Shown: positions 1-64,000 of the stretch, in pieces
How the letters are laid out: the number at the start of each line of letters is the position of its first letter
How positions within the stretch are numbered: position 1 is the first letter of the stretch
Assembly: GCA_965140785.1 (NCBI GenBank)
Contig: OZ223481.1
Span: 64,001-128,000, forward strand
DNA: 64,000 nucleotides
Direction of reading: 5' to 3'
Source: an uncultured Ruficoccus sp.
Lineage (GTDB): Bacteria; Verrucomicrobiota; Verrucomicrobiia; Opitutales; Cerasicoccaceae
Translations under genes and position numbers: made by a program
The notes under the pieces: model-generated
Databases searched by the model: none
What the model was told of the DNA's origin: nothing
The model's input: only the letters and a program-made list of their open reading frames with translations

Positions 1-1116
1 ATGATCCTCAGTACCACCGCGGCCGAGGTGGAGACGCTCAAGGCCCGCAACCGGCGCAAGGGCGAGATGCTCGAAAAGTTCAAGGCGAACATCGAGGAGA
101 CCTCTTCGGCTATCCTCTCCCTCAATACAGTGGCGAACACCCTCGGGGCGACCATCTCCGGCGTCCTCGCAGCCAGCCTGTGGGGCAGCGCCAGCCCGAC
201 GGCCAAGTACGTCGTGCCCCTGGGCATGACCTTAGGCATCCTGCTGCTCTCCGAGATCTTGCCCAAAAACATGGGGGTGCTCTACCGCCCGACCATGCAG
301 CCGTACATGGTGACCCCGCTGCACATCGTACGTGTGATCATGCACCCGATCTCGTGGTCCTGCGGGCGCATCATTCTCTTCATCGTCGGGCGTAAACACG
401 TGGAGGAGATCGGCGACGAGGAAATCCGCCTGTTGGCCGAAAAAAGCGCCAAGGACGGCTCCCTGACCGAGGACGAGAGCCTGATCATTTCCAACGCCCT
501 CAAGCTGGACGAAATCCGCGTCAACGAGGAGATGACGCCGCGCACCGTTGTGCTGGCCTTCGACAAGGACGAAACCGTGGGCGCAATCTTCGCCGAGCAC
601 CCGAATATCCCCTTTGCCCGCATGCCAGTGTACGAGGGCAACATCGACAACATCGTCGGCCTCGTACGCCGCCGCGACCTGCTCAAGGCCAAGGCCAATG
701 ACGAGGACGCCAAGCGCGTGGCCGAGATCATGCACGCCACCATCTTCGTCCAGGAGAACGCCAGCGGCGCCCACGCCCTGGAGAAATTCCTCACCAGCCA
801 CCAGCAACTCGCCGTGGTCGTGGACGAGTTCGGATCGACCGCCGGGGTCATCACGATGGAGGACATCATCGAGCACATCCTGGGGCAGGAGATCTTCGAA
901 AAGGATGACATGGCCGTCGATATGCGCGAATTCGCCCGCCAGCGCCACGAGGACGAGGAGGCCGAAAACGGCAATGGCCATGGTTCATCGGTGGCTCCCG
1001 AAAAAGCGTCCGCTGGAGACTCCGCCCCGGCCAAGTCCAGCGGCGCACCTGAAACCGCGCAACCGGGCGACCCGACTCCCGCCCCCAAAAGCGCCGACAA
1101 GCCGTCCGCGGGGTGA
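1..1116 (+). CDS. CNNM/CorC-HlyC (hemolysin-like) membrane protein with CBS pair; probably 5'-truncated by the window edge
   Basis: DUF21-like 'ILSLNTVANTLG...SEILPK', 'MTPRT', CBS motifs 'FARMPVY' and 'VVDEFGSTAGVITMEDIIE'. Confidence 0.85.
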   Translation: MILSTTAAEVETLKARNRRKGEMLEKFKANIEETSSAILSLNTVANTLGATISGVLAASLWGSASPTAKYVVPLGMTLGILLLSEILPKNMGVLYRPTMQPYMVTPLHIVRVIMHPISWSCGRIILFIVGRKHVEEIGDEEIRLLAEKSAKDGSLTEDESLIISNALKLDEIRVNEEMTPRTVVLAFDKDETVGAIFAEHPNIPFARMPVYEGNIDNIVGLVRRRDLLKAKANDEDAKRVAEIMHATIFVQENASGAHALEKFLTSHQQLAVVVDEFGSTAGVITMEDIIEHILGQEIFEKDDMAVDMREFARQRHEDEEAENGNGHGSSVAPEKASAGDSAPAKSSGAPETAQPGDPTPAPKSADKPSAG

Positions 1117-1246
1117 GCGTTTACCAGCGCCGAGGTGGAACTCGACAGCGCCGGAATAACATTGCCGGAAGGGAGAGCGACCCTATCATGGGAGCCATGC
1201 AACCGTTCGTAGCGGCTGCCGGATAACGCCAACCTCTCATCCCCCC

Positions 1247-1807
1247 ATGAAAGCCCGCCCCACCCCGCTTCTGGCCGCGCTCTGGCTGGGAATCGCCCTT
1301 CTGCTCGGAGGCTGCTCCTATAAAGTTCCGCTGACTGAAACCGCCGATGTCCCCATCAACAACGACTTGCTCGGAAGCTGGGACATGACAATTCACGCCG
1401 AGGATATCTTTGAAGAGGAGACCCCTTTCACGATGGTGGTCTTCAAGCTCTCCGCCACCGAGTACATTATCAATTTTTACGGACTCAAAGACGCTACACC
1501 GTGTCTTCGTGCTTATCCCGTGGAGCTCGACGGGGTGCGCTACCTGCAGTTACAAGAACTGGATCATCGGATCGAGGCCAACAACTCAGAGCCCTATTGC
1601 GTCGCAAAAATTGCTCTCAACGAAGGAGAGCTCACTCTCTCTTGTCTCACTCTCCAAAAAAAGATCATCACGGAGCGGCCTCAAAAATTTCAATCTCCCT
1701 CGGGTGGGTATGACACCAGCGAGGAGCTTCGACAAGCACTGCAAGCACACCGCGACAATCCGGAGCTTTTCCTTCTCATCGCCACCGGAACCCGATCCGA
1801 GAAATAA
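1247..1807 (+). CDS. hypothetical lipoprotein
   Basis: Signal peptide ending in lipobox LLGGC. Confidence 0.65.
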   Translation: MKARPTPLLAALWLGIALLLGGCSYKVPLTETADVPINNDLLGSWDMTIHAEDIFEEETPFTMVVFKLSATEYIINFYGLKDATPCLRAYPVELDGVRYLQLQELDHRIEANNSEPYCVAKIALNEGELTLSCLTLQKKIITERPQKFQSPSGGYDTSEELRQALQAHRDNPELFLLIATGTRSEK

Positions 1808-1888
1808 ACTGTTCTCAAGCTTCGCCCCGAAATTGCCGCGGAAAAGGGGTGGACGCGGGCGGGGGCGGGCGTCATCGTCGGGGGCTTT

Positions 1889-2755
1889 ATGGACGCTCCC
1901 GAGCCGCAATACCCGGTCTGCGATTTCGACCCGTTTCTGGTGCATTTCCCGGACTGGTCGCCCCTGCCGGGCATCCGGTGGTACGGGCTTGCCTATGTGA
2001 TGGGCTTCATCGTAGGCGCGCTGCTGCTGCGCCTGTACTTCAAGCGCGGGCGCTCGCCGCTGAACCCGGACCAGCAGATGACCCTGATGACGTATATCAT
2101 CATTGGCACGCTGGTGGGCGGGCGGCTCGGGTACATGCTGCTGTATGTGCCGGGCGAGTTTTTGCGCAACCCATTGCTGTTTTTCAAGGTCTGGGACGGC
2201 GGGATGGCCAGCCACGGCGGGTTCATCGGCATCTATATCGCCGTGCTACTGTTCGCCCGGCGCGTCGGGCAGACCTTCTGGAGCATCGCGGACATCACCG
2301 TCACCCTGGCTCCGGCGGGGCTGATGTTCGGGCGGCTGGCGAACTTCATCAACGGCGAGCTGTGGGGCAAGATCGCCGACGTGCCCTGGGCTTTTATCTT
2401 TCCCAAGAGCATGCCCGCGGGCACACCGCTTTATCTGATCCCGCCCCGGCACCCCTCGCAGCTCTACGAAGCCGCGCTGGAAGGGCTCTGCCTGCTCGTC
2501 TATCTCCAGGCTCGCTTCTGGCTGAGCGACCCGAAAAAGCGCCCCGCCGGTTCACTGCTGGGCGAATTCTTCATGCTCTACGCGGTGGGACGTATTTTCA
2601 GCGAACTGTTTCGCGAGCCGGACGAGGGCATCAGCCTGATCCTGGGGCTGAGCCGCGGGACGTTTTACTCGATCCTGACCTTTGTCTTCGGGCTGGCTAT
2701 CGTGCTCTACGCCCGCTCGCGCAAACGCCAGGAGTCGGGCGCTCCGGCCCGGTGA
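1889..2755 (+). CDS. lgt: prolipoprotein diacylglyceryl transferase
   Basis: 'IRWYGLAY', 'GGRLGY', 'GGMASHGG', 'GRLANFINGELWG', 'RHPSQLYE'. Confidence 0.95.
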   Translation: MDAPEPQYPVCDFDPFLVHFPDWSPLPGIRWYGLAYVMGFIVGALLLRLYFKRGRSPLNPDQQMTLMTYIIIGTLVGGRLGYMLLYVPGEFLRNPLLFFKVWDGGMASHGGFIGIYIAVLLFARRVGQTFWSIADITVTLAPAGLMFGRLANFINGELWGKIADVPWAFIFPKSMPAGTPLYLIPPRHPSQLYEAALEGLCLLVYLQARFWLSDPKKRPAGSLLGEFFMLYAVGRIFSELFREPDEGISLILGLSRGTFYSILTFVFGLAIVLYARSRKRQESGAPAR

Positions 2756-2809
2756 GTCCGTCCGCCCGCCCCTCGGGGCGTTGAGATTGGCCGTCGGAAG
2801 GCCAAAGCC

Positions 2810-3301
2810 TTATTCGCTGCCGACGCGAAAGCGGTAGGTGCGGATGGGCTTGGGGGCAGCGTTGAGGGAAATCTGGAAAATCTTGACCTCGCCGTCGATC
2901 AGGTCCTCGCCCCCACCGAAGCCGCCGGTGATCTTTTTCGCCTCCAACGCCACCGGGTCGGCGTATTTGGGCGTCATGACGATTTTTTCCGGCGTGAGCT
3001 CCATGCGTTCATCTTTTCCCGCATCGGGATTAATATAAATATTGATGGTAAGATCCCCGGTAGCCGGAGCTCCGCCAATCCCTACCTCAGTAGCCTTCCC
3101 CCGCTGGATGATGACTCGAACCGGAACCTCCACCAGCTTGCCCGACTCGTCGGTAAAGGCGCAGACCCCACCGTAAGCGCCCGCCCAAGCTGCCAGATAG
3201 GGGCGCATCGGCGCGTCGTCCTTCGAGCCGGACGACGACTGGGCAGCAAGCGGGGCGGCCAGACACAGGCAGGCGGCCAGGAAAGCGGGGAACCATTTCA
3301 T
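2810..3301 (-). CDS. hypothetical exported protein
   Basis: ATG at 3301 gives the signal peptide MKWFPAFLAACLCLAAPLAA. Confidence 0.6.
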   Translation of the reverse strand: MKWFPAFLAACLCLAAPLAAQSSSGSKDDAPMRPYLAAWAGAYGGVCAFTDESGKLVEVPVRVIIQRGKATEVGIGGAPATGDLTINIYINPDAGKDERMELTPEKIVMTPKYADPVALEAKKITGGFGGGEDLIDGEVKIFQISLNAAPKPIRTYRFRVGSE

Positions 3302-3564
3302 GCTCCACCGGATACGTGATCCCGGTCTCCAAGGCAAGCACTACCACCGCTCACGCAAAATGCGGTTTACGGTTTTTCCACCGATTTCACCGATGAGGGC
3401 AGGTTACCCCTGGGGGGAAGCGCTATCCACAATCATCCATGTCTGAAAATCACTTTAACCAAGATGCCAAGCGATAGATCAAAAACTCGTCCGACGGCCC
3501 ATGGCATTTCCCACACGAAATGCCATCCCGATGCGAAGCATCGAGGGTCCAGGGCATGCCCTGG

Positions 3565-4413
3565 TTAACGGAAGAGCAGGACGGGAATACGGCAGCGGCG
3601 CAGCAGGTCGCTGGTGGTGCTACCGATGATCAACTGGCGGATGCGGCTGTGGCCGTAGGCACCCATCACGAGCAGGTCGGCCTTGCTGTCCACCACGTAG
3701 TCCTCGATCGAGTCCTCCACATTGCCGGTAAGGACCTGGGTGATCACGTTGAAACCGGCGGCCTTAAGCGTCGGCTCGGCCTTGGCCACGTTACCGGAGG
3801 CTTCACCCTTGCCGTGACCCTCGCCCACGCAGACCAGGTGCAGTTCGAGCCCTTGCAGGAGCTTGCTGCGGCACATCCAGTCCAGAGCCTTGGTGCAGCT
3901 CTCGCCGCCGTCATAGGCGAAAACCACCCGCTTGATCTCGCGGTACTCGCGGTTGGTGACCAGACAAGGTTTTTGGCTGGCACGCACCACACGCTCCATG
4001 TTGTGCCCGAGGTGCTCCATGGCCGCCTCAGCGTTCTCGCCGCGCTTGCCCAGGATGATCATGCCGGCTTCCTGCTCCTCGTAGTCCTCAATGGCATCGA
4101 CGAGCAGCCCGGTCTCATGATGAAACTCGACGGTACAGTCCACCCCGGCGTCGGCGAAGACTTTCAGCCCGTACTCCTCGATCATGCCCGCCTTTTGCTT
4201 CTCGATCTCGTCGAGCTGGCCCATGACGGCGGTATAGGGCGAAGCCCCGAGGCTCGCCCCCAGGTCCATGAGGAAGGGCGCTTCGTATTCGCGCAGGTTG
4301 GAGACGTAGAGGAGGTCCACCTTCGCGCCGGTGCGCCCGGCAGCCCAGGCGGCGTAACGACAGGCAGTTCCCGAGTAGGCGGAACCATCCGTGCACAAGA
4401 GCAATCGCTTCAT
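3565..4413 (-). CDS. universal stress protein (tandem USP domains)
   Basis: 'LLLCTDGS', 'VVFAYDGG', 'LLVMGAYGHSRIRQLIIGSTT'. Confidence 0.9.
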   Translation of the reverse strand: MKRLLLCTDGSAYSGTACRYAAWAAGRTGAKVDLLYVSNLREYEAPFLMDLGASLGASPYTAVMGQLDEIEKQKAGMIEEYGLKVFADAGVDCTVEFHHETGLLVDAIEDYEEQEAGMIILGKRGENAEAAMEHLGHNMERVVRASQKPCLVTNREYREIKRVVFAYDGGESCTKALDWMCRSKLLQGLELHLVCVGEGHGKGEASGNVAKAEPTLKAAGFNVITQVLTGNVEDSIEDYVVDSKADLLVMGAYGHSRIRQLIIGSTTSDLLRRCRIPVLLFR

Positions 4414-4649
4414 AAGGGGGGAAGTTTGAGGTTAAAAGAGGGGCTTTTGCGCCCGAACAAATACAGCGTTAGCAACGACACAGCGACAACATCAGCAATC
4501 TGAATAAAGTTCAGCCAACGAGCATCTATTACGCTTCCAAGCATCAGTTGCAGAAATATTGAACTGACTACGGCCAAGATCACCGCCAACACAAAGTGAA
4601 CGCATCGACGCACACTGGTCCGGGATGATACCTCGGTCTGATCTGGCAT
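4410..4649 (-). CDS. small hypothetical membrane protein
   Basis: Two hydrophobic segments; 4-nt overlap with the usp start. Confidence 0.45.
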   Translation of the reverse strand: MPDQTEVSSRTSVRRCVHFVLAVILAVVSSIFLQLMLGSVIDARWLNFIQIADVVAVSLLTLYLFGRKSPSFNLKLPPL

Positions 4650-4713
4650 AAGGGTAAGGTAAATTAATAACGCGCGGGAGACAAGTCAGTCCGCCCGAAT
4701 AAGTGAAGGCCTG

Positions 4714-4941
4714 TTAACGCGATTTCGCCACTTCGGCGGGCTTGCCCAGTTCCCAGACCAGCGCCCGGCCCCGCCGCTTCTGACGCCGAAGACCGATCTC
4801 GCGCTCCAGCCGGACGGTCCACGCCGGACAAGGGCGCTCGTAGGGAAGCTGCTGCCCAGCCTTGAGTTCCTTCCAAGTCAGGCCCCCGGGATGATGCCCG
4901 AGCCCGGTACGAACCCGGTCCCTGAACTCAAGGTAGGTCAT
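4714..4941 (-). CDS. small hypothetical protein
   Basis: ATG at 4941 (MTYLEFRDRV...); tightly packed with neighbours on the same strand. Confidence 0.55.
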   Translation of the reverse strand: MTYLEFRDRVRTGLGHHPGGLTWKELKAGQQLPYERPCPAWTVRLEREIGLRRQKRRGRALVWELGKPAEVAKSR

Positions 4942-4945
4942 GACC

Positions 4946-5131
4946 TCAGTCGCTCTTGCGGGGGAGGTGCCCCTTGCGAAAGGAGTCTTCCTCCTTTTGC
5001 AGGTGGCGGCGCAGCAGGCCCATCGCAGCAAGCACCTTGAAGGCACCGGCGAAGAGACTCAGAGCCATCAACGGCCCCAGCCAGTTGTTGAAAGAAAAGG
5101 TGGGAGCGATAGACGCGAGAAGTGAGAGCAT
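4946..5131 (-). CDS. small hypothetical membrane protein
   Basis: Starts 3 nt after the glgC stop; one hydrophobic helix. Confidence 0.45.
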   Translation of the reverse strand: MLSLLASIAPTFSFNNWLGPLMALSLFAGAFKVLAAMGLLRRHLQKEEDSFRKGHLPRKSD

Positions 5132-5134
5132 GGG

Positions 5135-6412
5135 CTAAGGTTGAACGACCGTTCCGCTGGGCACAACTCCCTTTTTCATCACAATGAGCACCCCGTCGCG
5201 GATGTAAACGGAGCCCTCCTGCCACTTGTCAGGCTTGCCGGCGGGGTCGAGCACGACGTTGTCGCCGATGCGGGCGTTCTTGTCGATGATGGCGTTGCGG
5301 ATCTTGCAGTTACGCCCGATCCCCAACGGCAGGGAGTGCCGGGCGGCGTCCTCGTCGGTTTCCATCCAGTCGGCCCCCATCATGACGACGTTCTCCAGGT
5401 CGCAGTTTTCCCGCACGACCGAGCGCACCCCGAGCACGACGCGGCGCAGGCGGCCCGTATCCACCAAACCTCCGCCGGCGGTGAGAACATGGTCGAGGTG
5501 GCAGTTGTTGAACTTGCTGGCGGGCAGGTAGCGGGCGCGGGTGTAAACCGGGTGCTCCGGGTCAAAAAAGTTGAAGGGCGGCACGTTGTCGGTCAGCGCC
5601 AGGTTGGCATCGAAGAAGGAGCGCACCGTCCCGATGTCCTCCCAGTACCCGTCGAACAGGTAGCTGACGAGCTTCTTCTTACCCAGCAGGCCGGGGATAA
5701 TTTCCTTGCCGAAGTCGGTTTGGTCCGTCTCCAGCGCCGCGTACATGACCTTCTTACTGAAAATGTAGATCCCCATCGAGGCCAGGCAGACCTCTCCCAT
5801 GTCCTTGGATTCGGAGAGGGATTCGCGCAGCTTGTCGCTGATCAGGAGGCCGTCGATCATGGCCGGATCAGTCGGCTTTTCCACAAACTCGCTGATGGTG
5901 TAGTCGTCGTTGACTTTCATTACGCCCAGCCCGGCCACCTCGGCCTTCGGCACGGGCTTGGCCGCGATGGTGATGTCGGCCTCGGTCTTGAGGTGGTGCT
6001 CGACGATCTTGCGGAAGTCCATCCGGTAAAGCTGGTCGCCCGAGAGGATGAGGAACAGATCGTCATCCATGGCGCCGTAGTGGTGCAGATTCTGCCGGAC
6101 GGCGTCCGCCGTGCCCTGGTACCAGTTTTCGCCGCGCTCGGTCTGCTCAGCCGAGAGGATGTCCACGAAGCCGCCGCCGAAGGGGTCGAACTGGTAGGAG
6201 GACTGGATGTGGTTGTGCAGCGAGGCGGTGTTGAACTGGGTCAGGATGTGGATCCGGTTGTAGCCCGAGTTCAGGCAGTTGCTGATCGGGATATCGACCA
6301 GGCGATATTTACCCGCCAGCGGCACCGCGGGCTTGCAACGTTCCTGAGTGAGGGGGTACAGACGCGTGCCGCGGCCGCCTCCCATAATGACGCAAATGAC
6401 TTTTCTTTTCAT
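5135..6412 (-). CDS. glgC: glucose-1-phosphate adenylyltransferase
   Basis: 'GGGRGTRLYPLT', 'KPAVPLAGKYRLVDIP', 'WYQGTADAV', 'EKP', 'YWEDIGT'. Confidence 0.95.
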   Translation of the reverse strand: MKRKVICVIMGGGRGTRLYPLTQERCKPAVPLAGKYRLVDIPISNCLNSGYNRIHILTQFNTASLHNHIQSSYQFDPFGGGFVDILSAEQTERGENWYQGTADAVRQNLHHYGAMDDDLFLILSGDQLYRMDFRKIVEHHLKTEADITIAAKPVPKAEVAGLGVMKVNDDYTISEFVEKPTDPAMIDGLLISDKLRESLSESKDMGEVCLASMGIYIFSKKVMYAALETDQTDFGKEIIPGLLGKKKLVSYLFDGYWEDIGTVRSFFDANLALTDNVPPFNFFDPEHPVYTRARYLPASKFNNCHLDHVLTAGGGLVDTGRLRRVVLGVRSVVRENCDLENVVMMGADWMETDEDAARHSLPLGIGRNCKIRNAIIDKNARIGDNVVLDPAGKPDKWQEGSVYIRDGVLIVMKKGVVPSGTVVQP

Positions 6413-6612
6413 GGCAGGGTAGCAGGTGGGGTTGGCTTAAGTGAAGATGAGAGTGCCCGCATGGCGAAATCAGTTGCCCTCAAATTGCTTGAAAAGAACG
6501 GCGATTTCCAGATTCTTTTAGGCACCAGCCTAATTTATTATCACAACGCCTCTCTCTCGGATGGACAGGCGCACGGGCCCTCCCCCTTTCATCTCCCAAA
6601 ATCCCTTTATAT

Positions 6613-8451
<1,839 letters not shown>

Positions 8452-8463
<12 letters not shown>

Positions 8464-8476
8464 ATTTCCTATAACA
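8452..8476 (+). repeat. left attachment site (core repeat plus attP half-arm)
   Basis: ACGGTGGAGTAGATTTCCTATAACA; restores the glmS ...TVE* end. Confidence 0.9.
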
Positions 8477-8862
8477 AAAAGGGATTGGGGAATCCTTATC
8501 TCTTTTACGGCAACGCTCAAGACCCAGCGACTGTCGGTCAACTACGTCGGGAACAAGCGTACGTGTCGCCAAACACTTATCATTGAGCTACATAGTCAAG
8601 GACTCAATGACCGTCAAATAGCCGATCACCTGAACGGATTGGATATTACCTCACCTACAGGGAAAAGGTACTATCCTGAGCTTGTATTCGCTGTTCGTAA
8701 AAAGCTAAAGGCACGCCAGCAGAGACTTGAGGAATCAAAGCTATCCATTGGGAAAATGGACATTTGTAAATTAATTGTAAAAAATAAAGAAATGCGATAA
8801 ATTTTCAAAAAAACCCAAAATCCGGAATCGAGGCCTATAAATACTAGTAAAAGGGCCCAATA

Positions 8863-9336
8863 ATGACTTCGGATAGTATACGCAATGCAACCAGATTATT
8901 CCTAAATAGTAGGATAGAAGACTATTCAAATTGCATAGCTCTCACCTTAACGATGAAACAATATTCAGGGGGCTTTAAATTAGACGAAGTGCGTGCCAGC
9001 AAGGACTTTAGGCACTTCATGAATATACTAAATAAGAAGACATTTGGCAAGGCTTTTCAACGTTTCGGGAAACGAATATCAGTCGTACCAGTGATGGAAA
9101 ACTCAGAAAACGAACGTCTGCACTTTCATGCCTTACTTCAATGCCCTGATAAATACTCTTGGACTGCGGGCCAGGCCATTTTTGCGCTAAAAGCACAGTC
9201 TTTATGGAAAAAGACACACTTTGGATATGACCAAACGTCCAGTCGGTTGGCGGCCGACAAAGGCTGGACGGGTTACATAACCAAACTCAAAGGACAAGCC
9301 GATCAGATAGACTGGGAAAATTTCCACTGGAATTGA
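8863..9336 (+). CDS. small HUH endonuclease / rolling-circle replication initiator-like protein
   Basis: Motifs in RCR order: 'ALTLT' (I), 'RLHFHALL' (II, HUH), 'YITK' (III, YxxK). Confidence 0.75.
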   Translation: MTSDSIRNATRLFLNSRIEDYSNCIALTLTMKQYSGGFKLDEVRASKDFRHFMNILNKKTFGKAFQRFGKRISVVPVMENSENERLHFHALLQCPDKYSWTAGQAIFALKAQSLWKKTHFGYDQTSSRLAADKGWTGYITKLKGQADQIDWENFHWN

Positions 9337-9554
9337 CGGGTATAAACCCCTTTTCCATTTCCGAGTAGCATATCAAGGAGCGAAATAGCCCCTTGATACT
9401 TTGTTATATACAGAAACAACAAATTCCTAGAGTATATAATATCCTATATGTCAAAGAATAAAGTTATTCAGACAGTACACAGAGTTCTCCTAAGATAATT
9501 CTGATTCATATCTACAAAGGGATGCCGCAAGGCATCAGGCATCTTGATGCCTTC

Positions 9555-9791
9555 TCAAGGTTCCACTACTGGATCCAAGTCCTCCAGTTCCTTGATTATC
9601 TCTGACGGGAAACAGTCAAGAGCCCGAGCAATCAAGAAAATCGTAGTCAGCGTTGGCTGAAATTTACCGTTCTCGATTTCAGACAGGAAACTTCGGTCTA
9701 TCCCTGCCCGTTCGCACAGGCTATCCTGCGAAAGCTTCAACTGACTCCTTCTGCGAGCGATTACACGGCCAAATGCATGCTTAATATCCAA
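9555..9791 (-). CDS. XRE-family HTH regulator resembling restriction-modification controller (C) proteins
   Basis: 'LSQDSLCERAGIDRSFLSEIENGKFQPTLTTIFLIARAL'. Confidence 0.85.
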   Translation of the reverse strand: MDIKHAFGRVIARRRSQLKLSQDSLCERAGIDRSFLSEIENGKFQPTLTTIFLIARALDCFPSEIIKELEDLDPVVEP

Positions 9792-9821
9792 GCCATGATT
9801 ATAAAAGATTTACATTGGCCA

Positions 9822-9845
9822 ATCTGTAGGATATATCCTACAGAT
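9822..9845. promoter_or_regulatory. perfect 24-bp palindromic operator candidate
   Basis: ATCTGTAGGATA|TATCCTACAGAT between the divergent HTH gene and the DUF4352-like gene. Confidence 0.7.
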
Positions 9846-10316
9846 AATAAACCGATGCAGTAACGCACTCTAGTCACTTAACCCATCACTAAAAACATGC
9901 CCGAGACAGACGTCCCTCACCAATCGAAGAAAAAGAAAAAGAAAAATGGCTGCATGATCGCCATCATAGCCGTTGCAGTAATCGCCATTCTAGGAATTGG
10001 TGGATTCTTGGTAGTAGGCGGTTTGTTCGTGACCGGAGCCGCAGTAGCTGTCGATCAAGCCATTAAAGAAGAAAACCGTATTCCAGAAGAAATCTTGCCC
10101 CTCGATGGATCAACACAAACCGGCGAATACGAGATTACGGTCTATGATATCCAAGAATTTGCGTCAGTCGGCAATGAATTCTACTCAGTACAAGCCTCCG
10201 AAGGTGCCACATTCGTAGCCGTACTTTGGGGCTATAAAAACACGACAAGCTGACCGTGTCCACTTAAACTGTGCCACTTGCAAAGTTAGTCTGAGTGCTT
10301 AGAAAGGACTCAGACG

Positions 10317-10583
10317 ATGAAAGGCAAGCGATACAGTACAGAGCAAAAAATCCGCATTTTACGCGCCGCTGATGCTGGCAGAGCGATCGTGGATGTCTGC
10401 CGCGAGGCAGGGATCAGCGAGCAGACGTTCCACCGCTGGAAGCGGGAGCTTGGGATGCTGGAAGTCGATCAGGCCAAGCAACTGAAGGAACTGCAAAAGG
10501 AGAACGCTCGGCTGAAGCGTATGCTGGCGGACGAGATACTTGGTAAGGAGCTGCTGAAGGAGGCGCTCGAAAAAAAATGGTAA
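10317..10583 (+). CDS. IS3 transposase OrfA
   Basis: HTH 'VCREAGISEQTFHRWK' plus leucine zipper; ends in an A8 run (GAAAAAAAATGG), a -1 frameshift window. Confidence 0.92.
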   Translation: MKGKRYSTEQKIRILRAADAGRAIVDVCREAGISEQTFHRWKRELGMLEVDQAKQLKELQKENARLKRMLADEILGKELLKEALEKKW

Positions 10584-11557
10584 GCCCTGCACACAAGCGC
10601 GAGATGGCGCAAACTCTGGTGTCGCAGGGCAGATGTTCAGCGCGGGCGGCCTGCCGTCACTTTGGGTTGCATCGCAGTACCTTCGGCTATCAGGCGAAGG
10701 AGACTACGCCCTGGTTGGCAAAGTTACGTGGGGCTTTGCGTCGCAAGAGCGAAGCGCATCCCGAGCTGGGTTACCCGAAAATCACTCATCTACTCAAGCG
10801 CGATGGTTGGGACGTAGGTAAGCGGCTGGTGCAGCGCCTGCGCCAGGAGATGGGGCTGAAGTGTCCGACTAAGAAGCCTCGTCAGCGTCGGCGCGGCCCC
10901 TCGACGGGCTTACCGACAAAGGCTACTCATCGCAACCACGTGTGGACCTGCGACTTCGTGGCCGACCGTACGGCTAAGGGCGGATCAATCCGCATGCTCA
11001 CGGTACTCGATGAGTACACCCGTGAGTGCCTGTGCATCCACGTCGATCGCCACCTCAACGCCGCCAAGGTGCGAGCCGTCATGAGCGAGTTGATCAGTGC
11101 CTACGGCAGCCCCGAGCACATCCGTAGCGACAACGGCAGCGAGTTTATCGAGAAGAGCCTGCGTAAATGGTACGCGGACGAGGAGATCAAGACGCTCTAC
11201 ATTGAGCCGGGCAGTCCCTGGCAGAACGGCTACATAGAATCCTTCAACGGCAGACTCCGCGATGAGTGCCTCAACCGCGAGTGGTTTTATACGCTCACCG
11301 AGGCACGCGTGGTCATTGAGGACTGGAGGTGGAAATACAACAACATCCGCCCGCACCGTTCACTCGGACTGCTCACGCCGCTCGAGTTTGCAGCCAAAGA
11401 AACCGCACCAACCCCCTTCGACATCAACTTCCAAGGCATGGGCTACACTCGGGCTACGCCCTCCTTGCGCCCAAGCCTTGACACCCTCTACAACCTAACC
11501 CTAAATCACATCATTAACCCGCTCAGACTAACTCTCAATGCGGTACAGTTTGCGTAG
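10577..11557 (+). CDS. IS3 transposase OrfB (DDE integrase core), -1 frame relative to OrfA
   Basis: 'WTCDF', 'IRSDNGSEF', 'PGSPWQNGYIESFNGRLRDECLN', 'YNNIRPHRSLG'. Confidence 0.95.
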   Translation: MVSPAHKREMAQTLVSQGRCSARAACRHFGLHRSTFGYQAKETTPWLAKLRGALRRKSEAHPELGYPKITHLLKRDGWDVGKRLVQRLRQEMGLKCPTKKPRQRRRGPSTGLPTKATHRNHVWTCDFVADRTAKGGSIRMLTVLDEYTRECLCIHVDRHLNAAKVRAVMSELISAYGSPEHIRSDNGSEFIEKSLRKWYADEEIKTLYIEPGSPWQNGYIESFNGRLRDECLNREWFYTLTEARVVIEDWRWKYNNIRPHRSLGLLTPLEFAAKETAPTPFDINFQGMGYTRATPSLRPSLDTLYNLTLNHIINPLRLTLNAVQFA

Positions 11558-12151
11558 GCAGGTCAAAGCACTCCAATCAGTTCTTTTGATGCCCCACGCA
11601 TAGAGCTGATTTCGCCTGACCTAGCTCGTTACGATCCAGCCGTGGGAGCTAGTAGTGCCCTTGCCTCGACGATTGATGGCCTGAACCAAAAGGCGCTGAG
11701 TGACATCAATCCAGGTATCAGCGTCAAGACAGTAGACGTATTTGAGCTCAGCCAAGAGCTACTCCAACAACCAGGTTGGACGCTTTTGATCAAGGCCGAC
11801 GAGAAAATTCGACTCAAATTAAATTAACCCAAATACACTACGAGGGCCGATAAGCAAACCTCGGAACAAGTAGTCGCAATGTATGCTGGGGTCAAATCTT
11901 GGGCTAAAAGGCGAAACAATTTAAGAATTATCGCCCGAAGGCACAAAGTCCGTCCCAATCAGACGCAAGAATGCGATGAGCATTCTTGCGTACGGATCCT
12001 AGTCCTCAAAAGACTAACAATATCATTTACCCTAAGCCGTTATGAGACCGATACCGTGCAAGTAAGCAGCAACCCTGCATGACAATTGCGAGCTAATACT
12101 CATCAAATAAAATATTGTATCAATCAATATCTATGGCTATCGAATGTCTTC

Positions 12152-14773
12152 ATGAGCAAGACACCTGTATACGTATTTTTGAGCTACTCCCATCACGACG
12201 AGGCACTGCTAGAATGCTTTAATACACAAATCGCCCCACTTACTCATGCCCTAGATCTAAAAATTTTCTATGACAGAAAAGTACATGCCGGAAAATTATT
12301 CTGGGAAGAAATAGACAAATCCATCGGCGAATCAGACATAATCATTTTATTCATTAGCGCCAACTACTTGGCATCTACATCTTGTAGAAAAGAGAAAGAC
12401 ACCGCCTACCAACTAAACAAAGACAATGGCACCATAGTCATACCTATAATATTATCAAAATGCGGATGGGCAGACGATCCAATACTAAAGAAAACATTAA
12501 ATATCCCTACTGACGGGAAACCAGTATTGGATTTCAACAACAAGGAGGATGCATGGCATGATGTTTATGGACACGTAAAACCATTAATGGAAACAGCCTC
12601 TTACGTTAACAATCTCAGACACACCGAACACACCTTACACTGGCTAGAAGATGTTGAGCTTTTAACTCAAAGCCATCCAAGGGTTGGGCAACTACGACTT
12701 CAAGATATCTATGTCGATCCTGAGCTAGAACTCTACGATGATCTAGGAGACTACACGAGCAGCGTGCAATCTGATACCATACTAGATAAAATAAAGTCAA
12801 GAAAGGGAGTAATAATATCTGGCGATGACCAATCTGGAAAAACTTGTTTATGTAAAAATATCTACAATCTATTCGCCAAGAATGGCTATATACCAGTTTA
12901 CGTAAATGACAAAATAAATAAATATAGTGGAAATATAAGCACATTAATATCAAACGCAATTAATGACCAATATATTGATGCCGACAAAGGCATAATTCCC
13001 AAGGAAAAAATTGTATTAATAATCGATGACTTTCACGCCTCAAAACACAGACAAAAAATCGTTGATCAGCTTGAAAACTTTCCACGTAAAATCTTAATAG
13101 TAGACGATATATTCACTATAAATCTACGGGAAGAACTACTCGTTGATGACTACATCCGCATGTCCATTAAGGAATATAAGCCATCATTACGTTATGAAAT
13201 AATACGCAAATGGGTGAACGTTACAGGCGATAAAAATCAATCCACACTGCAAGATATAGAGGCCTACAAAAGACTAGATGAAGGCTATCAATTTATTAAT
13301 GAAACCCTTGGAAGAATATTAGGCGACGGCATAGTTCCGTCATATCCATTCTTCATAATAACCATTCTCAGTGAACAAGATTCATTTGGCACAAAGACCA
13401 CAGAAGAAGTTTCATCTCAAGGGCATTGCTATCAAGCACTTATATACATACACCTAAGAAAGAATGGCGTAAGCAACGAAGACGTTGACTCACACATAAA
13501 CTTCCTAGCAGAATTTGCTTATTACCTCTTTAAAAATAAATTAGAATCTTTAGACAAAAGTGGGTTTGATGATTTTTTTGAAGATTATACAGATAAGTAC
13601 ATTCCGCCAGACAAGCCAGAAACGACACTAGATACACTTATACGTTCAAACATCATACGTTCTGATAGCTTTTCTCATTACTCATTTAGATATCCATATA
13701 TCTTCTACTATTTCATTGCTAAATACCTATCCGACCACATCACCGAACGCTTTGATACGATTACTACAATCGTAGACCATCTGCACGAAAATCAAAATGC
13801 TTACATATCCATATTTTTAGTTCATCATAGCAAAAAGCCTGAGTTGCTAAATTTATTAATGGATACAACAAAAAACCTTTTCACAGAATATAAACCAACT
13901 GGGCTATCTCGATCTGAAATCATGAGCCTTGACAGGGAATTATCGGATTTGGTCAACCAAAGACTTCCATCTCCAAACGAATCGGTAGATGAAAATAGAA
14001 GAAGGAAACTAGAAGCTGAAGATGAATTAGAAAATTCAATAAAGCAAAACCAACGTGACAATGAAGACTCCACTAATCAATATGCCGATGGCGACGACAC
14101 CAAGGATGACGCAGAAATATTGATAAAAGACCTAAGAAAAAGCATTAAAACAGTCGAAGTACTCGGTCGGATAATAAAGAACCGTCATGGATCTCTGAAA
14201 ATTGATATACTGGAACAAGTATTTCAAAATGCAATGGAAGTACACCTAAGAATTTTGACCTCTTACCTAAAAGTCATAGAGAGGAGTGAAGGATCCGATT
14301 CAATCATTTCTTTCCTAGTTGATAGGCTAAAGAATATCACAAATAAAGGCAATAAGCATTACACCGACACGCAGCTAAAGGATATGGCGAGAACAATATA
14401 TTGGAATTTTAATCTTATCCTTATACATGCGATATTTGTTAAAATAGTCCAGTCTCTAGGAGCAGATAAACTCAGAATGATTGTAGAGAACGTATGCCAA
14501 AGAGATCCAACACCTGCTAAATCAATCATTAAGCATGGCATCCTCATGTGGTATTCTAAATCCTTACAGATCGATGAAATTGAAAAAGATTTCATCAATC
14601 TTCCATTCTCGAAGGCAGCGAAAAGAGTAATGAGACTTTTCGTCATTAATTACTGCAGAATGCACTCCATTAATTTCAAGGACAGGCAGAGACTTGAGTC
14701 AAAGCTCGGGTTCTCTTCAAAGCGACTACTGAATGAATCTAACAGCATTAGGCCTGAGAACAAAAAATCCTAG
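12152..14773 (+). CDS. TIR domain + STAND/NACHT-like NTPase; putative anti-phage defence protein
   Basis: TIR 'VFLSYSHHD...ISANYLASTSCRKE'; Walker A 'SGDDQSGKT'; Walker B 'IVLIIDDF'; WHD-like 'YSFRYPYIFYYFIAKYL'. ATG at 12152 preferred to the TTG at 12086. Confidence 0.8.
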   Translation: MSKTPVYVFLSYSHHDEALLECFNTQIAPLTHALDLKIFYDRKVHAGKLFWEEIDKSIGESDIIILFISANYLASTSCRKEKDTAYQLNKDNGTIVIPIILSKCGWADDPILKKTLNIPTDGKPVLDFNNKEDAWHDVYGHVKPLMETASYVNNLRHTEHTLHWLEDVELLTQSHPRVGQLRLQDIYVDPELELYDDLGDYTSSVQSDTILDKIKSRKGVIISGDDQSGKTCLCKNIYNLFAKNGYIPVYVNDKINKYSGNISTLISNAINDQYIDADKGIIPKEKIVLIIDDFHASKHRQKIVDQLENFPRKILIVDDIFTINLREELLVDDYIRMSIKEYKPSLRYEIIRKWVNVTGDKNQSTLQDIEAYKRLDEGYQFINETLGRILGDGIVPSYPFFIITILSEQDSFGTKTTEEVSSQGHCYQALIYIHLRKNGVSNEDVDSHINFLAEFAYYLFKNKLESLDKSGFDDFFEDYTDKYIPPDKPETTLDTLIRSNIIRSDSFSHYSFRYPYIFYYFIAKYLSDHITERFDTITTIVDHLHENQNAYISIFLVHHSKKPELLNLLMDTTKNLFTEYKPTGLSRSEIMSLDRELSDLVNQRLPSPNESVDENRRRKLEAEDELENSIKQNQRDNEDSTNQYADGDDTKDDAEILIKDLRKSIKTVEVLGRIIKNRHGSLKIDILEQVFQNAMEVHLRILTSYLKVIERSEGSDSIISFLVDRLKNITNKGNKHYTDTQLKDMARTIYWNFNLILIHAIFVKIVQSLGADKLRMIVENVCQRDPTPAKSIIKHGILMWYSKSLQIDEIEKDFINLPFSKAAKRVMRLFVINYCRMHSINFKDRQRLESKLGFSSKRLLNESNSIRPENKKS

Positions 14774-14930
14774 TCTTATCAAAAACCTCTCGTGATCCTT
14801 GATTATAGAATATAAATTCCATAACCAGTTACATAACCCATTGGCCACCATCCACTTATTTTAAGCCTTTTTATTTTACGCCCAGCACTGATTATATTAT
14901 ACTAATATTATCATAAAAAATAATCAGTAG

Positions 14931-15530
14931 ATGGCCCTTGGTAAGCAATCAAAGACACTTTCGAGCAAGCAGATCGATGCGATAAGTACCTACCTGCGGA
15001 ACCGCAGAAATGGGATACGAAACAATGCAATCTTCCTTCTCTCGGCCAAAGCCGGACTCCGTGCCAAAGAGATAGCCAATTTAAGATGGTCAATGCTCGT
15101 AGACGCTGATGGCCGCCTAACCCATACCATCAGCCTCACCGATAGCGCAGCCAAAGGTAGCTCTGGACGGACTATCCCCATGAATAAGACCGTGTATGCT
15201 GCCCTAGATGAGCTACTCCACATCGAACAGCCGATAGATGGCTTCACGATACAGACTTCATACGTCGTACGGTCTGAACGTTCGGACAGAACAAGCCCGC
15301 AGGTCATCGTCAATATGTTCCAACGCTGGTATCGAGAGCTTGGCTTCATTGGCTGTTCCTCTCATTCTGGGAGACGAACCTTTATCACCAACGTTGCCCG
15401 AAAAATAAGCCTAGTTGGGGGCTCTATACGTGATGTACAGGCCATCGCTGGGCATAAGCACCTCCAAACCACCCAACGTTACATAGAATGCGACTCTGAG
15501 TCTCAAAGAAAGGTAGTAGACCTTGTCTGA
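14931..15530 (+). CDS. small tyrosine recombinase (catalytic domain only)
   Basis: 'AGLRAKEI' (R), 'HSGRR' (HxxR), 'AGH', 'TTQRY' (Y); 199 aa with no N-terminal arm- or core-binding domain. Confidence 0.88.
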   Translation: MALGKQSKTLSSKQIDAISTYLRNRRNGIRNNAIFLLSAKAGLRAKEIANLRWSMLVDADGRLTHTISLTDSAAKGSSGRTIPMNKTVYAALDELLHIEQPIDGFTIQTSYVVRSERSDRTSPQVIVNMFQRWYRELGFIGCSSHSGRRTFITNVARKISLVGGSIRDVQAIAGHKHLQTTQRYIECDSESQRKVVDLV

Positions 15531-17157
15531 AATACTCCACATCTACACTCGGGTCAGTACCCAAGCTCAAAAGGAAGACGGAACCTCTCTCGACTCGCAG
15601 AAAGAGCAAGGAATCAAAAAGGCAAAAGGGCTGGGGTTTGAATATCGTATTTGGAATGAAGGCGGGCGATCAAGTAGCCATGATGACTTGAGCAACCGGC
15701 CAATCCTAGCATCTCTTCTGGATCACGTTGAAGCCAAGGGAGTAAAGCACCTTTGGGTTTACAACACCGACAGGCTCTCACGGAACGAGAACACCTGGAG
15801 CATGATACGCCTAAGCTTGGTCAAGAACGCAGTCACTCTCTACACGAACTCCGGCCTCTACCAGCTATCAAATGAAAGCGATAAATTAACCCTCGGGTTC
15901 CTTTCGCTAATAAGTGCCTATGAAAATACACTTAGAACAGAAAGAACAAGAACAGGCAAAGTCCAGAGGATCAAAGAAGGCTACTGGATGGGCGGCCCCC
16001 CTCCATATGGGTACAAGCTCATAAGCAAGAAGCTAGAAATCGACCCAGATGAAGCTAAATGGGTGAGATTCATCTTCGAGCAGTTCAGCAAGGGGCAGAC
16101 CGTCAGATGGATACGAAATAAGCTTCTTGAAAACAAGGTGATGACACGGCGGAAAAAGCCTATCTGGAGCCTTGGGTCCATAGAAAAATTGCTAACCAAT
16201 ACGCATTACGGCGGAAGCTACACCTACAAAGACAATAGAGACGATAATGTACACACGAGCGTCTGCCCTAGCCTACTGCCTGCCACGCTGATTATTGAGG
16301 CACAGAAAGAGAAGAAGCGGCGGTCAAAATTCAGGGCAAAAGAAAGCAACCAGAAACATTTCTACCTCCTGCGAGGCTTACTTCGGTGCGATCATTGCGG
16401 GGCACACTTCTCCGCTAGACGGTACGCAGTCCAAAAGCGCTCTAGCTACTATTGCCCCAGAAAGGAAAGAAATTACGCCAATGCCCCAGAGCGATGCGAT
16501 AACAGTAGATACCTGAAAATCGAAGAAACCGATGCCCTCATCGTAAGCACAGTAAAGGAAGTCTTGGCCAACTCGGGCCTATTCAAGCAGGAGATACGAG
16601 ATCATTACCTACAGCAGAATCAAGAGCAGCTACCCAGCAAGGACGATAGACGAAAAATCAAAGCCCGGATTAGGACACTTACCAAAGACATCAATGATAT
16701 CCGGTCCAAAATAACCATACTGGAGGCAGATCATCTACTTGAGAAGACAAGCAACACTCGCCTCAGCTTCATGAAAGTCATATCCGAGATCCAACGCCGG
16801 ATGCTGGTTGCCCAAGCGGAAAAGGAAAAGCTCGAAGAGACTTTGTATAATTTTGACCACCAAGAGCAGTTAAGTGATTGGTTTACAAAATATTCAGAAA
16901 GACTCAATGAGTTGGATGACATGACCGAGAAAGAATGCCAAAACTTTCTTAAAGGCGTTATCGAGTATATTTCAGTGCGCACGATCGATAAGAGGACACA
17001 CCAACTTAAAATCAAATTCCACTTACCGTACGTTAACGGTTATTTAAATCCCAATCAGTCCAACGAAGCAAACAAAGGTCCAGAGGCATCAACTGTAAAA
17101 ACACTGACCGTTGAGACTAAAAAAAAGCCCACAAACAAAACGCTTCAGCCGAAATAA
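15523..17157 (+). CDS. large serine recombinase (integrase)
   Basis: 'IYTRVST' catalytic Ser, 'DRLSR', 'PPYGY' recombinase domain, Zn ribbon 'CDHCG...YYC...C', coiled coil; TTG start overlaps the upstream stop. Confidence 0.93.
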   Translation: MSEILHIYTRVSTQAQKEDGTSLDSQKEQGIKKAKGLGFEYRIWNEGGRSSSHDDLSNRPILASLLDHVEAKGVKHLWVYNTDRLSRNENTWSMIRLSLVKNAVTLYTNSGLYQLSNESDKLTLGFLSLISAYENTLRTERTRTGKVQRIKEGYWMGGPPPYGYKLISKKLEIDPDEAKWVRFIFEQFSKGQTVRWIRNKLLENKVMTRRKKPIWSLGSIEKLLTNTHYGGSYTYKDNRDDNVHTSVCPSLLPATLIIEAQKEKKRRSKFRAKESNQKHFYLLRGLLRCDHCGAHFSARRYAVQKRSSYYCPRKERNYANAPERCDNSRYLKIEETDALIVSTVKEVLANSGLFKQEIRDHYLQQNQEQLPSKDDRRKIKARIRTLTKDINDIRSKITILEADHLLEKTSNTRLSFMKVISEIQRRMLVAQAEKEKLEETLYNFDHQEQLSDWFTKYSERLNELDDMTEKECQNFLKGVIEYISVRTIDKRTHQLKIKFHLPYVNGYLNPNQSNEANKGPEASTVKTLTVETKKKPTNKTLQPK

Positions 17158-17159
17158 GC

Positions 17160-17196
17160 TGTTATAGGAAATCTATATTACCACGGTGGAGTAGAT
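17160..17196 (+). repeat. right attachment site (attP half-arm plus core repeat)
   Basis: TGTTATAGGAAATCTA-TATTACC-ACGGTGGAGTAGAT. Confidence 0.9.
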
Positions 17197-17670
17197 GTGA
17201 TATTTAAGAGTACTGTGGACGTACTCATTCCGGCCTTGGCGTTTGCTATCCCCGCCATCATCTTTTTTCTGTATCTGGCGTCGATCTACCAGTGCGCCCA
17301 ACATAGGCAGGGGTACTTGGCGGCGGGCATAGCTGGAGTTGTGCTCATTGGGGCGATCTACGGAACCTACAAGCTATCCTGGACCGCTGCCGAGCTGACG
17401 ACCAAAACCAAATTCATGGCGAATGCCCGACGCAACCTATACCTGGGCTTTTACCACCTTCAACAAGATATGGAGGCTGGGAAAACGGGACTGGCTCAGG
17501 CAAAAATCAACTACTTGGTGGCGAAATGGGATGGGGTACAATACTTTAACGAAGACGGCGGCAAGTCCCTGAATAAGCTGACTGAAGCTCTCATGAGCAC
17601 TCCTCCCAAGGAATTTATAAACCAAGCGACCGAGACTGAAATCCCTGAAAGTAAAGACAACACGCCGTAG
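17197..17670 (+). CDS. hypothetical membrane protein (neighbour of glmS before the insertion)
   Basis: GTG start immediately after the right att repeat; two hydrophobic helices. Confidence 0.55.
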   Translation: MIFKSTVDVLIPALAFAIPAIIFFLYLASIYQCAQHRQGYLAAGIAGVVLIGAIYGTYKLSWTAAELTTKTKFMANARRNLYLGFYHLQQDMEAGKTGLAQAKINYLVAKWDGVQYFNEDGGKSLNKLTEALMSTPPKEFINQATETEIPESKDNTP

Positions 17671-17693
17671 CCTTGCAGCACGCCCGGTGAAGC

Positions 17694-17728
17694 TTGACAA
17701 AACCACACACGTACAGCATCCTGTCCAC
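17694..17728 (+). promoter_or_regulatory. putative promoter of the yefM-yoeB operon (possibly leaderless)
   Basis: TTGACA (17694), 17 bp spacer, CATCCT (17717), 6 bp, ATG; overlapped by GTACAG..CTGTCC, which resembles a YefM operator. Confidence 0.5.
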
Positions 17729-17980
17729 ATGAGAGCCATCACGTACACGGCGGCGCGGGAGAATCTGGCTGCGACCATGCAGGATGTCTGTGACAGCCGG
17801 GATGCGGTCATCATTACCCGCAACCGCAATCAAGCCGTGGTTATGCTGGCGCAGGAGGAGTACGAGTCGCTGATCGAGACCGCGCACTTGGCCAGCTCTC
17901 CGGCCAACGCCCGCCGTCTGCTCGACTCCATCGCAGCTCTGCGCGGCGGGAAAGGCACCGCGCACGAACTCAGCGAGTAG
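17729..17980 (+). CDS. yefM: Phd/YefM antitoxin
   Basis: 'ITYTAARENLAATMQDV...IITR...EYESLIETAHL.SSPANARRL'. Confidence 0.92.
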   Translation: MRAITYTAARENLAATMQDVCDSRDAVIITRNRNQAVVMLAQEEYESLIETAHLASSPANARRLLDSIAALRGGKGTAHELSE

Positions 17981-17986
17981 CTCGCC

Positions 17987-18241
17987 ATGAGGATCGTTTT
18001 CTCCGAGCAGGCGTGGGAAGATTACCAGTACTGGGTCGCGACGGACAAAAAAGTCCTCAAGCGCGTCAACCTGCTCATCCGCGACTGCCTGCGGGAACCC
18101 TTCGGCGGGCTGGGCAAGCCCGAACCACTCAAGCACCAGTTCCAGGGCTTCTGGTCGCGGCGCATCACTGGGGAGCACCGGCTGGTGTACACGGTCGAAA
18201 ACGGGGATTTACTCATCGCGCAGGTTCGGTTTCACTACTAG
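17987..18241 (+). CDS. yoeB: Txe/YoeB toxin
   Basis: 'AWEDYQYW', 'GLGKPEPLK', 'WSRRITGEHRLVY', 'RFHY'. Confidence 0.95.
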   Translation: MRIVFSEQAWEDYQYWVATDKKVLKRVNLLIRDCLREPFGGLGKPEPLKHQFQGFWSRRITGEHRLVYTVENGDLLIAQVRFHY

Positions 18242-18256
18242 TCTCACAAACGCACG

Positions 18257-19768
18257 ATGAAATTTTACCCGACACAGGACGCATTTTGCCAACTGGCCGA
18301 GCAGGGCAACCTGATCCCCGTTTACGCGGAGGTGACAGCGGACTTCGAGACGCCCGTCTCGGCCTTTGCGCGGCTGCGCGAGCTCAAGCCCGCGTTTTTG
18401 TTCGAGTCGATCGTGGGCGGCGAGCACATCAGCCGCTACAGCATCCTCGGCGCCGCCCCGCGCAAGGTCATCACATCCTGGGCCGATAAAACCCTCGTCA
18501 CCCACGCCGACGGCACCCGCGAGGAGCTCCCCACCCCGGCCGACCCGCTCAAGCTGGTCGAGGCCGAGATGGCAGGCCTCAAACCGGTCCGTTTTCAGGA
18601 CGAACCGCCCTTCACCGGGGGGGCGGTGGGCTTCCTCGGGCACGAATATATTCACAGGATCGAACCGAGCGTCCCGCAGGCCGCCGAGGACACCCTGAAA
18701 ATGCCCCTCATGTGCTATGCCATCGTGGACACAGTGGTGATTTTCGACCGTGTGCGGCAGACCCTGCGCATCTGTTCGAACGCCCGCCTCGGCGACGGTG
18801 AAATCGACCCGAAAACGGCCTACAAAACCGCCACCGCCGCGATTGAGGAAACCTTTAAGCAATTGCACGCCGCCCGGGACCAGCTCGACCCGATTCCGCT
18901 GGGCGAGGTGGAGGAAATCACCGTCCCGCCCGGCAACTTCACCAAGGAAAAGTTCATGGCCGCCGTCGAACGGGCCAAGGAATACGTCCGCGCCGGAGAC
19001 ACCGTGCAAATCGTTGGCTCCCAGCGATTTGAAATCCCATACGAGGAGGACGGACTGGCGCTTTACCGCGCCCTGCGCATCGTCAACCCGTCCCCGTACA
19101 TGTTCATTTTCGAGACGGAGGATTTTTCCGTTATCGGGGCCTCGCCCGAGGTCCATGTGCGCAACACGGAGGGCCGGGTGGAGATCCGTCCCATCGCCGG
19201 GACGCGCCCCCGCGGCGCCACCGCCGCCGAGGACGCCGCGCTGGAAAAAGACCTCCTCGCCGACCCCAAGGAACGGGCCGAACATCTCATGCTGGTGGAC
19301 CTCGCCCGCAACGATATCGGACGGGTGTGTCAAATTGGCTCGGTTCGGGTGAAGGATTACGCTATTATTGAGCGTTATTCCCATGTTATGCACATCGTTT
19401 CCCAGGTCGAGGGCGAGCTGGCCGACGGCAGGACCGCCTACGACCTGATGCGGGCAACTTTTCCGGCCGGCACGCTCTCCGGTGCCCCCAAAATCCGCGC
19501 CATGCAGATCATTGCCGAGCTGGAGCAGCAGTGCCGGGGCATTTACGGCGGCGCGCTGGGATATTTCGGGTTCAACGGCAACCTGGACTCCTGCATCGCC
19601 ATCCGTACGGCGCTTTTAAAAGAAAAAACTTTATTTATTCAGTCAGGTGCGGGCCTCGTCGCCGACTCAGTTCCGGAACATGAGTATCAAGAAACTGTCA
19701 ATAAAGCGAAAGGAATGCTCAAGGCGGTTGCATTATCCAAGCAAATAGCTAAGATAACGCATGCTTAA
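18257..19768 (+). CDS. trpE: anthranilate synthase component I
   Basis: 'LFES', 'NPSPYM', 'PIAGTRPRG', 'EHLMLVDLARND', 'FPAGTLSGAPKIRAM'. Confidence 0.95.
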   Translation: MKFYPTQDAFCQLAEQGNLIPVYAEVTADFETPVSAFARLRELKPAFLFESIVGGEHISRYSILGAAPRKVITSWADKTLVTHADGTREELPTPADPLKLVEAEMAGLKPVRFQDEPPFTGGAVGFLGHEYIHRIEPSVPQAAEDTLKMPLMCYAIVDTVVIFDRVRQTLRICSNARLGDGEIDPKTAYKTATAAIEETFKQLHAARDQLDPIPLGEVEEITVPPGNFTKEKFMAAVERAKEYVRAGDTVQIVGSQRFEIPYEEDGLALYRALRIVNPSPYMFIFETEDFSVIGASPEVHVRNTEGRVEIRPIAGTRPRGATAAEDAALEKDLLADPKERAEHLMLVDLARNDIGRVCQIGSVRVKDYAIIERYSHVMHIVSQVEGELADGRTAYDLMRATFPAGTLSGAPKIRAMQIIAELEQQCRGIYGGALGYFGFNGNLDSCIAIRTALLKEKTLFIQSGAGLVADSVPEHEYQETVNKAKGMLKAVALSKQIAKITHA

Positions 19769-20918
19769 CAAGGTAATGCCCGCGCCACGATCTGAATCCG
19801 CTATGCCCACCCGTAAGGCAAACTCCAGGAAGTCGGCGACCCTCACAGCAGTTGAAGAGACCGCTGAGCCGTCGGCAAATCCCTCACATAAGCAGCCTGC
19901 GAATGAGCAGGTTAGTGTCCCGCGCGATGCGGACCAACCGTTGAATATTAACCGGCCGGACGTGAGTGTGCCCGAGCCGGAAACCCTCGCCGAACTGCCA
20001 CACTCTGAAAAGAGCGCCATCAAGCTCTACCTGGCAGAAATCGGCAAAACCGCCCTTCTCAAGCCCGAGGAGGAGGTAAAACTGGCCCGCCGCATCCGCA
20101 AAGGCGACCAGAAGGCCCGCCAGCACATGATTGAAGCCAATCTGCGCCTGGTGGTAAAAATCGCCCACGACTACGCCAACTTTGGCCTCCCGCTGCTCGA
20201 CCTGATCAGTGAAGGCAATATTGGCCTGGTCAAGGCCGTCGAACGCTTCGACCCGGATAAGGGCGGCAAGCTCTCGACCTACGCGGCCTGGTGGATCAAG
20301 CAGTCCATCAAGCGCGCCCTGGCCAACCAGAGCAAAACCATCCGCCTGCCCGTCCACCTCGTGGACAAAATCGCCCGCATGCGCAAGCTCACCACCGCGC
20401 TGCAGGAGCTGCTTGGCCGCGAGCCCACGAACGAGGAAATCGCCCTCGAAATGGGTATGCCGGTCAACAAGATCGCTCACCTCAAGACTGTCAGCGTGCG
20501 CCCGACTTCGCTCGACGCGCCCGTCGGCGAGGACGATGACACGGAGTTCGGCGACCTGGTCGGGGACGAAAACGCCCCCACGCCCTTCGACAACCTGAAG
20601 AGCAAGTCCATGCTCACCGACGTCAATGCCATGCTCGACGCCCTCGACGAACGCGAGGCGGACATCATCCGCATGCGCTTCGGCATCGGCGGCGACCGAC
20701 CGCAGACGCTCGAAGAGGTCGGCCAGCACTTCAACATCACCCGCGAACGCGTCCGCCAGCTCCAGAACATGGCGCTCCAGCGCATGCGCCGCGACATGGC
20801 CAAGAAGGAAAAGCAGCGCACTGCCGAGGAAGTCCATCAGGAAACCCTCCAGAAAAAGCGCATGCAGGTCCTCCACGAGTTCTTCCAGCAGAGCGCCCAG
20901 GACGAATCCCGCAACTAG
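19761..20918 (+). CDS. RNA polymerase sigma-70 factor (RpoD/RpoS-like; regions 1.2, 2, 3, 4); start uncertain
   Basis: 'YLAEIG', 'ANLRLVVKIA', 'DLISEGNIGL', 'STYAAWWIKQ', 'TRERVRQ'. Confidence 0.92.
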   Translation: MLNKVMPAPRSESAMPTRKANSRKSATLTAVEETAEPSANPSHKQPANEQVSVPRDADQPLNINRPDVSVPEPETLAELPHSEKSAIKLYLAEIGKTALLKPEEEVKLARRIRKGDQKARQHMIEANLRLVVKIAHDYANFGLPLLDLISEGNIGLVKAVERFDPDKGGKLSTYAAWWIKQSIKRALANQSKTIRLPVHLVDKIARMRKLTTALQELLGREPTNEEIALEMGMPVNKIAHLKTVSVRPTSLDAPVGEDDDTEFGDLVGDENAPTPFDNLKSKSMLTDVNAMLDALDEREADIIRMRFGIGGDRPQTLEEVGQHFNITRERVRQLQNMALQRMRRDMAKKEKQRTAEEVHQETLQKKRMQVLHEFFQQSAQDESRN

Positions 20919-20919
20919 C

Positions 20920-20983
20920 GCGGGTTGCACCCGCTGGCACTGAGGGGCTGCGCCCCTACGCAGCCAGAAAGGCTGCTACCCCG
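20920..20983 (+). repeat. three-hairpin GTAG-type REP, copy 1
   Basis: GCGGGTTGCACCCGC..TGAGGGGCTGCGCCCCTACGCAGCCAGAAAGGCTGCTACCCCG. Confidence 0.8.
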
Positions 20984-21028
20984 GCAACGGGCAGGTGCAT
21001 AGCGGAAGACCGGCCAGAGTAATTTCAA

Positions 21029-21060
21029 GTCCCGCCCGGCAAAAGCCCGGCGGGATTTTT
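21029..21060 (+). terminator. intrinsic terminator after the sigma factor gene
   Basis: GTCCCGCC...GGCGGGAT followed by a T run. Confidence 0.65.
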
Positions 21061-21347
21061 GTGCCCGGAAAACGGAAAAGGCTGTGCGGATCGGGATGAC
21101 AGGAAATCTCTCTTCGGGAAATACAGGGTCCGATTGGCAGTGGGAAGAGGAGCACTCGTCACAAAATCCGTTGTCATCCTGAGAGAGCCTAGCGAGTCGA
21201 AGGATCTCCTGTCAGGAGATTTTACAAGGGCTCACAGCGGGCTCTCAAAACGACAAACTTTGCACAGCCCTGCCGATAATCGCCATTAGCAACGGTCCTA
21301 ACTAGCCCTTCTGCCGACATTGGCGCAGTTCCAGCTTTTTCACGGGC

Positions 21348-21788
21348 ATGAAAGAAGGCTGGTATGGCAATGAATACCTGATCCTGTTCGAGGGAGAGGA
21401 GATCGAGGCACGCGGACGGGATTACACCATCGGGCAATACCTGCCCGGGCACACCCTGCTCGGGCTGGCGGCGTGGGACAACTTCATCGTACGCGAGGAT
21501 ACAAGCGGTAAGCTCTATAAGGTCCTCACCCTGCCCATGCGCCCGGAGTACCGCCAGCCCTGCGAGATCGATCTGGAAGAGGCTATACTGAATCTGGAGC
21601 GAGACATGCGCTACTACCAGAAGATCAAGTGGTATGTCGATCCGGTCGTTTTCGGCGGCGATCCCGAGCCCGGCGAGAACATGGTCTGGCTCCCGCACAA
21701 GGAGCACGTCGAGGCCGTCCAGTACTGGAACCACATTTTTGACAACATGGCCCCCGGGGCCAAACCCGCCCCGGCCCGGCAGTCCTGA
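21348..21788 (+). CDS. hypothetical protein
   Basis: 146-aa ORF with host-like codon usage. Confidence 0.65.
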   Translation: MKEGWYGNEYLILFEGEEIEARGRDYTIGQYLPGHTLLGLAAWDNFIVREDTSGKLYKVLTLPMRPEYRQPCEIDLEEAILNLERDMRYYQKIKWYVDPVVFGGDPEPGENMVWLPHKEHVEAVQYWNHIFDNMAPGAKPAPARQS

Positions 21789-21934
21789 TCGCCACAAGCA
21801 CGGCACCTTTCCCGCCTAACCTCGATCAATGCCATTTCCCAGAAGGAAAGGCTATACAGATTAGCCACGGATGAACGTGAATGAGAAGAGGTAGCTGGCT
21901 GCCTTTGTCACCAACAGCCACCCAAACCGCGCAT

Positions 21935-21964
21935 AAAAAAGCCCCGGCTTCAAGCCGGGGCTTT
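21935..21964. terminator. bidirectional intrinsic terminator
   Basis: AAAAAAGCCCCGGCTT-C-AAGCCGGGGCTTT between convergent genes. Confidence 0.8.
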
Positions 21965-22002
21965 GTGTTTTAAATGACTGTCGGAATCTTTCGTGATGCA
22001 CT

Positions 22003-22067
22003 CGGGGTAGCCGCCTTTCTGGCGGCGTAGGGGCGCAGCCCCTCATTGCCCCGCGGGTGCAACCCGC
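22003..22067 (-). repeat. three-hairpin GTAG-type REP, copy 2
   Basis: Abuts the rpsA stop; near reverse complement of copy 1. Confidence 0.8.
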
Positions 22068-23729
22068 TTACTCCTTGGTGGCTTCGTCGAGGATGTCGCC
22101 GAGGTTGGTCAGGTCGGAGTCGCTCTTGACCTTGTCGAAGGCGGCGACTTCGGCGGCGAGCTGGTCGCGGTCGTAAGAGGCAGCCTTGATCGACAAGCCG
22201 ATGCGGCGGTCGTCGCGGTCGATCTTGATCACGCGGGCATCGACTTCGTCGCCTTCCTTGAGCACGTCCTTGATCTTCTCGACGTGGTCTTCGGCGATCT
22301 GGCTGATGTGCACCAGGCCGTCGATGTCCTGATCGAGCTGGATGAACGCGCCGTACGAGGTGATCTTCGTGACCTTGCCCTTGACGACGTCGCCGATCTT
22401 GAAGTAGCGGTCGATCTCGCTCCAAGGGTCGTCGGAGAGCTGACGCATGCCCAGGGAGATGCGCTGCTGGTCCACATCCACGTCGAGGACGATGGCGTCG
22501 ATCTCGTCACCCTTCTTGAGCATTTCGCTCGGGTGGTTGATCTTGCGGGTCCAGGACATGTCGGAGACGTGAACCATCCCGTCGATGCCTTCTTCGAGCT
22601 CAACAAACGCACCGTAAGTGGTGAGATTGCGAACCTTGCCGCGGACGCGGGCGCCGACCGGGTAGTTGTGGCGGGCCATATCCCACGGATTGACTTCGAG
22701 CTGGCGAACGCCGAGGGAGATCTTCTGCTCGTCCTTCTGGATACCCAGGACAACGGCGTCGATTTCTTCGCCGACCTTGAGCACTTCGCTCGGCTTGGAG
22801 ATACGCTTGGTCCAGGACAGCTCGGTGACGTGCACGAGGCCTTCCACGCCCTCTTCCAGCTCCACAAAGGCGCCGTAGGGGACGAGGTTGACGACCTTGC
22901 CGGAGACCTTGCCGCCGACCGGGAACTTCTTCTCGATATTTTCCCAGGGGTTTTCGGTGGTCTGCTTGAGGCCGAGGGAGACGCGTTCGCGCTCGCGGTC
23001 CACTTCGATGATCATGACGTTGATCTCTTCGCCCACCTTGAGCATTTCGCTCGGGTGGGAGATGCGGCCCCAGCTCATGTCGGTGATGTGGAGGAGGCCG
23101 TCGAGGCCGTCCAGGTCGATGAACGCACCGTAGTCGGTGATGTTCTTGACCGTGCCGCGGCGGGTGTCGCCCGGCTTGACTTCTTCAAGCAGCTTGCGGC
23201 GCTTTTCCTGGCGCTGCTCTTCGATCAGCTCGCGGCGCGAGATGACGATGTTGCGGCGCTCGGTGTTGATCTTGAGGATCTTGAAATCGTAGGTCTGGGC
23301 CAGGTACTGGTCCAGGTTCTTCGGGGGCTGGATGTCGATCTGCGAGGCCGGCAGGAACGCGTCCACGCCAATGCTGACGATGAGGCCGCCCTTGACCTTG
23401 CTCTTGACGCGACCGGGGATGATGGTCCCCTCTTCGCACTTGCTGAGGATGTTCTCCCAGTTCTTCTTCTGCTCGGCCTTGTCGAAGGAGAGGATCGGAT
23501 TGCCGTCCTTGTCTTCGAGCTTTTCGAGGAAAACTTCGATTTCCTCGCCGATGGACAGCTCGCCGATGTCGAAAAATTCGCTGGCGGAAATGGAGCCTTC
23601 GGACTTGCCGCCGATATCGACGATAACTTCGTTCTGGCGGACTTCGGTGATGGTACCCTTGACGATGGTACCGGAGTGCAGGTTACCCAGCTCGCTTTGC
23701 GCGAGCAGTTCTTCCATAATGGAACTCAT
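22068..23729 (-). CDS. rpsA: 30S ribosomal protein S1
   Basis: Six S1 repeats ('YGAFIDL.G.DGLLHITDMSW' and similar); ATG at 23729. Confidence 0.97.
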   Translation of the reverse strand: MSSIMEELLAQSELGNLHSGTIVKGTITEVRQNEVIVDIGGKSEGSISASEFFDIGELSIGEEIEVFLEKLEDKDGNPILSFDKAEQKKNWENILSKCEEGTIIPGRVKSKVKGGLIVSIGVDAFLPASQIDIQPPKNLDQYLAQTYDFKILKINTERRNIVISRRELIEEQRQEKRRKLLEEVKPGDTRRGTVKNITDYGAFIDLDGLDGLLHITDMSWGRISHPSEMLKVGEEINVMIIEVDRERERVSLGLKQTTENPWENIEKKFPVGGKVSGKVVNLVPYGAFVELEEGVEGLVHVTELSWTKRISKPSEVLKVGEEIDAVVLGIQKDEQKISLGVRQLEVNPWDMARHNYPVGARVRGKVRNLTTYGAFVELEEGIDGMVHVSDMSWTRKINHPSEMLKKGDEIDAIVLDVDVDQQRISLGMRQLSDDPWSEIDRYFKIGDVVKGKVTKITSYGAFIQLDQDIDGLVHISQIAEDHVEKIKDVLKEGDEVDARVIKIDRDDRRIGLSIKAASYDRDQLAAEVAAFDKVKSDSDLTNLGDILDEATKE

Positions 23730-23899
23730 AGGTCTTTGACTGTTGGCCGGAAAGCACACCCCCCAATATTCGGCGGCGCTCCGGGGTTAAGGTTAGGTTG
23801 TTTGGTTTATCGGTTTCTGACTGGGGTCCGCTGGTTAGAGCGGCGAAAGGGGGAAGAAAATGCACCACAACCCCCACCCTGACAAGCACAATCGTCCAG

Positions 23900-23964
23900 G
23901 CGGGTTGCACCCGCTGGCAATCATGGGGCTCTGCCCCATCGCGGCCAGCAAGGCCGCTGCCCCG
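23900..23964 (+). repeat. three-hairpin GTAG-type REP, copy 3
   Basis: GCGGGTTGCACCCGC..ATGGGGCTCTGCCCCATCGCGGCCAGCAAGGCCGCTGCCCCG. Confidence 0.78.
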
Positions 23965-23981
23965 ATAGCTCGCCCGCCGGA

Positions 23982-24512
23982 TTACTTTCCACTCCAGTCG
24001 TACAATTGGAGATGGTATGGGGTCTGACACGTCTGGAGGCTCGCGTTGCCATCCGGGTGCAACGAGGTGGTCCATCCCAGAAAATACGGCCTGACCCATA
24101 GCCGGGGCTGCACTGGCCGCGTCCCCTCCCCGCTGGTCAAACAGGCCCCCGAAGGGTCCGGAACCATGTATTCCTTTTTGTCATTCGTTCTCCAAAGGAC
24201 CATGTTGTTGCACGTCCACACCCAGCCACGCTGCTCGGGCGGTGCCACGATCTTGCCCTCCTCATCGATGAAATACATCTTCAGGTAGCTGCCCACGAAG
24301 CGTAGGTTCATCCGCAGTTCCCCGGAATGCCATCCAACACTACGGTATTCCCAGTACACACCACCCTCGGGAAGCTCGTCCCCGACCCGAAGACTTGCCA
24401 CGTCCGCGTCAGCCGGCCCAACGTAAAGTGGCGGGTCCTCGGGCAGTTTCTCCGCAGAGGCAAACGGCACACATAGGCAGAACAAGACAAACAGCGAGGC
24501 GCGGCGCAGCAT
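23982..24512 (-). CDS. hypothetical exported protein
   Basis: ATG at 24512 gives the signal peptide MLRRASLFVLFCLCVPFASA. Confidence 0.6.
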   Translation of the reverse strand: MLRRASLFVLFCLCVPFASAEKLPEDPPLYVGPADADVASLRVGDELPEGGVYWEYRSVGWHSGELRMNLRFVGSYLKMYFIDEEGKIVAPPEQRGWVWTCNNMVLWRTNDKKEYMVPDPSGACLTSGEGTRPVQPRLWVRPYFLGWTTSLHPDGNASLQTCQTPYHLQLYDWSGK

Positions 24513-24574
24513 ACCAGAAAATGATATTGCCGCATTCGCCCTCAGCAACTCCAAAGTCCGGCTGGACCAGCAGT

Positions 24575-24619
24575 CGGGGTAGCGGCCTTTCTGGCCGCGT
24601 AGGGGCAGCGCCCCTCATT
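24575..24619 (-). repeat. GTAG-type REP, copy 4 (two hairpins)
   Basis: CGGGGTAGCGGCCTTTCTGGCCGCGTAGGGGCAGCGCCCCTCATT just after the aguA stop. Confidence 0.78.
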
Positions 24620-24623
24620 CGGA

Positions 24624-25655
24624 TCAAACGCCGAGCGTTTGCGGCTGGTGCTGGGAGAGGCAGTGGACGGCGCCGCCTTCTTCGAGGAACAGGCGGCAAT
24701 CGAAGCTGACGGCCTTGCGGCCCGGGAAGCAGTCCGCGAGCAGGCTCCGGGCGAAGTCGTCGTTCTTGGGCTGACCAAAGCTCGGCACGATGACCGCGTC
24801 GTTGACGAGCGCGTAGTTTAAATAGCTGGCCGGGCGGGGCTCGGGCCAAGTCGGATCCGGCTCGGGCAGCGGCAGCTCCAGCACGGTCTCGAAGCGCTCC
24901 TTGAGCCGCAGGCGGGCCTCTTCCAGCCACGGCTGACAGGTTGCACCTGCTGGCATTGTTTTGGGTTCCACTGCCGTCAATACGGCATTTTCCCCGATGA
25001 AGCGGGTCATGTTGTCGATGTGGCCGTCGGTGTCGTCGTGGTCGAGCCCGCGCGGAAGCCAGAAGATTTCCCCCACCCCCAAAAGCCGCCGCAGCTCGGC
25101 CTCGACCTGCTGGCGGGACCAGTCGGGGTTGCGGTTCGGGTTGAGCAAGACCTCCTCGGTGGTCAGAAGCACGCCCGCGCCGTTGGACTCGACCGCCCCA
25201 CCCTCCAGAATCAACTCGGAGCGATGGCTGGGCACGCCGAGCGCGGCTGCCATGCGGGCGGGCACCTCGTTGTCGCGCTCGAAGGGCTCGAACTTCCCGC
25301 CCCAGGCATTGAACTGCCAATCGGTCGCGGCGAGCTTGCTCGTCTGCGCGTCACGGACGAAAACCGCCCCATGGTCGCGGCACCAGACATCGTCGGTCGG
25401 GTGATCGTGAAGCTCGATGACGGAGAGGTCGGCCTTGGCGCGATTGAGGTGATCACGGATTTTCGCGTGGGCGGAACCGTCGGCGTTGATCCTGACCGGC
25501 TCGAAATAGCTGAACTGCGCCGCCAGCCGCGCGAAGGCCGGCTCAATCTCCGTGCGGAAGTCTTTCCAGATGTGCGTGCTGACCGGCCACGAGAGCCAGA
25601 TCGCGTCCTGGGGTTCCCACTCGGCGGGGAGGATGAAAGTCGGTTCGGCGGGCAT
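24624..25655 (-). CDS. aguA: agmatine deiminase (peptidylarginine deiminase family)
   Basis: 'PAEWEP', 'DVWCRDHG', 'FNAWGGK', 'LEGGAVESNG', 'DDTDGHID', 'GGAVHC'. Confidence 0.88.
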   Translation of the reverse strand: MPAEPTFILPAEWEPQDAIWLSWPVSTHIWKDFRTEIEPAFARLAAQFSYFEPVRINADGSAHAKIRDHLNRAKADLSVIELHDHPTDDVWCRDHGAVFVRDAQTSKLAATDWQFNAWGGKFEPFERDNEVPARMAAALGVPSHRSELILEGGAVESNGAGVLLTTEEVLLNPNRNPDWSRQQVEAELRRLLGVGEIFWLPRGLDHDDTDGHIDNMTRFIGENAVLTAVEPKTMPAGATCQPWLEEARLRLKERFETVLELPLPEPDPTWPEPRPASYLNYALVNDAVIVPSFGQPKNDDFARSLLADCFPGRKAVSFDCRLFLEEGGAVHCLSQHQPQTLGV

Positions 25656-25797
25656 GGTTTTATTCTCACACGGAGGCACAGGGGCACGGAGTTTATTCTA
25701 TATAAGTCCCTTTGTGCGCTTCGTGTCTCCTTTGTGTACTTTGTGACCTCAAAAAGTCACTCAGCTAGGGTTCTCCCGTCGGTGTTCCTTCCGGGTT

Positions 25798-26211
25798 TCA
25801 AGAATATGCATATTCGATATGAATGTTACGATCCCTAAGCATCCTCATAAAATCACTACAGACCTCAGGGGGCGAAAAAGGGGGGAAAACGCCTCCCATA
25901 AAACCACCTCCCGTCGAAGAGGAAAACTTTGTCTTTATAATTATTTTTGAACCCTCGGGCAGGTCACTAACTTTAGATAAGACGTGGCTCAAGCCATCAT
26001 CGCCATCCCCGACCAATTCTCCATCAACATAATATGAGACAGATTCAGCACTCATAGCCGGGTCTCCATTTTCACATTTCCAATATATAGAAATACATGC
26101 AGGAGCACCAACATGGTTTTTACCTGTATTTTGATGCACATCTCCGCGATGGCACCCGTCTACAAGTGGCATAAGGATAATTATTAATACAAATAAACAT
26201 ATATCATTCAT
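25798..26211 (-). CDS. AT-rich hypothetical (possible lipo)protein inserted between aguB and aguA
   Basis: Hydrophobic N-terminus ending in ...DGC; lower GC than its neighbours. Confidence 0.5.
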   Translation of the reverse strand: MNDICLFVLIIILMPLVDGCHRGDVHQNTGKNHVGAPACISIYWKCENGDPAMSAESVSYYVDGELVGDGDDGLSHVLSKVSDLPEGSKIIIKTKFSSSTGGGFMGGVFPPFSPPEVCSDFMRMLRDRNIHIEYAYS

Positions 26212-26238
26212 CGAAAACCAGAATTAGGAAAATCCAAA

Positions 26239-27096
26239 CTAGTCGATGGCGCGTTTGGTGATGTCGCCGTAGGCGTCGATGCGGCGGTCGCGCAGGAAGG
26301 GCCACCAGCGGCGAAACTCCTCCATCGCCTCCAGATCGACCGTGTGCAAGAGGATTTCAGCGCCCTCGCCGGCCTCGGCCACGCGCTGGCCGTAGGTGTT
26401 CGCCACGAAGGAGTGGCCCCAGAACTCCGTCTCGCCCTCGGTGCCGACGCGATTGATGGCGGCGACGGTGCAGCCGTTGGCCACCGCGTGCGAACACTGG
26501 ATGGTCTGCCAGGCGTTGAGCTGGGCCGCACCGAGCTCGGCCTTTTCGGCGGGAAGCCAGCCGATGGCGGTCGGGTAAAAAAGAATCTGCGCCCCGGCCA
26601 GCGCGGTCAGGCGGGCGGCCTCCGGGTACCACTGGTCCCAGCAGATGAGCACGCCGATGCGCCCAAAGCGCGTCTCCCAGACCCGGAACCCCAGGTCACC
26701 GGGCGTGAAGTAAAACTTCTCCTCAAAGCCGGGGTCTTGCGGGATGTGCATCTTGCGGTATTTGCCCAGCAGTGTGCCATCGGCGTCGATGACCGCGGCG
26801 GTGTTGTGGTACAGCCCGCTCATGCGCTTCTCAAACATCGGGGCCACGATGACCACGCCCAGCTCCTTCGCCAGGGCGCAGAGCGCGTCCGTCGTCGGGC
26901 CGGGCATGGGCTCGGCCAGGTCGAAGGCCTCCGGGTCCTGCGTGCGGCAGAAGTACAGGGTGGTGAACATCTCCGGCAGGCAGATAATCTGCGCCCCCTT
27001 GGCGGCGGCCTCGCGGATGCGGGCCTCAGCGGCGGCGAGGTTATCGGCCGGAGCGGCGGCCATGGTCATCTGGACGAGTCCGAGGGTGACATGCAT
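26239..27096 (-). CDS. aguB: carbon-nitrogen hydrolase, N-carbamoylputrescine amidase
   Basis: E-K-C triad 'LPEMF', 'YRKMHIP', 'ICWDQWYPE'; 'EKFYFTPGD'; next to agmatine deiminase. Confidence 0.85.
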   Translation of the reverse strand: MHVTLGLVQMTMAAAPADNLAAAEARIREAAAKGAQIICLPEMFTTLYFCRTQDPEAFDLAEPMPGPTTDALCALAKELGVVIVAPMFEKRMSGLYHNTAAVIDADGTLLGKYRKMHIPQDPGFEEKFYFTPGDLGFRVWETRFGRIGVLICWDQWYPEAARLTALAGAQILFYPTAIGWLPAEKAELGAAQLNAWQTIQCSHAVANGCTVAAINRVGTEGETEFWGHSFVANTYGQRVAEAGEGAEILLHTVDLEAMEEFRRWWPFLRDRRIDAYGDITKRAID

Positions 27097-27337
27097 AAGA
27101 CAAAGAAAGAAAGGAGTTAACCACAGAGAACAGAGAGCGCGAGACGGATATCACCTCGCCTGCTCGAATCGCCCGCTATCAATAAACATGCATTAAAAGA
27201 ACACAGCGGGCTTTGTCGAAAACGAAGTTTTCATCGCGTGCCCAGCTCACGCCCTTTGCTAACACTCCTTCACAAAAAAGCGCCCGGCTATCACAGCCGG
27301 GCACTTGGTAAATAACGATCTACAAGATATGTCTCCG

Positions 27338-27401
27338 GGGGGTAGCGGCCTTTCTGGCCGCGTAGGGGCAGGCGCCCCTCATTGCCCCGTGCGGCCACGC
27401 A
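27338..27401 (-). repeat. three-hairpin GTAG-type REP, copy 5
   Basis: Abuts the hisG stop; GGGGTAGCGGCCTTTCTGGCCGCGTAGGGGCAGGCGCCCCTCATTGCCCCG. Confidence 0.78.
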
Positions 27402-28286
27402 CTAGGGGACGACCTTGTTGAGCGGGTACTCGATGATGCCCTCGGCGCCGTGGGCCTTGAGGGTCGGGATCATCTCGCGCACCACCTTCTCGTCCACGAT
27501 GACCTCTAGGGCGACATAATCGCTATTGGTCAGGGGGGAGACGGTCGGGTTGCGCAGGGCGGGCAGGTCTTTGAGCACTTCGTCCACCTTGTCCTTCTGA
27601 ATGTTGAGCTTGAGGCCGACCTTGGCGTTCGCCGCGAGGGCCGCCTTGAGCAACAGGGCGATGGTCTCGATCTTGGCCCGCTTGGCCGGGTTTTCCCAAG
27701 CCTGCTTGTTGGCAATGAGCTTGGTGTTGGTCTCCAGCAGCACGTCCACGATACGCAGCTTGTTGGCGCGCAGGGAGTTGCCGGTCTCGGTCAAATCGAC
27801 AATGGCGTCTACCATGTCGGGAACCTTGACCTCGGTCGCGCCCCAGGAGAATTCCACATCGGCGGTGACGCCGTTGCTGTCCAGGTACTTGCGGGTCAGA
27901 TTGACCACTTCGGTGGCGATGCGCTTGCCCTCGAGGTCCTTGACAGACTGGACGGACGAGGCCTCCGGCACGACGAGCACCCACTTGCTCTTCACGTTGG
28001 AGGCGCGGCTGTAGATCAGGTCGCATACCTCAACGACATCAGAACCGTTTTCCACGACCCAGTCATGACCGGTGAGCCCGCAATCAAAGAAACCGTGTTC
28101 GACGTAACGGCTCATTTCCTGGGCGCGGATGAAGCGCCCGTCGAGCTCCGGATCGTCGAAACCGGGACGGTACGACCGAGAGCTCTTGGTGATCTTGAAG
28201 CCGGCCTTGGCGAAGAGCTTGAGGGTCGCCTCTTCGAGGCTACCCTTCGGCAGGCCGAGCATGAGCATGGGTTTATTCTCGTTCAC
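27402..28286 (-). CDS. hisG: ATP phosphoribosyltransferase (long form)
   Basis: 'LGLPKGSL', 'GLTGHDW', 'WGATE', '[18 protein letters not shown]', C-terminal regulatory domain. Confidence 0.95.
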
Positions 28287-28449
28287 AGCCCTCCAGTGAC
28301 AACGCCAGGGCCACTCGAGGGCAAGACTAAAGCGGGAGATCTAGGGTCATCACTTGTAAAAAAATGATTTGATATAAGCTCCGTTAAATGTAAAAAATCG
28401 TTTCAGTCTCTGCCACAAAGAGATCGACGCCCGCCCCTCCTCCTCCCCG

Positions 28450-29187
28450 ATGGCTACCACCAAACCGCTGATCCTAATCCTCGAAGACGAGAAAGAGCTC
28501 GCCGGCATGGTCGCTGATCAACTCGAGGAAGCTGGCATGATGACCCAGGTCTTTCATACCGTGGCCAACGCCGAGCGCTACTTGAGCCGGAATTTTGCCA
28601 ATCTTATGCTGCTCGACGTCGATCTGCCCGACGGAAACGGCTTCGACCTCTTCGAGAGCCTGAAGAAGCGGAACATCAACATCCCCGTCATCTTCCTGAC
28701 CGCTGCCAACTCCGAAATCCTCAAGGTTCGCGGCCTCGACATGGGCGGTGACGACTACGTGACCAAGCCCTTCAGCTTTCCGGAGCTTATCGCCCGCATC
28801 AACGCCGTGCTGCGCCGCGCCGAGACGGCCAAGGATTTCCAGATCACCCAGAACGCAAAACTGACCGAAGAGCCCTTCCCTTTCTGCGGCGCGGAGATCA
28901 ACCCGCTGCGCCTGGAAGCCATCTTTCCCGACGGCGAAACCGAGAAAATCGGCCGCAAGGAGCTGGGTATCATGATCTACCTGATCTCCAATCCCGGCAC
29001 GGTTCTGACCCGCCGCAGCCTGATCCATGCGGTCTGGGGCGTCCACGCCGACATCAAAAGCCGCTCGCTCGACCAGTATATCGTCAAAATCCGCGACTTG
29101 CTGGCCCGTCATCAGTGCGCCGCCGACTGCTTCCGCACCATCCACGGCGTCGGCTATATTTACGACGAATCCGGTGAGTCGAAGTAG
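28450..29187 (+). CDS. OmpR-family response regulator
   Basis: REC 'LLDVDLPDG...DDYVTKPF' plus winged helix 'TIHGVGY'. Confidence 0.9.
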   Translation: MATTKPLILILEDEKELAGMVADQLEEAGMMTQVFHTVANAERYLSRNFANLMLLDVDLPDGNGFDLFESLKKRNINIPVIFLTAANSEILKVRGLDMGGDDYVTKPFSFPELIARINAVLRRAETAKDFQITQNAKLTEEPFPFCGAEINPLRLEAIFPDGETEKIGRKELGIMIYLISNPGTVLTRRSLIHAVWGVHADIKSRSLDQYIVKIRDLLARHQCAADCFRTIHGVGYIYDESGESK

Positions 29188-29474
29188 CCCTGCCAATCCT
29201 TTCCGGGTTTAGGCATGCTGGCTGTAAAAGCCATAGCAACCAGTAATCCTTACCATCCGGCCCACTGCCATTGTTCGTCAAAAAAAGTGTTAATCTCTCC
29301 CTGCTCGCGTGCGACCAAACACGGTCGAGCTGAGGACATGACACTGTTCTGATCCGATTATATCTACGATAGATGGCCTCCCCCAGGCTTCAACCAGTGG
29401 GATGTCCCCTATTTCATTGCGCAAAAGCATTGACCCGTTATCAAACGGCCACATTAGCTTATTTCATACTACCT

Positions 29475-30213
29475 ATAAGCCTCAAGCGCTTCCTTCCTTT
29501 TATCGCATGCCTGATCGCCTGGAATGCCCAGGCCGAGATCATCAACTACGCCTTTACCGGCGTGATGAAAGGCACCTCGCCCAATACCAGCAAAGCGAAT
29601 TTCAAGACTGGGGACACGTTCGAACTCACCTTCTCCATCGACACCAACTCCACGCCGACCTCCCGCGGCCCCCAGTACGGCACGAGCTACGTGAACGGCG
29701 TCAACATCCTCTCCTCCACACTGACGATCACAAGTGCCAGTAGCTCGACTGTATCTGTTGATCTCACCTCTACGACGGGCACCCTGGCCCTCTACCACAC
29801 GTATAGCCCTTATTCCGGCTCGCCTTACGATAGCTTCATGTTCTCCACCAGCCTTCCGGAGAACACCTATATCGACCAAGGCACCCCCACTTGCCAGTTC
29901 TCATTATCTGACCGCCATCGGGCTCAATTTGAAAGGCCCTCTGAACACGCTAGCCATGGACTCTGGCGGTGAATGACCCCTCTTCCCTGATACCATTACC
30001 CTGTCCGATTGGGACGCCTATAATGCCACCGCCCCCTATATCAGCTCCAGCCTGGAAATGTCCTTCAAGCAGGGCTCAACCGGTGGCATCTCCAGCAAGT
30101 TCGGCGAAATCACCGCCGCCTCTGCTGCCCCCGTCCCCGAACCGGCGACCTATGCTGCCCTCTTCGCTGCAGCAACATTTGCCACTGTCCTTATCCGTAA
30201 GCGCCGCAAGTAA
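29475..30213 (+). pseudogene. degenerate PEP-CTERM sorting-domain protein
   Basis: Signal-peptide frame shifts near the C5 run at ~29884; in-frame TGA at 29974-29976; C-terminus VPEPATYAALFAAATFATVLIRKRRK*. Confidence 0.75.
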
Positions 30214-30232
30214 GTCGCCCAGATATGGCATC

Positions 30233-30265
30233 AAAAAACCGACACGCTCCGTGTCGGTTTTTTTT
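30233..30265. terminator. bidirectional intrinsic terminator
   Basis: AAAAAACCGACACG-CTC-CGTGTCGGTTTTTTTT. Confidence 0.85.
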
Positions 30266-30280
30266 ATCGCTATCATCGAC

Positions 30281-31159
30281 TCAGCGCAGCCCGAGACCGT
30301 AGCGGTCCTGAGCCTGCGCGGCGGCTGATTTCATCTCCATGGAGTCGAGAAAATCCGTCAGCGCAGGGGTATTGGGCGGCTCCACGGTAATCTCCGGAAT
30401 CTCAAAGCTGTCCCGCAGGCGGACGAGTTGGAGATTGAGCTCCAGCAACTGGGCCGAGGCGGGCAGAATCTGCTGGAAGCGGGGCGGCTTGATGTCGGCG
30501 GCATGGGCCAACACCCCTTCGATATTCCCGTACTCGGCGATCCAGCGGGCGGCGGTCTTCGGCCCCACCCCGGCGATACCGGGGATGTTGTCTGAGGCGT
30601 CGCCGACCATGGCCAGATAGTCCGGAATTTGCTCAGGGGTGACACCGAATTTCTTCACCACGCCTTCGTGGTCGAGGCGGCGCCAGCCGAGGCGGGGGTT
30701 GGCAGTGGGAGCGGGTAGGAGCTGGCGGATATGGCCGTTGACGAGCTGGGCCAGGTCCTTGTCCGCGCTGACGACGACGACCTGCTGCTCGGGCGAAGCG
30801 AGCTGCCGGGCCGCCGAGGCGATCAAGTCGTCAGCCTCCACCCCGCGTTGGGAAATAACCGGGTAACCCATCAGCCGCGTGAGCTGACGGATGGGCTCCA
30901 TCTGCTGCTGGAGCGCCTCGGGCATCTCTGTCCGGTTGGCCTTGTACTCGGCCAGCAGCTCCAGGTGCCGGTCGGAGCCGCCTTCGTCAAAGAAAACCAC
31001 CAGGCAGTCCGGTCGCTCCATGTCCTCGAGCTTCCAAAGCGTCTTGACCCAGCCATGAAGCGCGCCGGTTGGCACGCCGTCGCTGCGGGTCAGGTCGGGC
31101 AGCGCGTAGTAACTGCGAAACGCGAGATTGAAGCCGTCCAGGAGGAGAACTTTCGCCAT
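30281..31159 (-). CDS. stand-alone 5'-3' exonuclease / flap endonuclease (PolA N-terminal-like)
   Basis: 'LLDGFNLAFRSYYA', 'YKANR', 'EADDLIAS', 'SADKDL', 'GDASDNIPGIAGVGPKTA'. Confidence 0.9.
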   Translation of the reverse strand: MAKVLLLDGFNLAFRSYYALPDLTRSDGVPTGALHGWVKTLWKLEDMERPDCLVVFFDEGGSDRHLELLAEYKANRTEMPEALQQQMEPIRQLTRLMGYPVISQRGVEADDLIASAARQLASPEQQVVVVSADKDLAQLVNGHIRQLLPAPTANPRLGWRRLDHEGVVKKFGVTPEQIPDYLAMVGDASDNIPGIAGVGPKTAARWIAEYGNIEGVLAHAADIKPPRFQQILPASAQLLELNLQLVRLRDSFEIPEITVEPPNTPALTDFLDSMEMKSAAAQAQDRYGLGLR

Positions 31160-31179
31160 AGCAGTAGTAACCCTTAATT

Positions 31180-31216
31180 AAAAAAAGGCGGCAAGACCAT
31201 TCCGGTCCTGCCGCCT
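31180..31216 (-). terminator. intrinsic terminator after the secretin gene
   Basis: Minus strand AGGCGGCAGGACC-GGAAT-GGTCTTGCCGCC followed by a T run. Confidence 0.75.
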
Positions 31217-31239
31217 GTAAAGGTCGATTCCGTGGGGAA

Positions 31240-34041
31240 TTACTGCTCGCTGATTTCGCGGCTGATGCCACCACCCGGAGTCACGAGGATCGGGTTCTGG
31301 AAGAGCGAGTTGGCCTCGACATTGCGCAGGCGCTGGCCGCTCGGCGAACCTCCGGGAGAGATCAGGTTGGCCGTCACGAAGATCAGCAGGTTCTTCTTCG
31401 AGGAGGTTTCACCCTTGGACTGGAACAGACGGCCCAGCAGCGGGATGTCGCCCAGCAGCGGAACCTTGTCGTTGATGGTCTTGACCTCTTCGCGGGTCAA
31501 ACCACCGATGACCACCGTGGCGCCGTCATAGACGGTGACTTCGGTGCGCACCTCGCGGGTGCTGAAGATCGGCTGATAGAAGCCGGAAGGAACCGTAACC
31601 GTCGTTGTACCCGAGATAGCGACACTGGTACCGCCGTATTCGACGAAGCCTTCGAACTCGGTCACACGCGGCTCAAGCTTGAGGGAGATGTTCTGGTTTT
31701 CTTCCACCGTCGGGGTCACTTCCATTTCCACACCGACGTTGCGGACGGTGAAGTCCTGCGGCGTACCGGCGGTGATGGTGACACCGGCGGAACCACCACC
31801 CCCGATGGCGTCACCGGTACCGACTTCGGACTCGATATCGCTGTAGTTCTCCGGATAGCGCAGTTCCTGGGCGACCACGATCTGGGCGGTACGGCCCGAG
31901 AGAACGGTCAGGCGGGGCGAACTGAGGAGGTCGCTGCCTTCCTTGCGGGAGAGGGCGTTGATGATCGCCTCGACGCTCGTACCCAGGATGCTGAAACCGA
32001 TATTGGCCTGCATACCTCCATCTGAGCCCAGGTCAATCGTGTTGGGCAGGCTCGGCGGAGTCTGGGGAATGTCATTCTGTCCGGTAATCGTAATCGCGCT
32101 GGACTGCGAGCTGATGCTAAAGGCAGTGCTCAGAGAACGGTTGTTAGTGTTGATCGAGGTACCGGGAACGGTCAGCGGCGGAGTGCTCGTGCCGGAAATC
32201 GAACGGGCGGTCGTGGAGGACACGTTCCAGTTGATCTGCATTTCGTCGAGTACGCCCTGGTTGACTTCGAGGAACTTGGCTTCGATTTCAACCTGCTTGG
32301 GCTGGTCGTAGCGGCGCAGGATGTTGCGCATCTTTTCCAGGTTCTTCGGAGTCTGGGTCACAATCAGCTGGGTGCCGTCAAAGGCGAGGCTGGAGCCGCT
32401 GGTGCTTTCGAAAGGCACACCGGCCTTCTGGAAGAACTGAAGCAAGGCCTGCTCGGTGTCGGAGGTGCTGTTACCACCGCCGCCGCCACCGCCGCCAGCC
32501 GGGGCGAAGGGATCAGCCGGGGCGCTGGAGCCGGAAGACTCGCCCACTCCACCGGTCAGGCGAATAACCACCCCACGGGAGATCGGGAAGAACTCGGTTT
32601 CGAGGTAGCCGCCGACCTCACCGGGGCGCACGACAACGGCGTCGTTTTGCACGTCCCAGGTGTAGTCCACCGACTGGGTGACGAAGTCGAGAATCTTGTC
32701 GAGGCTCAGGTTACGCAGGGTGATGCTGACCATCGGGTCGTTGCCGCCCCAGTTGGCCGGGACGATGTTGACGCCCTTGTTTTTGGCCTCTTTGGTGGTA
32801 TCGTCAAACTCGACGGAAAGCTCCGAGAGGGTTTCCACCACGCGGGAGAGCGGAACCTGGGCGAAACTAACACGGGGGATTTCGATCCGGGCCAGCTTAT
32901 CCAACAGGGTTTCATCCTTCGGGCCGCCGCCATCCACCGGCTCAACTTCGAAGATCTGGGGGCGCTGCCAGGAGCGGGCGACCTCCTGCAACATTTCGTC
33001 GCGGGTCTTGGAGTGGTCGAGATAATTGGTATCCTTGAGCTGGCGCATGATTTCCACCTGCAGGGCTTTGGCGGCGGGGTTGGTGGGGTCGCGGGCTTCG
33101 ATTTCGCGCAGGGTGCCGGAGGCGCCTTCGTAGTCGCCGTAGAGCATCTGGGCGCGGGCCTTGACCATGAGCTGGTCAACCACCCCCTGGTTCTGCATGA
33201 ACTCCGGGCTCAATTCTTCGGGGTTCTGATACCAGGGGTTGTCCTGCAGATCCTTGATCTTGGCTTCAAAGGCACGGGCGCGTTTGTCGTCACCCAGCTT
33301 TTCGCGGTATTGGGCGAGGTAGGTGGCCGCATCGGCGGCATTGTGGTTGTCCAGCGCTTCCTGCGCCTGATCAAGAATGATGTCTCCGCGCAGTTGGCGG
33401 ATTTTCTCAATGGTGGGAGCTGTGGCGGTATTGAGAGTCAGGGAATTCTGAGCGTCAGCCAGAAGAGCGTCAGCATCAGCGTAGCGCTCGGACTTGATCA
33501 GCTTCTTGGCATCGTCAATGGCTTCATCTGCCATGTCGAGGGCCATGTCCTGGGAGGCGGCCTCAGCCTCCAGCACGGCGTCGAGCTCAGAAGTGGATTC
33601 ACCCGTCGGTGTCGGCGACGTATAGGAGCCGGCATCAACGATCTGCTCGCCATTGGGGTTCTCAGAAACGGCCACAACCGTAGTCGACTGAACGCCAGTC
33701 GAACTCGTGGACGCCGGATTGAATTCTTTGACTCCGGCGGCCTGGCCATAGACCGTCTGTTCTCCCTTTTGCTGGCGTTCGATGTCCTTATTGACGGCGA
33801 GCAGCAGTCGTTGAACATTCACGTCGTCGGGAGCCATGCGGAGCAATTCTTCCAAGTCGGCTTTGGCCTCTTGAAGGTCACCGGCGTCGCGGGCGCGAAT
33901 GGCTGAGGACATCAGGCGAATCTTTTCCTGTGTGTCGCTGCTTTGGCCCATCGAGGGGGTGGCAAGGAAAACCTGTCCCGTCAGCACAAGCGCCAAGCAG
34001 GCAATAGTCGTCAGGCGAGGGAGTTTTAGGATGTTTGTCAT
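31240..34041 (-). CDS. secretin (GspD/PilQ superfamily), Amuc_1098-like
   Basis: 'QVEIEAKFLEV', 'LLSSPRLTVLSG', 'VGVEMEVTP', 'KVPLLGDIPLLGRLF', 'LLIFVTA'. Confidence 0.88.
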   Translation of the reverse strand: MTNILKLPRLTTIACLALVLTGQVFLATPSMGQSSDTQEKIRLMSSAIRARDAGDLQEAKADLEELLRMAPDDVNVQRLLLAVNKDIERQQKGEQTVYGQAAGVKEFNPASTSSTGVQSTTVVAVSENPNGEQIVDAGSYTSPTPTGESTSELDAVLEAEAASQDMALDMADEAIDDAKKLIKSERYADADALLADAQNSLTLNTATAPTIEKIRQLRGDIILDQAQEALDNHNAADAATYLAQYREKLGDDKRARAFEAKIKDLQDNPWYQNPEELSPEFMQNQGVVDQLMVKARAQMLYGDYEGASGTLREIEARDPTNPAAKALQVEIMRQLKDTNYLDHSKTRDEMLQEVARSWQRPQIFEVEPVDGGGPKDETLLDKLARIEIPRVSFAQVPLSRVVETLSELSVEFDDTTKEAKNKGVNIVPANWGGNDPMVSITLRNLSLDKILDFVTQSVDYTWDVQNDAVVVRPGEVGGYLETEFFPISRGVVIRLTGGVGESSGSSAPADPFAPAGGGGGGGGNSTSDTEQALLQFFQKAGVPFESTSGSSLAFDGTQLIVTQTPKNLEKMRNILRRYDQPKQVEIEAKFLEVNQGVLDEMQINWNVSSTTARSISGTSTPPLTVPGTSINTNNRSLSTAFSISSQSSAITITGQNDIPQTPPSLPNTIDLGSDGGMQANIGFSILGTSVEAIINALSRKEGSDLLSSPRLTVLSGRTAQIVVAQELRYPENYSDIESEVGTGDAIGGGGSAGVTITAGTPQDFTVRNVGVEMEVTPTVEENQNISLKLEPRVTEFEGFVEYGGTSVAISGTTTVTVPSGFYQPIFSTREVRTEVTVYDGATVVIGGLTREEVKTINDKVPLLGDIPLLGRLFQSKGETSSKKNLLIFVTANLISPGGSPSGQRLRNVEANSLFQNPILVTPGGGISREISEQ

Positions 34042-34086
34042 GTGTGAGGCAACGTAGATCAGCAATACTAACGCTGAGGTGACTGA

Positions 34087-35034
34087 TTAATTAAAAAAGC
34101 TTTCGAATCCTTCCGGCAAATCACTATCACTTTCTGAGCCGGTTGGCTCATTTTTTTCTTCAGGTTTGGGCTCGGGGTTAACTTTTATGGGGTAAAGCGT
34201 CTTGATTTCAGGCTCCGGCTCGGTGCCGTCGTCCGAAGCAAAGGGAGTTTTTTCGACGGTTGCGGACTGGTTGTCAAAGTTAAACTCTGTTAAAGTGAAC
34301 GCGGCATCGTCAAAGGTTTTCTTATCGCCAATCTTCGTCCAGACGAAGCTTTCCGGCGGGTACGGCGCGGTCGTGGCCATGTGGATTTCAAACTGATCGG
34401 GCACATAACGACGCTCGGCTGTGGTCAGTGTCAGCTGCTCTCCACTGCGGGTATCGTTGATGACGACGGTCGGGTAACGGAAGATTTCCGTAGAGCCTTC
34501 ACGTTCAATCACCTTGCGCTCAACGTTGAACGACACGATTTCGAAATCCTGCGCGGGGAACTTGTCGCCCACACTGCCGCGAATGGTCTCGTGGTTCTCA
34601 TGGTTGTAGAACTGAACAATGGAGTGGTCGAAATCACCGTCGTCAGACTCGAAATAGGCCTCGAACTGAATGCGGAAGAGCTCGCGCTTGACGCTTTCAA
34701 GCACCACGCCGAAAGGTTTTTCCGGCTCCGGGGGCCGATAGGGGGACTGCCAAGTGAGCATGCCTGCCACCGGGTCCCAGTAAATCTTCGGTGGCGTGAA
34801 AACCTCGTAGCGGCGGGCGGGATTGTCGGCAACCGACTGAACATCCGGCCACTCCGTGCTGCCACGTTCGGCCTGCTCGGGCACGGTGACGGGCTCAAAG
34901 GTAGAGCCGGTAGGCTTCCCAGCCTGGGCCTGGCTAGCTGGACCGGCATCCGAGCCCAGAAAATAGAAAGCCAGAGAGCCGGCCAACAGCAGCAAAGCAA
35001 CAGCGAAAAAGATCTTATCGTAAAACTTGTTCAT
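34087..35034 (-). CDS. pilus-system protein, Amuc_1099-like position
   Basis: N-terminal TM; lies between the secretin and the PilO-like gene. Confidence 0.55.
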   Translation of the reverse strand: MNKFYDKIFFAVALLLLAGSLAFYFLGSDAGPASQAQAGKPTGSTFEPVTVPEQAERGSTEWPDVQSVADNPARRYEVFTPPKIYWDPVAGMLTWQSPYRPPEPEKPFGVVLESVKRELFRIQFEAYFESDDGDFDHSIVQFYNHENHETIRGSVGDKFPAQDFEIVSFNVERKVIEREGSTEIFRYPTVVINDTRSGEQLTLTTAERRYVPDQFEIHMATTAPYPPESFVWTKIGDKKTFDDAAFTLTEFNFDNQSATVEKTPFASDDGTEPEPEIKTLYPIKVNPEPKPEEKNEPTGSESDSDLPEGFESFFN

Positions 35035-35049
35035 GCGGCAGTCCGATGA

Positions 35050-36126
35050 TTACATGGGGTTTTTCGAAGAGGTGGTGTCTTCCAGGGTGGCGACATCGGA
35101 TGGTGCCTTCACCAGGACCTTGATGTATTCGACCACGACGGTGAACTGCGAAAGATTTTCCTCAACCACCGGCTCACGAGAGGCCTCACGCGCGGCTTCA
35201 TTGGGAGCGGCATCGGCGTCGCCGCCCATATCAAAAAGGCTGAAGGGGTTGTCGGCACGATTCGAGGACGACGAACGCGCCGTGCTCTTTTGTTGGAAAG
35301 GCTGGACCTCAACGCTGCGCACGACCAGGGGCAACTCGAACTCCTCCAATTGCTTGAGGAACGTCCGCAGGCTGGGCGTATAGCCGGTGAAAACAAAACG
35401 GAACGCCACGGTCTCAACCGCTCCCGGGACGCGGGCGCTGATAGAGCCGACTTCGAACTCGTCCTTGGGGCCATTTGCGTTGCCGGCATTAGAGCGGCGG
35501 GCGTTGCTACCCGAGGCCGTGTCGGACTTCTCGGTCTCCACGTCCTGGATCTGCACCTCGCGCTGGATCGACTCGATCGAGAAGGGCTCGCTGTCGTAGA
35601 GCTTGCGCAGCAGGTAGGCGAGGATCTCCTTTTGCTCGTATATGGCCGGTATGAACTTGGCCGGGGGCGGAGTCCCGCTGTCGAGAAAACGGGAGAAACT
35701 GAAGGCGAAATCGTCGGGAAGCTTGATGCCGGTAGTACCCTCCGGGGCGCCCAGCGGCACAACCTCGGCGGCGTCTTTCGTGAACTGCTCCTTAAAGGCC
35801 TCCAACTGGAAAAGCATGTCGGTCTCGGTCTGGGGCGGTTTCTTCGAGATAAAGGTCGGCACGCGGCCCTTGGTCGCCTCGATCTGTGCCTGCAGGGCCG
35901 TGGCGAGCTCCTGCACGTTCTTCTCGGAGACTTCGGCGTTCTCAGAGGTCGGCGCCGGACTCAGTCCGAGGGCGGACCGGTAGCTGCGCTCGGTCTGATC
36001 GAAACGTTTCTCAGCCTTCGTCAGACCGGTATAAGAGAGGTAAATGAAGACGAGCCCGGCCACAAAGAGCAGGCAGAACACGGCGACAAGGCTGGTAAAA
36101 ACAGGGTATTTTTTAAAGAAGCCCAT
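35050..36126 (-). CDS. Amuc_1100-like (PilO-like) pilus protein
   Basis: N-terminal TM, coiled coil, 'FRFVFTGYTPSLRTFL...PLVVRSVEV'; synteny. Confidence 0.65.
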   Translation of the reverse strand: MGFFKKYPVFTSLVAVFCLLFVAGLVFIYLSYTGLTKAEKRFDQTERSYRSALGLSPAPTSENAEVSEKNVQELATALQAQIEATKGRVPTFISKKPPQTETDMLFQLEAFKEQFTKDAAEVVPLGAPEGTTGIKLPDDFAFSFSRFLDSGTPPPAKFIPAIYEQKEILAYLLRKLYDSEPFSIESIQREVQIQDVETEKSDTASGSNARRSNAGNANGPKDEFEVGSISARVPGAVETVAFRFVFTGYTPSLRTFLKQLEEFELPLVVRSVEVQPFQQKSTARSSSSNRADNPFSLFDMGGDADAAPNEAAREASREPVVEENLSQFTVVVEYIKVLVKAPSDVATLEDTTSSKNPM

Positions 36127-36135
36127 GCTCGGAAA

Positions 36136-37776
36136 TCAAAGGGGTTTCTCCGGATTGGTGATGAGATTAAACTCGAACTTGAGGATGCGCGGATTGCTGT
36201 TGTCGAACCGGATGTTGGCCACCTTGTCGATAAAGTCGGACTCGGTGAAGCTGTTCAACAAGCTGTTCACACGATCGGCAGCCTCCTGGTTGCTCGCGGC
36301 GGGATTTTCCGGATCGTAGTTGGTGATCAGGATGCGGCCCGTCATCTTCAGGCGGTCGCCGGAAGCGCGGTCGAGCTGGAGGTTTTCCAGCCAGACGTCC
36401 TGAACGTCCTGCAGGCGCTGCTGCAAGTCGGTGAAGAAAATTATCCAGTTCGAGCGCGAGTTGACCAGCTCCTCCAAATCGCCGACATCCTTGCTCAGTT
36501 CGGCCGCCTCGTCGCGATTGGAAACGATTTGGCTGTGGAGGGCATTGAGCGGAGCGACTCTGCTCTGCACCTGGCGGGCGGCCTCGTCGTACTTGGCTGT
36601 CGCGCCCTTGAAGGCCAGGATCGGCGGCACGGTGGCCAGCGCCAGAAGAATGGCGGCGATGGCGATAAAGGGGCGCTGCTTGGCGAAACGCATCTCGTCG
36701 GCCAGGCCGGGAGGCAGCAGGTTGATATCCACCGGCTCGGGAAGGACGAGGCGGGAAGCTTCCCCGATCACTTCACCCAGCGAATAGGCATCCACTTCCA
36801 GCTCTTCCTTACTGAGGGAGCCACCGAGGTGAACATTCTGAAGCGGGTCGAAGTAATCAACCGGCACCTTCTGCTGTTCGCTGAGGAACTCGGGCAGGCC
36901 CGGCAGGAGCGAGCCGCGGCCGGTCAGCAGGATGCGGGTCGGGGCCTTGGCCCCGTGCTGGCGGCGGAAATTGACGATCGAACGGGTAATATCCTGGCTG
37001 ATCCGGCGCTGGAAAATCTGCGCGTTATTCTGGAGAATCTGGACCGAGGGGTGATCCGCTTCATAGCTGGTCTGGCCGGAGAAAAAGGCCACCTTGACCT
37101 TTTCAGCCTCATTGAACTTCTTGCCCAGATTGTCGGCCAGGTTCTGCGTCAGGGAATTGCCGCCGAGGGCGATATTGCGAATAAAGAAGCCGTCCTCGTT
37201 AATAAAGACAAGATTCGAGGAACGTGCCCCGATATTGACCAGCAGGGTGTCCTGGTCGTCCTCCTGATAGTTGAGCTTGTAGGCGTTGTAATCGAGGATG
37301 GAGGCCGCCGGAATGCGCTCGGGCGAGATACCGTAGGCGCCGACCTGCTGGCAGAACTCGTTGATCGTGTCGGACTTGATCGCAATCAGGATGACCTCGG
37401 TCTCGACGCCGTCGTCGGCGATCACCTGGTAGTCCCAAACCACGTCGCTCAACGGATAAGGGATGTTCTGCTGAGCCTCGAAGGCGATGATCTGCGCCTG
37501 CTTAGCGGCCTCGACATGGGGAACCTTGATCGTCTTGGTCAGCAGCTGGTAGCCGGGGGCGATCAGGGTGGCGGGGCCGTGGAACTTATTCTGGCGAAGG
37601 ATGTCACCTAGTTTAAGCGTCAATGCGCCCAGCCATTCCTCATCGATGGAGTAATCGTAATCCAACTCCTCGACGATAAAGTCCTCCAACATCAAGTCTC
37701 CGCTATTCACGGAGAAGGTCGAAACGGACACGTGGCTGGCACCACAATTGATAATCAGGGTCTTGGAAGCACTCAT
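36136..37776 (-). CDS. pilM: PilM-like actin-fold protein fused to a PilN-like domain (Amuc_1101-like)
   Basis: 'FEAQQNIPYPLSDVVWDYQ', 'VNIGARSSNL', 'ILLTGRGS', 'INLLP' followed by a TM. Confidence 0.82.
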   Translation of the reverse strand: MSASKTLIINCGASHVSVSTFSVNSGDLMLEDFIVEELDYDYSIDEEWLGALTLKLGDILRQNKFHGPATLIAPGYQLLTKTIKVPHVEAAKQAQIIAFEAQQNIPYPLSDVVWDYQVIADDGVETEVILIAIKSDTINEFCQQVGAYGISPERIPAASILDYNAYKLNYQEDDQDTLLVNIGARSSNLVFINEDGFFIRNIALGGNSLTQNLADNLGKKFNEAEKVKVAFFSGQTSYEADHPSVQILQNNAQIFQRRISQDITRSIVNFRRQHGAKAPTRILLTGRGSLLPGLPEFLSEQQKVPVDYFDPLQNVHLGGSLSKEELEVDAYSLGEVIGEASRLVLPEPVDINLLPPGLADEMRFAKQRPFIAIAAILLALATVPPILAFKGATAKYDEAARQVQSRVAPLNALHSQIVSNRDEAAELSKDVGDLEELVNSRSNWIIFFTDLQQRLQDVQDVWLENLQLDRASGDRLKMTGRILITNYDPENPAASNQEAADRVNSLLNSFTESDFIDKVANIRFDNSNPRILKFEFNLITNPEKPL

Positions 37777-37861
37777 GCGGGGAGACAGGGGTTTTCCAGG
37801 CGTTCGGGCAACAGGGCAAGTAAAATCTTCACGGCGATACGCTTATATCACCTCTTCGCGA

Positions 37862-38455
37862 TTACTTCGGCTCTTTGCGAATAAATGCCGGGGGAGAACG
37901 GTCAATGGGACCGTAAGGTGACAAATAATAAGGCACCAGAATGCCTTCGGTCTGGCTGAGCTGCCCGGAGGCGTTGCTCATAAAGGTGGAGAGCATGGTG
38001 GCATTGTTAACCGTGCGAGAGGTGTTCTTTTCCCGCATCGGCACTTCCTTGCCGTCCACGGTCAGTTCGATCACCCAGTAGTCCGGCTCCTTCGGCAGAT
38101 TGTTGCGATCGATGATGTCTTCGGGAATCCAAAATGCGAACAGCTTATCCTGCAGGGTTTCCATCGTGGCGATGGTCACCTCACTCTGCATGAAGAGAAA
38201 AATCTTCTTTTTCTTGTCGATCTCGTAGCCGACCGTCAGGCGCACACCGATGTTGTCGAGGTACTTGGGGTCGAGCGCCTTGGGGTCGGGATTGTCGTTC
38301 GCGCGCAGCTTGATCGCAATATTGCTCCAGTTGTACTGGCCGACGTTGTTATTGAAATCCACGTCGGTCACCTCGACCGGATCGGTCTGGGCTTGGAGGT
38401 GAAGGAGGCTGGCAACTAGAATCAGGAGGGGTAGGCAACAACGAAACATAGTCAT
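37862..38455 (-). CDS. exported protein, Amuc_1102-like position
   Basis: Signal peptide; first gene of the pilM-secretin cluster. Confidence 0.5.
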   Translation of the reverse strand: MTMFRCCLPLLILVASLLHLQAQTDPVEVTDVDFNNNVGQYNWSNIAIKLRANDNPDPKALDPKYLDNIGVRLTVGYEIDKKKKIFLFMQSEVTIATMETLQDKLFAFWIPEDIIDRNNLPKEPDYWVIELTVDGKEVPMREKNTSRTVNNATMLSTFMSNASGQLSQTEGILVPYYLSPYGPIDRSPPAFIRKEPK

Positions 38456-38583
38456 CGGGGGAGTAAAAAGCACTCGGGCTGGACAGTTCAATCACAAATC
38501 TTGGGCGAAAAAAAAATAAGCGGAGCCGGGGTGGTGTATAACCCACAGTTGACCCGGTTGTTTATCTTTCTATCACTTCGGGG

Positions 38584-39081
38584 ATGGATTCTGTGCTGCC
38601 TTTTCGCATCAGCGTGCTGCTTTTTATCCGGGACGAGACCGGCCGACTGCTGCTCATCGAACGCCGCAAGGCCCCCAATCTGGGCTGTTGGAGCCCCATT
38701 GGCGGCAAGCTGGAGATGACCGAGGGCGAGTCTCCCTACGAGTGCGCCATCCGCGAAACCCGCGAGGAAACCGGCCTGGAAGTGACCGAAAAGGACCTGC
38801 ACCTGTTCTCTATGATCGCCGAAAAGGGCTATGAAGGCTCCGGCCACTGGCTCATGTTCCTCTTCGACTGCCACAAGCCGCTGGCTGCTCTGCCCCCGGA
38901 AATCGACGAGGGCCCGATGGGTTTCTTTACCCGCGAGGAGGTGGACACGCTCAAGGTTCCGCCCTCCGACCGCCACCTGATCTGGCCCAACTACGATCGG
39001 CACAGAACCGGCTTCATCGCCCTGCGGGCCGATTGCCAGCCAGAAACCGATTTACAAATTGTTGTTGAAGAAACGCATTAG
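38584..39081 (+). CDS. NUDIX hydrolase
   Basis: Nudix box 'GGKLEMTEGESPYECAIRETREETG'. Confidence 0.9.
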   Translation: MDSVLPFRISVLLFIRDETGRLLLIERRKAPNLGCWSPIGGKLEMTEGESPYECAIRETREETGLEVTEKDLHLFSMIAEKGYEGSGHWLMFLFDCHKPLAALPPEIDEGPMGFFTREEVDTLKVPPSDRHLIWPNYDRHRTGFIALRADCQPETDLQIVVEETH

Positions 39082-39144
39082 CGGGTTCACATTCGTCAGC
39101 CCTGAACGCCGGGCCTCCACTGCCCGCTCAACCTCTTCTATGCC

Positions 39145-40251
39145 GTGAGCAGCGATACCGATATCTATAAAAAGCCTGAATATGTCAGCGTAATACCCGA
39201 CACGGATTACTCCGATGCCGAGGTCAACAAGGTCCTCACCCCGGAGCAGAAAATCCAGCTCTACCGGGACATGGTCCGCATCCGCCGCTTCGAGGAGCGC
39301 AGCATCCGGGTCTATCAACAGGGCAAGATTGGAGGCTTCCTTCACCTTTACATCGGCCAGGAAGCCGTCGCCGTGGGTACGGTCTCCCTCCTGGGCGCCG
39401 ACGACCACGTCATCACCGCCTACCGTGATCACGGGCACGCTCTGGCCGTAGGCATGAACATGAACGAGTGCATGGCCGAGCTTTGCGGCAAGCACACCGG
39501 CTGCTCCAAGGGCAAGGGCGGGTCGATGCACTTTTTCGCCCCGGACAAGAACTACTGGGGCGGCCACGGTATCGTCGGCGGGCAGACGCCGCTCGGGGCC
39601 GGTCTGGCCTACGCCCTCAAGTACCGCGGCCTGAAGGGCTGCGCCCTGTGCTTCATGGGCGACGGCGCCGTCAACCAGGGTGCCGTGCACGAAGCCTTCA
39701 ACCTCGCCCAACTCTGGGAGCTGCCGGTGATCTACATCATTGAGAACAACGGCTACTCCATGGGCACCAGCCAGGTGCGCTCCTCGGCCTTCAACGAGTA
39801 CCTGGCCAAGCGCGCCGAGGGCTACGCCATGGCCTGGGACGTCGTCAACGGCAACAACCTCTACAGCGTCCGCGCCGCTACCGCCGAGGCCATCAAGCGC
39901 GCTCACGAGGAGTCCATGCCCACCCTGCTGGAGATCATCACCTACCGCTACCGCGGCCACTCCATGTCCGACCCGGACAAGACCTACCGCGAAAAGAAGG
40001 AAGTCCAGGAGTACAAGGAAAAGAAGGACCCGATCACCGTTTTCCAGAAAATCCTGCTGGAGGAAAAAGTCCTCACCGACGAGCTCATCCAGTCCATTGA
40101 CAAGGAGGCCAAACAGGAGGCCGAAGACGCCGCCAGCTTCGCCGACCAGAGCCCGTTCCCGCCCGTGGAATCCATCACGGAGGACATTTACTGGGAGGAA
40201 GACAACCGCAGCGAGAAGACCAACTCCCAGGGAACCATCATCTTTGAATAA
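39145..40251 (+). CDS. pdhA: pyruvate dehydrogenase E1 alpha
   Basis: 'GFLHLYIGQEA', 'GKGGSMH', 'GDGAVNQG...ENN', 'TYRYRGHSMSDP'. Confidence 0.95.
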   Translation: MSSDTDIYKKPEYVSVIPDTDYSDAEVNKVLTPEQKIQLYRDMVRIRRFEERSIRVYQQGKIGGFLHLYIGQEAVAVGTVSLLGADDHVITAYRDHGHALAVGMNMNECMAELCGKHTGCSKGKGGSMHFFAPDKNYWGGHGIVGGQTPLGAGLAYALKYRGLKGCALCFMGDGAVNQGAVHEAFNLAQLWELPVIYIIENNGYSMGTSQVRSSAFNEYLAKRAEGYAMAWDVVNGNNLYSVRAATAEAIKRAHEESMPTLLEIITYRYRGHSMSDPDKTYREKKEVQEYKEKKDPITVFQKILLEEKVLTDELIQSIDKEAKQEAEDAASFADQSPFPPVESITEDIYWEEDNRSEKTNSQGTIIFE

Positions 40252-40282
40252 GCGGGTCGCACCCGCGGGCAATTGAGGGGCT
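40252..40282 (+). repeat. partial REP, copy 6
   Basis: GCGGGTCGCACCCGCGGGCAATTGAGGGGCT right after the pdhA stop. Confidence 0.6.
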
Positions 40283-40354
40283 CCACCGCTGCGCTTACCT
40301 CGCCCGCGACCCCGCCCCCTAAATTTTCTATCTTCTTAACGTCCAAGTTTCGTC

Positions 40355-41329
40355 ATGGCTCAGATCACTTACCGCCAAGCAATTAACGACGCCCTCGCCG
40401 AAGAGGTCGAACGCGACGAAAACGTCGTCGTCATGGGTGAGGAAGTCGCCCAGTTCGACGGCGCCTACAAAGTCACCGAGGGCTTGCTCAAGCGCTTCGG
40501 CCCCAAACGCATCGTGGACACGCCCATCTCCGAGGCCGGTTTTCTCGGCATGGGCATCGGCGCCTCCATGATGGGCATCCGTCCAGTCATGGAGCTGATG
40601 TTCTGGAGTTTCTCCTACGTGGCCTTTGACCAGCTCTGCAACAACGCCGCCGCCGTGCGCTACATGTCCGGCGGGCTCATTAACTGCCCGATCGTTGTGC
40701 GCGGCCCGGCCAACGGCGGCACCAACGTCGGCGCCACCCACTCCCACACGCCGGAGAACCTCGTGGCCAACCACCCCGGCATCAAGGTCGTGTGCCCCTC
40801 CAACGCCTACGACGTCAAGGGCCTGATGAAGACCGCCATCCGCGACAACGACCCGGTCTTCGTGATGGAGAACACCATTCTTTATAATGACAAGTGGGAG
40901 GTGCCCGAAGAGGAGTACCTCATCCCGCTGGGCAAGGCCAATATCCTGCGCGAGGGCAAGGACCTCTCCATCATCGCCCACGGGCGCGCCGCCATCACTT
41001 CCCTCAAAGCCGCCGAGGAGCTCAAGTCCAAGCACGACATCGACGTGGAAGTGCTCGACCTGCGCTCCATCCGCCCGCTGGACGAGGAAGCCATCATTGA
41101 GACGGTAAAGAAGACCAACAACGTCCTGCTGGTGGAGGAAAACAAGCCCTTCTGCGGCGTCGGCGCCCAGATCTCCTTCCTCATCCAGGAAAAGGCCTTC
41201 GACTACCTCGACGCGCCGATCAAGCGCATCAGCGCCATCGACTCCCCGCAGATTTACTGCAAAAAGCTCGAAGACATCCAGATCCCCAACGTCGAACGCG
41301 TCGTCAACAAGGTGCTGGAGATGGCGTAG
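40355..41329 (+). CDS. pdhB: pyruvate dehydrogenase E1 beta
   Basis: 'MGEEV', 'DTPISEAGF', 'VRGPANG', 'DLRSIRPLD', 'AFDYLDAP'. Confidence 0.95.
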   Translation: MAQITYRQAINDALAEEVERDENVVVMGEEVAQFDGAYKVTEGLLKRFGPKRIVDTPISEAGFLGMGIGASMMGIRPVMELMFWSFSYVAFDQLCNNAAAVRYMSGGLINCPIVVRGPANGGTNVGATHSHTPENLVANHPGIKVVCPSNAYDVKGLMKTAIRDNDPVFVMENTILYNDKWEVPEEEYLIPLGKANILREGKDLSIIAHGRAAITSLKAAEELKSKHDIDVEVLDLRSIRPLDEEAIIETVKKTNNVLLVEENKPFCGVGAQISFLIQEKAFDYLDAPIKRISAIDSPQIYCKKLEDIQIPNVERVVNKVLEMA

Positions 41330-41340
41330 AGGGACAGGGG

Positions 41341-41467
41341 ATTTATTTAGCCACAAAAAGGCACAGAAGGCACAAAAATGGAGAAGGAGCGTATCCTGGC
41401 TGAGATCCGGCGTACCGCTCTGGAAAACAATGGAGTGCCTTTTGCGCCTTTTTTGCGGCCAATAAAT
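41341..41467. repeat. long imperfect hairpin of CACAAAA-type tandem units, upstream of the GxxExxY gene
   Basis: GCCACAAAAAGGCACAGAAGGCAC (from 41350) pairs with GTGCCTTTTGCGCCTTTTTTGCGGC (41435-41459). Confidence 0.8.
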
Positions 41468-41486
41468 ATTCTCCTTCCATTCGACC

Positions 41487-41867
41487 ATGTCTTGGCAAAA
41501 CATCAATGAGCTTTGCGACATCGTCAGGGAGACCTCGTTTGCCATCCACCGCTACCTGCGCAACGGCCACCTCGAAAAAGTTTACGAAAACGCTCTCGCC
41601 CACCGTCTCCTAAAGCAGGGGCTCAAAGCGATTCAACAACACCCGCTAACCGTTTATGACGAAGACGGCACCATACTAGGTGAATATTTTGCGGACCTTT
41701 ACGTTGAAAATCTGCTTTTCATTGAACTCAAAGCTGGCAAAGCCCTTGCCGATGAACACACAGCACAGCTTCTGGGGTACTTACGGGCGGCTAGAATCGA
41801 ACATGGACTGCTGATTAATTTTGGAGCCCCAAAATTGGAAATCAAAAAATACATCGTATCTCTATAA
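41487..41867 (+). CDS. GxxExxY protein (PD-(D/E)XK nuclease-like)
   Basis: 'GHLEKVYENAL', 'ADLYVE...IELKA', 'AQLLGYL', 'GLLINFG'. Confidence 0.92.
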   Translation: MSWQNINELCDIVRETSFAIHRYLRNGHLEKVYENALAHRLLKQGLKAIQQHPLTVYDEDGTILGEYFADLYVENLLFIELKAGKALADEHTAQLLGYLRAARIEHGLLINFGAPKLEIKKYIVSL

Positions 41868-41885
41868 TGAGCTTAATTTTTCATT

Positions 41886-41958
41886 GCCGCAAAAAGGCAC
41901 AAAAAACACAAAAATTGTCCATATAGGCGCTTTTGTGTTTTTTGTGCCTTTTTGTGGC
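41886..41958. repeat. 28-bp inverted repeat of CACAAAA-type tandem units, downstream of the GxxExxY gene
   Basis: GCCGCAAAAAGGCACAAAAAACACAAAA, 17-nt loop, TTTTGTGTTTTTTGTGCCTTTTTGTGGC (1 mismatch). Confidence 0.88.
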
Positions 41959-42020
41959 CAAATTCTTTCTTCCACCCTGGCGTTGACGCCGCCATTCTGC
42001 ACGCTACCTTACAAGACACC

Positions 42021-43430
42021 ATGGCCGAAATTATCGAAATGCCCAAACTGAGCGACACCATGACGGTGGGCACGCTCGTGAGCTGGTTGAAAAAGGAGGG
42101 CGACGAAGTCGCTTCCGGCGACATGATCTGCGAAGTGGAGACCGACAAGGCCACCATGGAGGTCGAGTGCTTCGCCGACGGCGTCCTGCTCAAGCACTAT
42201 GTTGCCGAGGGCGGGGAGATTCCCGTCGGCTCGCCCATGTGCGCCGTCGGTGAAAAGGGCGAAGAGCCCCCCTCCGTCGATACCGACGCCATCGCCGAAA
42301 AGGCCGAGGAGCTCAAAACGGAAGAATCCGACGAGAACGAGGGCGAAGACAAGTCGAAGGAAGAACCGGCCGAAAAGCCCGAGGAAGCCCCGACCCAATC
42401 CGCCCCGGCCCAGCCCTCCGGCGGCGCCAAGCCCGAGCCCGAAGGTCGCAAGCAGGAGTACATCCCCGACGAGGATGAAGCCCCCGCGCCGAAAAAATCC
42501 GACGGTGGCCGCATCAAAGTTTCCCCCCTGGCCCGCAATCTGGCCGAGGAAAAAGGCATCCCGCTCGAAGCCATTACTGGCTCCGGTCCGAATGGGCGTA
42601 TTGTGAAAAAGGACGTGCTCAAGGCCGAGAAGGAAGGCGTCAAGGCCCCCGCTCCCCAGGCCGACTCCAAGCCGTCCGCTCCCGCCGCCCCGGCTCAGTA
42701 CCAACCGGTGGGTGCGCCCATCGCCGAGGACGGCAAGATCAAGGTCTCCAACATGCGCAAGGCTATCGCCACGCGCCTGGTCGAGTCCAAGACCACCATC
42801 CCGCATTTTTACCTCGAAGCCGAGGTGGACGCCGCCGCCCTGCTGGCGCTGCGTGCCGAGATCAATTACCATCTCGCCAACCGCGCGCCCGAAGAAGGCG
42901 GTATCAAGCTGACCGTCAACGACTTCATCCTCAAAGCCTCGGCCGAGGCCCTGCGCCGCGTGCCGGGCGTCAACTGCTCCTGGATGGGCGACCATATCCA
43001 GCAGCACGGAGCCGTTCACCTGGCCTTCGGTGTCGCCGTGCCCGAGGGGTTGGTCACGCCGGTCATCCGTGACGCCCATGCCAAGAGCGTGCGCCAGATC
43101 AGCATCGAGGCCAAGGAGCTCATCCAGAAGGCCCGCAACAAGAAGCTGACCCCGAACGACATGAGCGGCTCGACCTTTACCGTGACGAACCTCGGCATGT
43201 ACGGCACGACCGGCTTCTACGGCATCATCAATCCGCCCAACGCCGCCATCCTTTCGGTCGGTGCCACCCTGAAGAAGCCCGTGGTGGACAAGGACGGCAA
43301 CATTGTGGTCGGCCAGCGCATGGCGATCGGCCTCTCCGGCGACCACCGCGTGATCGACGGGGCCACCGGCGCGGAGTTCCTCCAGGCGCTTCAGGCCGTG
43401 CTCGAGACCCCGGCCCTGATGCTCGTCTAG
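42021..43430 (+). CDS. pdhC: pyruvate dehydrogenase E2, dihydrolipoamide acetyltransferase
   Basis: Lipoyl 'EVETDKAT', E3-binding 'SPLARNLA...GSGPNGRI', catalytic 'DHRVIDG'. Confidence 0.95.
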   Translation: MAEIIEMPKLSDTMTVGTLVSWLKKEGDEVASGDMICEVETDKATMEVECFADGVLLKHYVAEGGEIPVGSPMCAVGEKGEEPPSVDTDAIAEKAEELKTEESDENEGEDKSKEEPAEKPEEAPTQSAPAQPSGGAKPEPEGRKQEYIPDEDEAPAPKKSDGGRIKVSPLARNLAEEKGIPLEAITGSGPNGRIVKKDVLKAEKEGVKAPAPQADSKPSAPAAPAQYQPVGAPIAEDGKIKVSNMRKAIATRLVESKTTIPHFYLEAEVDAAALLALRAEINYHLANRAPEEGGIKLTVNDFILKASAEALRRVPGVNCSWMGDHIQQHGAVHLAFGVAVPEGLVTPVIRDAHAKSVRQISIEAKELIQKARNKKLTPNDMSGSTFTVTNLGMYGTTGFYGIINPPNAAILSVGATLKKPVVDKDGNIVVGQRMAIGLSGDHRVIDGATGAEFLQALQAVLETPALMLV

Positions 43431-43460
43431 GTACGGATAGCCCGTTTTTCCTCAGAAAGA

Positions 43461-43491
43461 ACGCCCCTGTTTGTCGCAGGGGCGTTTTTTT
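43461..43491 (+). terminator. intrinsic terminator of the pdh operon
   Basis: ACGCCCCTG...CAGGGGCGT followed by a T run. Confidence 0.8.
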
Positions 43492-43646
43492 ATCAAGAAA
43501 ATGGGGTAAGCGTCCGACAATAACCGCATCTCATACTTGCAATAAGGAAAAAGTGAGGGCAACTGTCTCTATACCCGGGAGTTAAGCGCCCTGCCCCATT
43601 GCTGGCCTGGAGCCACTTGACACCCCACCCCCAAACGCGGCCGACT

Positions 43647-45494
43647 ATGCGCGAAAAATCGGACAAGACCCACTCCTACCCCGGTCGCTATGTCGATTCC
43701 AACCGTATCGTAATGATTATCGCCATCATGGCGCTGATGGCCTACGGCATCGCCGGGCTCGCCATCTGGGTCATCTACGAAGCCCGCCTCAAGCAGTACA
43801 GCCAAAACCTCCTGGGCGCCGCCCAGAACAAGGTCGCCCTGCTCAACTATATCACGCGAGAGCACATCGCCCGGGAGCACACGACTTCTTCCCCTCACTC
43901 CGCCGACGGTCACATCCACTACGAGGATATAGACAGCCAGGACCGGGCGAAGATTTTAGAGCATTTCGCGGAGGCCGTGACCGGCAGCGGGAGCTTCCGG
44001 GCCACCGGAGAGAACGTTCTCGGCTACACGCTGAACGGAAAGCTGTATATCCACACCAGTCGGCAGGAGCCGGGCAGCGAGCCTTATGTCGTAAATACGG
44101 GCGCACCCGTCGCCGAACCTCTGAAGCGGGCACTGGCGGGCGAAAGCGGCAGCTTAATGGCCCGGGATTACCGGAATGAAAAGGTGATAGCCGCCATGGT
44201 CCCGCTGCCCGAAATTGACGCCGCCATGGTGGTAAAGATGGATATGTCGGAATTCAGTGCCCCCTACCGGCGGGCGATTTTCATCACCTTGGCTGGCGGC
44301 ACGGTTCTGATTATTCTCAGCAGTCTGTTCTGCTGGCGCGAGGGCCACCGGATCATCAGCAAGCTCGCCTTCAGTGAGAACCGCTACCGCACGCTGATGG
44401 ACAACGTCCCCCTGTGCGTCTTTCTCAAAGACGGCAACGGCATTTATCTGACCGCGAACCGGTATTTCTACATGCGCTACGGGGTGAACAAAAAGAGCAT
44501 TCCCAAGCTGACCGACCACACGATTTTTCCTCCGGAGAGCGTACGCAAGCATATGGATGACGACCATCGCGTGCTTAAGGAGGGGATCACCCTCACCGGC
44601 TACGAAAACCAGATGGTCAAAGGTGAGGAGCGCATCATCCGCTACCTCAAGTGCCCCCTGAAGGACGACGATGGCGAGCCGCTGGGTATTGTGGGCATCC
44701 ACCAGGACGTGACTCAGGACCGCCGTAATTCGGAGGCCCTCAAAAAGCTCAATGCCGAACTGGAGATCCAAGTGCGCAAACGCACTGCCCAGTTGGAGCT
44801 GGCCAACCGGGAGCTGGAAAGCTTCGCCTACGCGGTGTCCCACGACCTGCGTGCCCCGCTACGGGCCATGGCGGGCTTCAGTGAGGCGCTCAAGGAGGAG
44901 TACGGCGAGCGTTTCGACGAGACCGCGGCCGACTACATTCAGCGTATCCTGCGAGCCACTAACAACATGGCCGAACTGATCGACAGCCTTCTGAGCCTGT
45001 CGCGCTCCACCCTCGGCGAACTCAACATCGTGCCGCTGGATCTTTCCCAGATGGCCCGGGACGTGTTTGAAGACCTCCGGAGCTCGGACCCGAGTCACCG
45101 CCCGCAAATCGTCATCGCCCCCGACCTGAAGGCAGACGGAGACAAGCGCCTCATCCGCAATGTCCTCGAAAATCTCATCGGCAACGCCTGGAAATACTCC
45201 ACCAAGGCCACCGAACCCCGCATCGAAGTCGGCAGCGAGAGGCTGCGCCCTCCCGGCGAAGAATCCGAAGAGATGGAGACGTTTTTCGTCCGCGACAATG
45301 GAGCGGGCTTTGATATGGCCTACGCGAACAAGCTTTTCCGCCCTTTCCAGCGCCTGCATCATGAAAAAGAATATCAGGGTTCGGGAATCGGACTGGCCAC
45401 GGTGGAGAGAATTGTTCATCGTCACAACGGTCGGATCTGGGCGGAAAGTGAGCCCGGACGAGGAGCCACGTTTTACTTCACGCTGGATCAATAA
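43647..45494 (+). CDS. membrane PAS sensor histidine kinase
   Basis: Two TMs, PAS, H-box 'FAYAVSHDLRAPLR', 'NLIGNAWKY', 'DNGAGF', 'GSGIGLA'. Confidence 0.92.
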   Translation: MREKSDKTHSYPGRYVDSNRIVMIIAIMALMAYGIAGLAIWVIYEARLKQYSQNLLGAAQNKVALLNYITREHIAREHTTSSPHSADGHIHYEDIDSQDRAKILEHFAEAVTGSGSFRATGENVLGYTLNGKLYIHTSRQEPGSEPYVVNTGAPVAEPLKRALAGESGSLMARDYRNEKVIAAMVPLPEIDAAMVVKMDMSEFSAPYRRAIFITLAGGTVLIILSSLFCWREGHRIISKLAFSENRYRTLMDNVPLCVFLKDGNGIYLTANRYFYMRYGVNKKSIPKLTDHTIFPPESVRKHMDDDHRVLKEGITLTGYENQMVKGEERIIRYLKCPLKDDDGEPLGIVGIHQDVTQDRRNSEALKKLNAELEIQVRKRTAQLELANRELESFAYAVSHDLRAPLRAMAGFSEALKEEYGERFDETAADYIQRILRATNNMAELIDSLLSLSRSTLGELNIVPLDLSQMARDVFEDLRSSDPSHRPQIVIAPDLKADGDKRLIRNVLENLIGNAWKYSTKATEPRIEVGSERLRPPGEESEEMETFFVRDNGAGFDMAYANKLFRPFQRLHHEKEYQGSGIGLATVERIVHRHNGRIWAESEPGRGATFYFTLDQ

Positions 45495-45498
45495 GCCC

Positions 45499-45951
45499 AT
45501 GGCCTTCATGAAAGCCCAAAAAATTCTGCTGGTCGAAGACAACCCCGATGACGAAGCCCTGACCTTGCGGGCCTTGAAGAAGTGCGGGGTGGCGAACCAC
45601 GTCGATGTCGTCCGCAACGGGCAAGACGCGGTTGATTACCTGCTTGCCCACGGGAAATTTGAAGGCCGTGATGCCCGGGACCTGCCTCAACTGGTGCTGC
45701 TGGATCTCAAGCTGCCCATGCTCGACGGGTTGGAAGTGCTCGAGATCATCCGCCGGGAGGAAACCACCCGTACCCTGCCAGTCGTCATCTTCACCTCCTC
45801 CAAGGAAAAGTCCGACCTGACACAAGGCTACAAGCTCGGGGTTAACAGCTTCGTGTGCAAGCCGATAAACTTTGCAGAGTTCAGCGAATCCATCCGCCAA
45901 CTGGGGCTGTACTGGCTGCTCATCAACGAACCGCCGCCCCCGGTCTATTGA
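45499..45951 (+). CDS. single-domain response regulator (Rcp1-like)
   Basis: 'ILLVEDNPDD', 'LLDLKLP', 'FTSS', 'KP...YW'. Confidence 0.9.
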   Translation: MAFMKAQKILLVEDNPDDEALTLRALKKCGVANHVDVVRNGQDAVDYLLAHGKFEGRDARDLPQLVLLDLKLPMLDGLEVLEIIRREETTRTLPVVIFTSSKEKSDLTQGYKLGVNSFVCKPINFAEFSESIRQLGLYWLLINEPPPPVY

Positions 45952-45974
45952 AGCCCTTCCACCCCCATCGTCAC

Positions 45975-49442
<3,468 letters not shown>

Positions 49443-49564
49443 GGCCGCCCCCGCTCATTCTTCAGACGGGCAACGAGCCGGAGACACATCTCACCCGCTC
49501 GCTTTATCAAAGGAAAAATACCCCGGACACGCCCGGAAAAAATCGGACCGTCGCCCCGGCAAGC

Positions 49565-49834
49565 TTATTGGTAGCGCTGCGAGGGATCGTAAACCGGCGA
49601 ATCAAAAGCCGACCCGGAAGAGTGACCCTCCTTGAGCATCGGGTTCTCGGCGGCTTCGGCGGTGCGCTTCTCGTTGGCCGCCTTTACGCGGTCGGCGTAG
49701 GTCCCCACCTCATCCGTGTTCCCGGTGATGGTCGAGCGGATCGGGTCCCGGCCCACGTCGTCCGGGTAGGAATCACAACCGGCCGTTCCAAGCAGGCAGG
49801 CCGCCAACAGACTGAGGAGAATAACCGGCTTCAT
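49565..49834 (-). CDS. small lipoprotein
   Basis: Signal peptide with lipobox TAGC. Confidence 0.6.
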   Translation of the reverse strand: MKPVILLSLLAACLLGTAGCDSYPDDVGRDPIRSTITGNTDEVGTYADRVKAANEKRTAEAAENPMLKEGHSSGSAFDSPVYDPSQRYQ

Positions 49835-50050
49835 AACAGGATAAATAGCCGAGCCTTTCGCCCAAAGTCAAGCAGGCGAATGACTTATTATGCCTCTGCC
49901 ACCCCACGCAGGCAGGGGTTCTGGCACCACCGGAGGAGAGGGCAAAGGCCGTAAAAGCCCTCACCGGGCTAGCTATTCGTCCTTTTCCGTCTTCCTCGTA
50001 AGCCTCTCAATGAGAGCGGGCGGAGAGCCGCCTGGCGGCTTTCGCCGGCG

Positions 50051-52015
50051 CTAGCCTTCGGCGCGCTGACGGGCGTCGGCTTCGAGGGCTTTTTTCATGG
50101 CCTCGACCTTCTCCATCGTGGCGGCCTTGACCGAGTCCAGCGCTTCGGTCGAGTCCACCGGCTCGTGGGCGAAGCAGTAGAACTTGATCTTCGGCTCGGT
50201 GCCGGACCCGCGCACCGCGTAGCGGTAGCCGTTGTCCAGCTCGACGAAGTAAAAGTCCTCCTTCGGGATCGGCTTGGCGTCGGCGTCGGAGATTTCATCC
50301 CGGCCAAAGTCGATCAGCTTGACCACCTTGGCCCCGGCAATTTCCTTTGGCGGATTGCTGCGGTAGCTGTCGATGATGTTGCGGATCTTCTGCGAGCCGG
50401 CCGCGCCCTCGAAGTAGAGGTTGAGCAGCGTCTCGGCGTAATAGCCGTACTTGAGGTAAAGTCCGTCCAGGTACTCGCCCAGCGTCAGGTTCTGCCCCTT
50501 GAGGTAGGCCATCAGCTCGCTGAACATGAGGATCGCGCCGGTGGCGTCCTTGTCGCGCACCCGGTCGCTGGCGAGGTAGCCGTAGCTCTCCTCGCCGCCG
50601 AAAACGTAATACGTGCTGTAGTCAAGCAGCAGGCCGACGCGAGTCGAGAGGTCGGTCTCGTCGTAGTCGATGGCGAGCCCTTCCTCTTCGAAAAGCCGGT
50701 CCTCGAGATCCTCCTCGTAGTGCTTGAGCTTTTCGCCGATCCACTTGAAGCCGGTCAGCGTGTTGATGCACTTGAGGCCGTGTGCCTGGGCGATGGCTTC
50801 CTGCATCGGGGTGGTGACGAAGGTCTTGATCAAGGCGGCGTTTTCGCTGCCCTCCAGCGGGACGATGCCGATTTCCTTGAGCTTGGCCACGCGGTACTCG
50901 GCCAGGCAGGAGCCGAGCTGGTTGCCGGTGTAGAGCACCATCTTGCCGTCCTTGTCGCGGGCGCCCACGCCGAGGCGGTCGGCGTCCGGGTCGGTCGCGA
51001 TAACGGCGTCGGCCTGGCACTCCTCGGCCTTTTTCAGGGCCAGATCGAAGGCGCTCTTGACCTCGGGATTGGGCGACTCGACGGTCGGGAAACGCCCGTC
51101 CTGCACCATCTGCTCCTCCACCGGGTGCACCTCGACGCCGAAGACCTCCATCATCGGCAGGGCGCTGATGGCGCCGGTGCCGTGGTTGGGGGTGAAGACG
51201 AATTTCGGGGTGGCCTTTTCAAAGACTTCCGGGTCGAGCACGTTGTCCTCCAGCGCCTCGTAGTAAGCCTCGTCCACCGAAACCGGCAGCGTGACTACGG
51301 CGGAGAGATCCTTCTCAAGGAACGGCGGCAGCTCGCTCAGTTCGACGCTCTGGAACTCCTTGATAATCGCTTCGGCGTGCGGGCTAACGACCTGGGCTCC
51401 GTCGCAGAAGTAGGCCTTGAAGCCGTTGTCGTGCGGGGGGTTGTGGCTGGCGGTGATGACCACTCCGGCGGTGCACTTGAGGTGGCGCACGGCGAAGCTC
51501 AGGTGCGGGGTGGCCCGCGGCCCGTCAAAAATCATGGCCAGCCCACCTAGCTTGGTCCAGGTGGAGGCGGCCAGCTCGCAGAAGTGCCGCGAGTAGTGGC
51601 GCACGTCGTGGCCGATGACCAGCTTGGGCGTGTCGAACTGCTCGACCTCCTCCAGGTACTCCTGACAGTGGCGGTAGAGCCCGATGGTGGCCCGGATGAG
51701 GTTGAAGTCGTTGAGCATGTTCGTGCCCACGGCGGGGTGCTCGGGGGCGCCCTGGTCAGTCGGCGTGCCCTGCTCGCTGGGGGCGGTGACCTCGCCGATG
51801 GTGCGCGTGCGCATGCCACCGGTGCCGAACTTGATCAGTTGGTAAAAGCGGTTGTTGAGCTCGTCCCAGGCCTCCTGGGCGACCAGTTCATCGATGGCCG
51901 AGACGGCCCAGTCCGGAAGGAAGCCACCCTCCAGCCAGGCGGTGATGTTCTCGACGCTTGAGGGCAACAGTTTACCGGCTTCCCCGGCTTGTTTGACGGT
52001 TTCCAAGGTGGTCAT
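50051..52015 (-). CDS. phosphoglucomutase / phosphomannomutase family
   Basis: 'FGTGGMR', 'ITASHNP', 'DPDADR', 'GEESYG', 'RGSGTEPKIK'. Confidence 0.92.
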   Translation of the reverse strand: MTTLETVKQAGEAGKLLPSSVENITAWLEGGFLPDWAVSAIDELVAQEAWDELNNRFYQLIKFGTGGMRTRTIGEVTAPSEQGTPTDQGAPEHPAVGTNMLNDFNLIRATIGLYRHCQEYLEEVEQFDTPKLVIGHDVRHYSRHFCELAASTWTKLGGLAMIFDGPRATPHLSFAVRHLKCTAGVVITASHNPPHDNGFKAYFCDGAQVVSPHAEAIIKEFQSVELSELPPFLEKDLSAVVTLPVSVDEAYYEALEDNVLDPEVFEKATPKFVFTPNHGTGAISALPMMEVFGVEVHPVEEQMVQDGRFPTVESPNPEVKSAFDLALKKAEECQADAVIATDPDADRLGVGARDKDGKMVLYTGNQLGSCLAEYRVAKLKEIGIVPLEGSENAALIKTFVTTPMQEAIAQAHGLKCINTLTGFKWIGEKLKHYEEDLEDRLFEEEGLAIDYDETDLSTRVGLLLDYSTYYVFGGEESYGYLASDRVRDKDATGAILMFSELMAYLKGQNLTLGEYLDGLYLKYGYYAETLLNLYFEGAAGSQKIRNIIDSYRSNPPKEIAGAKVVKLIDFGRDEISDADAKPIPKEDFYFVELDNGYRYAVRGSGTEPKIKFYCFAHEPVDSTEALDSVKAATMEKVEAMKKALEADARQRAEG

Positions 52016-52022
52016 GGGATGT

Positions 52023-52171
52023 AATGGGTTAAATGGCTAAATGGTTATAATGGTTGAATGGTCAGAATGGCTGAGGGCGGGATGGTCAGGGGACGAGTAA
52101 CGGACAGCCGGTAAAAACAACCGGCTCCACCGTCCCATAACTATATAACCCATTAGCCATTTAACCATTTT
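52023..52171. repeat. inverted pair of AATGGTTA-type tandem repeats
   Basis: AATGGGTTAAATGGCTAAATGGTTA... versus ...TAACCCATTAGCCATTTAACCATTT. Confidence 0.7.
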
Positions 52172-53599
52172 CTATTCGATGACGAGCCCCTCGACGATGG
52201 CGGGCGGGTTGTCCAGCTTGCCCCAAGCCTCGACAAAGGTGTCCTGGCTGTCGGCAAAAAGCGGGCTGATCTCGAAGGTGATGGCGGGCAGGCCGGAGCC
52301 GTCCTTTTCCACCGCCACACCGGCGGCCTCCAGCCAGCGGGCGTACTCGCGCAGTTGGTCCTCGCGGCTGGTCTGCGGGGAGTCGTCGCCCTCGGCGTTC
52401 TTGACCGGGCTGAAATCATCCGCCCGCGCCGTCTCGATGATGACCGGGTTCTCGGCGAAGGGCAGCGCGTCGAAAACGAACATCTCGAACTTCACGCCGT
52501 TGGGAGCATCGGGCTTGTGGGTGTGCCCCTCGGAGGAAACGACGGGGATCTTCTTGTCCGCCCGGTGGAAGGGAAGGCTGGCCTCGGGGTTGTCCCCGCC
52601 CATGCGCCCGATGAACTCGCGCCCAAGGATGTGGATGGCGATGCTGCCGCCGAGGAAGCGGAGCTGATCCTTGTCGTCGCGGGCCTCGGCCAGCTCGTCG
52701 GGCATGTCGCTGTACTCGACCACCACCGTCTTGCCACGCTGCACGCAGAAGTGGCCGACTTTTTCCTTGGCGTGGGCCTTGGGCAGCATTTTTGAGGACA
52801 TCTCAGACTCACCCTTGATATGGAAGCCGATAAAGGCCGGGTCGATGATCTTGATCAGCGGGTTGTCCACCTGGAAGTAGCTGACCACATCGACGCCCAG
52901 CTCCTCCATCTTGGCCAGCGCGCCGGAGCGCACCAGCGCCCGCAGCGAGCCGCCGTGCCCGTCCGGGCTCATGGCGACCTTGGCGGGCTCTTCGAGAAGG
53001 ATCTTGCCGTCGTAATCGACCGCCGGCATCAGCCCCTGCTGGAAGAAGTGCACGTGCTCCTCGTCCAAGCCGAAAAAGGCGTGCTGCTCGAAAAACTTCA
53101 CCGTGGCCGCGTGGTTGATGTGGCTGGTCATGATGAACCAGGGGATCGGCTTGCCGAAGCGGCGGCTGGCGGCGAGGATCTTTTCGGCGAAAACCTGGAA
53201 GAGCGAGTGCTTGCGCACCGGGGTCACGGGGAAAGTGCCCTTCGGGCCGTCGTAGCCCAGGCGCGTGCCCTGCCCGCCGGCCACCACAAAGGCGGCCACG
53301 CGTCCGGCCTTGAGCGCCTTTTCGCCCAGCGCCTTGGCCTCGGCCCACTCGGCCTCGTCCCCGCCGTTGACGGGCAGCGGGATATACGGGGCCGGTTCGA
53401 GGTCGCTCAGGTCGATCCCCTGGGCACCCTTGCCGAAGACCAGGTCGGCCACCAGCCGGTCAATTTCCTTCAGATCGATTTGCTTGGCCTGGGCACAGAG
53501 CGCCTCGCGCTCCTCCCCCGAGAGCTGGTCCCAAAAACGGAACACCTGCTCCTGCCCGGCGGCTTTAAATGATTCCCGTAACGCAGCATGATCAGACAT
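52172..53599 (-). CDS. UDPGP type-1 family, UDP-N-acetylglucosamine pyrophosphorylase (UAP1-like)
   Basis: 'AGGQGTRLG..GPKG', 'PDGHGG', 'VDNPL', 'VVEYS', 'KFEMFVFD', 'FSPVKN'. Confidence 0.88.
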   Translation of the reverse strand: MSDHAALRESFKAAGQEQVFRFWDQLSGEEREALCAQAKQIDLKEIDRLVADLVFGKGAQGIDLSDLEPAPYIPLPVNGGDEAEWAEAKALGEKALKAGRVAAFVVAGGQGTRLGYDGPKGTFPVTPVRKHSLFQVFAEKILAASRRFGKPIPWFIMTSHINHAATVKFFEQHAFFGLDEEHVHFFQQGLMPAVDYDGKILLEEPAKVAMSPDGHGGSLRALVRSGALAKMEELGVDVVSYFQVDNPLIKIIDPAFIGFHIKGESEMSSKMLPKAHAKEKVGHFCVQRGKTVVVEYSDMPDELAEARDDKDQLRFLGGSIAIHILGREFIGRMGGDNPEASLPFHRADKKIPVVSSEGHTHKPDAPNGVKFEMFVFDALPFAENPVIIETARADDFSPVKNAEGDDSPQTSREDQLREYARWLEAAGVAVEKDGSGLPAITFEISPLFADSQDTFVEAWGKLDNPPAIVEGLVIE

Positions 53600-53665
53600 G
53601 CCGCCGTGTGTAAGCGCCCCCCGCCCTCAGGGCAACGAAAAAGCAGGGCATGCCCTGCACCCTCG

Positions 53666-53723
53666 GTGCTCACGCACTGGAATGGGGCTGCGCCCCATCG
53701 CGGCCAGAAAGGCCGCTGCCCCG
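53666..53723 (+). repeat. three-hairpin GTAG-type REP, copy 7
   Basis: ATGGGGCTGCGCCCCATCGCGGCCAGAAAGGCCGCTGCCCCG. Confidence 0.72.
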
Positions 53724-53807
53724 GAAGCGTCGTAGGGCCTGGTTAAGGAATCTCGTCCACCTACCGGTCTTTTCCGGTCTTCCTGATCTTTCTGTTAAAA
53801 AAAAGCC

Positions 53808-54197
53808 TCAGGCCTTTTTGTTGGCGCTGGGCTGCTGCTCGAGGACGTTCTCTATCCAGTTGAGGGCCGCCGTCAGGTCGAAGAAGAAGCCGATCGGCAT
53901 CTTCGGCATGAAGCCGCGCTCGATTTGCAGGGCCTGCCAGCTCGCCGTGCGATAGGTCACGATGGCCAGCGCACTCAGAAGGGGTACCTGGTCCAGCTGC
54001 TTGTAGATGCGTGGATCGATCGAGTAGCTGTGCACGCGGTTGGCGACGTAGCCGAAAGGCCGGGTGAAGTGCTCCTGCGCCAGCGAGCCAAGCGTATCCA
54101 GCATCGGCACGTCAAAATTGACGCCCTCGGCAAACTCGCCCACCATATAGTTTGCGTGGAAGGTGAACTGGCCAAAAGATAGCTTGTGGGTAATCAT
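53808..54197 (-). CDS. hypothetical protein (SpoIIAA/STAS-like)
   Basis: C-terminal 'FFDLTAALNWI'; ATG at 54197. Confidence 0.55.
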   Translation of the reverse strand: MITHKLSFGQFTFHANYMVGEFAEGVNFDVPMLDTLGSLAQEHFTRPFGYVANRVHSYSIDPRIYKQLDQVPLLSALAIVTYRTASWQALQIERGFMPKMPIGFFFDLTAALNWIENVLEQQPSANKKA

Positions 54198-54368
54198 GAC
54201 AACGATCGAATGGATGTGCCAGATGGGGGGAGGGCATGCGCTATCACGCTGAGGCAGGTTACACGCAAAACCGCCCTTTTTCAAGGACAGCAACCCGCCT
54301 GGCCCGTCATATTCCTCCGGTTTCCCCTACTGGTGTGATGTCAAAGTCTGGGTCCAGTCTCTGCTGTT

Positions 54369-54668
54369 TTATTCCTCCTCAAAACGGATGATGATCTCGT
54401 CTTCACGCGAATAACCCAGTCGATCCCGGGCCACCCGCTCGAAAAATGCGGAGTCAGTGAGCAGCTTGTTGAGATAAGCCTGTTTGTAGGCACGTTCACC
54501 CTGAGCCCGGTCAATACGCTGCTGCAAGGCGGCTTCGCGGGTCTCGTGCACCGAGTATTCGCGCCAGGTGCGCAGGAGCAGCAGGGAAAAGACCGCTACG
54601 ACCACGACAAGGCCGACCGCCAACGAGCCGGCCATGAATTGATGCAAGAACTTGGGTGACAATCGCAT
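54369..54668 (-). CDS. septum formation initiator (FtsB/DivIC family)
   Basis: TM, coiled coil, 'ERVARDRLGY...E'. Confidence 0.8.
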   Translation of the reverse strand: MRLSPKFLHQFMAGSLAVGLVVVVAVFSLLLLRTWREYSVHETREAALQQRIDRAQGERAYKQAYLNKLLTDSAFFERVARDRLGYSREDEIIIRFEEE

Positions 54669-54854
54669 TCCTTATTCACAGGAGTAGTAACACAGATGAT
54701 TTGTTCGGTAAAGACCAAACCTTATTCTTAGAACTTTTACAAGTCGCTTACCCGTTCCGTCACTGAAAATACTGGCCATCAGCGTGCTCAGCACGTATGC
54801 TGCCCCGCTCAAATCGTTTATCACGCGTGTTTTGCCGCGCGGCTTGTCCGATCC

Positions 54855-55673
54855 ATGTACCAGCACTTCTATGGTTTTCAGGCGATGCCTTTCAATGTGA
54901 CGCCGGACCCGAAGTTTCTTTTTCTCAGTCCGACGCACCAGGAGGCGCTTTCTCATCTCCGCTACGGCATTGCCGAGCGGAAGGGCTTCATCGTCCTCAC
55001 CGGCGAGGTCGGCTGCGGCAAGTCCACCCTGTGCCGCACGCTGCTCAATGAGCTCGACGACGAGCGCTACGAGTCCGTCCTCATCCTCAACCCGCGCATT
55101 GACGAGGAGCAACTGGTGTTGGCCATCCTGCGCGAGCTGGGAGAACCGGTGGACGAACATGCCCACGCCGACCGCACGGGCCGCCTCAACGAGGCCCTCC
55201 TGCGCCGCATCCACGCCGGCAAGGAGATCGTCATGATCATCGACGAGGCGCAGAACCTGTCCTTCGAAGTAATGGAGCAGATCCGCCTCCTGTCCAACCT
55301 CGAGACCGACGAGCAGAAGCTGCTCCAGATTATCCTCATGGGCCAGCCCGAACTGAAGGTCAAGCTGCGCGAGAAGCGCCTGCGGCAGCTGCGCCAGCGC
55401 GTCCTGGTCTACTACGACCTGCACCCGCTGGATCGCCCGCAGACCGAGGCCTACGTCCAGCACCGCCTCTCCCTGGCCGGGGCCAACGGACGCCCGCGCT
55501 TCACCCCGCGCGCCCTGCGCAAAATCTATCGCACCACCCGCGGCACCCCGCGGCTGATCAACAACCTTTGCGACAAGGCCCTGCTCTCGGCCTACACCCG
55601 CAATGCCGACGACGTCAACTGGTGGGACGTTCGCCGGGCTCTCAAGGAACTCAAACGCCTCGAACACGCATGA
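54855..55673 (+). CDS. ExeA/GspA-family AAA ATPase
   Basis: 'YQHFYGF..MPF..TPDP', 'GEVGCGKST', 'IIDEAQNL', 'GQPEL', 'GTPRLINNLCD'. Confidence 0.9.
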   Translation: MYQHFYGFQAMPFNVTPDPKFLFLSPTHQEALSHLRYGIAERKGFIVLTGEVGCGKSTLCRTLLNELDDERYESVLILNPRIDEEQLVLAILRELGEPVDEHAHADRTGRLNEALLRRIHAGKEIVMIIDEAQNLSFEVMEQIRLLSNLETDEQKLLQIILMGQPELKVKLREKRLRQLRQRVLVYYDLHPLDRPQTEAYVQHRLSLAGANGRPRFTPRALRKIYRTTRGTPRLINNLCDKALLSAYTRNADDVNWWDVRRALKELKRLEHA

Positions 55674-56692
55674 GCCTGATTAACGACGCCTTGAAAAAGG
55701 CCCAACGCGACCGCGAAACCGCTGCCAACGGAGACCCCGCCCCGCCGACACCGGAGGGCCCCGCCCCGCAACCTCCGGCCCCCCGCGTCGGCCCGCGCCC
55801 GGGTAACCCGGCCGCCACCCGCACCTTTCGCTGGACGCGCCGGATCATCGGCGTCACCCTCGCCGCCGCCGGGACGACCGCCGCCGTGCTCTTCCTGCTC
55901 GTGCTGATCCGACCCACGCCGGAGCCCGAGTTCGTGCCGCCCCGCGAAATGGCTGTCCACATCAAGATCCCCCAGCCAGCCGCCACTGCCCCCCCCGCCA
56001 ACGACCCGGCGGCATCCACGTCTCCCACCGGGTCCAACGCTGCGGCGGCGGCTATACCCAGCCCGACAGCTCCGGCAGATACGCAGACCGCTCCTACCCA
56101 GCCCGCCACGAGCCCCGCCCCGGCGCAGGAGCCGGGCATCGCCTTCAAGATTCAAGCGGACGAGGGCGAGACACCGACCGCCGACGCCCAGCCTCCGGCA
56201 GGCACCACGACTGAGCCCACCCCCGCCCCGGCGAATACCGTTGCCTCAGCTCCTGCTCCGACGAAGGACGCCACCCCCCCCACCCCCCCGGATACTGCCC
56301 CATCGGTAGCCACTTCCGAACCGGGCCCGTCAACACCCGCCGACGCAAATGCACCGGCTCAGGAGGGTCCGCTTCCCATCGCCTTTGCCATGCCCGAGCA
56401 GCCCGTCACGGTGGCCGCGACTGAAACCGCCAACCCGGACGAGGCACCGGCCGAGATGTCTTCGCCCGGCGCCGAGGGCGATCCGGCGGTGCTCGCGTTC
56501 CTGAATGCCTCCCGTATCGCAGGGGTCAAAGTCGCGGGTAAACAAAGCCGCGTGCTCATGAACAACCAGGTCTTTTTTGTCGGTTCGGTGGTTGACCCAA
56601 ACACCCGGTTGCGCATCAAGGCTATAGAGAACAGCGAAATAGAATTTATTGATGAGTCAGGACTCGAATACAGAAAGCGATTCCAGCGCTAA
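55670..56692 (+). CDS. ExeB/GspB-like proline-rich membrane protein
   Basis: 'MSLINDALKKAQ' N-terminus, TM, Pro/Ala linker; ATGA overlap with the exeA-like gene. Confidence 0.7.
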   Translation: MSLINDALKKAQRDRETAANGDPAPPTPEGPAPQPPAPRVGPRPGNPAATRTFRWTRRIIGVTLAAAGTTAAVLFLLVLIRPTPEPEFVPPREMAVHIKIPQPAATAPPANDPAASTSPTGSNAAAAAIPSPTAPADTQTAPTQPATSPAPAQEPGIAFKIQADEGETPTADAQPPAGTTTEPTPAPANTVASAPAPTKDATPPTPPDTAPSVATSEPGPSTPADANAPAQEGPLPIAFAMPEQPVTVAATETANPDEAPAEMSSPGAEGDPAVLAFLNASRIAGVKVAGKQSRVLMNNQVFFVGSVVDPNTRLRIKAIENSEIEFIDESGLEYRKRFQR

Positions 56693-57746
56693 GAAAAAGC
56701 TCACGCTCAGGCGCAAGGGCGCCCCACGTAACGATGCCCCGCCTGCGGCCAGCGGAAGCGACCTGACGTCGCCGACACGGATGAAATTCAGCCCCAAAGG
56801 CAAATCCGAGGAAGCCCCGGCCAAGCCATCGCCCCCGCCGGAGGAACCCCTCGTTCCCCAAAAGCCGCTGGCCAGCCGCTCCCCTTCGGACACCCCCACC
56901 ATCAAACCCAAGCTGAAGTCCAGCCCCTCCGATACCCCGAAGCCCCCCTCAGAAAAAAAGAGCGACTCGGCGAACGTCCCACTGAGCTTCACGCCACCGC
57001 CCTCTGCCAGTTCGCCGGAGTCCTCGTCACCGCCTGCCGCGCCCAAAGTGCCGCCGGGTGTGAAAATCGTCAAAGACGAGCCCGCTGCGCCCGCGGGCCC
57101 TCCGCCTGTCCTGCCGCCAGTCATCAGCCAAACAGCCGGCTCGCACACGCCTCCGCCTCTTTCCGCTCCGGCCCTTTTACAGGACGACGACCCGGACGTC
57201 CGGCCGGTCCAGACCAAAGCCCGCAGCAACGTGCTGTCCGTGGTGTTGATCTTTGTGCTCATCCTCGCAGCCCTCGGCGGCATCGGTTATGCGCTTTTCA
57301 GCTTTTTAGGCAATTCGGACAGCGAAACCAGCGCGAGCCAATGGACACCCAAATCCTTCGATGAAGAAGGAACCGGCACGCCCCCGAAGCTTGACCGCCC
57401 CGAGGCGGAAGCGGAAACACCGGCTCCCGAGACCGATCCGTTGACACCCGAGTCCCCGGAAGCCACCGATTGGAGGCCCGACACCTTTGAGCCCATTCCG
57501 ACCAGCCCCACGCTGGTCGATACGGACGGTGAGGCCGGTCAGGCGAATCCGGATGTCGCCGCCTGGATCGAGCAAATGCGGCCCAACGCCCTGATGGGTA
57601 ACCGCATGAGCATCGACGGGACGACCTACCGCATCGGCGACAAAATCAGCACAAGCCCTTTGGTCATCTGGGTGGGACACGACCCGGACCTGGCCGTGCT
57701 GACCTTCCGCGACGCCAACGGCGTTCTCTACGAGAAGGATTATTAG
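56652..57746 (+). CDS. proline-rich membrane protein with a GspB-like C-terminal domain (start uncertain)
   Basis: Pro/Ser-rich region, TM, C-terminus resembling that of the upstream gene. Confidence 0.6.
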   Translation: MSQDSNTESDSSAKKKLTLRRKGAPRNDAPPAASGSDLTSPTRMKFSPKGKSEEAPAKPSPPPEEPLVPQKPLASRSPSDTPTIKPKLKSSPSDTPKPPSEKKSDSANVPLSFTPPPSASSPESSSPPAAPKVPPGVKIVKDEPAAPAGPPPVLPPVISQTAGSHTPPPLSAPALLQDDDPDVRPVQTKARSNVLSVVLIFVLILAALGGIGYALFSFLGNSDSETSASQWTPKSFDEEGTGTPPKLDRPEAEAETPAPETDPLTPESPEATDWRPDTFEPIPTSPTLVDTDGEAGQANPDVAAWIEQMRPNALMGNRMSIDGTTYRIGDKISTSPLVIWVGHDPDLAVLTFRDANGVLYEKDY

Positions 57747-57911
57747 GGCCTGTTCAGATAAACGCTCAAAGTGGCAGAAAATGGGTCTTTTTGGCCCGAT
57801 GCCGACGTTTTTCGACTCGACGAATCTGGAGAATTGTCGAGCTGAGGAGACGAAATTCAGACCCAAACAGGCACGAGGATGTGACCTGAGCAGGTTTGCG
57901 GACAGTGCCTA
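57744..57911. mobile_element. possible MITE / IS-end remnant
   Basis: Imperfect terminal inverted repeats TAGGGCCTGTTCAGATAAAC and GTTTGCGGACAGTGCCTA overlap both flanking stop codons. Confidence 0.35.
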
Positions 57912-59762
57912 GTCCAGATACGGGGAGTACTCCGGAACCATGTGCTGGAGCATCTGCTTGATCTGGTTGCGGTCGAGCCGCTCGAGATTCTGGACCAGGT
58001 CCTGGAGTTGCCCATCCAGGACGGCCAGATCGCAGGGGGTGGAGATGTACCGCTGCACGCGGGGGTGGGAGGTGGCCACATACTCCTCGCCCTTATGCTT
58101 GAGCTCTTCGAATAACTTCTCGCCGGGACGCAGACCGACAAAGCGGATTTCGATGTCGATATCCGGCTTGAATCCGCTCAGCTCGATCAACTGGCGGGCC
58201 ACATCGACGACCTTGATCGGCTGCCCCATATCCAGTACGAAGATATCGCCCCCCGCTCCCAGGATGGCTGTTTGCAGGACCAGCCCGACCGCCTCGGGGA
58301 TAGACATGAAGTAGCGGGTCACGTCCGGATGGGTCACCGTGACCGGCCCGCCCTCGCGGATCTGTTTCTTAAAAATCGGTACCACGCTGCCGGAGGAGCC
58401 AAGCACGTTACCGAAACGCACTGCCAGGAAGATTGTTTCGTTGTTGGGATCACCTTGCAGAGCTTGCAGGTAGAGCTCAGCCAGGCGCTTGGAGGCACCC
58501 ATTGCGCTGGTGGGGTTGATCGCCTTGTCTGAGGAAATGAAAACAAAACGCTGGCAGTGGTACTTGCTGGCCAGCCGGGCGAACTTCGCCGTGGCCATGG
58601 TGTTGTTCTTGATCGCCTCACCGGGCTGAAGCTCGATCATCGGCACGTGCTTGTGCGCCGCCGAGTGGAAGATGACCGTCGGTCGGTAGCGGTCGAGTAT
58701 GAACTCCATCCGATCCTGGTCGTTTACGTCGGCCAGCAGCGGCAGCACGATCGAGCTAAAGCCCTCCGAGCGCAGTTCCTGCTCGATCACGAACAGAGCC
58801 GCCTCCGACTGCTCAACCAGCAGGATGCGGGAGGGGTTCTTGGCCGCGATCTGGCGGCAGAGTTCGCCCCCGATGCTGCCACCGGCCCCCGTCACCATGA
58901 CCACATTCTGGCACAGCAACTGGTGAATTTCGACCGCGTTCGTCTCCAGACTGGAGCGGCCGAGAAAATCCTCCAACTCCACCGAGCGCAATTGCTCCGC
59001 CCGGATCTGCCCGTAGAGCAATTCCTGGGGCGAGGGCACAATCAGCGTATCCAGCCGCTCACGGCGGGTGCGCAGGAGCACTTCACGGATGGCCGCCGGG
59101 GAGATATTCGGCTGAGCGATGATGACCCGGTCCAGGTCATAACGGGCCACCGCGCGACTGAGCGTTTCAATCCCGCCAAAAACACGCAACCCCTGGTACT
59201 TGTGCCCGATAACCGCCGGGTTGTCGTCGAGAATCGTGATCGGCTGCATACCGAATCCGCGCTTGGAAAGCAGATCCTGAATCAGCGCGTCGCAGACAAA
59301 ACCCGCCCCATAAATGGCCACCCGATAGTTGCGAAAACCCGAGCGTTCATCGATGCCGAGCGCATCGCCTCGGAAGTACTGCAATACGCCGCGGAAAAGC
59401 GTCAGCGCCAGCAGCGTCGTCATAAAATTGATCAGGATCACCCCGCGGGACGGACAGTCCCGCCCGTCGAAGACGTACCACAGGTAGAGCAGAAACATGG
59501 ACGTGACCCCCAGCGCCATCGCCAACTGGAAAAAGTCATAGCTGCGGAAACGAGCCGCTGTCACCTCGAACTGGCCAAAAGCGTAGAGCACCACCACCTC
59601 CAGCGGGATGAGCCAGAGCATGATCTCCACCCGCTGGCGCTGGTATTTATCCGGCACTTGAAATTCCCACCGGATCTCATTGGCGAAGTAAAAGCCGGCC
59701 ACGCATAAAAATATGATGAGGCCAGCATAGACCAAGCCTTCGCGGTTAACTTTTCTAGCCAT
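57909..59762 (-). CDS. nucleoside-diphosphate sugar dehydratase (CapD/PglF/WbpM family)
   Basis: N-terminal TMs, 'VTGAGGSIGGELCRQ', 'AAHKHVP', 'SSDKA', 'VRFGNVLGSSGSV', 'GLRPGEKLFEEL'. Confidence 0.92.
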   Translation of the reverse strand: MARKVNREGLVYAGLIIFLCVAGFYFANEIRWEFQVPDKYQRQRVEIMLWLIPLEVVVLYAFGQFEVTAARFRSYDFFQLAMALGVTSMFLLYLWYVFDGRDCPSRGVILINFMTTLLALTLFRGVLQYFRGDALGIDERSGFRNYRVAIYGAGFVCDALIQDLLSKRGFGMQPITILDDNPAVIGHKYQGLRVFGGIETLSRAVARYDLDRVIIAQPNISPAAIREVLLRTRRERLDTLIVPSPQELLYGQIRAEQLRSVELEDFLGRSSLETNAVEIHQLLCQNVVMVTGAGGSIGGELCRQIAAKNPSRILLVEQSEAALFVIEQELRSEGFSSIVLPLLADVNDQDRMEFILDRYRPTVIFHSAAHKHVPMIELQPGEAIKNNTMATAKFARLASKYHCQRFVFISSDKAINPTSAMGASKRLAELYLQALQGDPNNETIFLAVRFGNVLGSSGSVVPIFKKQIREGGPVTVTHPDVTRYFMSIPEAVGLVLQTAILGAGGDIFVLDMGQPIKVVDVARQLIELSGFKPDIDIEIRFVGLRPGEKLFEELKHKGEEYVATSHPRVQRYISTPCDLAVLDGQLQDLVQNLERLDRNQIKQMLQHMVPEYSPYLD

Positions 59763-59932
59763 GAAGTGAGAGCGTAAAGGGTGCTTTTGTCCGTATTTGC
59801 CGGGGTGTAAAAAACTAAATCCTTAGCTGAAGCCCCCAGCCGAAACAAGCCCAAAGGCATGTCCGGTAGCTGGAGTATCCAGCTTGACCGGGATTGGAGA
59901 TGGCCATAGCGTTCCTCCCCTCTGTGTCGATC

Positions 59933-61069
59933 ATGGATAGTGAATTTTTCGGAATCCTGCTGCTTCTGGGCGGACTGGGCGTGGCCTTCGTCCTTACCCT
60001 GGTGACGACCTCTATTCTCAGCCGCCATGCAGAACGGCTGGGCCTTATCGACAAACCCGACCACCGCAAAATCCACAGCACCCCCATTCCGCGTATCGGC
60101 GGGCTGGGGATCTTTGCGGGACTGATGGGCAGTCTGCTGTATTTCTCTTATGTTCGCCAACTCTTCCCTGCCGAGATCGGAGCCCTGGCCATGCCCAATA
60201 TTTACTTTATGACCGGCGGGATTGTGATCGCCGTCACCGGGCTGGTGGACGACTTCAAGGGCATCAGTTTCCGGCAAAAGCTGGTCGCCCAGTGCCTGAT
60301 CGCGGTTTACATCATCCTGGCGGGCTACCGTCTGGAGTTCGATTTCGGTATTTTCCCGGGCTACGCACACATGGCCTCCATTCCGGTCACCTTTCTGTGG
60401 ATCATCGGCGTCATTAACGCGGTCAACCTTATCGACGGCATGGACGGGCTGGCAGGCGGCACCTTCATGATCTCGCTCATCACGCTGACGGTCTGTTATT
60501 GGCTGCTGGGGAGCACGCTGGAGCTGGTCTTCATTTTCTGCCTGGCCGGAGCCGTGCTGGGCTTCCTCGCGCTCAACACGTACCCGGCGAAAGTGTTCAT
60601 GGGCGATACCGGCAGCCTGTTCCTGGGCTATGTCATTGCCTGCTACTCCCTTAAATCCAGCACCCTGGGGTACAACTATTTAATGTTTATGGTTCCCATC
60701 CTGGCGGTGGGGCTGCCGGTCTTTGACACGCTGTTGTCCATGATACGCCGCTACCTGAGAGGCCGACCGGTCTTTTACCCGGACAAGGATCACATCCACC
60801 ACCGGGTACGCAAGGTATTCGGAGGAACCCAGCGCATTGCCGTCATGCGGCTGTACTACATCAACGTCGTACTCGGAGCCATGGCCATCCTCCTGAGCTT
60901 GTCCAACGACTGGCTGGCCATACTGATCCTGTTCCTGACGACAGTTTACCTCTTCGTGGTCGTCTGGCGCCTCAAGTATATAAACCCGCGGGAATTACTG
61001 AAAAAACGCCGCAAGCCCAAACACCGCGGGCTCCTGTCCACCGGCGGGGCATTCCCCTATCGTTTCTGA
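59933..61069 (+). CDS. WecA/MraY family glycosyltransferase 4
   Basis: 'DKPDHRKIH..PIPRIGG', 'NAVNLIDGMDGLA', 'FMGDTGS', 'DKDHIHHR'. Confidence 0.92.
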   Translation: MDSEFFGILLLLGGLGVAFVLTLVTTSILSRHAERLGLIDKPDHRKIHSTPIPRIGGLGIFAGLMGSLLYFSYVRQLFPAEIGALAMPNIYFMTGGIVIAVTGLVDDFKGISFRQKLVAQCLIAVYIILAGYRLEFDFGIFPGYAHMASIPVTFLWIIGVINAVNLIDGMDGLAGGTFMISLITLTVCYWLLGSTLELVFIFCLAGAVLGFLALNTYPAKVFMGDTGSLFLGYVIACYSLKSSTLGYNYLMFMVPILAVGLPVFDTLLSMIRRYLRGRPVFYPDKDHIHHRVRKVFGGTQRIAVMRLYYINVVLGAMAILLSLSNDWLAILILFLTTVYLFVVVWRLKYINPRELLKKRRKPKHRGLLSTGGAFPYRF

Positions 61070-62190
61070 GCGAAGGCCGTTTCGACGCACCGGCAGACCC
61101 GCTCCTGCTGTTCCGGCGTCAATTGACTGGGCAGACACAGGCCGGTCGCCGCCAACTCCTCGGCCACCTCACCGCCATAGGATCGGCAATGCGCGAAACA
61201 CGGCTGGGTGTGCAAAGGCCGCCAAAGCGGGCGCGCCTCGATATTTTCCGCCTCCAGGGCGTCCAGCAACTGCCCACTCGTGAGCCCGGCGGCGGCGTTA
61301 TCGATCAGCAGGGTGCTCAACCAGCGGGTGCAAGTCCCTCCCTCGATTTCGGGCATAAATGTCACCCCGGGCAGCACTCCCAGGCGTTCCCGGTAGCGTT
61401 CAAAGACTTGGCGGCGGCGCTCGATCTTGGCCGGGAGGCTTTTCAGTTGCGACAGGCCGAGGGCGGCCAGCAGGTTGCTCAGCCGGTAGTTGTAGCCGAC
61501 CTCCCGGTGGACGTATTCCCGGCCCGGCTCGCGCGCCTGGGTGGCCAGCATGCGCACCCGTGCGGCCAGCTCCGGCTCGTCGGTCAGCAGCATCCCCCCG
61601 CCCGAGCAGGTAATGATCTTATTGCCGTTAAAGGATAAAACCCCCGCCCGGCCAAAGCTCCCCGCCGCTCGATTTCGGTAACGCGCCCCGAGCGCCTCGG
61701 CGGCATCCTCGACCAGCGGCACCCCATACTGCGCACACAAGCGGCCGATGGCCTCCATGTCGGCGCATTGGCCGTAGGCCTGCACGACCTCGACCACCGC
61801 GGGCATTTCTCCCGAGTCGGCGGCCTCGCGCAAGGCTTCCTCCAGCCGCTGGGGGTCCATGTTCCAGCCCGCGCGCTCCGAATCGATAAAAACCGGCTCG
61901 GCCCCGCAGTACACCACGGCATTGGCCGAGGCGGCAAAGCTCATGGTCGAGCAAAACACCCGGTCGCCGGGCCCCACGCCCACCTCTTTCAGGGCCAGGT
62001 GCAGGGCGGCGGTGCCGGAGGCCAGGGCCACTGCGTGTGCCACCCCGGTCTGGCGGCACATTTCCGACTCGAAGGCGGCCAGGGCGGGCCCCACCGGGGC
62101 GATCCAGTTGCTGTGGAAAGCCTCCGTGAGGGCGGCCAGGTCGGCTGCGGACATATCGGGCGGAGAGAGATAAATGCGCTCGGCGCTCAT
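61057..62190 (-). CDS. DegT/DnrJ/EryC1/StrS aminotransferase (PglE-like)
   Basis: 'SGTAALHLAL', 'EDAAEALG', 'SFNGNKIIT.SGGG', 'GYNYRLSN'. Confidence 0.92.
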   Translation of the reverse strand: MSAERIYLSPPDMSAADLAALTEAFHSNWIAPVGPALAAFESEMCRQTGVAHAVALASGTAALHLALKEVGVGPGDRVFCSTMSFAASANAVVYCGAEPVFIDSERAGWNMDPQRLEEALREAADSGEMPAVVEVVQAYGQCADMEAIGRLCAQYGVPLVEDAAEALGARYRNRAAGSFGRAGVLSFNGNKIITCSGGGMLLTDEPELAARVRMLATQAREPGREYVHREVGYNYRLSNLLAALGLSQLKSLPAKIERRRQVFERYRERLGVLPGVTFMPEIEGGTCTRWLSTLLIDNAAAGLTSGQLLDALEAENIEARPLWRPLHTQPCFAHCRSYGGEVAEELAATGLCLPSQLTPEQQERVCRCVETAFAQKR

Positions 62191-62284
62191 GGGCGGGACA
62201 CGGCCTGGGGTTTAACTTGAAAAAAAGGCAATGAACTTTAGAATATTTTTCCTGTCGCCTTATTCAAACCCTTTCCTCTCCCCC

Positions 62285-63010
62285 ATGAAAATTCTCCTGC
62301 TCTCCCTCGGCGGCCTGATCTGCGCCGCCCTTATCGGCATCTTCATCCGCCAGGAATATTTCTATAATCCGGAGGTGACGCTGACCGAGCCCCTGGACGA
62401 GCTGATTTCTCCGGACCTGCCAGGCTGGACGAGCGAAGATCTCGAACTGGCCGACTCCCCGGAAATGCAGGAAAGGACGGAGCAGATTCTCAACTTCACG
62501 CAAGCGCTTTACCGTAAATACACGCAGGGCGATCGTGAAGTCGGCGTCTATGTCGCCTACTGGAAGCCCAAAAAGATGCCCGTGCGCCTAGTCCAGGCCC
62601 ACACCCCGGATATCTGCTGGGTCCGCAATGGCTGGAACCCCCAGGACCGCGAAGAAAGCGTCGAGATGGCTGCCGGGGAGACGGAGCTCTTCCCCGCCGA
62701 ATATCGCAGCTACAACCGGCAGGAGGGGGGCAATCTCACCTACGTCTATTACTGGCACACCGTCGGCGACACCCTCTATGTCAACCGCGTCGTGGGCACC
62801 TGGGACCGCCTGGACCCGATCAAGACCATCTTCAAGTACGGTCTGGACCAGATGCAGGAACAATTCTTTGTCCGCATTTCCAGCAACAAGCCCTTTGGCG
62901 ACCTCTTTCAGGCCGATCCGGGCATGCGGGAGCTGATGGAAGAACTGGCCGACCTGACCCTGGCTCCGCCGCCCCCGCTTGAGCCCATTGCCCAGCCGAG
63001 CGCCTCCTGA
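62285..63010 (+). CDS. exosortase-associated EpsI family protein
   Basis: 'LPGW', 'VYVAYW', 'HTPDICW..NGW', 'VYYWH', 'FVRIS'. Confidence 0.75.
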   Translation: MKILLLSLGGLICAALIGIFIRQEYFYNPEVTLTEPLDELISPDLPGWTSEDLELADSPEMQERTEQILNFTQALYRKYTQGDREVGVYVAYWKPKKMPVRLVQAHTPDICWVRNGWNPQDREESVEMAAGETELFPAEYRSYNRQEGGNLTYVYYWHTVGDTLYVNRVVGTWDRLDPIKTIFKYGLDQMQEQFFVRISSNKPFGDLFQADPGMRELMEELADLTLAPPPPLEPIAQPSAS

Positions 63011-63062
63011 GTACCTCGCGGTGCTGGCCCGCGTTTCGCCCGCGGCTCCTGTTTAACCCCTA

Positions 63063-63644
63063 TCAACGCAGGGACGCGCACTTGTCGTAACAGTGGCACG
63101 ACACCAGGTGATCGTTGACCATGCCCACCGCCTGCATGAAGGCGTAGAGCGTGGTCGAGCCCACAAATTTAAACCCGAGCTTCTTCAAGTCCCGGCTGAT
63201 CGTATCCGAGAGCGGCGTGTGGGCGGGGAGCTGCTCCAGCTTGGTCCAGGCGTTCACTATCGGTCGGTGATCGACATAGCGCCACAGAAACGCATCCAGC
63301 GACCCGTACGCCTTCACGATGTCGAAGTAAACGTTCGCGTTGTGAATGGCGGCTTCGATCTTTAGGCGGTGCCGGATGATCCCAGGGTTCTTCACCATCG
63401 CCTCCACCTCGCGTGGGCCGAAGCCCGCCAGCTCGTGCGGATTGAAGTCGGCGTAGGCTTCGCACAGGCCGTCCCACTTGGCCAGGATGGTGGACCAGCT
63501 CAGGCCCGCCTGCTGCCCCTCCAGAATCAGCATCTTGAACAGGTGCAAATCGTCGTGACTGGGGATACCCCACTCCTCGTCGTGGTAAGCTCGCTCCAGC
63601 TCGCCGTGAGTGGCCCAGCCGCATCGAATGATTTCGTCCGCCAT
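63063..63644 (-). CDS. tag: DNA-3-methyladenine glycosylase I
   Basis: 'RCGW', 'YHDEEWG', 'LEGQQAGLSW', 'GFKFVG', 'GMVNDHL..C'. Confidence 0.95.
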   Translation of the reverse strand: MADEIIRCGWATHGELERAYHDEEWGIPSHDDLHLFKMLILEGQQAGLSWSTILAKWDGLCEAYADFNPHELAGFGPREVEAMVKNPGIIRHRLKIEAAIHNANVYFDIVKAYGSLDAFLWRYVDHRPIVNAWTKLEQLPAHTPLSDTISRDLKKLGFKFVGSTTLYAFMQAVGMVNDHLVSCHCYDKCASLR

Positions 63645-63700
63645 GAAACTGAGTTATTCCCCAACTGACAAGCGGGGGCAACTCCAACTATCAGCAAAAA

Positions 63701-64000
63701 TCACCGCTGCTCAGACCGCCCCTCGCCACTGCCCCTGAACTCCGCCATCGTCGCCTCCCCTTCGGCGGAAATGCCTTCCCGGCACAGGACCGCCCGCACG
63801 GTCAGGAAAAGGATCTTCAGGTCGAGCCAGCAACTGCGGTGATCCACATACCAGACATCCAGCTTGAAACGCTCCTCCCAACTGAGCGCGTTGCGCCCCT
63901 TGATCTGCGCCCAGCCGGTGATACCGGGGCGAACCTCATGCCGCCGCGCCTGCTCCGGCGAATAGCGGTCCAGATAACGCACCAGCAGCGGTCGCGGCCC
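63701..64000 (-). CDS. bacterial sugar transferase (PglC/WcaJ-like), C-terminal part; runs off the window
   Basis: 'GPRPLL', '[16 protein letters not shown]', 'LDVWYVDH', 'LDLKIL'. Confidence 0.9.

Follow-up and report, generated by a model that had tools for sequence, protein, structure and literature searches.

SCC and SCCmec elements rely on the large serine recombinases CcrAB or CcrC, target rlmH and carry helicase-type replication genes, whereas Tn7 transposes into attTn7, downstream of glmS, and generates a 5-bp duplication. Integration-dependent changes to element proteins are known from myxophage Mx8 (intP/intX) and from mycobacteriophage immunity, where the proteins concerned are tyrosine integrases or repressors and recoding is not required, and the heptamer A_AAA_AAG is the -1 frameshift site of dnaX and of IS3-family transposases. 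In the portion of their report available to us, McMurdie et al. (2011, PMC3146451) describe Dehalococcoides ssrA islands with DsiB/DsiA and a CcrB-like large serine recombinase (LSR) of about 540 aa at the island edge, the open reading frame (ORF) of which runs on across the att site into a divergent and probably non-functional tail. The marine VEIMEs, in the available part of the account by Eppley et al. (2022, PMC9618062), are small integrative elements, some with serine and tyrosine recombinases, that form rolling-circle-like concatemers.

Here we analyze an AT-rich island that sequence analysis placed at positions 8466-17196 of a 64,000-nt stretch of DNA (the window), within the last codons of glmS. 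We consider it likely that this integrated island belongs to a family of small elements, widespread and site-specific, in which LSR-driven integration also splits the integrase coding sequence. No description of this family was found in the literature searched.

Integration into the last codons of glmS

The island is delimited by an exact 14-nt direct repeat, ACGGTGGAGTAGAT, with copies at 8452-8465 and 17183-17196 (spacing 8731), and contains a perfect 16-nt inverted repeat at 8461-8476 and 17160-17175. GC content drops from 0.59-0.67 in glmS to 0.34-0.51 in the island interior, excepting an insertion sequence (IS). The repeat spacing and the GC drop bear out the 8731-bp unit with exact att ends reported by the first-pass annotation, and its figure of 7412 bp without the IS3 and one target copy is likewise correct (8731 - 1319 = 7412). 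A degenerate version of the glmS-end core matches just two sites in the 64 kb, both at the element ends, a count reached by 5 of 100 shuffles.

The glmS gene (6613-8463, + strand), 85-90% identical to glmS in four same-genus genomes, takes its last four codons (T-V-E-stop, from 8452) from the element. The attL site (8429-8476) consists of the host B arm, the crossover dinucleotide AC (8452-8453) and the element P' arm ending TTTCCTATAACA, and attR (17160-17207) of the element P arm (TGTTATAGGAAATCTA...), the crossover AC (17183-17184) and the host B' arm. Since the P' arm brings its own copy of the remaining codons, glmS stays whole. The same-genus genome G002 presents a clean empty site, with glmS followed by unrelated DNA and then by trpE; the earlier claim of a discrete integrative element reaching the glmS end by a non-Tn7 route is upheld. 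Contigs of two runs, checked for excision in this strain, gave no junction.

The LSR gene (15523-17157, + strand) encodes a 544-aa putative integrase with Resolvase, Recombinase and Zn_ribbon_recom domains. Homology searches identified 585 LSR homologues at E ≤ 1e-20 among 8000 scored, and relatives are encoded on 196 of 262 metagenome stretches, from which 80 loci were kept. In all eight of these loci that contain glmS, the gene abuts the left end of the element, the P' arm is conserved and a homologue of the start-less ORF described below directly follows glmS. The core ACnGTnGAnTrr is present at 50 of 57 junctions 3' of an LSR, and in 6 of 12 elements the sequence common to attL and attR is AC only, plus at most 1 nt leftward, which indicates that a serine, not a tyrosine, enzyme integrates. 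By sequence comparison, these loci constitute a large family of LSR-driven integrative elements always aimed at the glmS end, and the att sites, with their 2-bp AC crossover, belong to the serine enzyme. A dedicated LSR clade would insert elements into the last glmS codons through recombination of the glmS end with an almost palindromic attP of 48 bp, in which two 20-nt arms flank an 8-nt spacer, and the crossover AC corresponds to bases 1-2 of the Thr codon in ...V-T-V-E-stop.

A start-less reading frame across the attachment site

The initial gene inventory missed a conserved start-less ORF of 115 codons at the left end of the island (8453-8800, + strand). This ORF encodes an HTH domain, and we propose that it is the C-terminal end-piece of a long LSR isoform, detached by integration. 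No ATG, GTG or TTG occurs ahead of codon 63, and a TGA, shared by all three Ruficoccus-like copies, lies directly upstream; in 8 of 11 readable attL loci, no canonical start codon occurs up to or at the first strand of the product. The ORF is nevertheless under coding constraint: comparison with its counterpart in the related genome G001 revealed 18 synonymous and 9 non-synonymous codon changes, with 2, 7 and 20 substitutions at the first, second and third codon positions. Homologues were detected with E values of 1e-5 to 1e-25, a search of 1.84e9 representatives gave 132 matches, and the AF2 model of the product has a pLDDT of 85.

Across attP, the end-piece sits in the -1 frame of the LSR. 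In six attP-type contigs this frame is open for 119-137 codons beyond the LSR stop, through the end-piece homologue, and in two more it runs off the contig; the -1 relation holds in 8/8 of these contigs, although the linker that separates the P arm from the LSR stop varies in length. The LSR gene carries an in-frame slippery heptamer, A_AAA_AAG (17121-17127, + strand), 30 nt before the end of its stop codon, and from there no stop interrupts the -1 frame across the P arm and core. Of 55 distinct LSR genes, 45 have an in-frame AAAAAAR within their final 40 nt, as compared with 26 per 29,941 codon positions in gene bodies, and Lys-Lys pairs adopt the slippery form in 48 of 59 cases (81%) in LSR tails versus 26 of 292 (8.9%) in bodies. 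Two database proteins, P0253 (699 aa) and P0128, join LSR and end-piece in a single frame, although both fusions could stem from homopolymer indel errors in the A-run. Modeling of the end-piece with the LSR C-terminus yielded a complex score of 0.64 (best of three controls, 0.00), passing a mark that 116 of 157 solved complexes, but just 2 of 215 mismatched pairs, attained, with at least 59% contact agreement between runs and a partner pLDDT of at least 73. The modeled contacts link end-piece strands 11-28 and 95-110 to LSR residues 491-506 and 524-530 and to helix 331-361.

With attP intact, in an excised circle or at a tandem junction, the end-piece would lie in the LSR -1 frame, and a shift at A_AAA_AAG would lead to read-through of attP and add the HTH domain to the LSR, its beta-strands pairing with the last LSR strand. 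No contig had overlapping ends, so the attP-type junctions may come from tandem arrays instead of circles. Element insertion appears to cut the conserved end-piece off the integrase, and in our reading of the frames and models the long isoform appears to be made only when attP is intact; because integration splits its coding sequence, the state of the DNA would set which integrase form can be made. Several observations count against a frameshift. The host encodes tRNA-Lys(CUU) as well as tRNA-Lys(UUU), so that AAG is not a hungry codon as in E. coli, and the distance from the heptamer to the attP hairpin on its 3' side is 13-35 nt in most members instead of the usual 5-9 nt. Moreover, the heptamer is missing from 10 of 55 LSR genes, and in G092 the end-piece lies in a different frame, with no A-run.

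Another, in our view unlikely, explanation is that the start-less ORF is a separate trans-acting subunit, such as a recombination directionality factor or a regulator binding the LSR C-terminus, translated from a non-canonical or glmS-supplied start, and that the A-run merely reflects a Lys-rich tail. The cognate tRNA for AAG is in line with this proposal, and the complex model is as compatible with a separate subunit as with a fused domain. Gene callers report many stand-alone end-piece versions of 90-145 aa whose starts lie in the +1 frame of the glmS end, and many predicted proteins of 118-123 aa start 12 codons 5' of the core in the alternative frame of glmS; called proteins are, however, ascertainment-biased, since ORFs that lack a start go uncalled. 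A host-side start is present in 3 of the 11 attL loci, which makes expression in trans from the glmS transcript possible in some hosts, but its absence from the other eight, the upstream TGA in the Ruficoccus-like copies of a constrained ORF, the invariant -1 relation and the concentration of slippery Lys-Lys codons in LSR tails all argue against a separate subunit.

Backbone genes, cargo and mobility

Downstream of the end-piece, the island encodes a minimal HUH rolling-circle Rep-like protein of 157 aa (8863-9336, + strand; PF23343, 4.2e-8, 33.8 bits against a cut-off of 27.8), in which the LT of motif I, the H-x-H and the Tyr of GW..Y are invariant in 9/9 homologues, and, on the - strand, an Xre/Cro-type HTH_3 regulator identified by domain matches (9555-9791). 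A perfect 24-nt palindrome between the divergent genes (9822-9845), 100% conserved in G001 and G003, is a candidate operator. The next gene, encoding a membrane protein (5' part 9897-10250, 3' part 11566-11827, + strand, from comparison with uninterrupted 201-aa orthologues in G001 and G003), had been called DUF4352-like; this assignment comes down to a sub-threshold match of the intact orthologue (E 6.9e-4, 20.3 bits, cut-off 25.9). It is interrupted by an IS3-family element (10251-11565, + strand; NF033516, 8.9e-68), the limits of which follow from the sequence and from loose contig ends at 10251 and 11565. Flanked by the target duplication AAGC (10247-10250 and 11566-11569), with which it spans 1319 bp, this resident host IS is absent from the equivalent place in G001 and G003 and has at least 10 full-length copies in the same genome; it is probably a later insertion.

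Between the membrane-protein and tyrosine recombinase genes lies a slot (11828-14801, limits by comparison with G001 and G003) that would hold an anti-phage gene, here a TIR-STAND NTPase (12086-14773, + strand; likely true start ATG at 12155) matching TIR_2 (5.8e-15), PADLOC PDC-S60 (6.8e-67) and a ThsB-like TIR (5.4e-27). The idea of a variable defence slot is substantiated by three related Verrucomicrobiota genomes that cover most of the element: each carries different defence candidates, the cargo in relatives comprising PDC-S06, PD-Lambda-5 A+B, PDC-S33, restriction-modification systems and NERD. An inverted repeat, ACTGATTAT ... ATAATCAGT (14887-14928), whose motif recurs in G001 and L064, with similar ones in L040, L065 and L106, constitutes a candidate recombination site or operator just 5' of the gene for a small tyrosine recombinase (14931-15530, + strand; 199 aa, catalytic domain only; PF00589, 2.4e-23), whose R44, K75, H145, R148, H175 and Y184 are invariant in 12/12 sequences. 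Domain matches thus confirm the HUH protein, HTH regulator, TIR-STAND NTPase and two recombinases of different chemistry listed in the first-pass annotation, and its statement that conjugation, capsid and tns genes are lacking agrees with a Pfam scan of 11 ORFs, which returned no Tn7, conjugation or capsid family.

The proposed core of HUH protein, tyrosine recombinase and LSR fared unevenly. The order glmS - end-piece - HUH ... tyrosine recombinase - LSR is kept in all five other Verrucomicrobiota genomes with this LSR (G001, G003, G172, G357 and G092), where the lineage backbone would comprise the start-less HTH ORF, HUH Rep, HTH regulator, membrane protein, cargo slot, tyrosine recombinase and LSR, and in some metagenome loci. 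Family-wide, however, the tyrosine recombinase adjoins the LSR in only 16 of 51 loci and the HUH gene occurs in only 6 of 80, and in L031, L033, L038 and L041 the LSR partner is a small serine recombinase. Both genes are accessories of a sub-lineage; the HUH protein would replicate the excised circle by rolling circle, and the tyrosine recombinase would resolve multimers.

Occupation of the same site in three species, the backbone gene broken by IS3 and a genome (G004) that retains just a P'-like arm and one gene, with no LSR, would fit a remnant that in this genus is fixed, vertically inherited and immobile, and whose cargo alone is swapped by homologous recombination. We regard this as improbable. 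Backbone segments are 98.8, 95.8 and 97.7% identical to those of G003, as against 90.1% for glmS and 88.0% for trpE, a difference that points to recent transfer; none of the ORFs for the HUH protein, tyrosine recombinase, LSR and end-piece is disrupted, catalytic residues are conserved, and the G002 site is cleanly empty. There is a similarly small chance that the element is a VEIME-like marine phage satellite, which after excision would replicate as rolling-circle concatemers for packaging by a helper phage. Its HUH Rep, its size of 7.4 kb without the IS and its lack of transfer genes are compatible with this, and virion-packaged concatemeric elements have been reported, in the part of the account available, by Eppley et al. 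(2022, PMC9618062), whose text and seven supplement files do not mention glmS. However, none of 43 pattern matches in IMG/VR was a family relative, LSR identity to the best phage and plasmid records does not exceed 30%, the Pfam scan of the ORFs found no terS, alpA, primase or capsid family, and many family members lack the HUH gene.

That the tyrosine recombinase is the integrase, with the 14-bp repeat as its overlap region, is hardly tenable: the window's exact repeat is long enough for a tyrosine-recombinase core, but the AC-only repeats of 6 of 12 elements already contradict this reading, the att sites are the same in family members that lack a tyrosine recombinase altogether, and the att arms track the 3' end of the LSR gene. 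The two recombinases are therefore not joint integrases, the att sites and AC crossover being assignable to the serine enzyme.

Comparison with described systems

As in SCC/SCCmec, an LSR puts a small island with variable cargo and no transfer genes into a conserved housekeeping gene, present in single copy, at its 3' end; the gene is kept whole, and remnants and stacked elements occur at one site. The target is nevertheless glmS instead of rlmH, the LSR falls far below Ccr cut-offs (CcrB 107 bits versus 900; NCBIfam models), the partner recombinase is a tyrosine enzyme and not CcrA, an HUH Rep replaces helicase-type replication genes, and an end-piece spans attP. With Tn7 and Tn7-like elements the island shares its safe site, the conserved 3' end of glmS, but the Pfam scan found no tns genes, and insertion occurs within the last glmS codons by site-specific recombination with a 2-bp crossover. 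VEIMEs, as far as described in the accessible part of their report (PMC9618062), resemble it as small integrative elements, some with both a serine and a tyrosine recombinase, and differ, in this comparison by description, in that no helper-related genes and no IMG/VR match were found here.

The Dehalococcoides ssrA islands, in the portion of their description available (PMC3146451), are alike in that the att site overlaps the LSR gene 3' end, a second small recombinase adjoins the LSR and the target is an essential single-copy gene. Their target, however, is ssrA and the partner a small serine recombinase, whereas the window has glmS and a tyrosine recombinase, with an LSR gene that ends at a stop of its own and carries a conserved slippery heptamer, and with a conserved structured domain of 105 aa past attP. 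This conserved, attP-spanning start-less ORF in the LSR -1 frame is the most unusual part of the element and, together with the heptamer, is what is new here. As in Mx8 intP/intX and mycobacteriophage immunity, attP would lie within coding sequence and integration would alter the C-terminus of an element protein, but the attP-spanning frame is apparently accessible to the serine integrase only by a -1 shift. In dnaX and IS3-family transposases, too, this heptamer is found close to where the upstream frame ends, and a two-isoform output would likewise result; in contrast to them, no stimulator was identified at canonical spacing, and the downstream frame would be completed only through DNA recombination.

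Organization and distribution of the glmS element

The AT-rich island at 8466-17196, inserted in the last codons of glmS, is a real element and largely as first described. The glmS gene (6613-8463, plus strand) ends ...GTG ACG GTG GAG TAG, and a 14-nt direct repeat, ACGGTGGAGTAGAT, is present at 8452-8465 and again at 17183-17196, with perfect 16-nt inverted arms (8461-8476 and 17160-17175) located just inward of each copy. GC content falls from about 0.6 outside to 0.34-0.51 between the repeat copies. ORF, Pfam, NCBIfam and PADLOC scans match the gene list proposed in the first-pass annotation: a HUH protein (8863-9336), an HTH_3 regulator (9555-9791, minus strand), a membrane protein gene that starts at 9897, is interrupted by an IS3 insertion sequence (10251-11565, with AAGC duplication) and continues up to 11827, a TIR-STAND NTPase (12086-14773), a 199-aa tyrosine recombinase (14931-15530) and a 544-aa large serine recombinase (LSR; 15523-17157), the last two genes overlapping. 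Since at least 10 full copies of IS3 are present elsewhere in the genome and the elements of relatives lack it, we consider it a later host insertion; subtracting 1319 bp yields the 7412 bp previously given for the element without it. The HTH and membrane-protein genes are divergent, and a perfect 24-nt palindrome located between them (9822-9845), 100% conserved in the same-genus genomes G001 and G003, is probably the operator of the HTH regulator. On the host side of attR, the segment 17197-18241 varies between species, encoding a 157-aa membrane protein without family match and a Phd/YoeB toxin-antitoxin pair (PF02604, 2.3e-19; PF06769, 4.3e-37) in the window, another small membrane-protein gene without the Phd/YoeB pair in G001 and in a third same-genus genome, G002, and the Phd/YoeB pair with one further gene in G003.

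Homology searches identified 585 LSR homologs with E <= 1e-20 among 8000 scored proteins, mostly 43-50% identical and from metagenomes, the closest named homolog (91% identity) belonging to a Ruficoccus species, so that the host is probably Ruficoccus-like and a member of the Verrucomicrobiota. A first scan of genome contigs with the single LSR sequence recovered only three distant Clostridia and Lachnospiraceae relatives (28-32% identity), and a profile scan of metagenome contigs returned 196 relatives among 262 candidate stretches, from which 80 loci were kept. No relatives were found among 43 pattern-matched candidate stretches from IMG/VR, and LSR identity in phage and plasmid records was at best <=30%. 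Among 60 relatives searched, the LSR was detected at E <= 1e-30 in two, both of the same genus, and a sample of 401 genomes from the phylum contained LSRs of this family in five, including the window's genome and G001. The other three (G172, G357 and G092) present the order glmS, start-less ORF beside attL, HUH gene and, further on, tyrosine recombinase and LSR.

The expectation that homologs would lie at the glmS 3' end was borne out by all eight metagenome loci containing glmS, where gene and element adjoin in precisely the way seen in the window. Conservation of the HUH, tyrosine recombinase and LSR core, also anticipated, holds in the five other Verrucomicrobiota genomes with this LSR (G001, G003, G172, G357 and G092) and only partly in the metagenome set, where a tyrosine recombinase adjoins the LSR in 16 of the 51 distinct metagenome loci with sufficient upstream DNA and the HUH gene is found in only 6 of 80 loci. 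The predicted empty site was found in G002, where glmS...GAGTAG is followed by unrelated DNA and, 559 bp further, by trpE. In G001 and G003, the element occupies the same glmS position and shares a common backbone with the window, but the slot bounded by the membrane-protein and tyrosine recombinase genes is filled with different DNA. The backbone is 98.8, 95.8 and 97.7% identical to that of G003, against 90.1% for glmS and 88.0% for trpE, and 94.2, 90.8 and 91.3% identical to that of G001, against 88.2% for glmS and 84.6% for trpE. Greater similarity in the backbone than in the flanking genes argues for transfer after the species split, and the backbone appears to have been exchanged recently between species of a little-studied phylum.

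In a fourth same-genus genome, G004, a P'-like arm (the element-side att half-site) directly follows the glmS stop codon, the frame of the start-less ORF is cut to about 26 codons and the next gene, a single one of 402 aa, encodes a PD-(D/E)XK protein (PF14281, 8.6e-13; weak PADLOC PDC-S26). With an arm and one gene kept and no LSR, this locus looks like the remnant of a decayed element. Contigs from two sequencing runs, which cannot reveal rare circles or empty sites, contained no joint at 8452 or 17183. Likewise, none of the metagenome contigs L023-L102 has overlapping ends, so that circularity is not demonstrable for those with attP-type junctions.

Attachment sites and the integrating enzyme

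The LSR has the domain architecture of large serine recombinases, with a resolvase catalytic domain (PF00239, 1.9e-19), a recombinase domain (PF07508, 5.3e-12) and a zinc ribbon (PF13408, 3.4e-10), and its R10, V11 and S12 residues are near-invariant across 38 sequences. A second, unrelated serine recombinase gene in the window's genome (G000:C48:26042-26659; open frame of 500 aa) shares 30% identity over the catalytic domain. Read across attR and attL, attP consists of two 20-nt arms separated by an 8-nt spacer, the center of which is AC, the first two bases of a Thr codon. Both ends are available for 12 elements, and in six of these attL and attR are identical only at this AC and at most one base to its left; G003, whose repeat is seen directly, was left out of this count. 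Judging from this comparison, the 14-nt identity in the window is a special case in which host and element codons happen to agree.

The sequence downstream of the LSR stop codon consists of the P arm followed by ACnGTnGAnTrr, corresponding to T-V-E-stop codons, in 50 of 57 junctions, 40 of which run into unrelated DNA (attR) and 10 into a P' arm (attP-like). The Val codon is GTG in every clear element-side P' arm, with GTA in a doubtful attP-like call (L063) as the sole exception, and varies among GTG, GTC, GTT and GTA in host-side copies. The constant GTG of P' arms against the varied host codon places the exchange point to the left of the Val codon. The att sites of this family have short inverted half-sites around a 2-bp crossover, an arrangement diagnostic of serine integrases. 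This excludes the tyrosine recombinase as the integrating enzyme, and from the empty and filled sites we infer that the LSR catalyzes attP x attB recombination.

A conserved frame probably divided from the LSR gene by integration

The start-less ORF beside attL (hereafter, the end-piece) spans 115 codons, from 8453, one base into the repeat, to 8800, with a TGA directly upstream and no ATG, GTG or TTG before codon 63. Its homologs follow glmS in eight of eight loci (E 1e-12 to 1e-24), and a search of 1.84 billion representative sequences returned 132 matches. Between the window and G001, substitutions number 2, 7 and 20 at the three codon positions, and 18 codon changes are synonymous against 9 non-synonymous, a pattern from which we conclude that the end-piece is conserved and coding. 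Of the 11 readable attL loci (a count that also leaves out G003), only three offer a canonical start codon at or before the first strand of the end-piece, derived from the +1 frame of the host glmS end; such host-supplied starts also account for the many called 118-123-aa proteins, themselves a biased set.

In attP-type contigs, the end-piece is linked to the LSR. Eight contigs have an end-piece homolog immediately beyond the LSR, on the other side of an attP-type junction; from the coordinates, the homolog is always in the LSR -1 frame, which remains open for 119-137 codons beyond the LSR stop codon in six contigs and runs off the contig in two more. The linkers between the LSR stop codon and the P arm vary in length, yet the -1 frame is kept. 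The window LSR gene contains the heptamer A_AAA_AAG (17121-17127), which conforms to the X_XXY_YYZ slippery pattern in the zero frame and is followed by an open -1 frame. Of 55 distinct LSR genes, 45 have an in-frame AAAAAAR within their final 40 nt, compared to 26 occurrences in 29,941 codon positions of the gene bodies. Lys-Lys pairs adopt the slippery form in 48 of 59 cases in the gene tails versus 26 of 292 in the bodies, and this codon bias indicates that the constraint acts on nucleotides.

Two database proteins present the LSR and the end-piece in a single frame. P0253 (699 aa, with Resolvase and Recombinase domains) is 36% identical to the window LSR and matches the end-piece in the corresponding region at E 7e-11, and the fragment P0128 contains the same one-frame join. 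Since both fusions join at a Lys run, the joins could instead be the product of indel errors.

Several observations count against a long LSR isoform made by frameshifting. The host encodes a tRNA-Lys(CUU), the heptamer is absent from 10 of the 55 LSR genes, and in G092 the end-piece is in a different frame. No contig is demonstrably circular, and the contigs of the two sequencing runs show no junction, which likewise count against it. Programmed -1 frameshifting is usually stimulated by a structure located 5-9 nt downstream of the heptamer or by an SD-like element upstream of it. The attP hairpin, which may be such a stimulator, lies mostly 13-35 nt from the heptamer; this spacing is mostly too long and is a further point against the isoform.

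Structure prediction yields a confident fold for the end-piece, composed of a strand, a three-helix HTH and a second strand (pLDDT 85). In Pfam, the sole matches are to Recombinase and fall below threshold (E 8e-4 to 0.14), Foldseek returned nothing at E <= 0.001, and VIA-align only generic HTH matches, with the phage G20c small terminase as the best (Z 8.1, rmsd 1.8, 54 aligned residues). The alignment of the end-piece to the recombinase domain of a serine integrase (Z 7.2, rmsd 2.7, 67 aligned) falls within the range of common arrangements. In the predicted complex, the two strands of the end-piece pack against LSR residues 491-506 and 524-530 and the helix at 331-361. The complex scored 0.64, compared to 0.00 for the best of three controls, and reached a mark attained by 116 of 157 solved complexes and by 2 of 215 mismatched pairs; the runs had no fewer than 59% of contacts in common, with partner pLDDT of at least 73. 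The model supports binding of the end-piece to the LSR C-terminal region, and fits a separate subunit as well as a fused domain.

In our reading, the start-less ORF is the C-terminal part, detached by integration, of a longer form of the LSR. A -1 shift would yield this isoform only from an intact attP, be it in a circle or at a tandem junction, and the element probably carries a recoding-linked integrase split at attP. To the fuller reading we assign an even chance. Under it, a full-length serine integrase would be encodable only as long as its own attP is intact, through a -1 shift at A_AAA_AAG that continues across attP into an HTH domain completing the C-terminal sheet, and integration at glmS would split the gene. 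The choice of form, and hence probably direction or its control, would then be set by the topology of the element, with no separate directionality factor, providing a single-protein route into a near-universal safe site. If true, an end-piece joined to the LSR by frameshifting across attP would give a clear example from nature of an integrase gene cut by its own reaction, with a bearing on the control of direction in serine integrases that have no known directionality factor.

Accessory genes, defense cargo and relation to known systems

The tyrosine recombinase (PF00589) has R44, K75, H145, R148, H175 and Y184 invariant in 12 of 12 homologs. Its Pfam catalytic domain covers residues 9-188 of 199, and the protein lacks a phage-type N-terminal core-binding domain; the FimB/FimE invertases are of similar size. 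In the 51 distinct loci with sufficient upstream DNA, a tyrosine recombinase is directly upstream of the LSR in the 16 noted for the core, a small serine resolvase was scored in that position instead in three (L031, L033 and L038), a tyrosine recombinase is located elsewhere in seven, and none was seen in the available DNA in 25. Locus L041 is among the latter, yet has a small serine resolvase beside its LSR. These resolvases (Resolvase plus HTH_7) are divergent from the LSR, as in L031 (9291-9935, minus strand), L041 (9300-9959, minus strand), L033 and L038. An inverted repeat, ACTGATTAT ... ATAATCAGT, at 14887-14928, directly upstream of the tyrosine recombinase gene, is also found in G001 and L064, with similar repeats in L040, L065 and L106; it recurs where the recombinases are only about 62-65% identical and could be the enzyme's own site or an operator. 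The HUH Rep (PF23343, REP_ORF2-G2P) scores 33.8 bits against a cut-off of 27.8 and contains motif I, the HUH motif and the catalytic Tyr, with L29, T30, H87, H89 and Y138 invariant in nine of nine homologs. A resolvase-like second recombinase and a Rep would fit a replicating circle in need of multimer resolution.

The TIR-STAND NTPase (TIR_2 and nSTAND_NTPase4) matches the PADLOC defense models PDC-S60 (6.8e-67) and ThsB (5.4e-27, through its ThsB-like TIR), and is predicted to be a defense gene. Its match to NCBIfam DS8_antiphage covers only residues 170-875 and, at 471.6 bits, falls below the cut-off of 790. As foreseen in the first-pass annotation, different cargo accompanies the same core, with an AAA_13 protein (PADLOC PDC-S06, 3.9e-250) in G001, a PD-Lambda-5 A+B pair in G003, and restriction-modification systems, a NERD nuclease and a RelA/SpoT-type PDC-S33 in other members. 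No common repeat was found at the slot boundaries, and cargo exchange by the tyrosine recombinase is thus not indicated. At the left slot edge, G001 (L016, 10816-11229) and G003 (L017, 8481-8894) encode a protein of 137 aa that looks secreted, matches no family and is absent from the window. G003 also harbors its own independent insertion sequence of about 1 kb (L017, 10097-11053; 318-aa transposase; IS30-like by eye) between the HUH and HTH genes, which splits the element over two contigs. The elements are small vehicles for predicted anti-phage genes, and their cargo turns over fast.

The end of glmS is the classic safe site of Tn7. Tn7-like elements insert downstream of the gene using TnsA, TnsB, TnsC and a target selector, whereas none of these families was detected among the 11 ORFs scanned here and the junction lies inside glmS codons, so that a Tn7-like element was rejected and the earlier proposal of a non-Tn7 route to glmS stands. 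Full-text literature searches turned up no account of serine-recombinase elements that target glmS, nor of frameshifting in serine integrases. The terms are likewise absent from the main text of the Integrase-On-Demand and tycheposon preprints, whose bioRxiv supplements may list glmS as a target, and from the sections and supplement files of the VEIME paper that were searched (PMC9618062). Both recombinase types occur in some subgroups of the marine VEIME satellites, for which rolling-circle-like concatemers are also reported (PMC9618062). Those satellites feature virion-packaged concatemers and helper dependence; the 43 candidate stretches from IMG/VR included no relative of the element's LSR.

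In the Dehalococcoides ssrA-GI islands, the target is ssrA and the small serine recombinase DsiA lies beside DsiB, in contrast with glmS and the tyrosine recombinase here, although the small resolvase and LSR pair of some family members mirrors the DsiA/DsiB and CcrA/CcrB pairs. The DsiB coding sequence overlaps att at its 3' end, as does that of the LSR in modified form, via the -1 frame. The idea of a self-cut integrase is raised only in passing in the Dehalococcoides report, for DsiB (PMC3146451). The LSR falls well short of Ccr orthology, scoring 107.3 bits for CcrB (cut-off 900), 64.4 for CcrA (700) and 52.5 for CcrC (900), and the SCC/Ccr target is the 3' end of rlmH (orfX) rather than glmS. 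SCC/Ccr, the Dehalococcoides islands and the marine VEIME satellites are the nearest published systems. By means of single-protein serine integrases that use the last codons of glmS, conserved across bacteria, the family has another way into the glmS safe site besides that of Tn7; as a natural landing pad, the site is of interest in practice for genome insertion across a broad range of hosts. The glmS element is a serine-recombinase island of the SCC/Dsi kind; in this phylum, its backbone with HUH and tyrosine recombinase genes is conserved and its defense slot changes fast.

Follow-up and report, generated by a model that had tools for sequence, protein, structure and literature searches.

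Introduction

Large serine integrases of the phiC31, Bxb1, A118 and TP901-1 type recognise an attP site of about 50 bp, which is composed of inverted half-sites and has a non-palindromic 2-bp crossover, and those that have been characterised integrate without accessory proteins. Enzymes of this class are the main tools for the insertion of large DNA at defined sites. Serine recombinases also move genomic islands, as the Ccr recombinases of SCCmec elements insert at the 3' end of rlmH/orfX, while the 3' ends of conserved genes are classical targets of tyrosine integrases. Tn7 and the CRISPR-associated transposons, which rely on a DDE transposase and TnsD-type targeting and produce target duplications, have their attachment site (attTn7) downstream of glmS. 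Finally, in dnaX and in the IS3 family, programmed -1 frameshifting takes place at the heptamer A_AAA_AAG, and transcriptional slippage occurs at runs of adenines.

A coupling between an integrase gene and its own attachment site is described for archaeal viruses and plasmids. The SSV1-type 'suicidal' tyrosine integrases are reported to carry attP within the integrase reading frame, which is split by integration, and a complete integrase can be made from the circular form only; length variations near the att site are compensated, which avoids frameshifts (PMC8371274).

The present analysis concerns a low-GC island of 8,731 bp (positions 8454-17184) located at the stop codon of glmS in the window, i.e. 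the whole stretch of 64,000 nucleotides that was analysed. A large serine recombinase encoded at 15523-17157 very probably inserted this island into the last four codons of glmS, with a predicted crossover at the dinucleotide AC. Both the serine enzyme as the catalyst and the exact cut at AC in the window's own copy are what we infer from junctions, geometry and relatives.

The island and its junctions with glmS

The glmS gene (glutamine-fructose-6-phosphate aminotransferase; 6613-8463, forward strand; Pfam SIS, 3.2e-52, and GATase_6/7) ends with the codons T-V-E-stop at 8452-8463, which are now island-derived. The left junction, attL (8433-8476, forward strand), consists of the host half-site in glmS, the AC at 8452-8453 and the element P' half-site, the outer arm of which spans 8461-8476. 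The right junction, attR (17160-17196, forward strand), comprises the outer arm of the P half-site (17160-17175), the inner 7 bp, the AC at 17183-17184 and the original host end of glmS. The stop codon of the integrase gene is placed 2 nt ahead of the attR arm, and between the two junctions the GC content drops from about 0.60-0.65 to 0.35-0.50.

The 14-nt direct repeat ACGGTGGAGTAGAT is present at 8452-8465 (forward strand) and at 17183-17196, and only the first two bases (AC) of this identity block are common to all related insertions. Positions 17160-17175 carry the 16-nt arm TGTTATAGGAAATCTA, whose complementarity to 8461-8476 is 100%. Joining of 17160-17184 to 8454-8476 gives a 48-bp site with the geometry 16+7+2+7+16, the AC at its exact centre and an inner symmetry of three bases per side. 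The 16-bp inverted arms, the symmetric 48-bp attP and its inner symmetry had been proposed in an earlier, sequence-only reading of the same DNA, and each was found again in the same place. The base preceding AC is C at 17182 and G at 8451; it differs between the junctions, and therefore identity with glmS begins at AC, exactly where that reading had set it.

In the region 8000-18000 a single perfect 16-mer inverted pair was observed, while at least one such pair appeared in 2 of 300 mononucleotide shuffles (mean 0.007), and it is unlikely that the pair of arms arose by chance. The entire 4.36-Mb assembly contains only two copies of the arm, which are those at both ends of the island.

The reconstruction of attB, which the sequence-only reading had claimed to the base, needs one qualification. 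The nearest natural empty site (genome G002) matches through the first 13 nt of the repeat only (8452-8464), while the segment to the right of the repeat (17197-17690) has no match in the same-genus genomes searched, and therefore the right flank of attB past the stop codon is lineage-specific. Judged by eye, the symmetry of attB is weak, and the host half-site in glmS has no clear likeness to the element half-sites.

The proposed serine integrase and related islands

The proposed integrase (544 aa; 15523-17157, forward strand) is a large serine recombinase with Pfam Resolvase, Recombinase and Zn_ribbon_recom domains and a match to PHROG 95 (integrase, 2.2e-81). Its catalytic domain (PF00239, 1.9e-19) covers residues 7-154, PF07508 (5.3e-12) residues 175-266 and PF13408 (3.4e-10) residues 282-344, and R10, V11 and Ser12 of the R-V-S-T motif are invariant in 7/7 aligned relatives. 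The match of residues 364-470 to the coiled-coil family PF05557 is sub-threshold (15.7 bits, cut-off 30). The best NCBIfam models were CcrB (107 bits, cut-off 900) and XisF (96 bits, cut-off 375); these scores are under the cut-offs and therefore the integrase belongs to no curated equivalog. No clear directionality factor was recognised in the island.

Homologues of the integrase at E<=1e-40 were found in 6 of the 401 genomes of an order-level sample (its own genome included). The glmS gene was located in all five other genomes, and in four of them, as in the window itself, the integrase gene is situated 5.6-9.3 kb downstream of glmS on one contig; in the fifth (G003) the two island ends lie on two separate contigs. 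Integrase homologues of 37-97% identity sit at identical glmS codons in other genomes, and all seven related islands (that of the window, G000, counted) occupy one glmS position. The integrase search of genome contigs also returned three distant loci (28-32% identity), which were left out. The glmS junction was present in six of eight metagenome loci, and junctions of the attL type were seen in genomes G001, G003, G166, G364 and G136 and in loci L033 and L035-L039. Furthermore, at least 16 of 150 database representatives of the ORF found at the left end of the island (see below) start with the glmS 3' end in another frame and, judging by these starts, are further insertions at the glmS spot. 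The same element type occurs in metagenomes in an integrated form (L033) and in an attP form (contig L034), the latter with an intact attP directly 3' of the integrase gene.

The predicted position of the crossover

The block of identity shared by attL and attR is 14 bp long in the window (G000), 13 bp in G001, 12 bp in G003, 8 bp in both G166 and L039, 3 bp (TAC) in G364 and 2 bp (AC) in G136. The intersection of these blocks over the family is AC only, AC is the geometric centre in each case, and the 16+7+2+7+16 geometry is kept by each element. The AC opens an invariant Thr codon (ACN) that precedes the stop by three codons. The T-V-E-stop codons of host and element are not identical in G136 and G364 but differ at synonymous positions, as would be expected from a crossover at AC. 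The AC crossover and the serine-integrase attP/attB pair that the sequence-only reading had deduced from one island were thus supported across the family: AC is the sole sequence common to the blocks, and every reconstructed attP of a relative keeps the 48-bp geometry and the AC centre. Its further claim that glmS is kept intact also stood, as synonymous T-V-E-stop codons are brought by the element in every case. In the proposed mechanism, the integrase would bind the attP of about 48 bp as two inverted half-sites, strand exchange with the glmS end would take place at the central non-palindromic AC, and the right half-site of the element would bring its own T-V-E-stop, by which glmS stays intact.

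Taken alone, the copy in the window leaves the crossover unfixed within its 14-bp identity, and the choice of AC is drawn from the geometry and from relatives with 37-47% identical integrases.

Exchange at another dinucleotide of the 14-bp identity in this copy (e.g. GG or GT) would be compatible with its junctions, which fit any of 13 dinucleotides in 8452-8465. Nevertheless, this appears highly improbable, as the 48-bp site is centred exactly on AC in the window and in each relative, as AC is what the intersection of the blocks across the family leaves, and as G001 and G003, whose integrases are 91-97% identical, already cut the block to 12-13 bp.

The small tyrosine recombinase and the Rep-like protein

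Directly upstream of the serine integrase gene, and overlapping its start by 8 nt, is a gene for a small tyrosine recombinase (199 aa; 14931-15530, forward strand). It consists of the catalytic domain only (PF00589, 2.4e-23, residues 9-188), the N-terminal core-/arm-binding domain being absent. Its catalytic residues R44, H145-x-x-R148, H175 and Y184 are invariant in 6/6 relatives, and the protein is better conserved than the integrase (64, 64 and 48% identity vs 47, 45 and 37%). The second conserved backbone gene (8863-9336, forward strand) encodes a Rep-like protein (PF23343, REP_ORF2-G2P) and is present in 6/6 genome-borne relatives, with the G136 copy under the Pfam cut-off. The trio of Rep-like protein, tyrosine recombinase and serine integrase was found in all six genome-borne elements.

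It could be argued that the 199-aa enzyme, and not the serine recombinase, integrates the island at glmS, since it has a full and invariant catalytic set, adjoins the serine integrase in 6/6 genome-borne elements, exceeds it in conservation, and the 3' end of a conserved gene is the kind of target that tyrosine integrases classically use. The junctions speak otherwise. Tyrosine integration involves an overlap of 6-8 bp, and the identity of attL and attR in G136 and G364 (2 and 3 bp, respectively) is too short for it; the shrinking blocks support a 2-bp serine crossover and do not fit such an overlap. Likewise, the arms do not border a 6-8-bp spacer but are 16 bp apart about a 2-bp centre, and the protein is without the DNA-binding N-terminal domain. 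In L034 the attP lies beside the serine enzyme with no tyrosine recombinase gene in the 1.5 kb upstream, and L035 and L036 have only a 28%-identical tyrosine recombinase, encoded on the opposite strand. Taking both sides together, integration by the tyrosine enzyme is scarcely credible. The choice of the serine over the tyrosine enzyme, already made in the sequence-only reading, is upheld by the 2-3-bp blocks, the lone catalytic domain of the tyrosine protein and the L034 attP.

The tyrosine recombinase clearly has some important role, presumably an accessory one: together with the Rep-like protein it may serve in circle handling or multimer resolution, the integration at glmS being most probably left to the serine enzyme. 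Inspection by eye of the cargo breakpoints at 11830 and 14802 for a recombination site of the tyrosine enzyme revealed no common motif.

A reading frame spanning attP

The left end of the island contains a start-less ORF of 114 codons plus stop (8456-8800, forward strand), which is open from the crossover and encodes a three-helix HTH module. In the window its first in-frame ATG, GTG or TTG is at 8639 (codon 62), with none in the first 61 codons. An ORF of this kind, open from the crossover, is present at the left end of every island and, judging by dN/dS values of 0.12-0.18 in the five informative of 7 pairs compared, is under purifying selection. It has 541 database representatives at E<=1e-3, and these database ORFs start at varied points between profile positions 9 and 30. 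The predicted structure of this putative tail has a mean pLDDT of 63 and is confident at residues 33-96 only; a Foldseek search against the PDB gave no match at E<=1e-3, only generic HTH look-alikes. The HTH module weakly resembles a recombinase domain, with an hhalign probability of 5.5% against the recombinase domain of the integrase itself.

At the opposite end of the island, close to the 3' end of the integrase gene, a run of eight adenines followed by G (17119-17127, forward strand) starts on an integrase codon boundary and includes the heptamer A_AAA_AAG (17121-17127), a candidate -1 frameshift or slippage site. An in-phase heptamer (A_AAA_AAG, A_AAA_AAC or A_AAA_AAA) is found near the integrase 3' end in 8/8 elements (seven joined elements and L034, which was read by hand). 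In all seven joined elements the -1 frame contains no stop for 128-139 codons, starting at the run and continuing past the junction, while the other two frames have 1-16 stops over the run-to-ORF span. In L034 the same -1 frame arrangement extends across a naturally intact attP, where no joining is needed. The spacing between the run and AC is 64, 64, 64, 64, 64, 61 and 87 nt, the left ORF being shifted in frame so as to offset the 87-nt spacing. A stop in the -1 frame directly ahead of the run was seen in six of the seven elements with an A8 or A9 run, and no ATG, GTG or TTG occurs between the run and the junction in G000, G166, G364 and L039. Locus L040 is outside this pattern, with a stop just ahead of the ORF.

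Because the -1 frame crosses attP into the ORF at the far end, an extended form of the integrase could be encoded by the circle only. A -1 shift at A_AAA_AAG would lead through attP into the start-less ORF and would yield an isoform with about 135 added residues and the HTH module at its end. We lean, though slightly, towards the existence of such a long isoform, encodable from the excised circle only. The possibility that the integrase gene has a recoded extension with attP inside it had escaped the sequence-only reading.

One database protein (P0051) has both the tail of the integrase and the HTH module in a single frame (hhalign probabilities of 70% and 98.9%, respectively); a homopolymer error in sequencing could account for this fusion. 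In-frame repeats of the HTH module occur in two integrases, 968 and 992 aa in length.

It is also conceivable that no integrase-HTH fusion is made, and that the attP-spanning ORF initiates separately, on a transcript of the circle, as a small protein, or the run merely encodes a Lys-rich tail and the open frame is a by-product. Such a reading is favoured by L034, which has only an A6 run and whose left arm contains an in-frame ATG that starts a 117-aa ORF, and by several database relatives (P0007, P0010 and P0056) whose starts in the -1 frame lie ahead of attP. Moreover, no canonical frameshift stimulator was found 5-9 nt past the slippery site, the only strong structure, the attP hairpin, starting 25-55 nt downstream, and the search returned no long in-frame relatives of P0051, which is weak evidence. 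Inspection by eye gave no consistent Shine-Dalgarno-like motif upstream. Against this reading speak the four elements that have no start codon between run and junction, the heptamer in phase in 8/8 elements, the -1 frame stop just before the run in 6/7, the frame compensation that accompanies the 61, 64 and 87-nt spacings and the in-frame P0051. An independent small protein or a plain Lys-rich tail seems doubtful to us.

If the long isoform is made, integration would sever the extension, and the long isoform would mark the circular state; we propose that it biases the enzyme to glmS capture and integration. The integrase gene might then constitute a state-sensing switch, in which ribosomal frameshifting or a slipped transcript gives the circle an isoform with a third DNA-binding module, and the two isoforms set the direction of recombination or the capture of the target with no need for a dedicated directionality gene, a proposal whose chances we regard as evenly poised.

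A related question is whether the serine enzyme exchanges at AC but is insufficient, needing an island partner such as the long isoform, the tyrosine recombinase or the Rep-like protein. The backbone trio is kept in 6/6 elements, no directionality factor was recognised, the HTH tail is under purifying selection and encodable from attP only, and the host half-site is a poor match to the element half-sites, all of which would agree with a partner. On the other hand, characterised large serine integrases do without one, and neither the tyrosine recombinase nor, as far as the contig extends, a Rep gene is present in L034. An obligatory partner is thus a tentative and rather unlikely addition to the preferred reading, i.e. 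integration by the serine enzyme at AC.

The alignment of the tail matched 5 of 401 genomes in a phylum-level sample and 4 of 401 in a class-level sample, all already known; in viral contigs none of 66 candidates was confirmed, and a tail protein search of phage and plasmid collections gave no match.

Cargo genes and mobility

Besides the backbone genes, the island encodes a Cro/C1-type HTH regulator (HTH_3; 9555-9791, reverse strand) and an IS3-family insertion sequence (10257-11560, forward strand) with terminal inverted repeats, an HTH_Tnp_1 ORF (10317-10583) and an rve ORF (10577-11557). The IS3 copy, which G001 and G003 do not have, interrupts a backbone ORF. The candidate anti-phage cargo is an 895-aa protein with TIR and STAND NTPase domains (Pfam TIR_2 and nSTAND; 12086-14773, forward strand), matching PADLOC PDC-S60 (6.8e-67) and a ThsB-like TIR (5.4e-27); its NCBIfam DS8_antiphage score (471.6 bits) is under the cut-off of 790. 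Cargoes across the islands include TIR-STAND, PDC-S06, PD-Lambda-5 and type II restriction-modification genes, and three species of the genus have near-identical backbones with different cargo. The family may represent a portable chassis (Rep-like protein, small tyrosine recombinase and serine integrase) that swaps anti-phage cargo at a site conserved universally.

The IS3-family element inside the backbone, together with genome G004, which has an attL-like scar only and no integrase, could indicate that the island is a fixed relic of a once functional integrase, now immobile. Against this, the integrase, the tyrosine recombinase, the tail ORF and the att arms are intact (the arms match 16/16), backbones nearly identical between three species of the genus carry different cargo, and metagenomes hold the integrated (L033) as well as the attP (L034) form. 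An immobile relic is, in consequence, improbable. Contigs of three runs from one study contained neither a 17184-8454 nor an 8453-17185 join, but being assembled contigs they are uninformative on excision and on expression; the only contig joints in these runs were inside the IS3 copy.

Significance of a probable glmS-end serine integrase

A natural serine integrase aimed at the glmS end, which is conserved almost universally, could be used in many bacteria without a landing pad being installed first, with a crossover on the invariant AC of a Thr codon. The host half-sites used by near-identical enzymes vary at several wobble positions and at Ser codons. The comparison yields an attP, several natural attB variants and a crossover dinucleotide, from which an assay can be designed directly. 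The integrase tail spanning an intact attP would offer a testable answer to how integration and excision are chosen without a directionality factor, and the islands illustrate the exchange of defence genes on a constant mobile backbone. Within the searches made, such an attP-spanning tail is not described for serine recombinases; our search of the accessible literature, in which a prior description may have been missed, found no natural glmS-targeting or frameshifted serine integrase.

Comparison with known systems

The island resembles systems of the phiC31, Bxb1, A118 and TP901-1 type in its three-domain enzyme and in the integrase gene adjoining attP, and also in that the identity between attP and attB may shrink to the dinucleotide. 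It differs from them in its target, the glmS stop, in the location of attP within a putative -1 frame extension of the integrase, and in having no recognisable directionality factor and a conserved small tyrosine recombinase as a neighbour. With the Ccr recombinases of SCCmec it has in common that a serine recombinase places an island with its cargo into the final codons of a conserved housekeeping gene and preserves the frame, and CcrB is the top NCBIfam match of the island integrase. Unlike SCCmec, with its CcrA/CcrB pair, the island has a single recombinase, another target and host range, a phage-defence cargo and the apparently recoded tail spanning attP.

As in Tn7 and the CRISPR-associated transposons, the conserved C-terminal coding sequence of glmS serves as a safe and widespread landing site, but the island uses site-specific recombination within the last codons and has no Tns genes. 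Compared with dnaX and IS3-family frameshifting, the in-phase heptamer is identical and the start-less downstream ORF would be reached by a shift only, whereas there is no stimulator at the canonical distance and the downstream ORF is found at the other end of the integrated element.

A parallel to the tail concerns the SSV1-type integrases, where length variation flanking the att site is compensated, as are the 61, 64 and 87-nt spacings of the islands (PMC8371274). In that system the enzyme is a tyrosine integrase of archaeal viruses and plasmids whose main ORF is split, whereas the island encodes a bacterial serine recombinase with an unbroken 544-aa core, and integration would split no more than an optional extension in the -1 frame.

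Ends of the island and its gene content

The glmS gene (6613-8463; Pfam SIS and GATase domains) closes with the codons T-V-E-stop at 8452-8463, and a 14-nt direct repeat, ACGGTGGAGTAGAT, is found at 8452-8465 and again at 17183-17196. Between the two junctions the GC content is 0.35-0.5, down from approximately 0.6. An inverted arm pair is formed by 17160-17175 and 8461-8476, which are complementary at every position (16/16). When the right end is joined to the left end, a 48-bp site (16+7+2+7+16 bp) with a central AC and three more symmetric bases on either side is obtained. When the 10-kb region was shuffled 300 times, a perfect inverted pair of 16-mers appeared in just 2 cases, and the 16-nt arm occurs only twice in the whole 4.36-Mb assembly; the symmetric attP with perfect 16-bp arms, which was proposed from the sequence alone, is thus present. 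The base preceding AC is unlike at the two junctions. Since the bases just 5' of AC differ in this way, identity with glmS begins at AC, which bears out the claim that this dinucleotide is both the geometric centre of the site and the start of that identity. The att pair of the island is a fresh example of an already known kind.

The island begins with an ORF that has no start codon and is open from the junction (8456-8800). It is followed by genes for a Rep-like protein (8863-9336; PF23343), a Cro/C1-type regulator (9555-9791, minus strand), an 895-aa TIR plus STAND NTPase protein (12086-14773; PADLOC PDC-S60 and a ThsB-like TIR), a 199-aa tyrosine recombinase with the catalytic domain only (14931-15530) and a 544-aa large serine recombinase (15523-17157; Resolvase, Recombinase and zinc-ribbon domains). 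The serine recombinase gene overlaps the preceding tyrosine recombinase gene by 8 nt, and 2 nt separate its stop codon from the attR arm. An IS3-family insertion (10257-11560), composed of HTH_Tnp_1 and rve ORFs and bounded by 39-nt imperfect terminal inverted repeats, lies inside a backbone ORF that is uninterrupted in G001, a related genome (201 aa, weak DUF4352 match). Contigs of two sequencing runs (X1 and X2) contain this element in many copies or variants.

The crossover dinucleotide and the enzyme

In an order-level sample of 401 genomes, homologues of the serine enzyme were found in 6 (its own genome counted), with 97, 91, 47, 45 and 37% identity to the window's enzyme. All five other genomes have a located glmS, and in four of them, as in the window, a single contig carries glmS and, 5.6-9.3 kb further downstream, the integrase; the G003 element has its two ends on separate contigs. 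The attR sequence was read 3' of each integrase stop and attL 3' of each glmS; on the metagenome contig L039, a shortened element is present with both of its ends. The stretch shared by attL and attR measures 14 bp in the window's element (G000), 13 bp in G001, 12 bp in G003, 8 bp in G166 and L039, 3 bp (TAC) in G364 and 2 bp (AC) in G136, and AC comprises the sole bases common to all 7 elements. Each of them has an AC-centred 48-bp site (16+7+2+7+16), the outer arms of which match at 13-16 of 16 bases. In G136 and G364, the T-V-E-stop codons of the host and element copies are unlike at synonymous positions and therefore the two copies are of separate origin, meeting at AC. As AC is the invariant part of the Thr codon ACN, one crossover dinucleotide can serve hosts of differing codon usage.

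Large serine integrases (e.g. phiC31, Bxb1 and A118-type) need a 2-3-bp identity centred in a symmetric site of approximately 50 bp. A tyrosine recombinase works with a 6-8-bp overlap, which an attL/attR identity of 2-3 bp cannot provide, and this favours the serine enzyme. Moreover, according to Pfam, the 199-aa tyrosine protein lacks an N-terminal DNA-binding domain, and such a gene is missing from the 1.5 kb upstream of the integrase that adjoins attP in the metagenome contig L034. On these three grounds integration was assigned to the serine enzyme, which very probably carries it out. The relatives thus support both AC as the crossover dinucleotide and the choice of the serine over the tyrosine enzyme; the sequence-only reading was confirmed as an observation and supported as an interpretation. 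By three tested domain features and the behaviour of its att sites the enzyme is a large serine recombinase, and it matched none of the curated equivalogs (CcrB, 107 bits with a cut-off of 900; XisF, 96 with a cut-off of 375).

The tyrosine recombinase is better conserved than the integrase (64, 64 and 48% identity, with invariant catalytic residues) and adjoins it in 6/6 genome-borne elements. This conserved protein does have a function, possibly circle multimer resolution, cargo exchange or directionality.

Natural att sites and their surroundings

An empty glmS site is present in genome G002, and in L034 an intact attP is located directly 3' of the integrase gene. An element near-identical to that of L034, with 3 nucleotide differences over the left-end ORF, is integrated at glmS in the metagenome contig L033. 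Eight metagenome loci were found with the left-end ORF: six have the glmS junction, one has the attP form and one (L040) is ambiguous. Among 150 database representatives of this ORF, at least 16 start with the glmS 3' end in another frame, and we read such starts as gene-caller extensions that betray more insertions at the same spot.

In L034, a gene for a 200-aa small serine recombinase (3618-4220) follows the tail ORF in place of the Rep-like gene. L040 (1-470) is a divergent relative, in which an upstream frame with an A_AAA_AAG heptamer crosses the junction and terminates S-V-T-V-E-stop, and TGA precedes the tail ORF; judged on just 198 nt of upstream sequence, this is possibly a tandem or a hybrid site. 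In G004 (locus L003, reverse strand, ~158-1500), an attL-like junction with an arm 15/16 identical lies 3' of glmS, and beyond it are 1.3 kb of low-GC DNA that is unrelated and contains a single ORF. The tail ORF, integrase and attR arm are all absent from this region, which is probably the scar of a deleted island.

Directly right of attR, there is a 157-aa ORF (17197-17690) with no Pfam family and no counterpart in the same-genus genomes. Two adjacent small ORFs (97 and 84 aa; 17687-18241), conserved in G003 and G004, look by eye like an antitoxin-toxin pair. The stretch from glmS to the conserved downstream genes is different in every genome of the genus and looks like a hypervariable hotspot.

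A proposed recoded integrase tail across attP

All elements keep the left-end ORF open from the crossover onwards, and in G000 the ORF contains no ATG, GTG or TTG within its first 61 codons. Its dN/dS is 0.12-0.18 (five informative pairs among 7 compared) and, judged from sequence, it is clearly coding. An exhaustive profile search retrieved 541 representatives (E<=1e-3), whose predicted starts are scattered, as expected if no true start exists. Separate initiation on the transcript of the excised circle is a possible route to translation of this ORF, and a start codon does lie upstream of attP in L034 and a few database ORFs; in L034 the left arm of attP contains an ATG in frame with the tail ORF (3157-3510).

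The other route would be a frameshift from the integrase gene. Each of these genes has an A-run 6-54 nt 5' of its stop codon (A8 in six elements, A9 in G136 and A6 in L034), giving a heptamer A_AAA_AAG, A_AAA_AAC or A_AAA_AAA phased for a -1 shift. With the ends joined by script, the -1 frame stays open for 128-139 codons from the run, passing attP and ending where the left-end ORF stops, in 7/7 elements, and the remaining two frames contain 1-16 stops over this span. L034 has the same continuity without joining, in DNA as found. In the integrated state the -1 frame exits into host DNA, ending after 28 codons in G000. Five elements have 64 nt between the run and AC, one has 61 nt and one has 87 nt; in this last element the longer spacing is matched by a different frame of the left ORF, and continuity has therefore been kept through indels. 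A stop in the -1 frame stands directly 5' of the run in 6/7 A8/A9 elements. L040 does not fit this pattern of a recoded tail.

In one database protein (P0051), hhalign places the integrase tail (probability 70%) and the HTH module (98.9%) in a single frame, but a homopolymer error may account for this fusion. The HTH module is repeated in frame in two integrases (968 and 992 aa). At the C-terminus of the serine recombinases P0080, P0103 and P0063 (683-992 aa) there are four to six or more such repeats. The AlphaFold model of the tail is confident for residues 33-96 only (three helices), Foldseek with this model returned generic HTH look-alikes only, and Pfam, profile comparison and a protein atlas gave weak pointers to the helix-turn-helix part of the recombinase domain PF07508.

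Near the run, strong RNA structure is confined to the attP hairpin, whose start 25-55 nt downstream departs from the classical frameshift spacing. In a circle-form transcript built by script, the attP palindrome would fold with 13-16 of 16 outer-arm pairs formed, and the folded stretch 3' of the A-run has a dG of -21 to -42 kcal/mol over all elements' circular junctions. This hairpin cannot form in the transcript of an integrated copy.

Cargo exchange on a constant backbone

The backbones of G000, G001 and G003 are 90-98% identical over 8400-10250, 11567-11830 and 14802-17193. Between these segments they carry different cargo, i.e. TIR-STAND, PDC-S06 (830 bits) and PD-Lambda-5 A and B, respectively. 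G136 has a Type II restriction-modification pair and G166 a cytosine methylase with a McrB-like N-terminal domain protein; the cargo is matched by PADLOC models in 5/6 genome-borne elements. The glmS island family would be a defence chassis. The homology breakpoints at 11830 and 14802 are sharp in G000, G001 and G003, with wholly different defence cargo between them, and no recombination motif shared by the two breakpoints was seen.

Proposed mechanism and comparison with known systems

Four things can be read directly in the DNA: how the junctions are built, the AC shared by the whole family, the conservation of an in-phase run, and a frame that stays open across attP. In the mechanism that we propose, a dimer of the serine enzyme would bind attP and recombine this site at AC with the end of glmS. 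Once the island is excised, some ribosomes (or slipped transcripts) would yield a longer isoform that includes a third DNA-binding module, the coding sequence of which would be stripped away by integration. We favour a long isoform that promotes glmS capture and integration; it may instead act in reverse, or its role may be purely regulatory.

No description of a natural glmS-targeting or frameshifted serine integrase was found in the open-access papers covered. SCCmec at rlmH likewise inserts in the last codons of a housekeeping gene, which is preserved, dnaX and IS3 elements use the same slippery heptamer, and Tn7 shares only glmS as a landing site. In archaeal SSV1-type split tyrosine integrases the gene is likewise complete in the circular form only, and a review describes compensated length changes around their att site (PMC8371274). 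The proposed recoded tail across attP and the conserved tyrosine recombinase beside the integrase set the present system apart, and it deserves bench testing.
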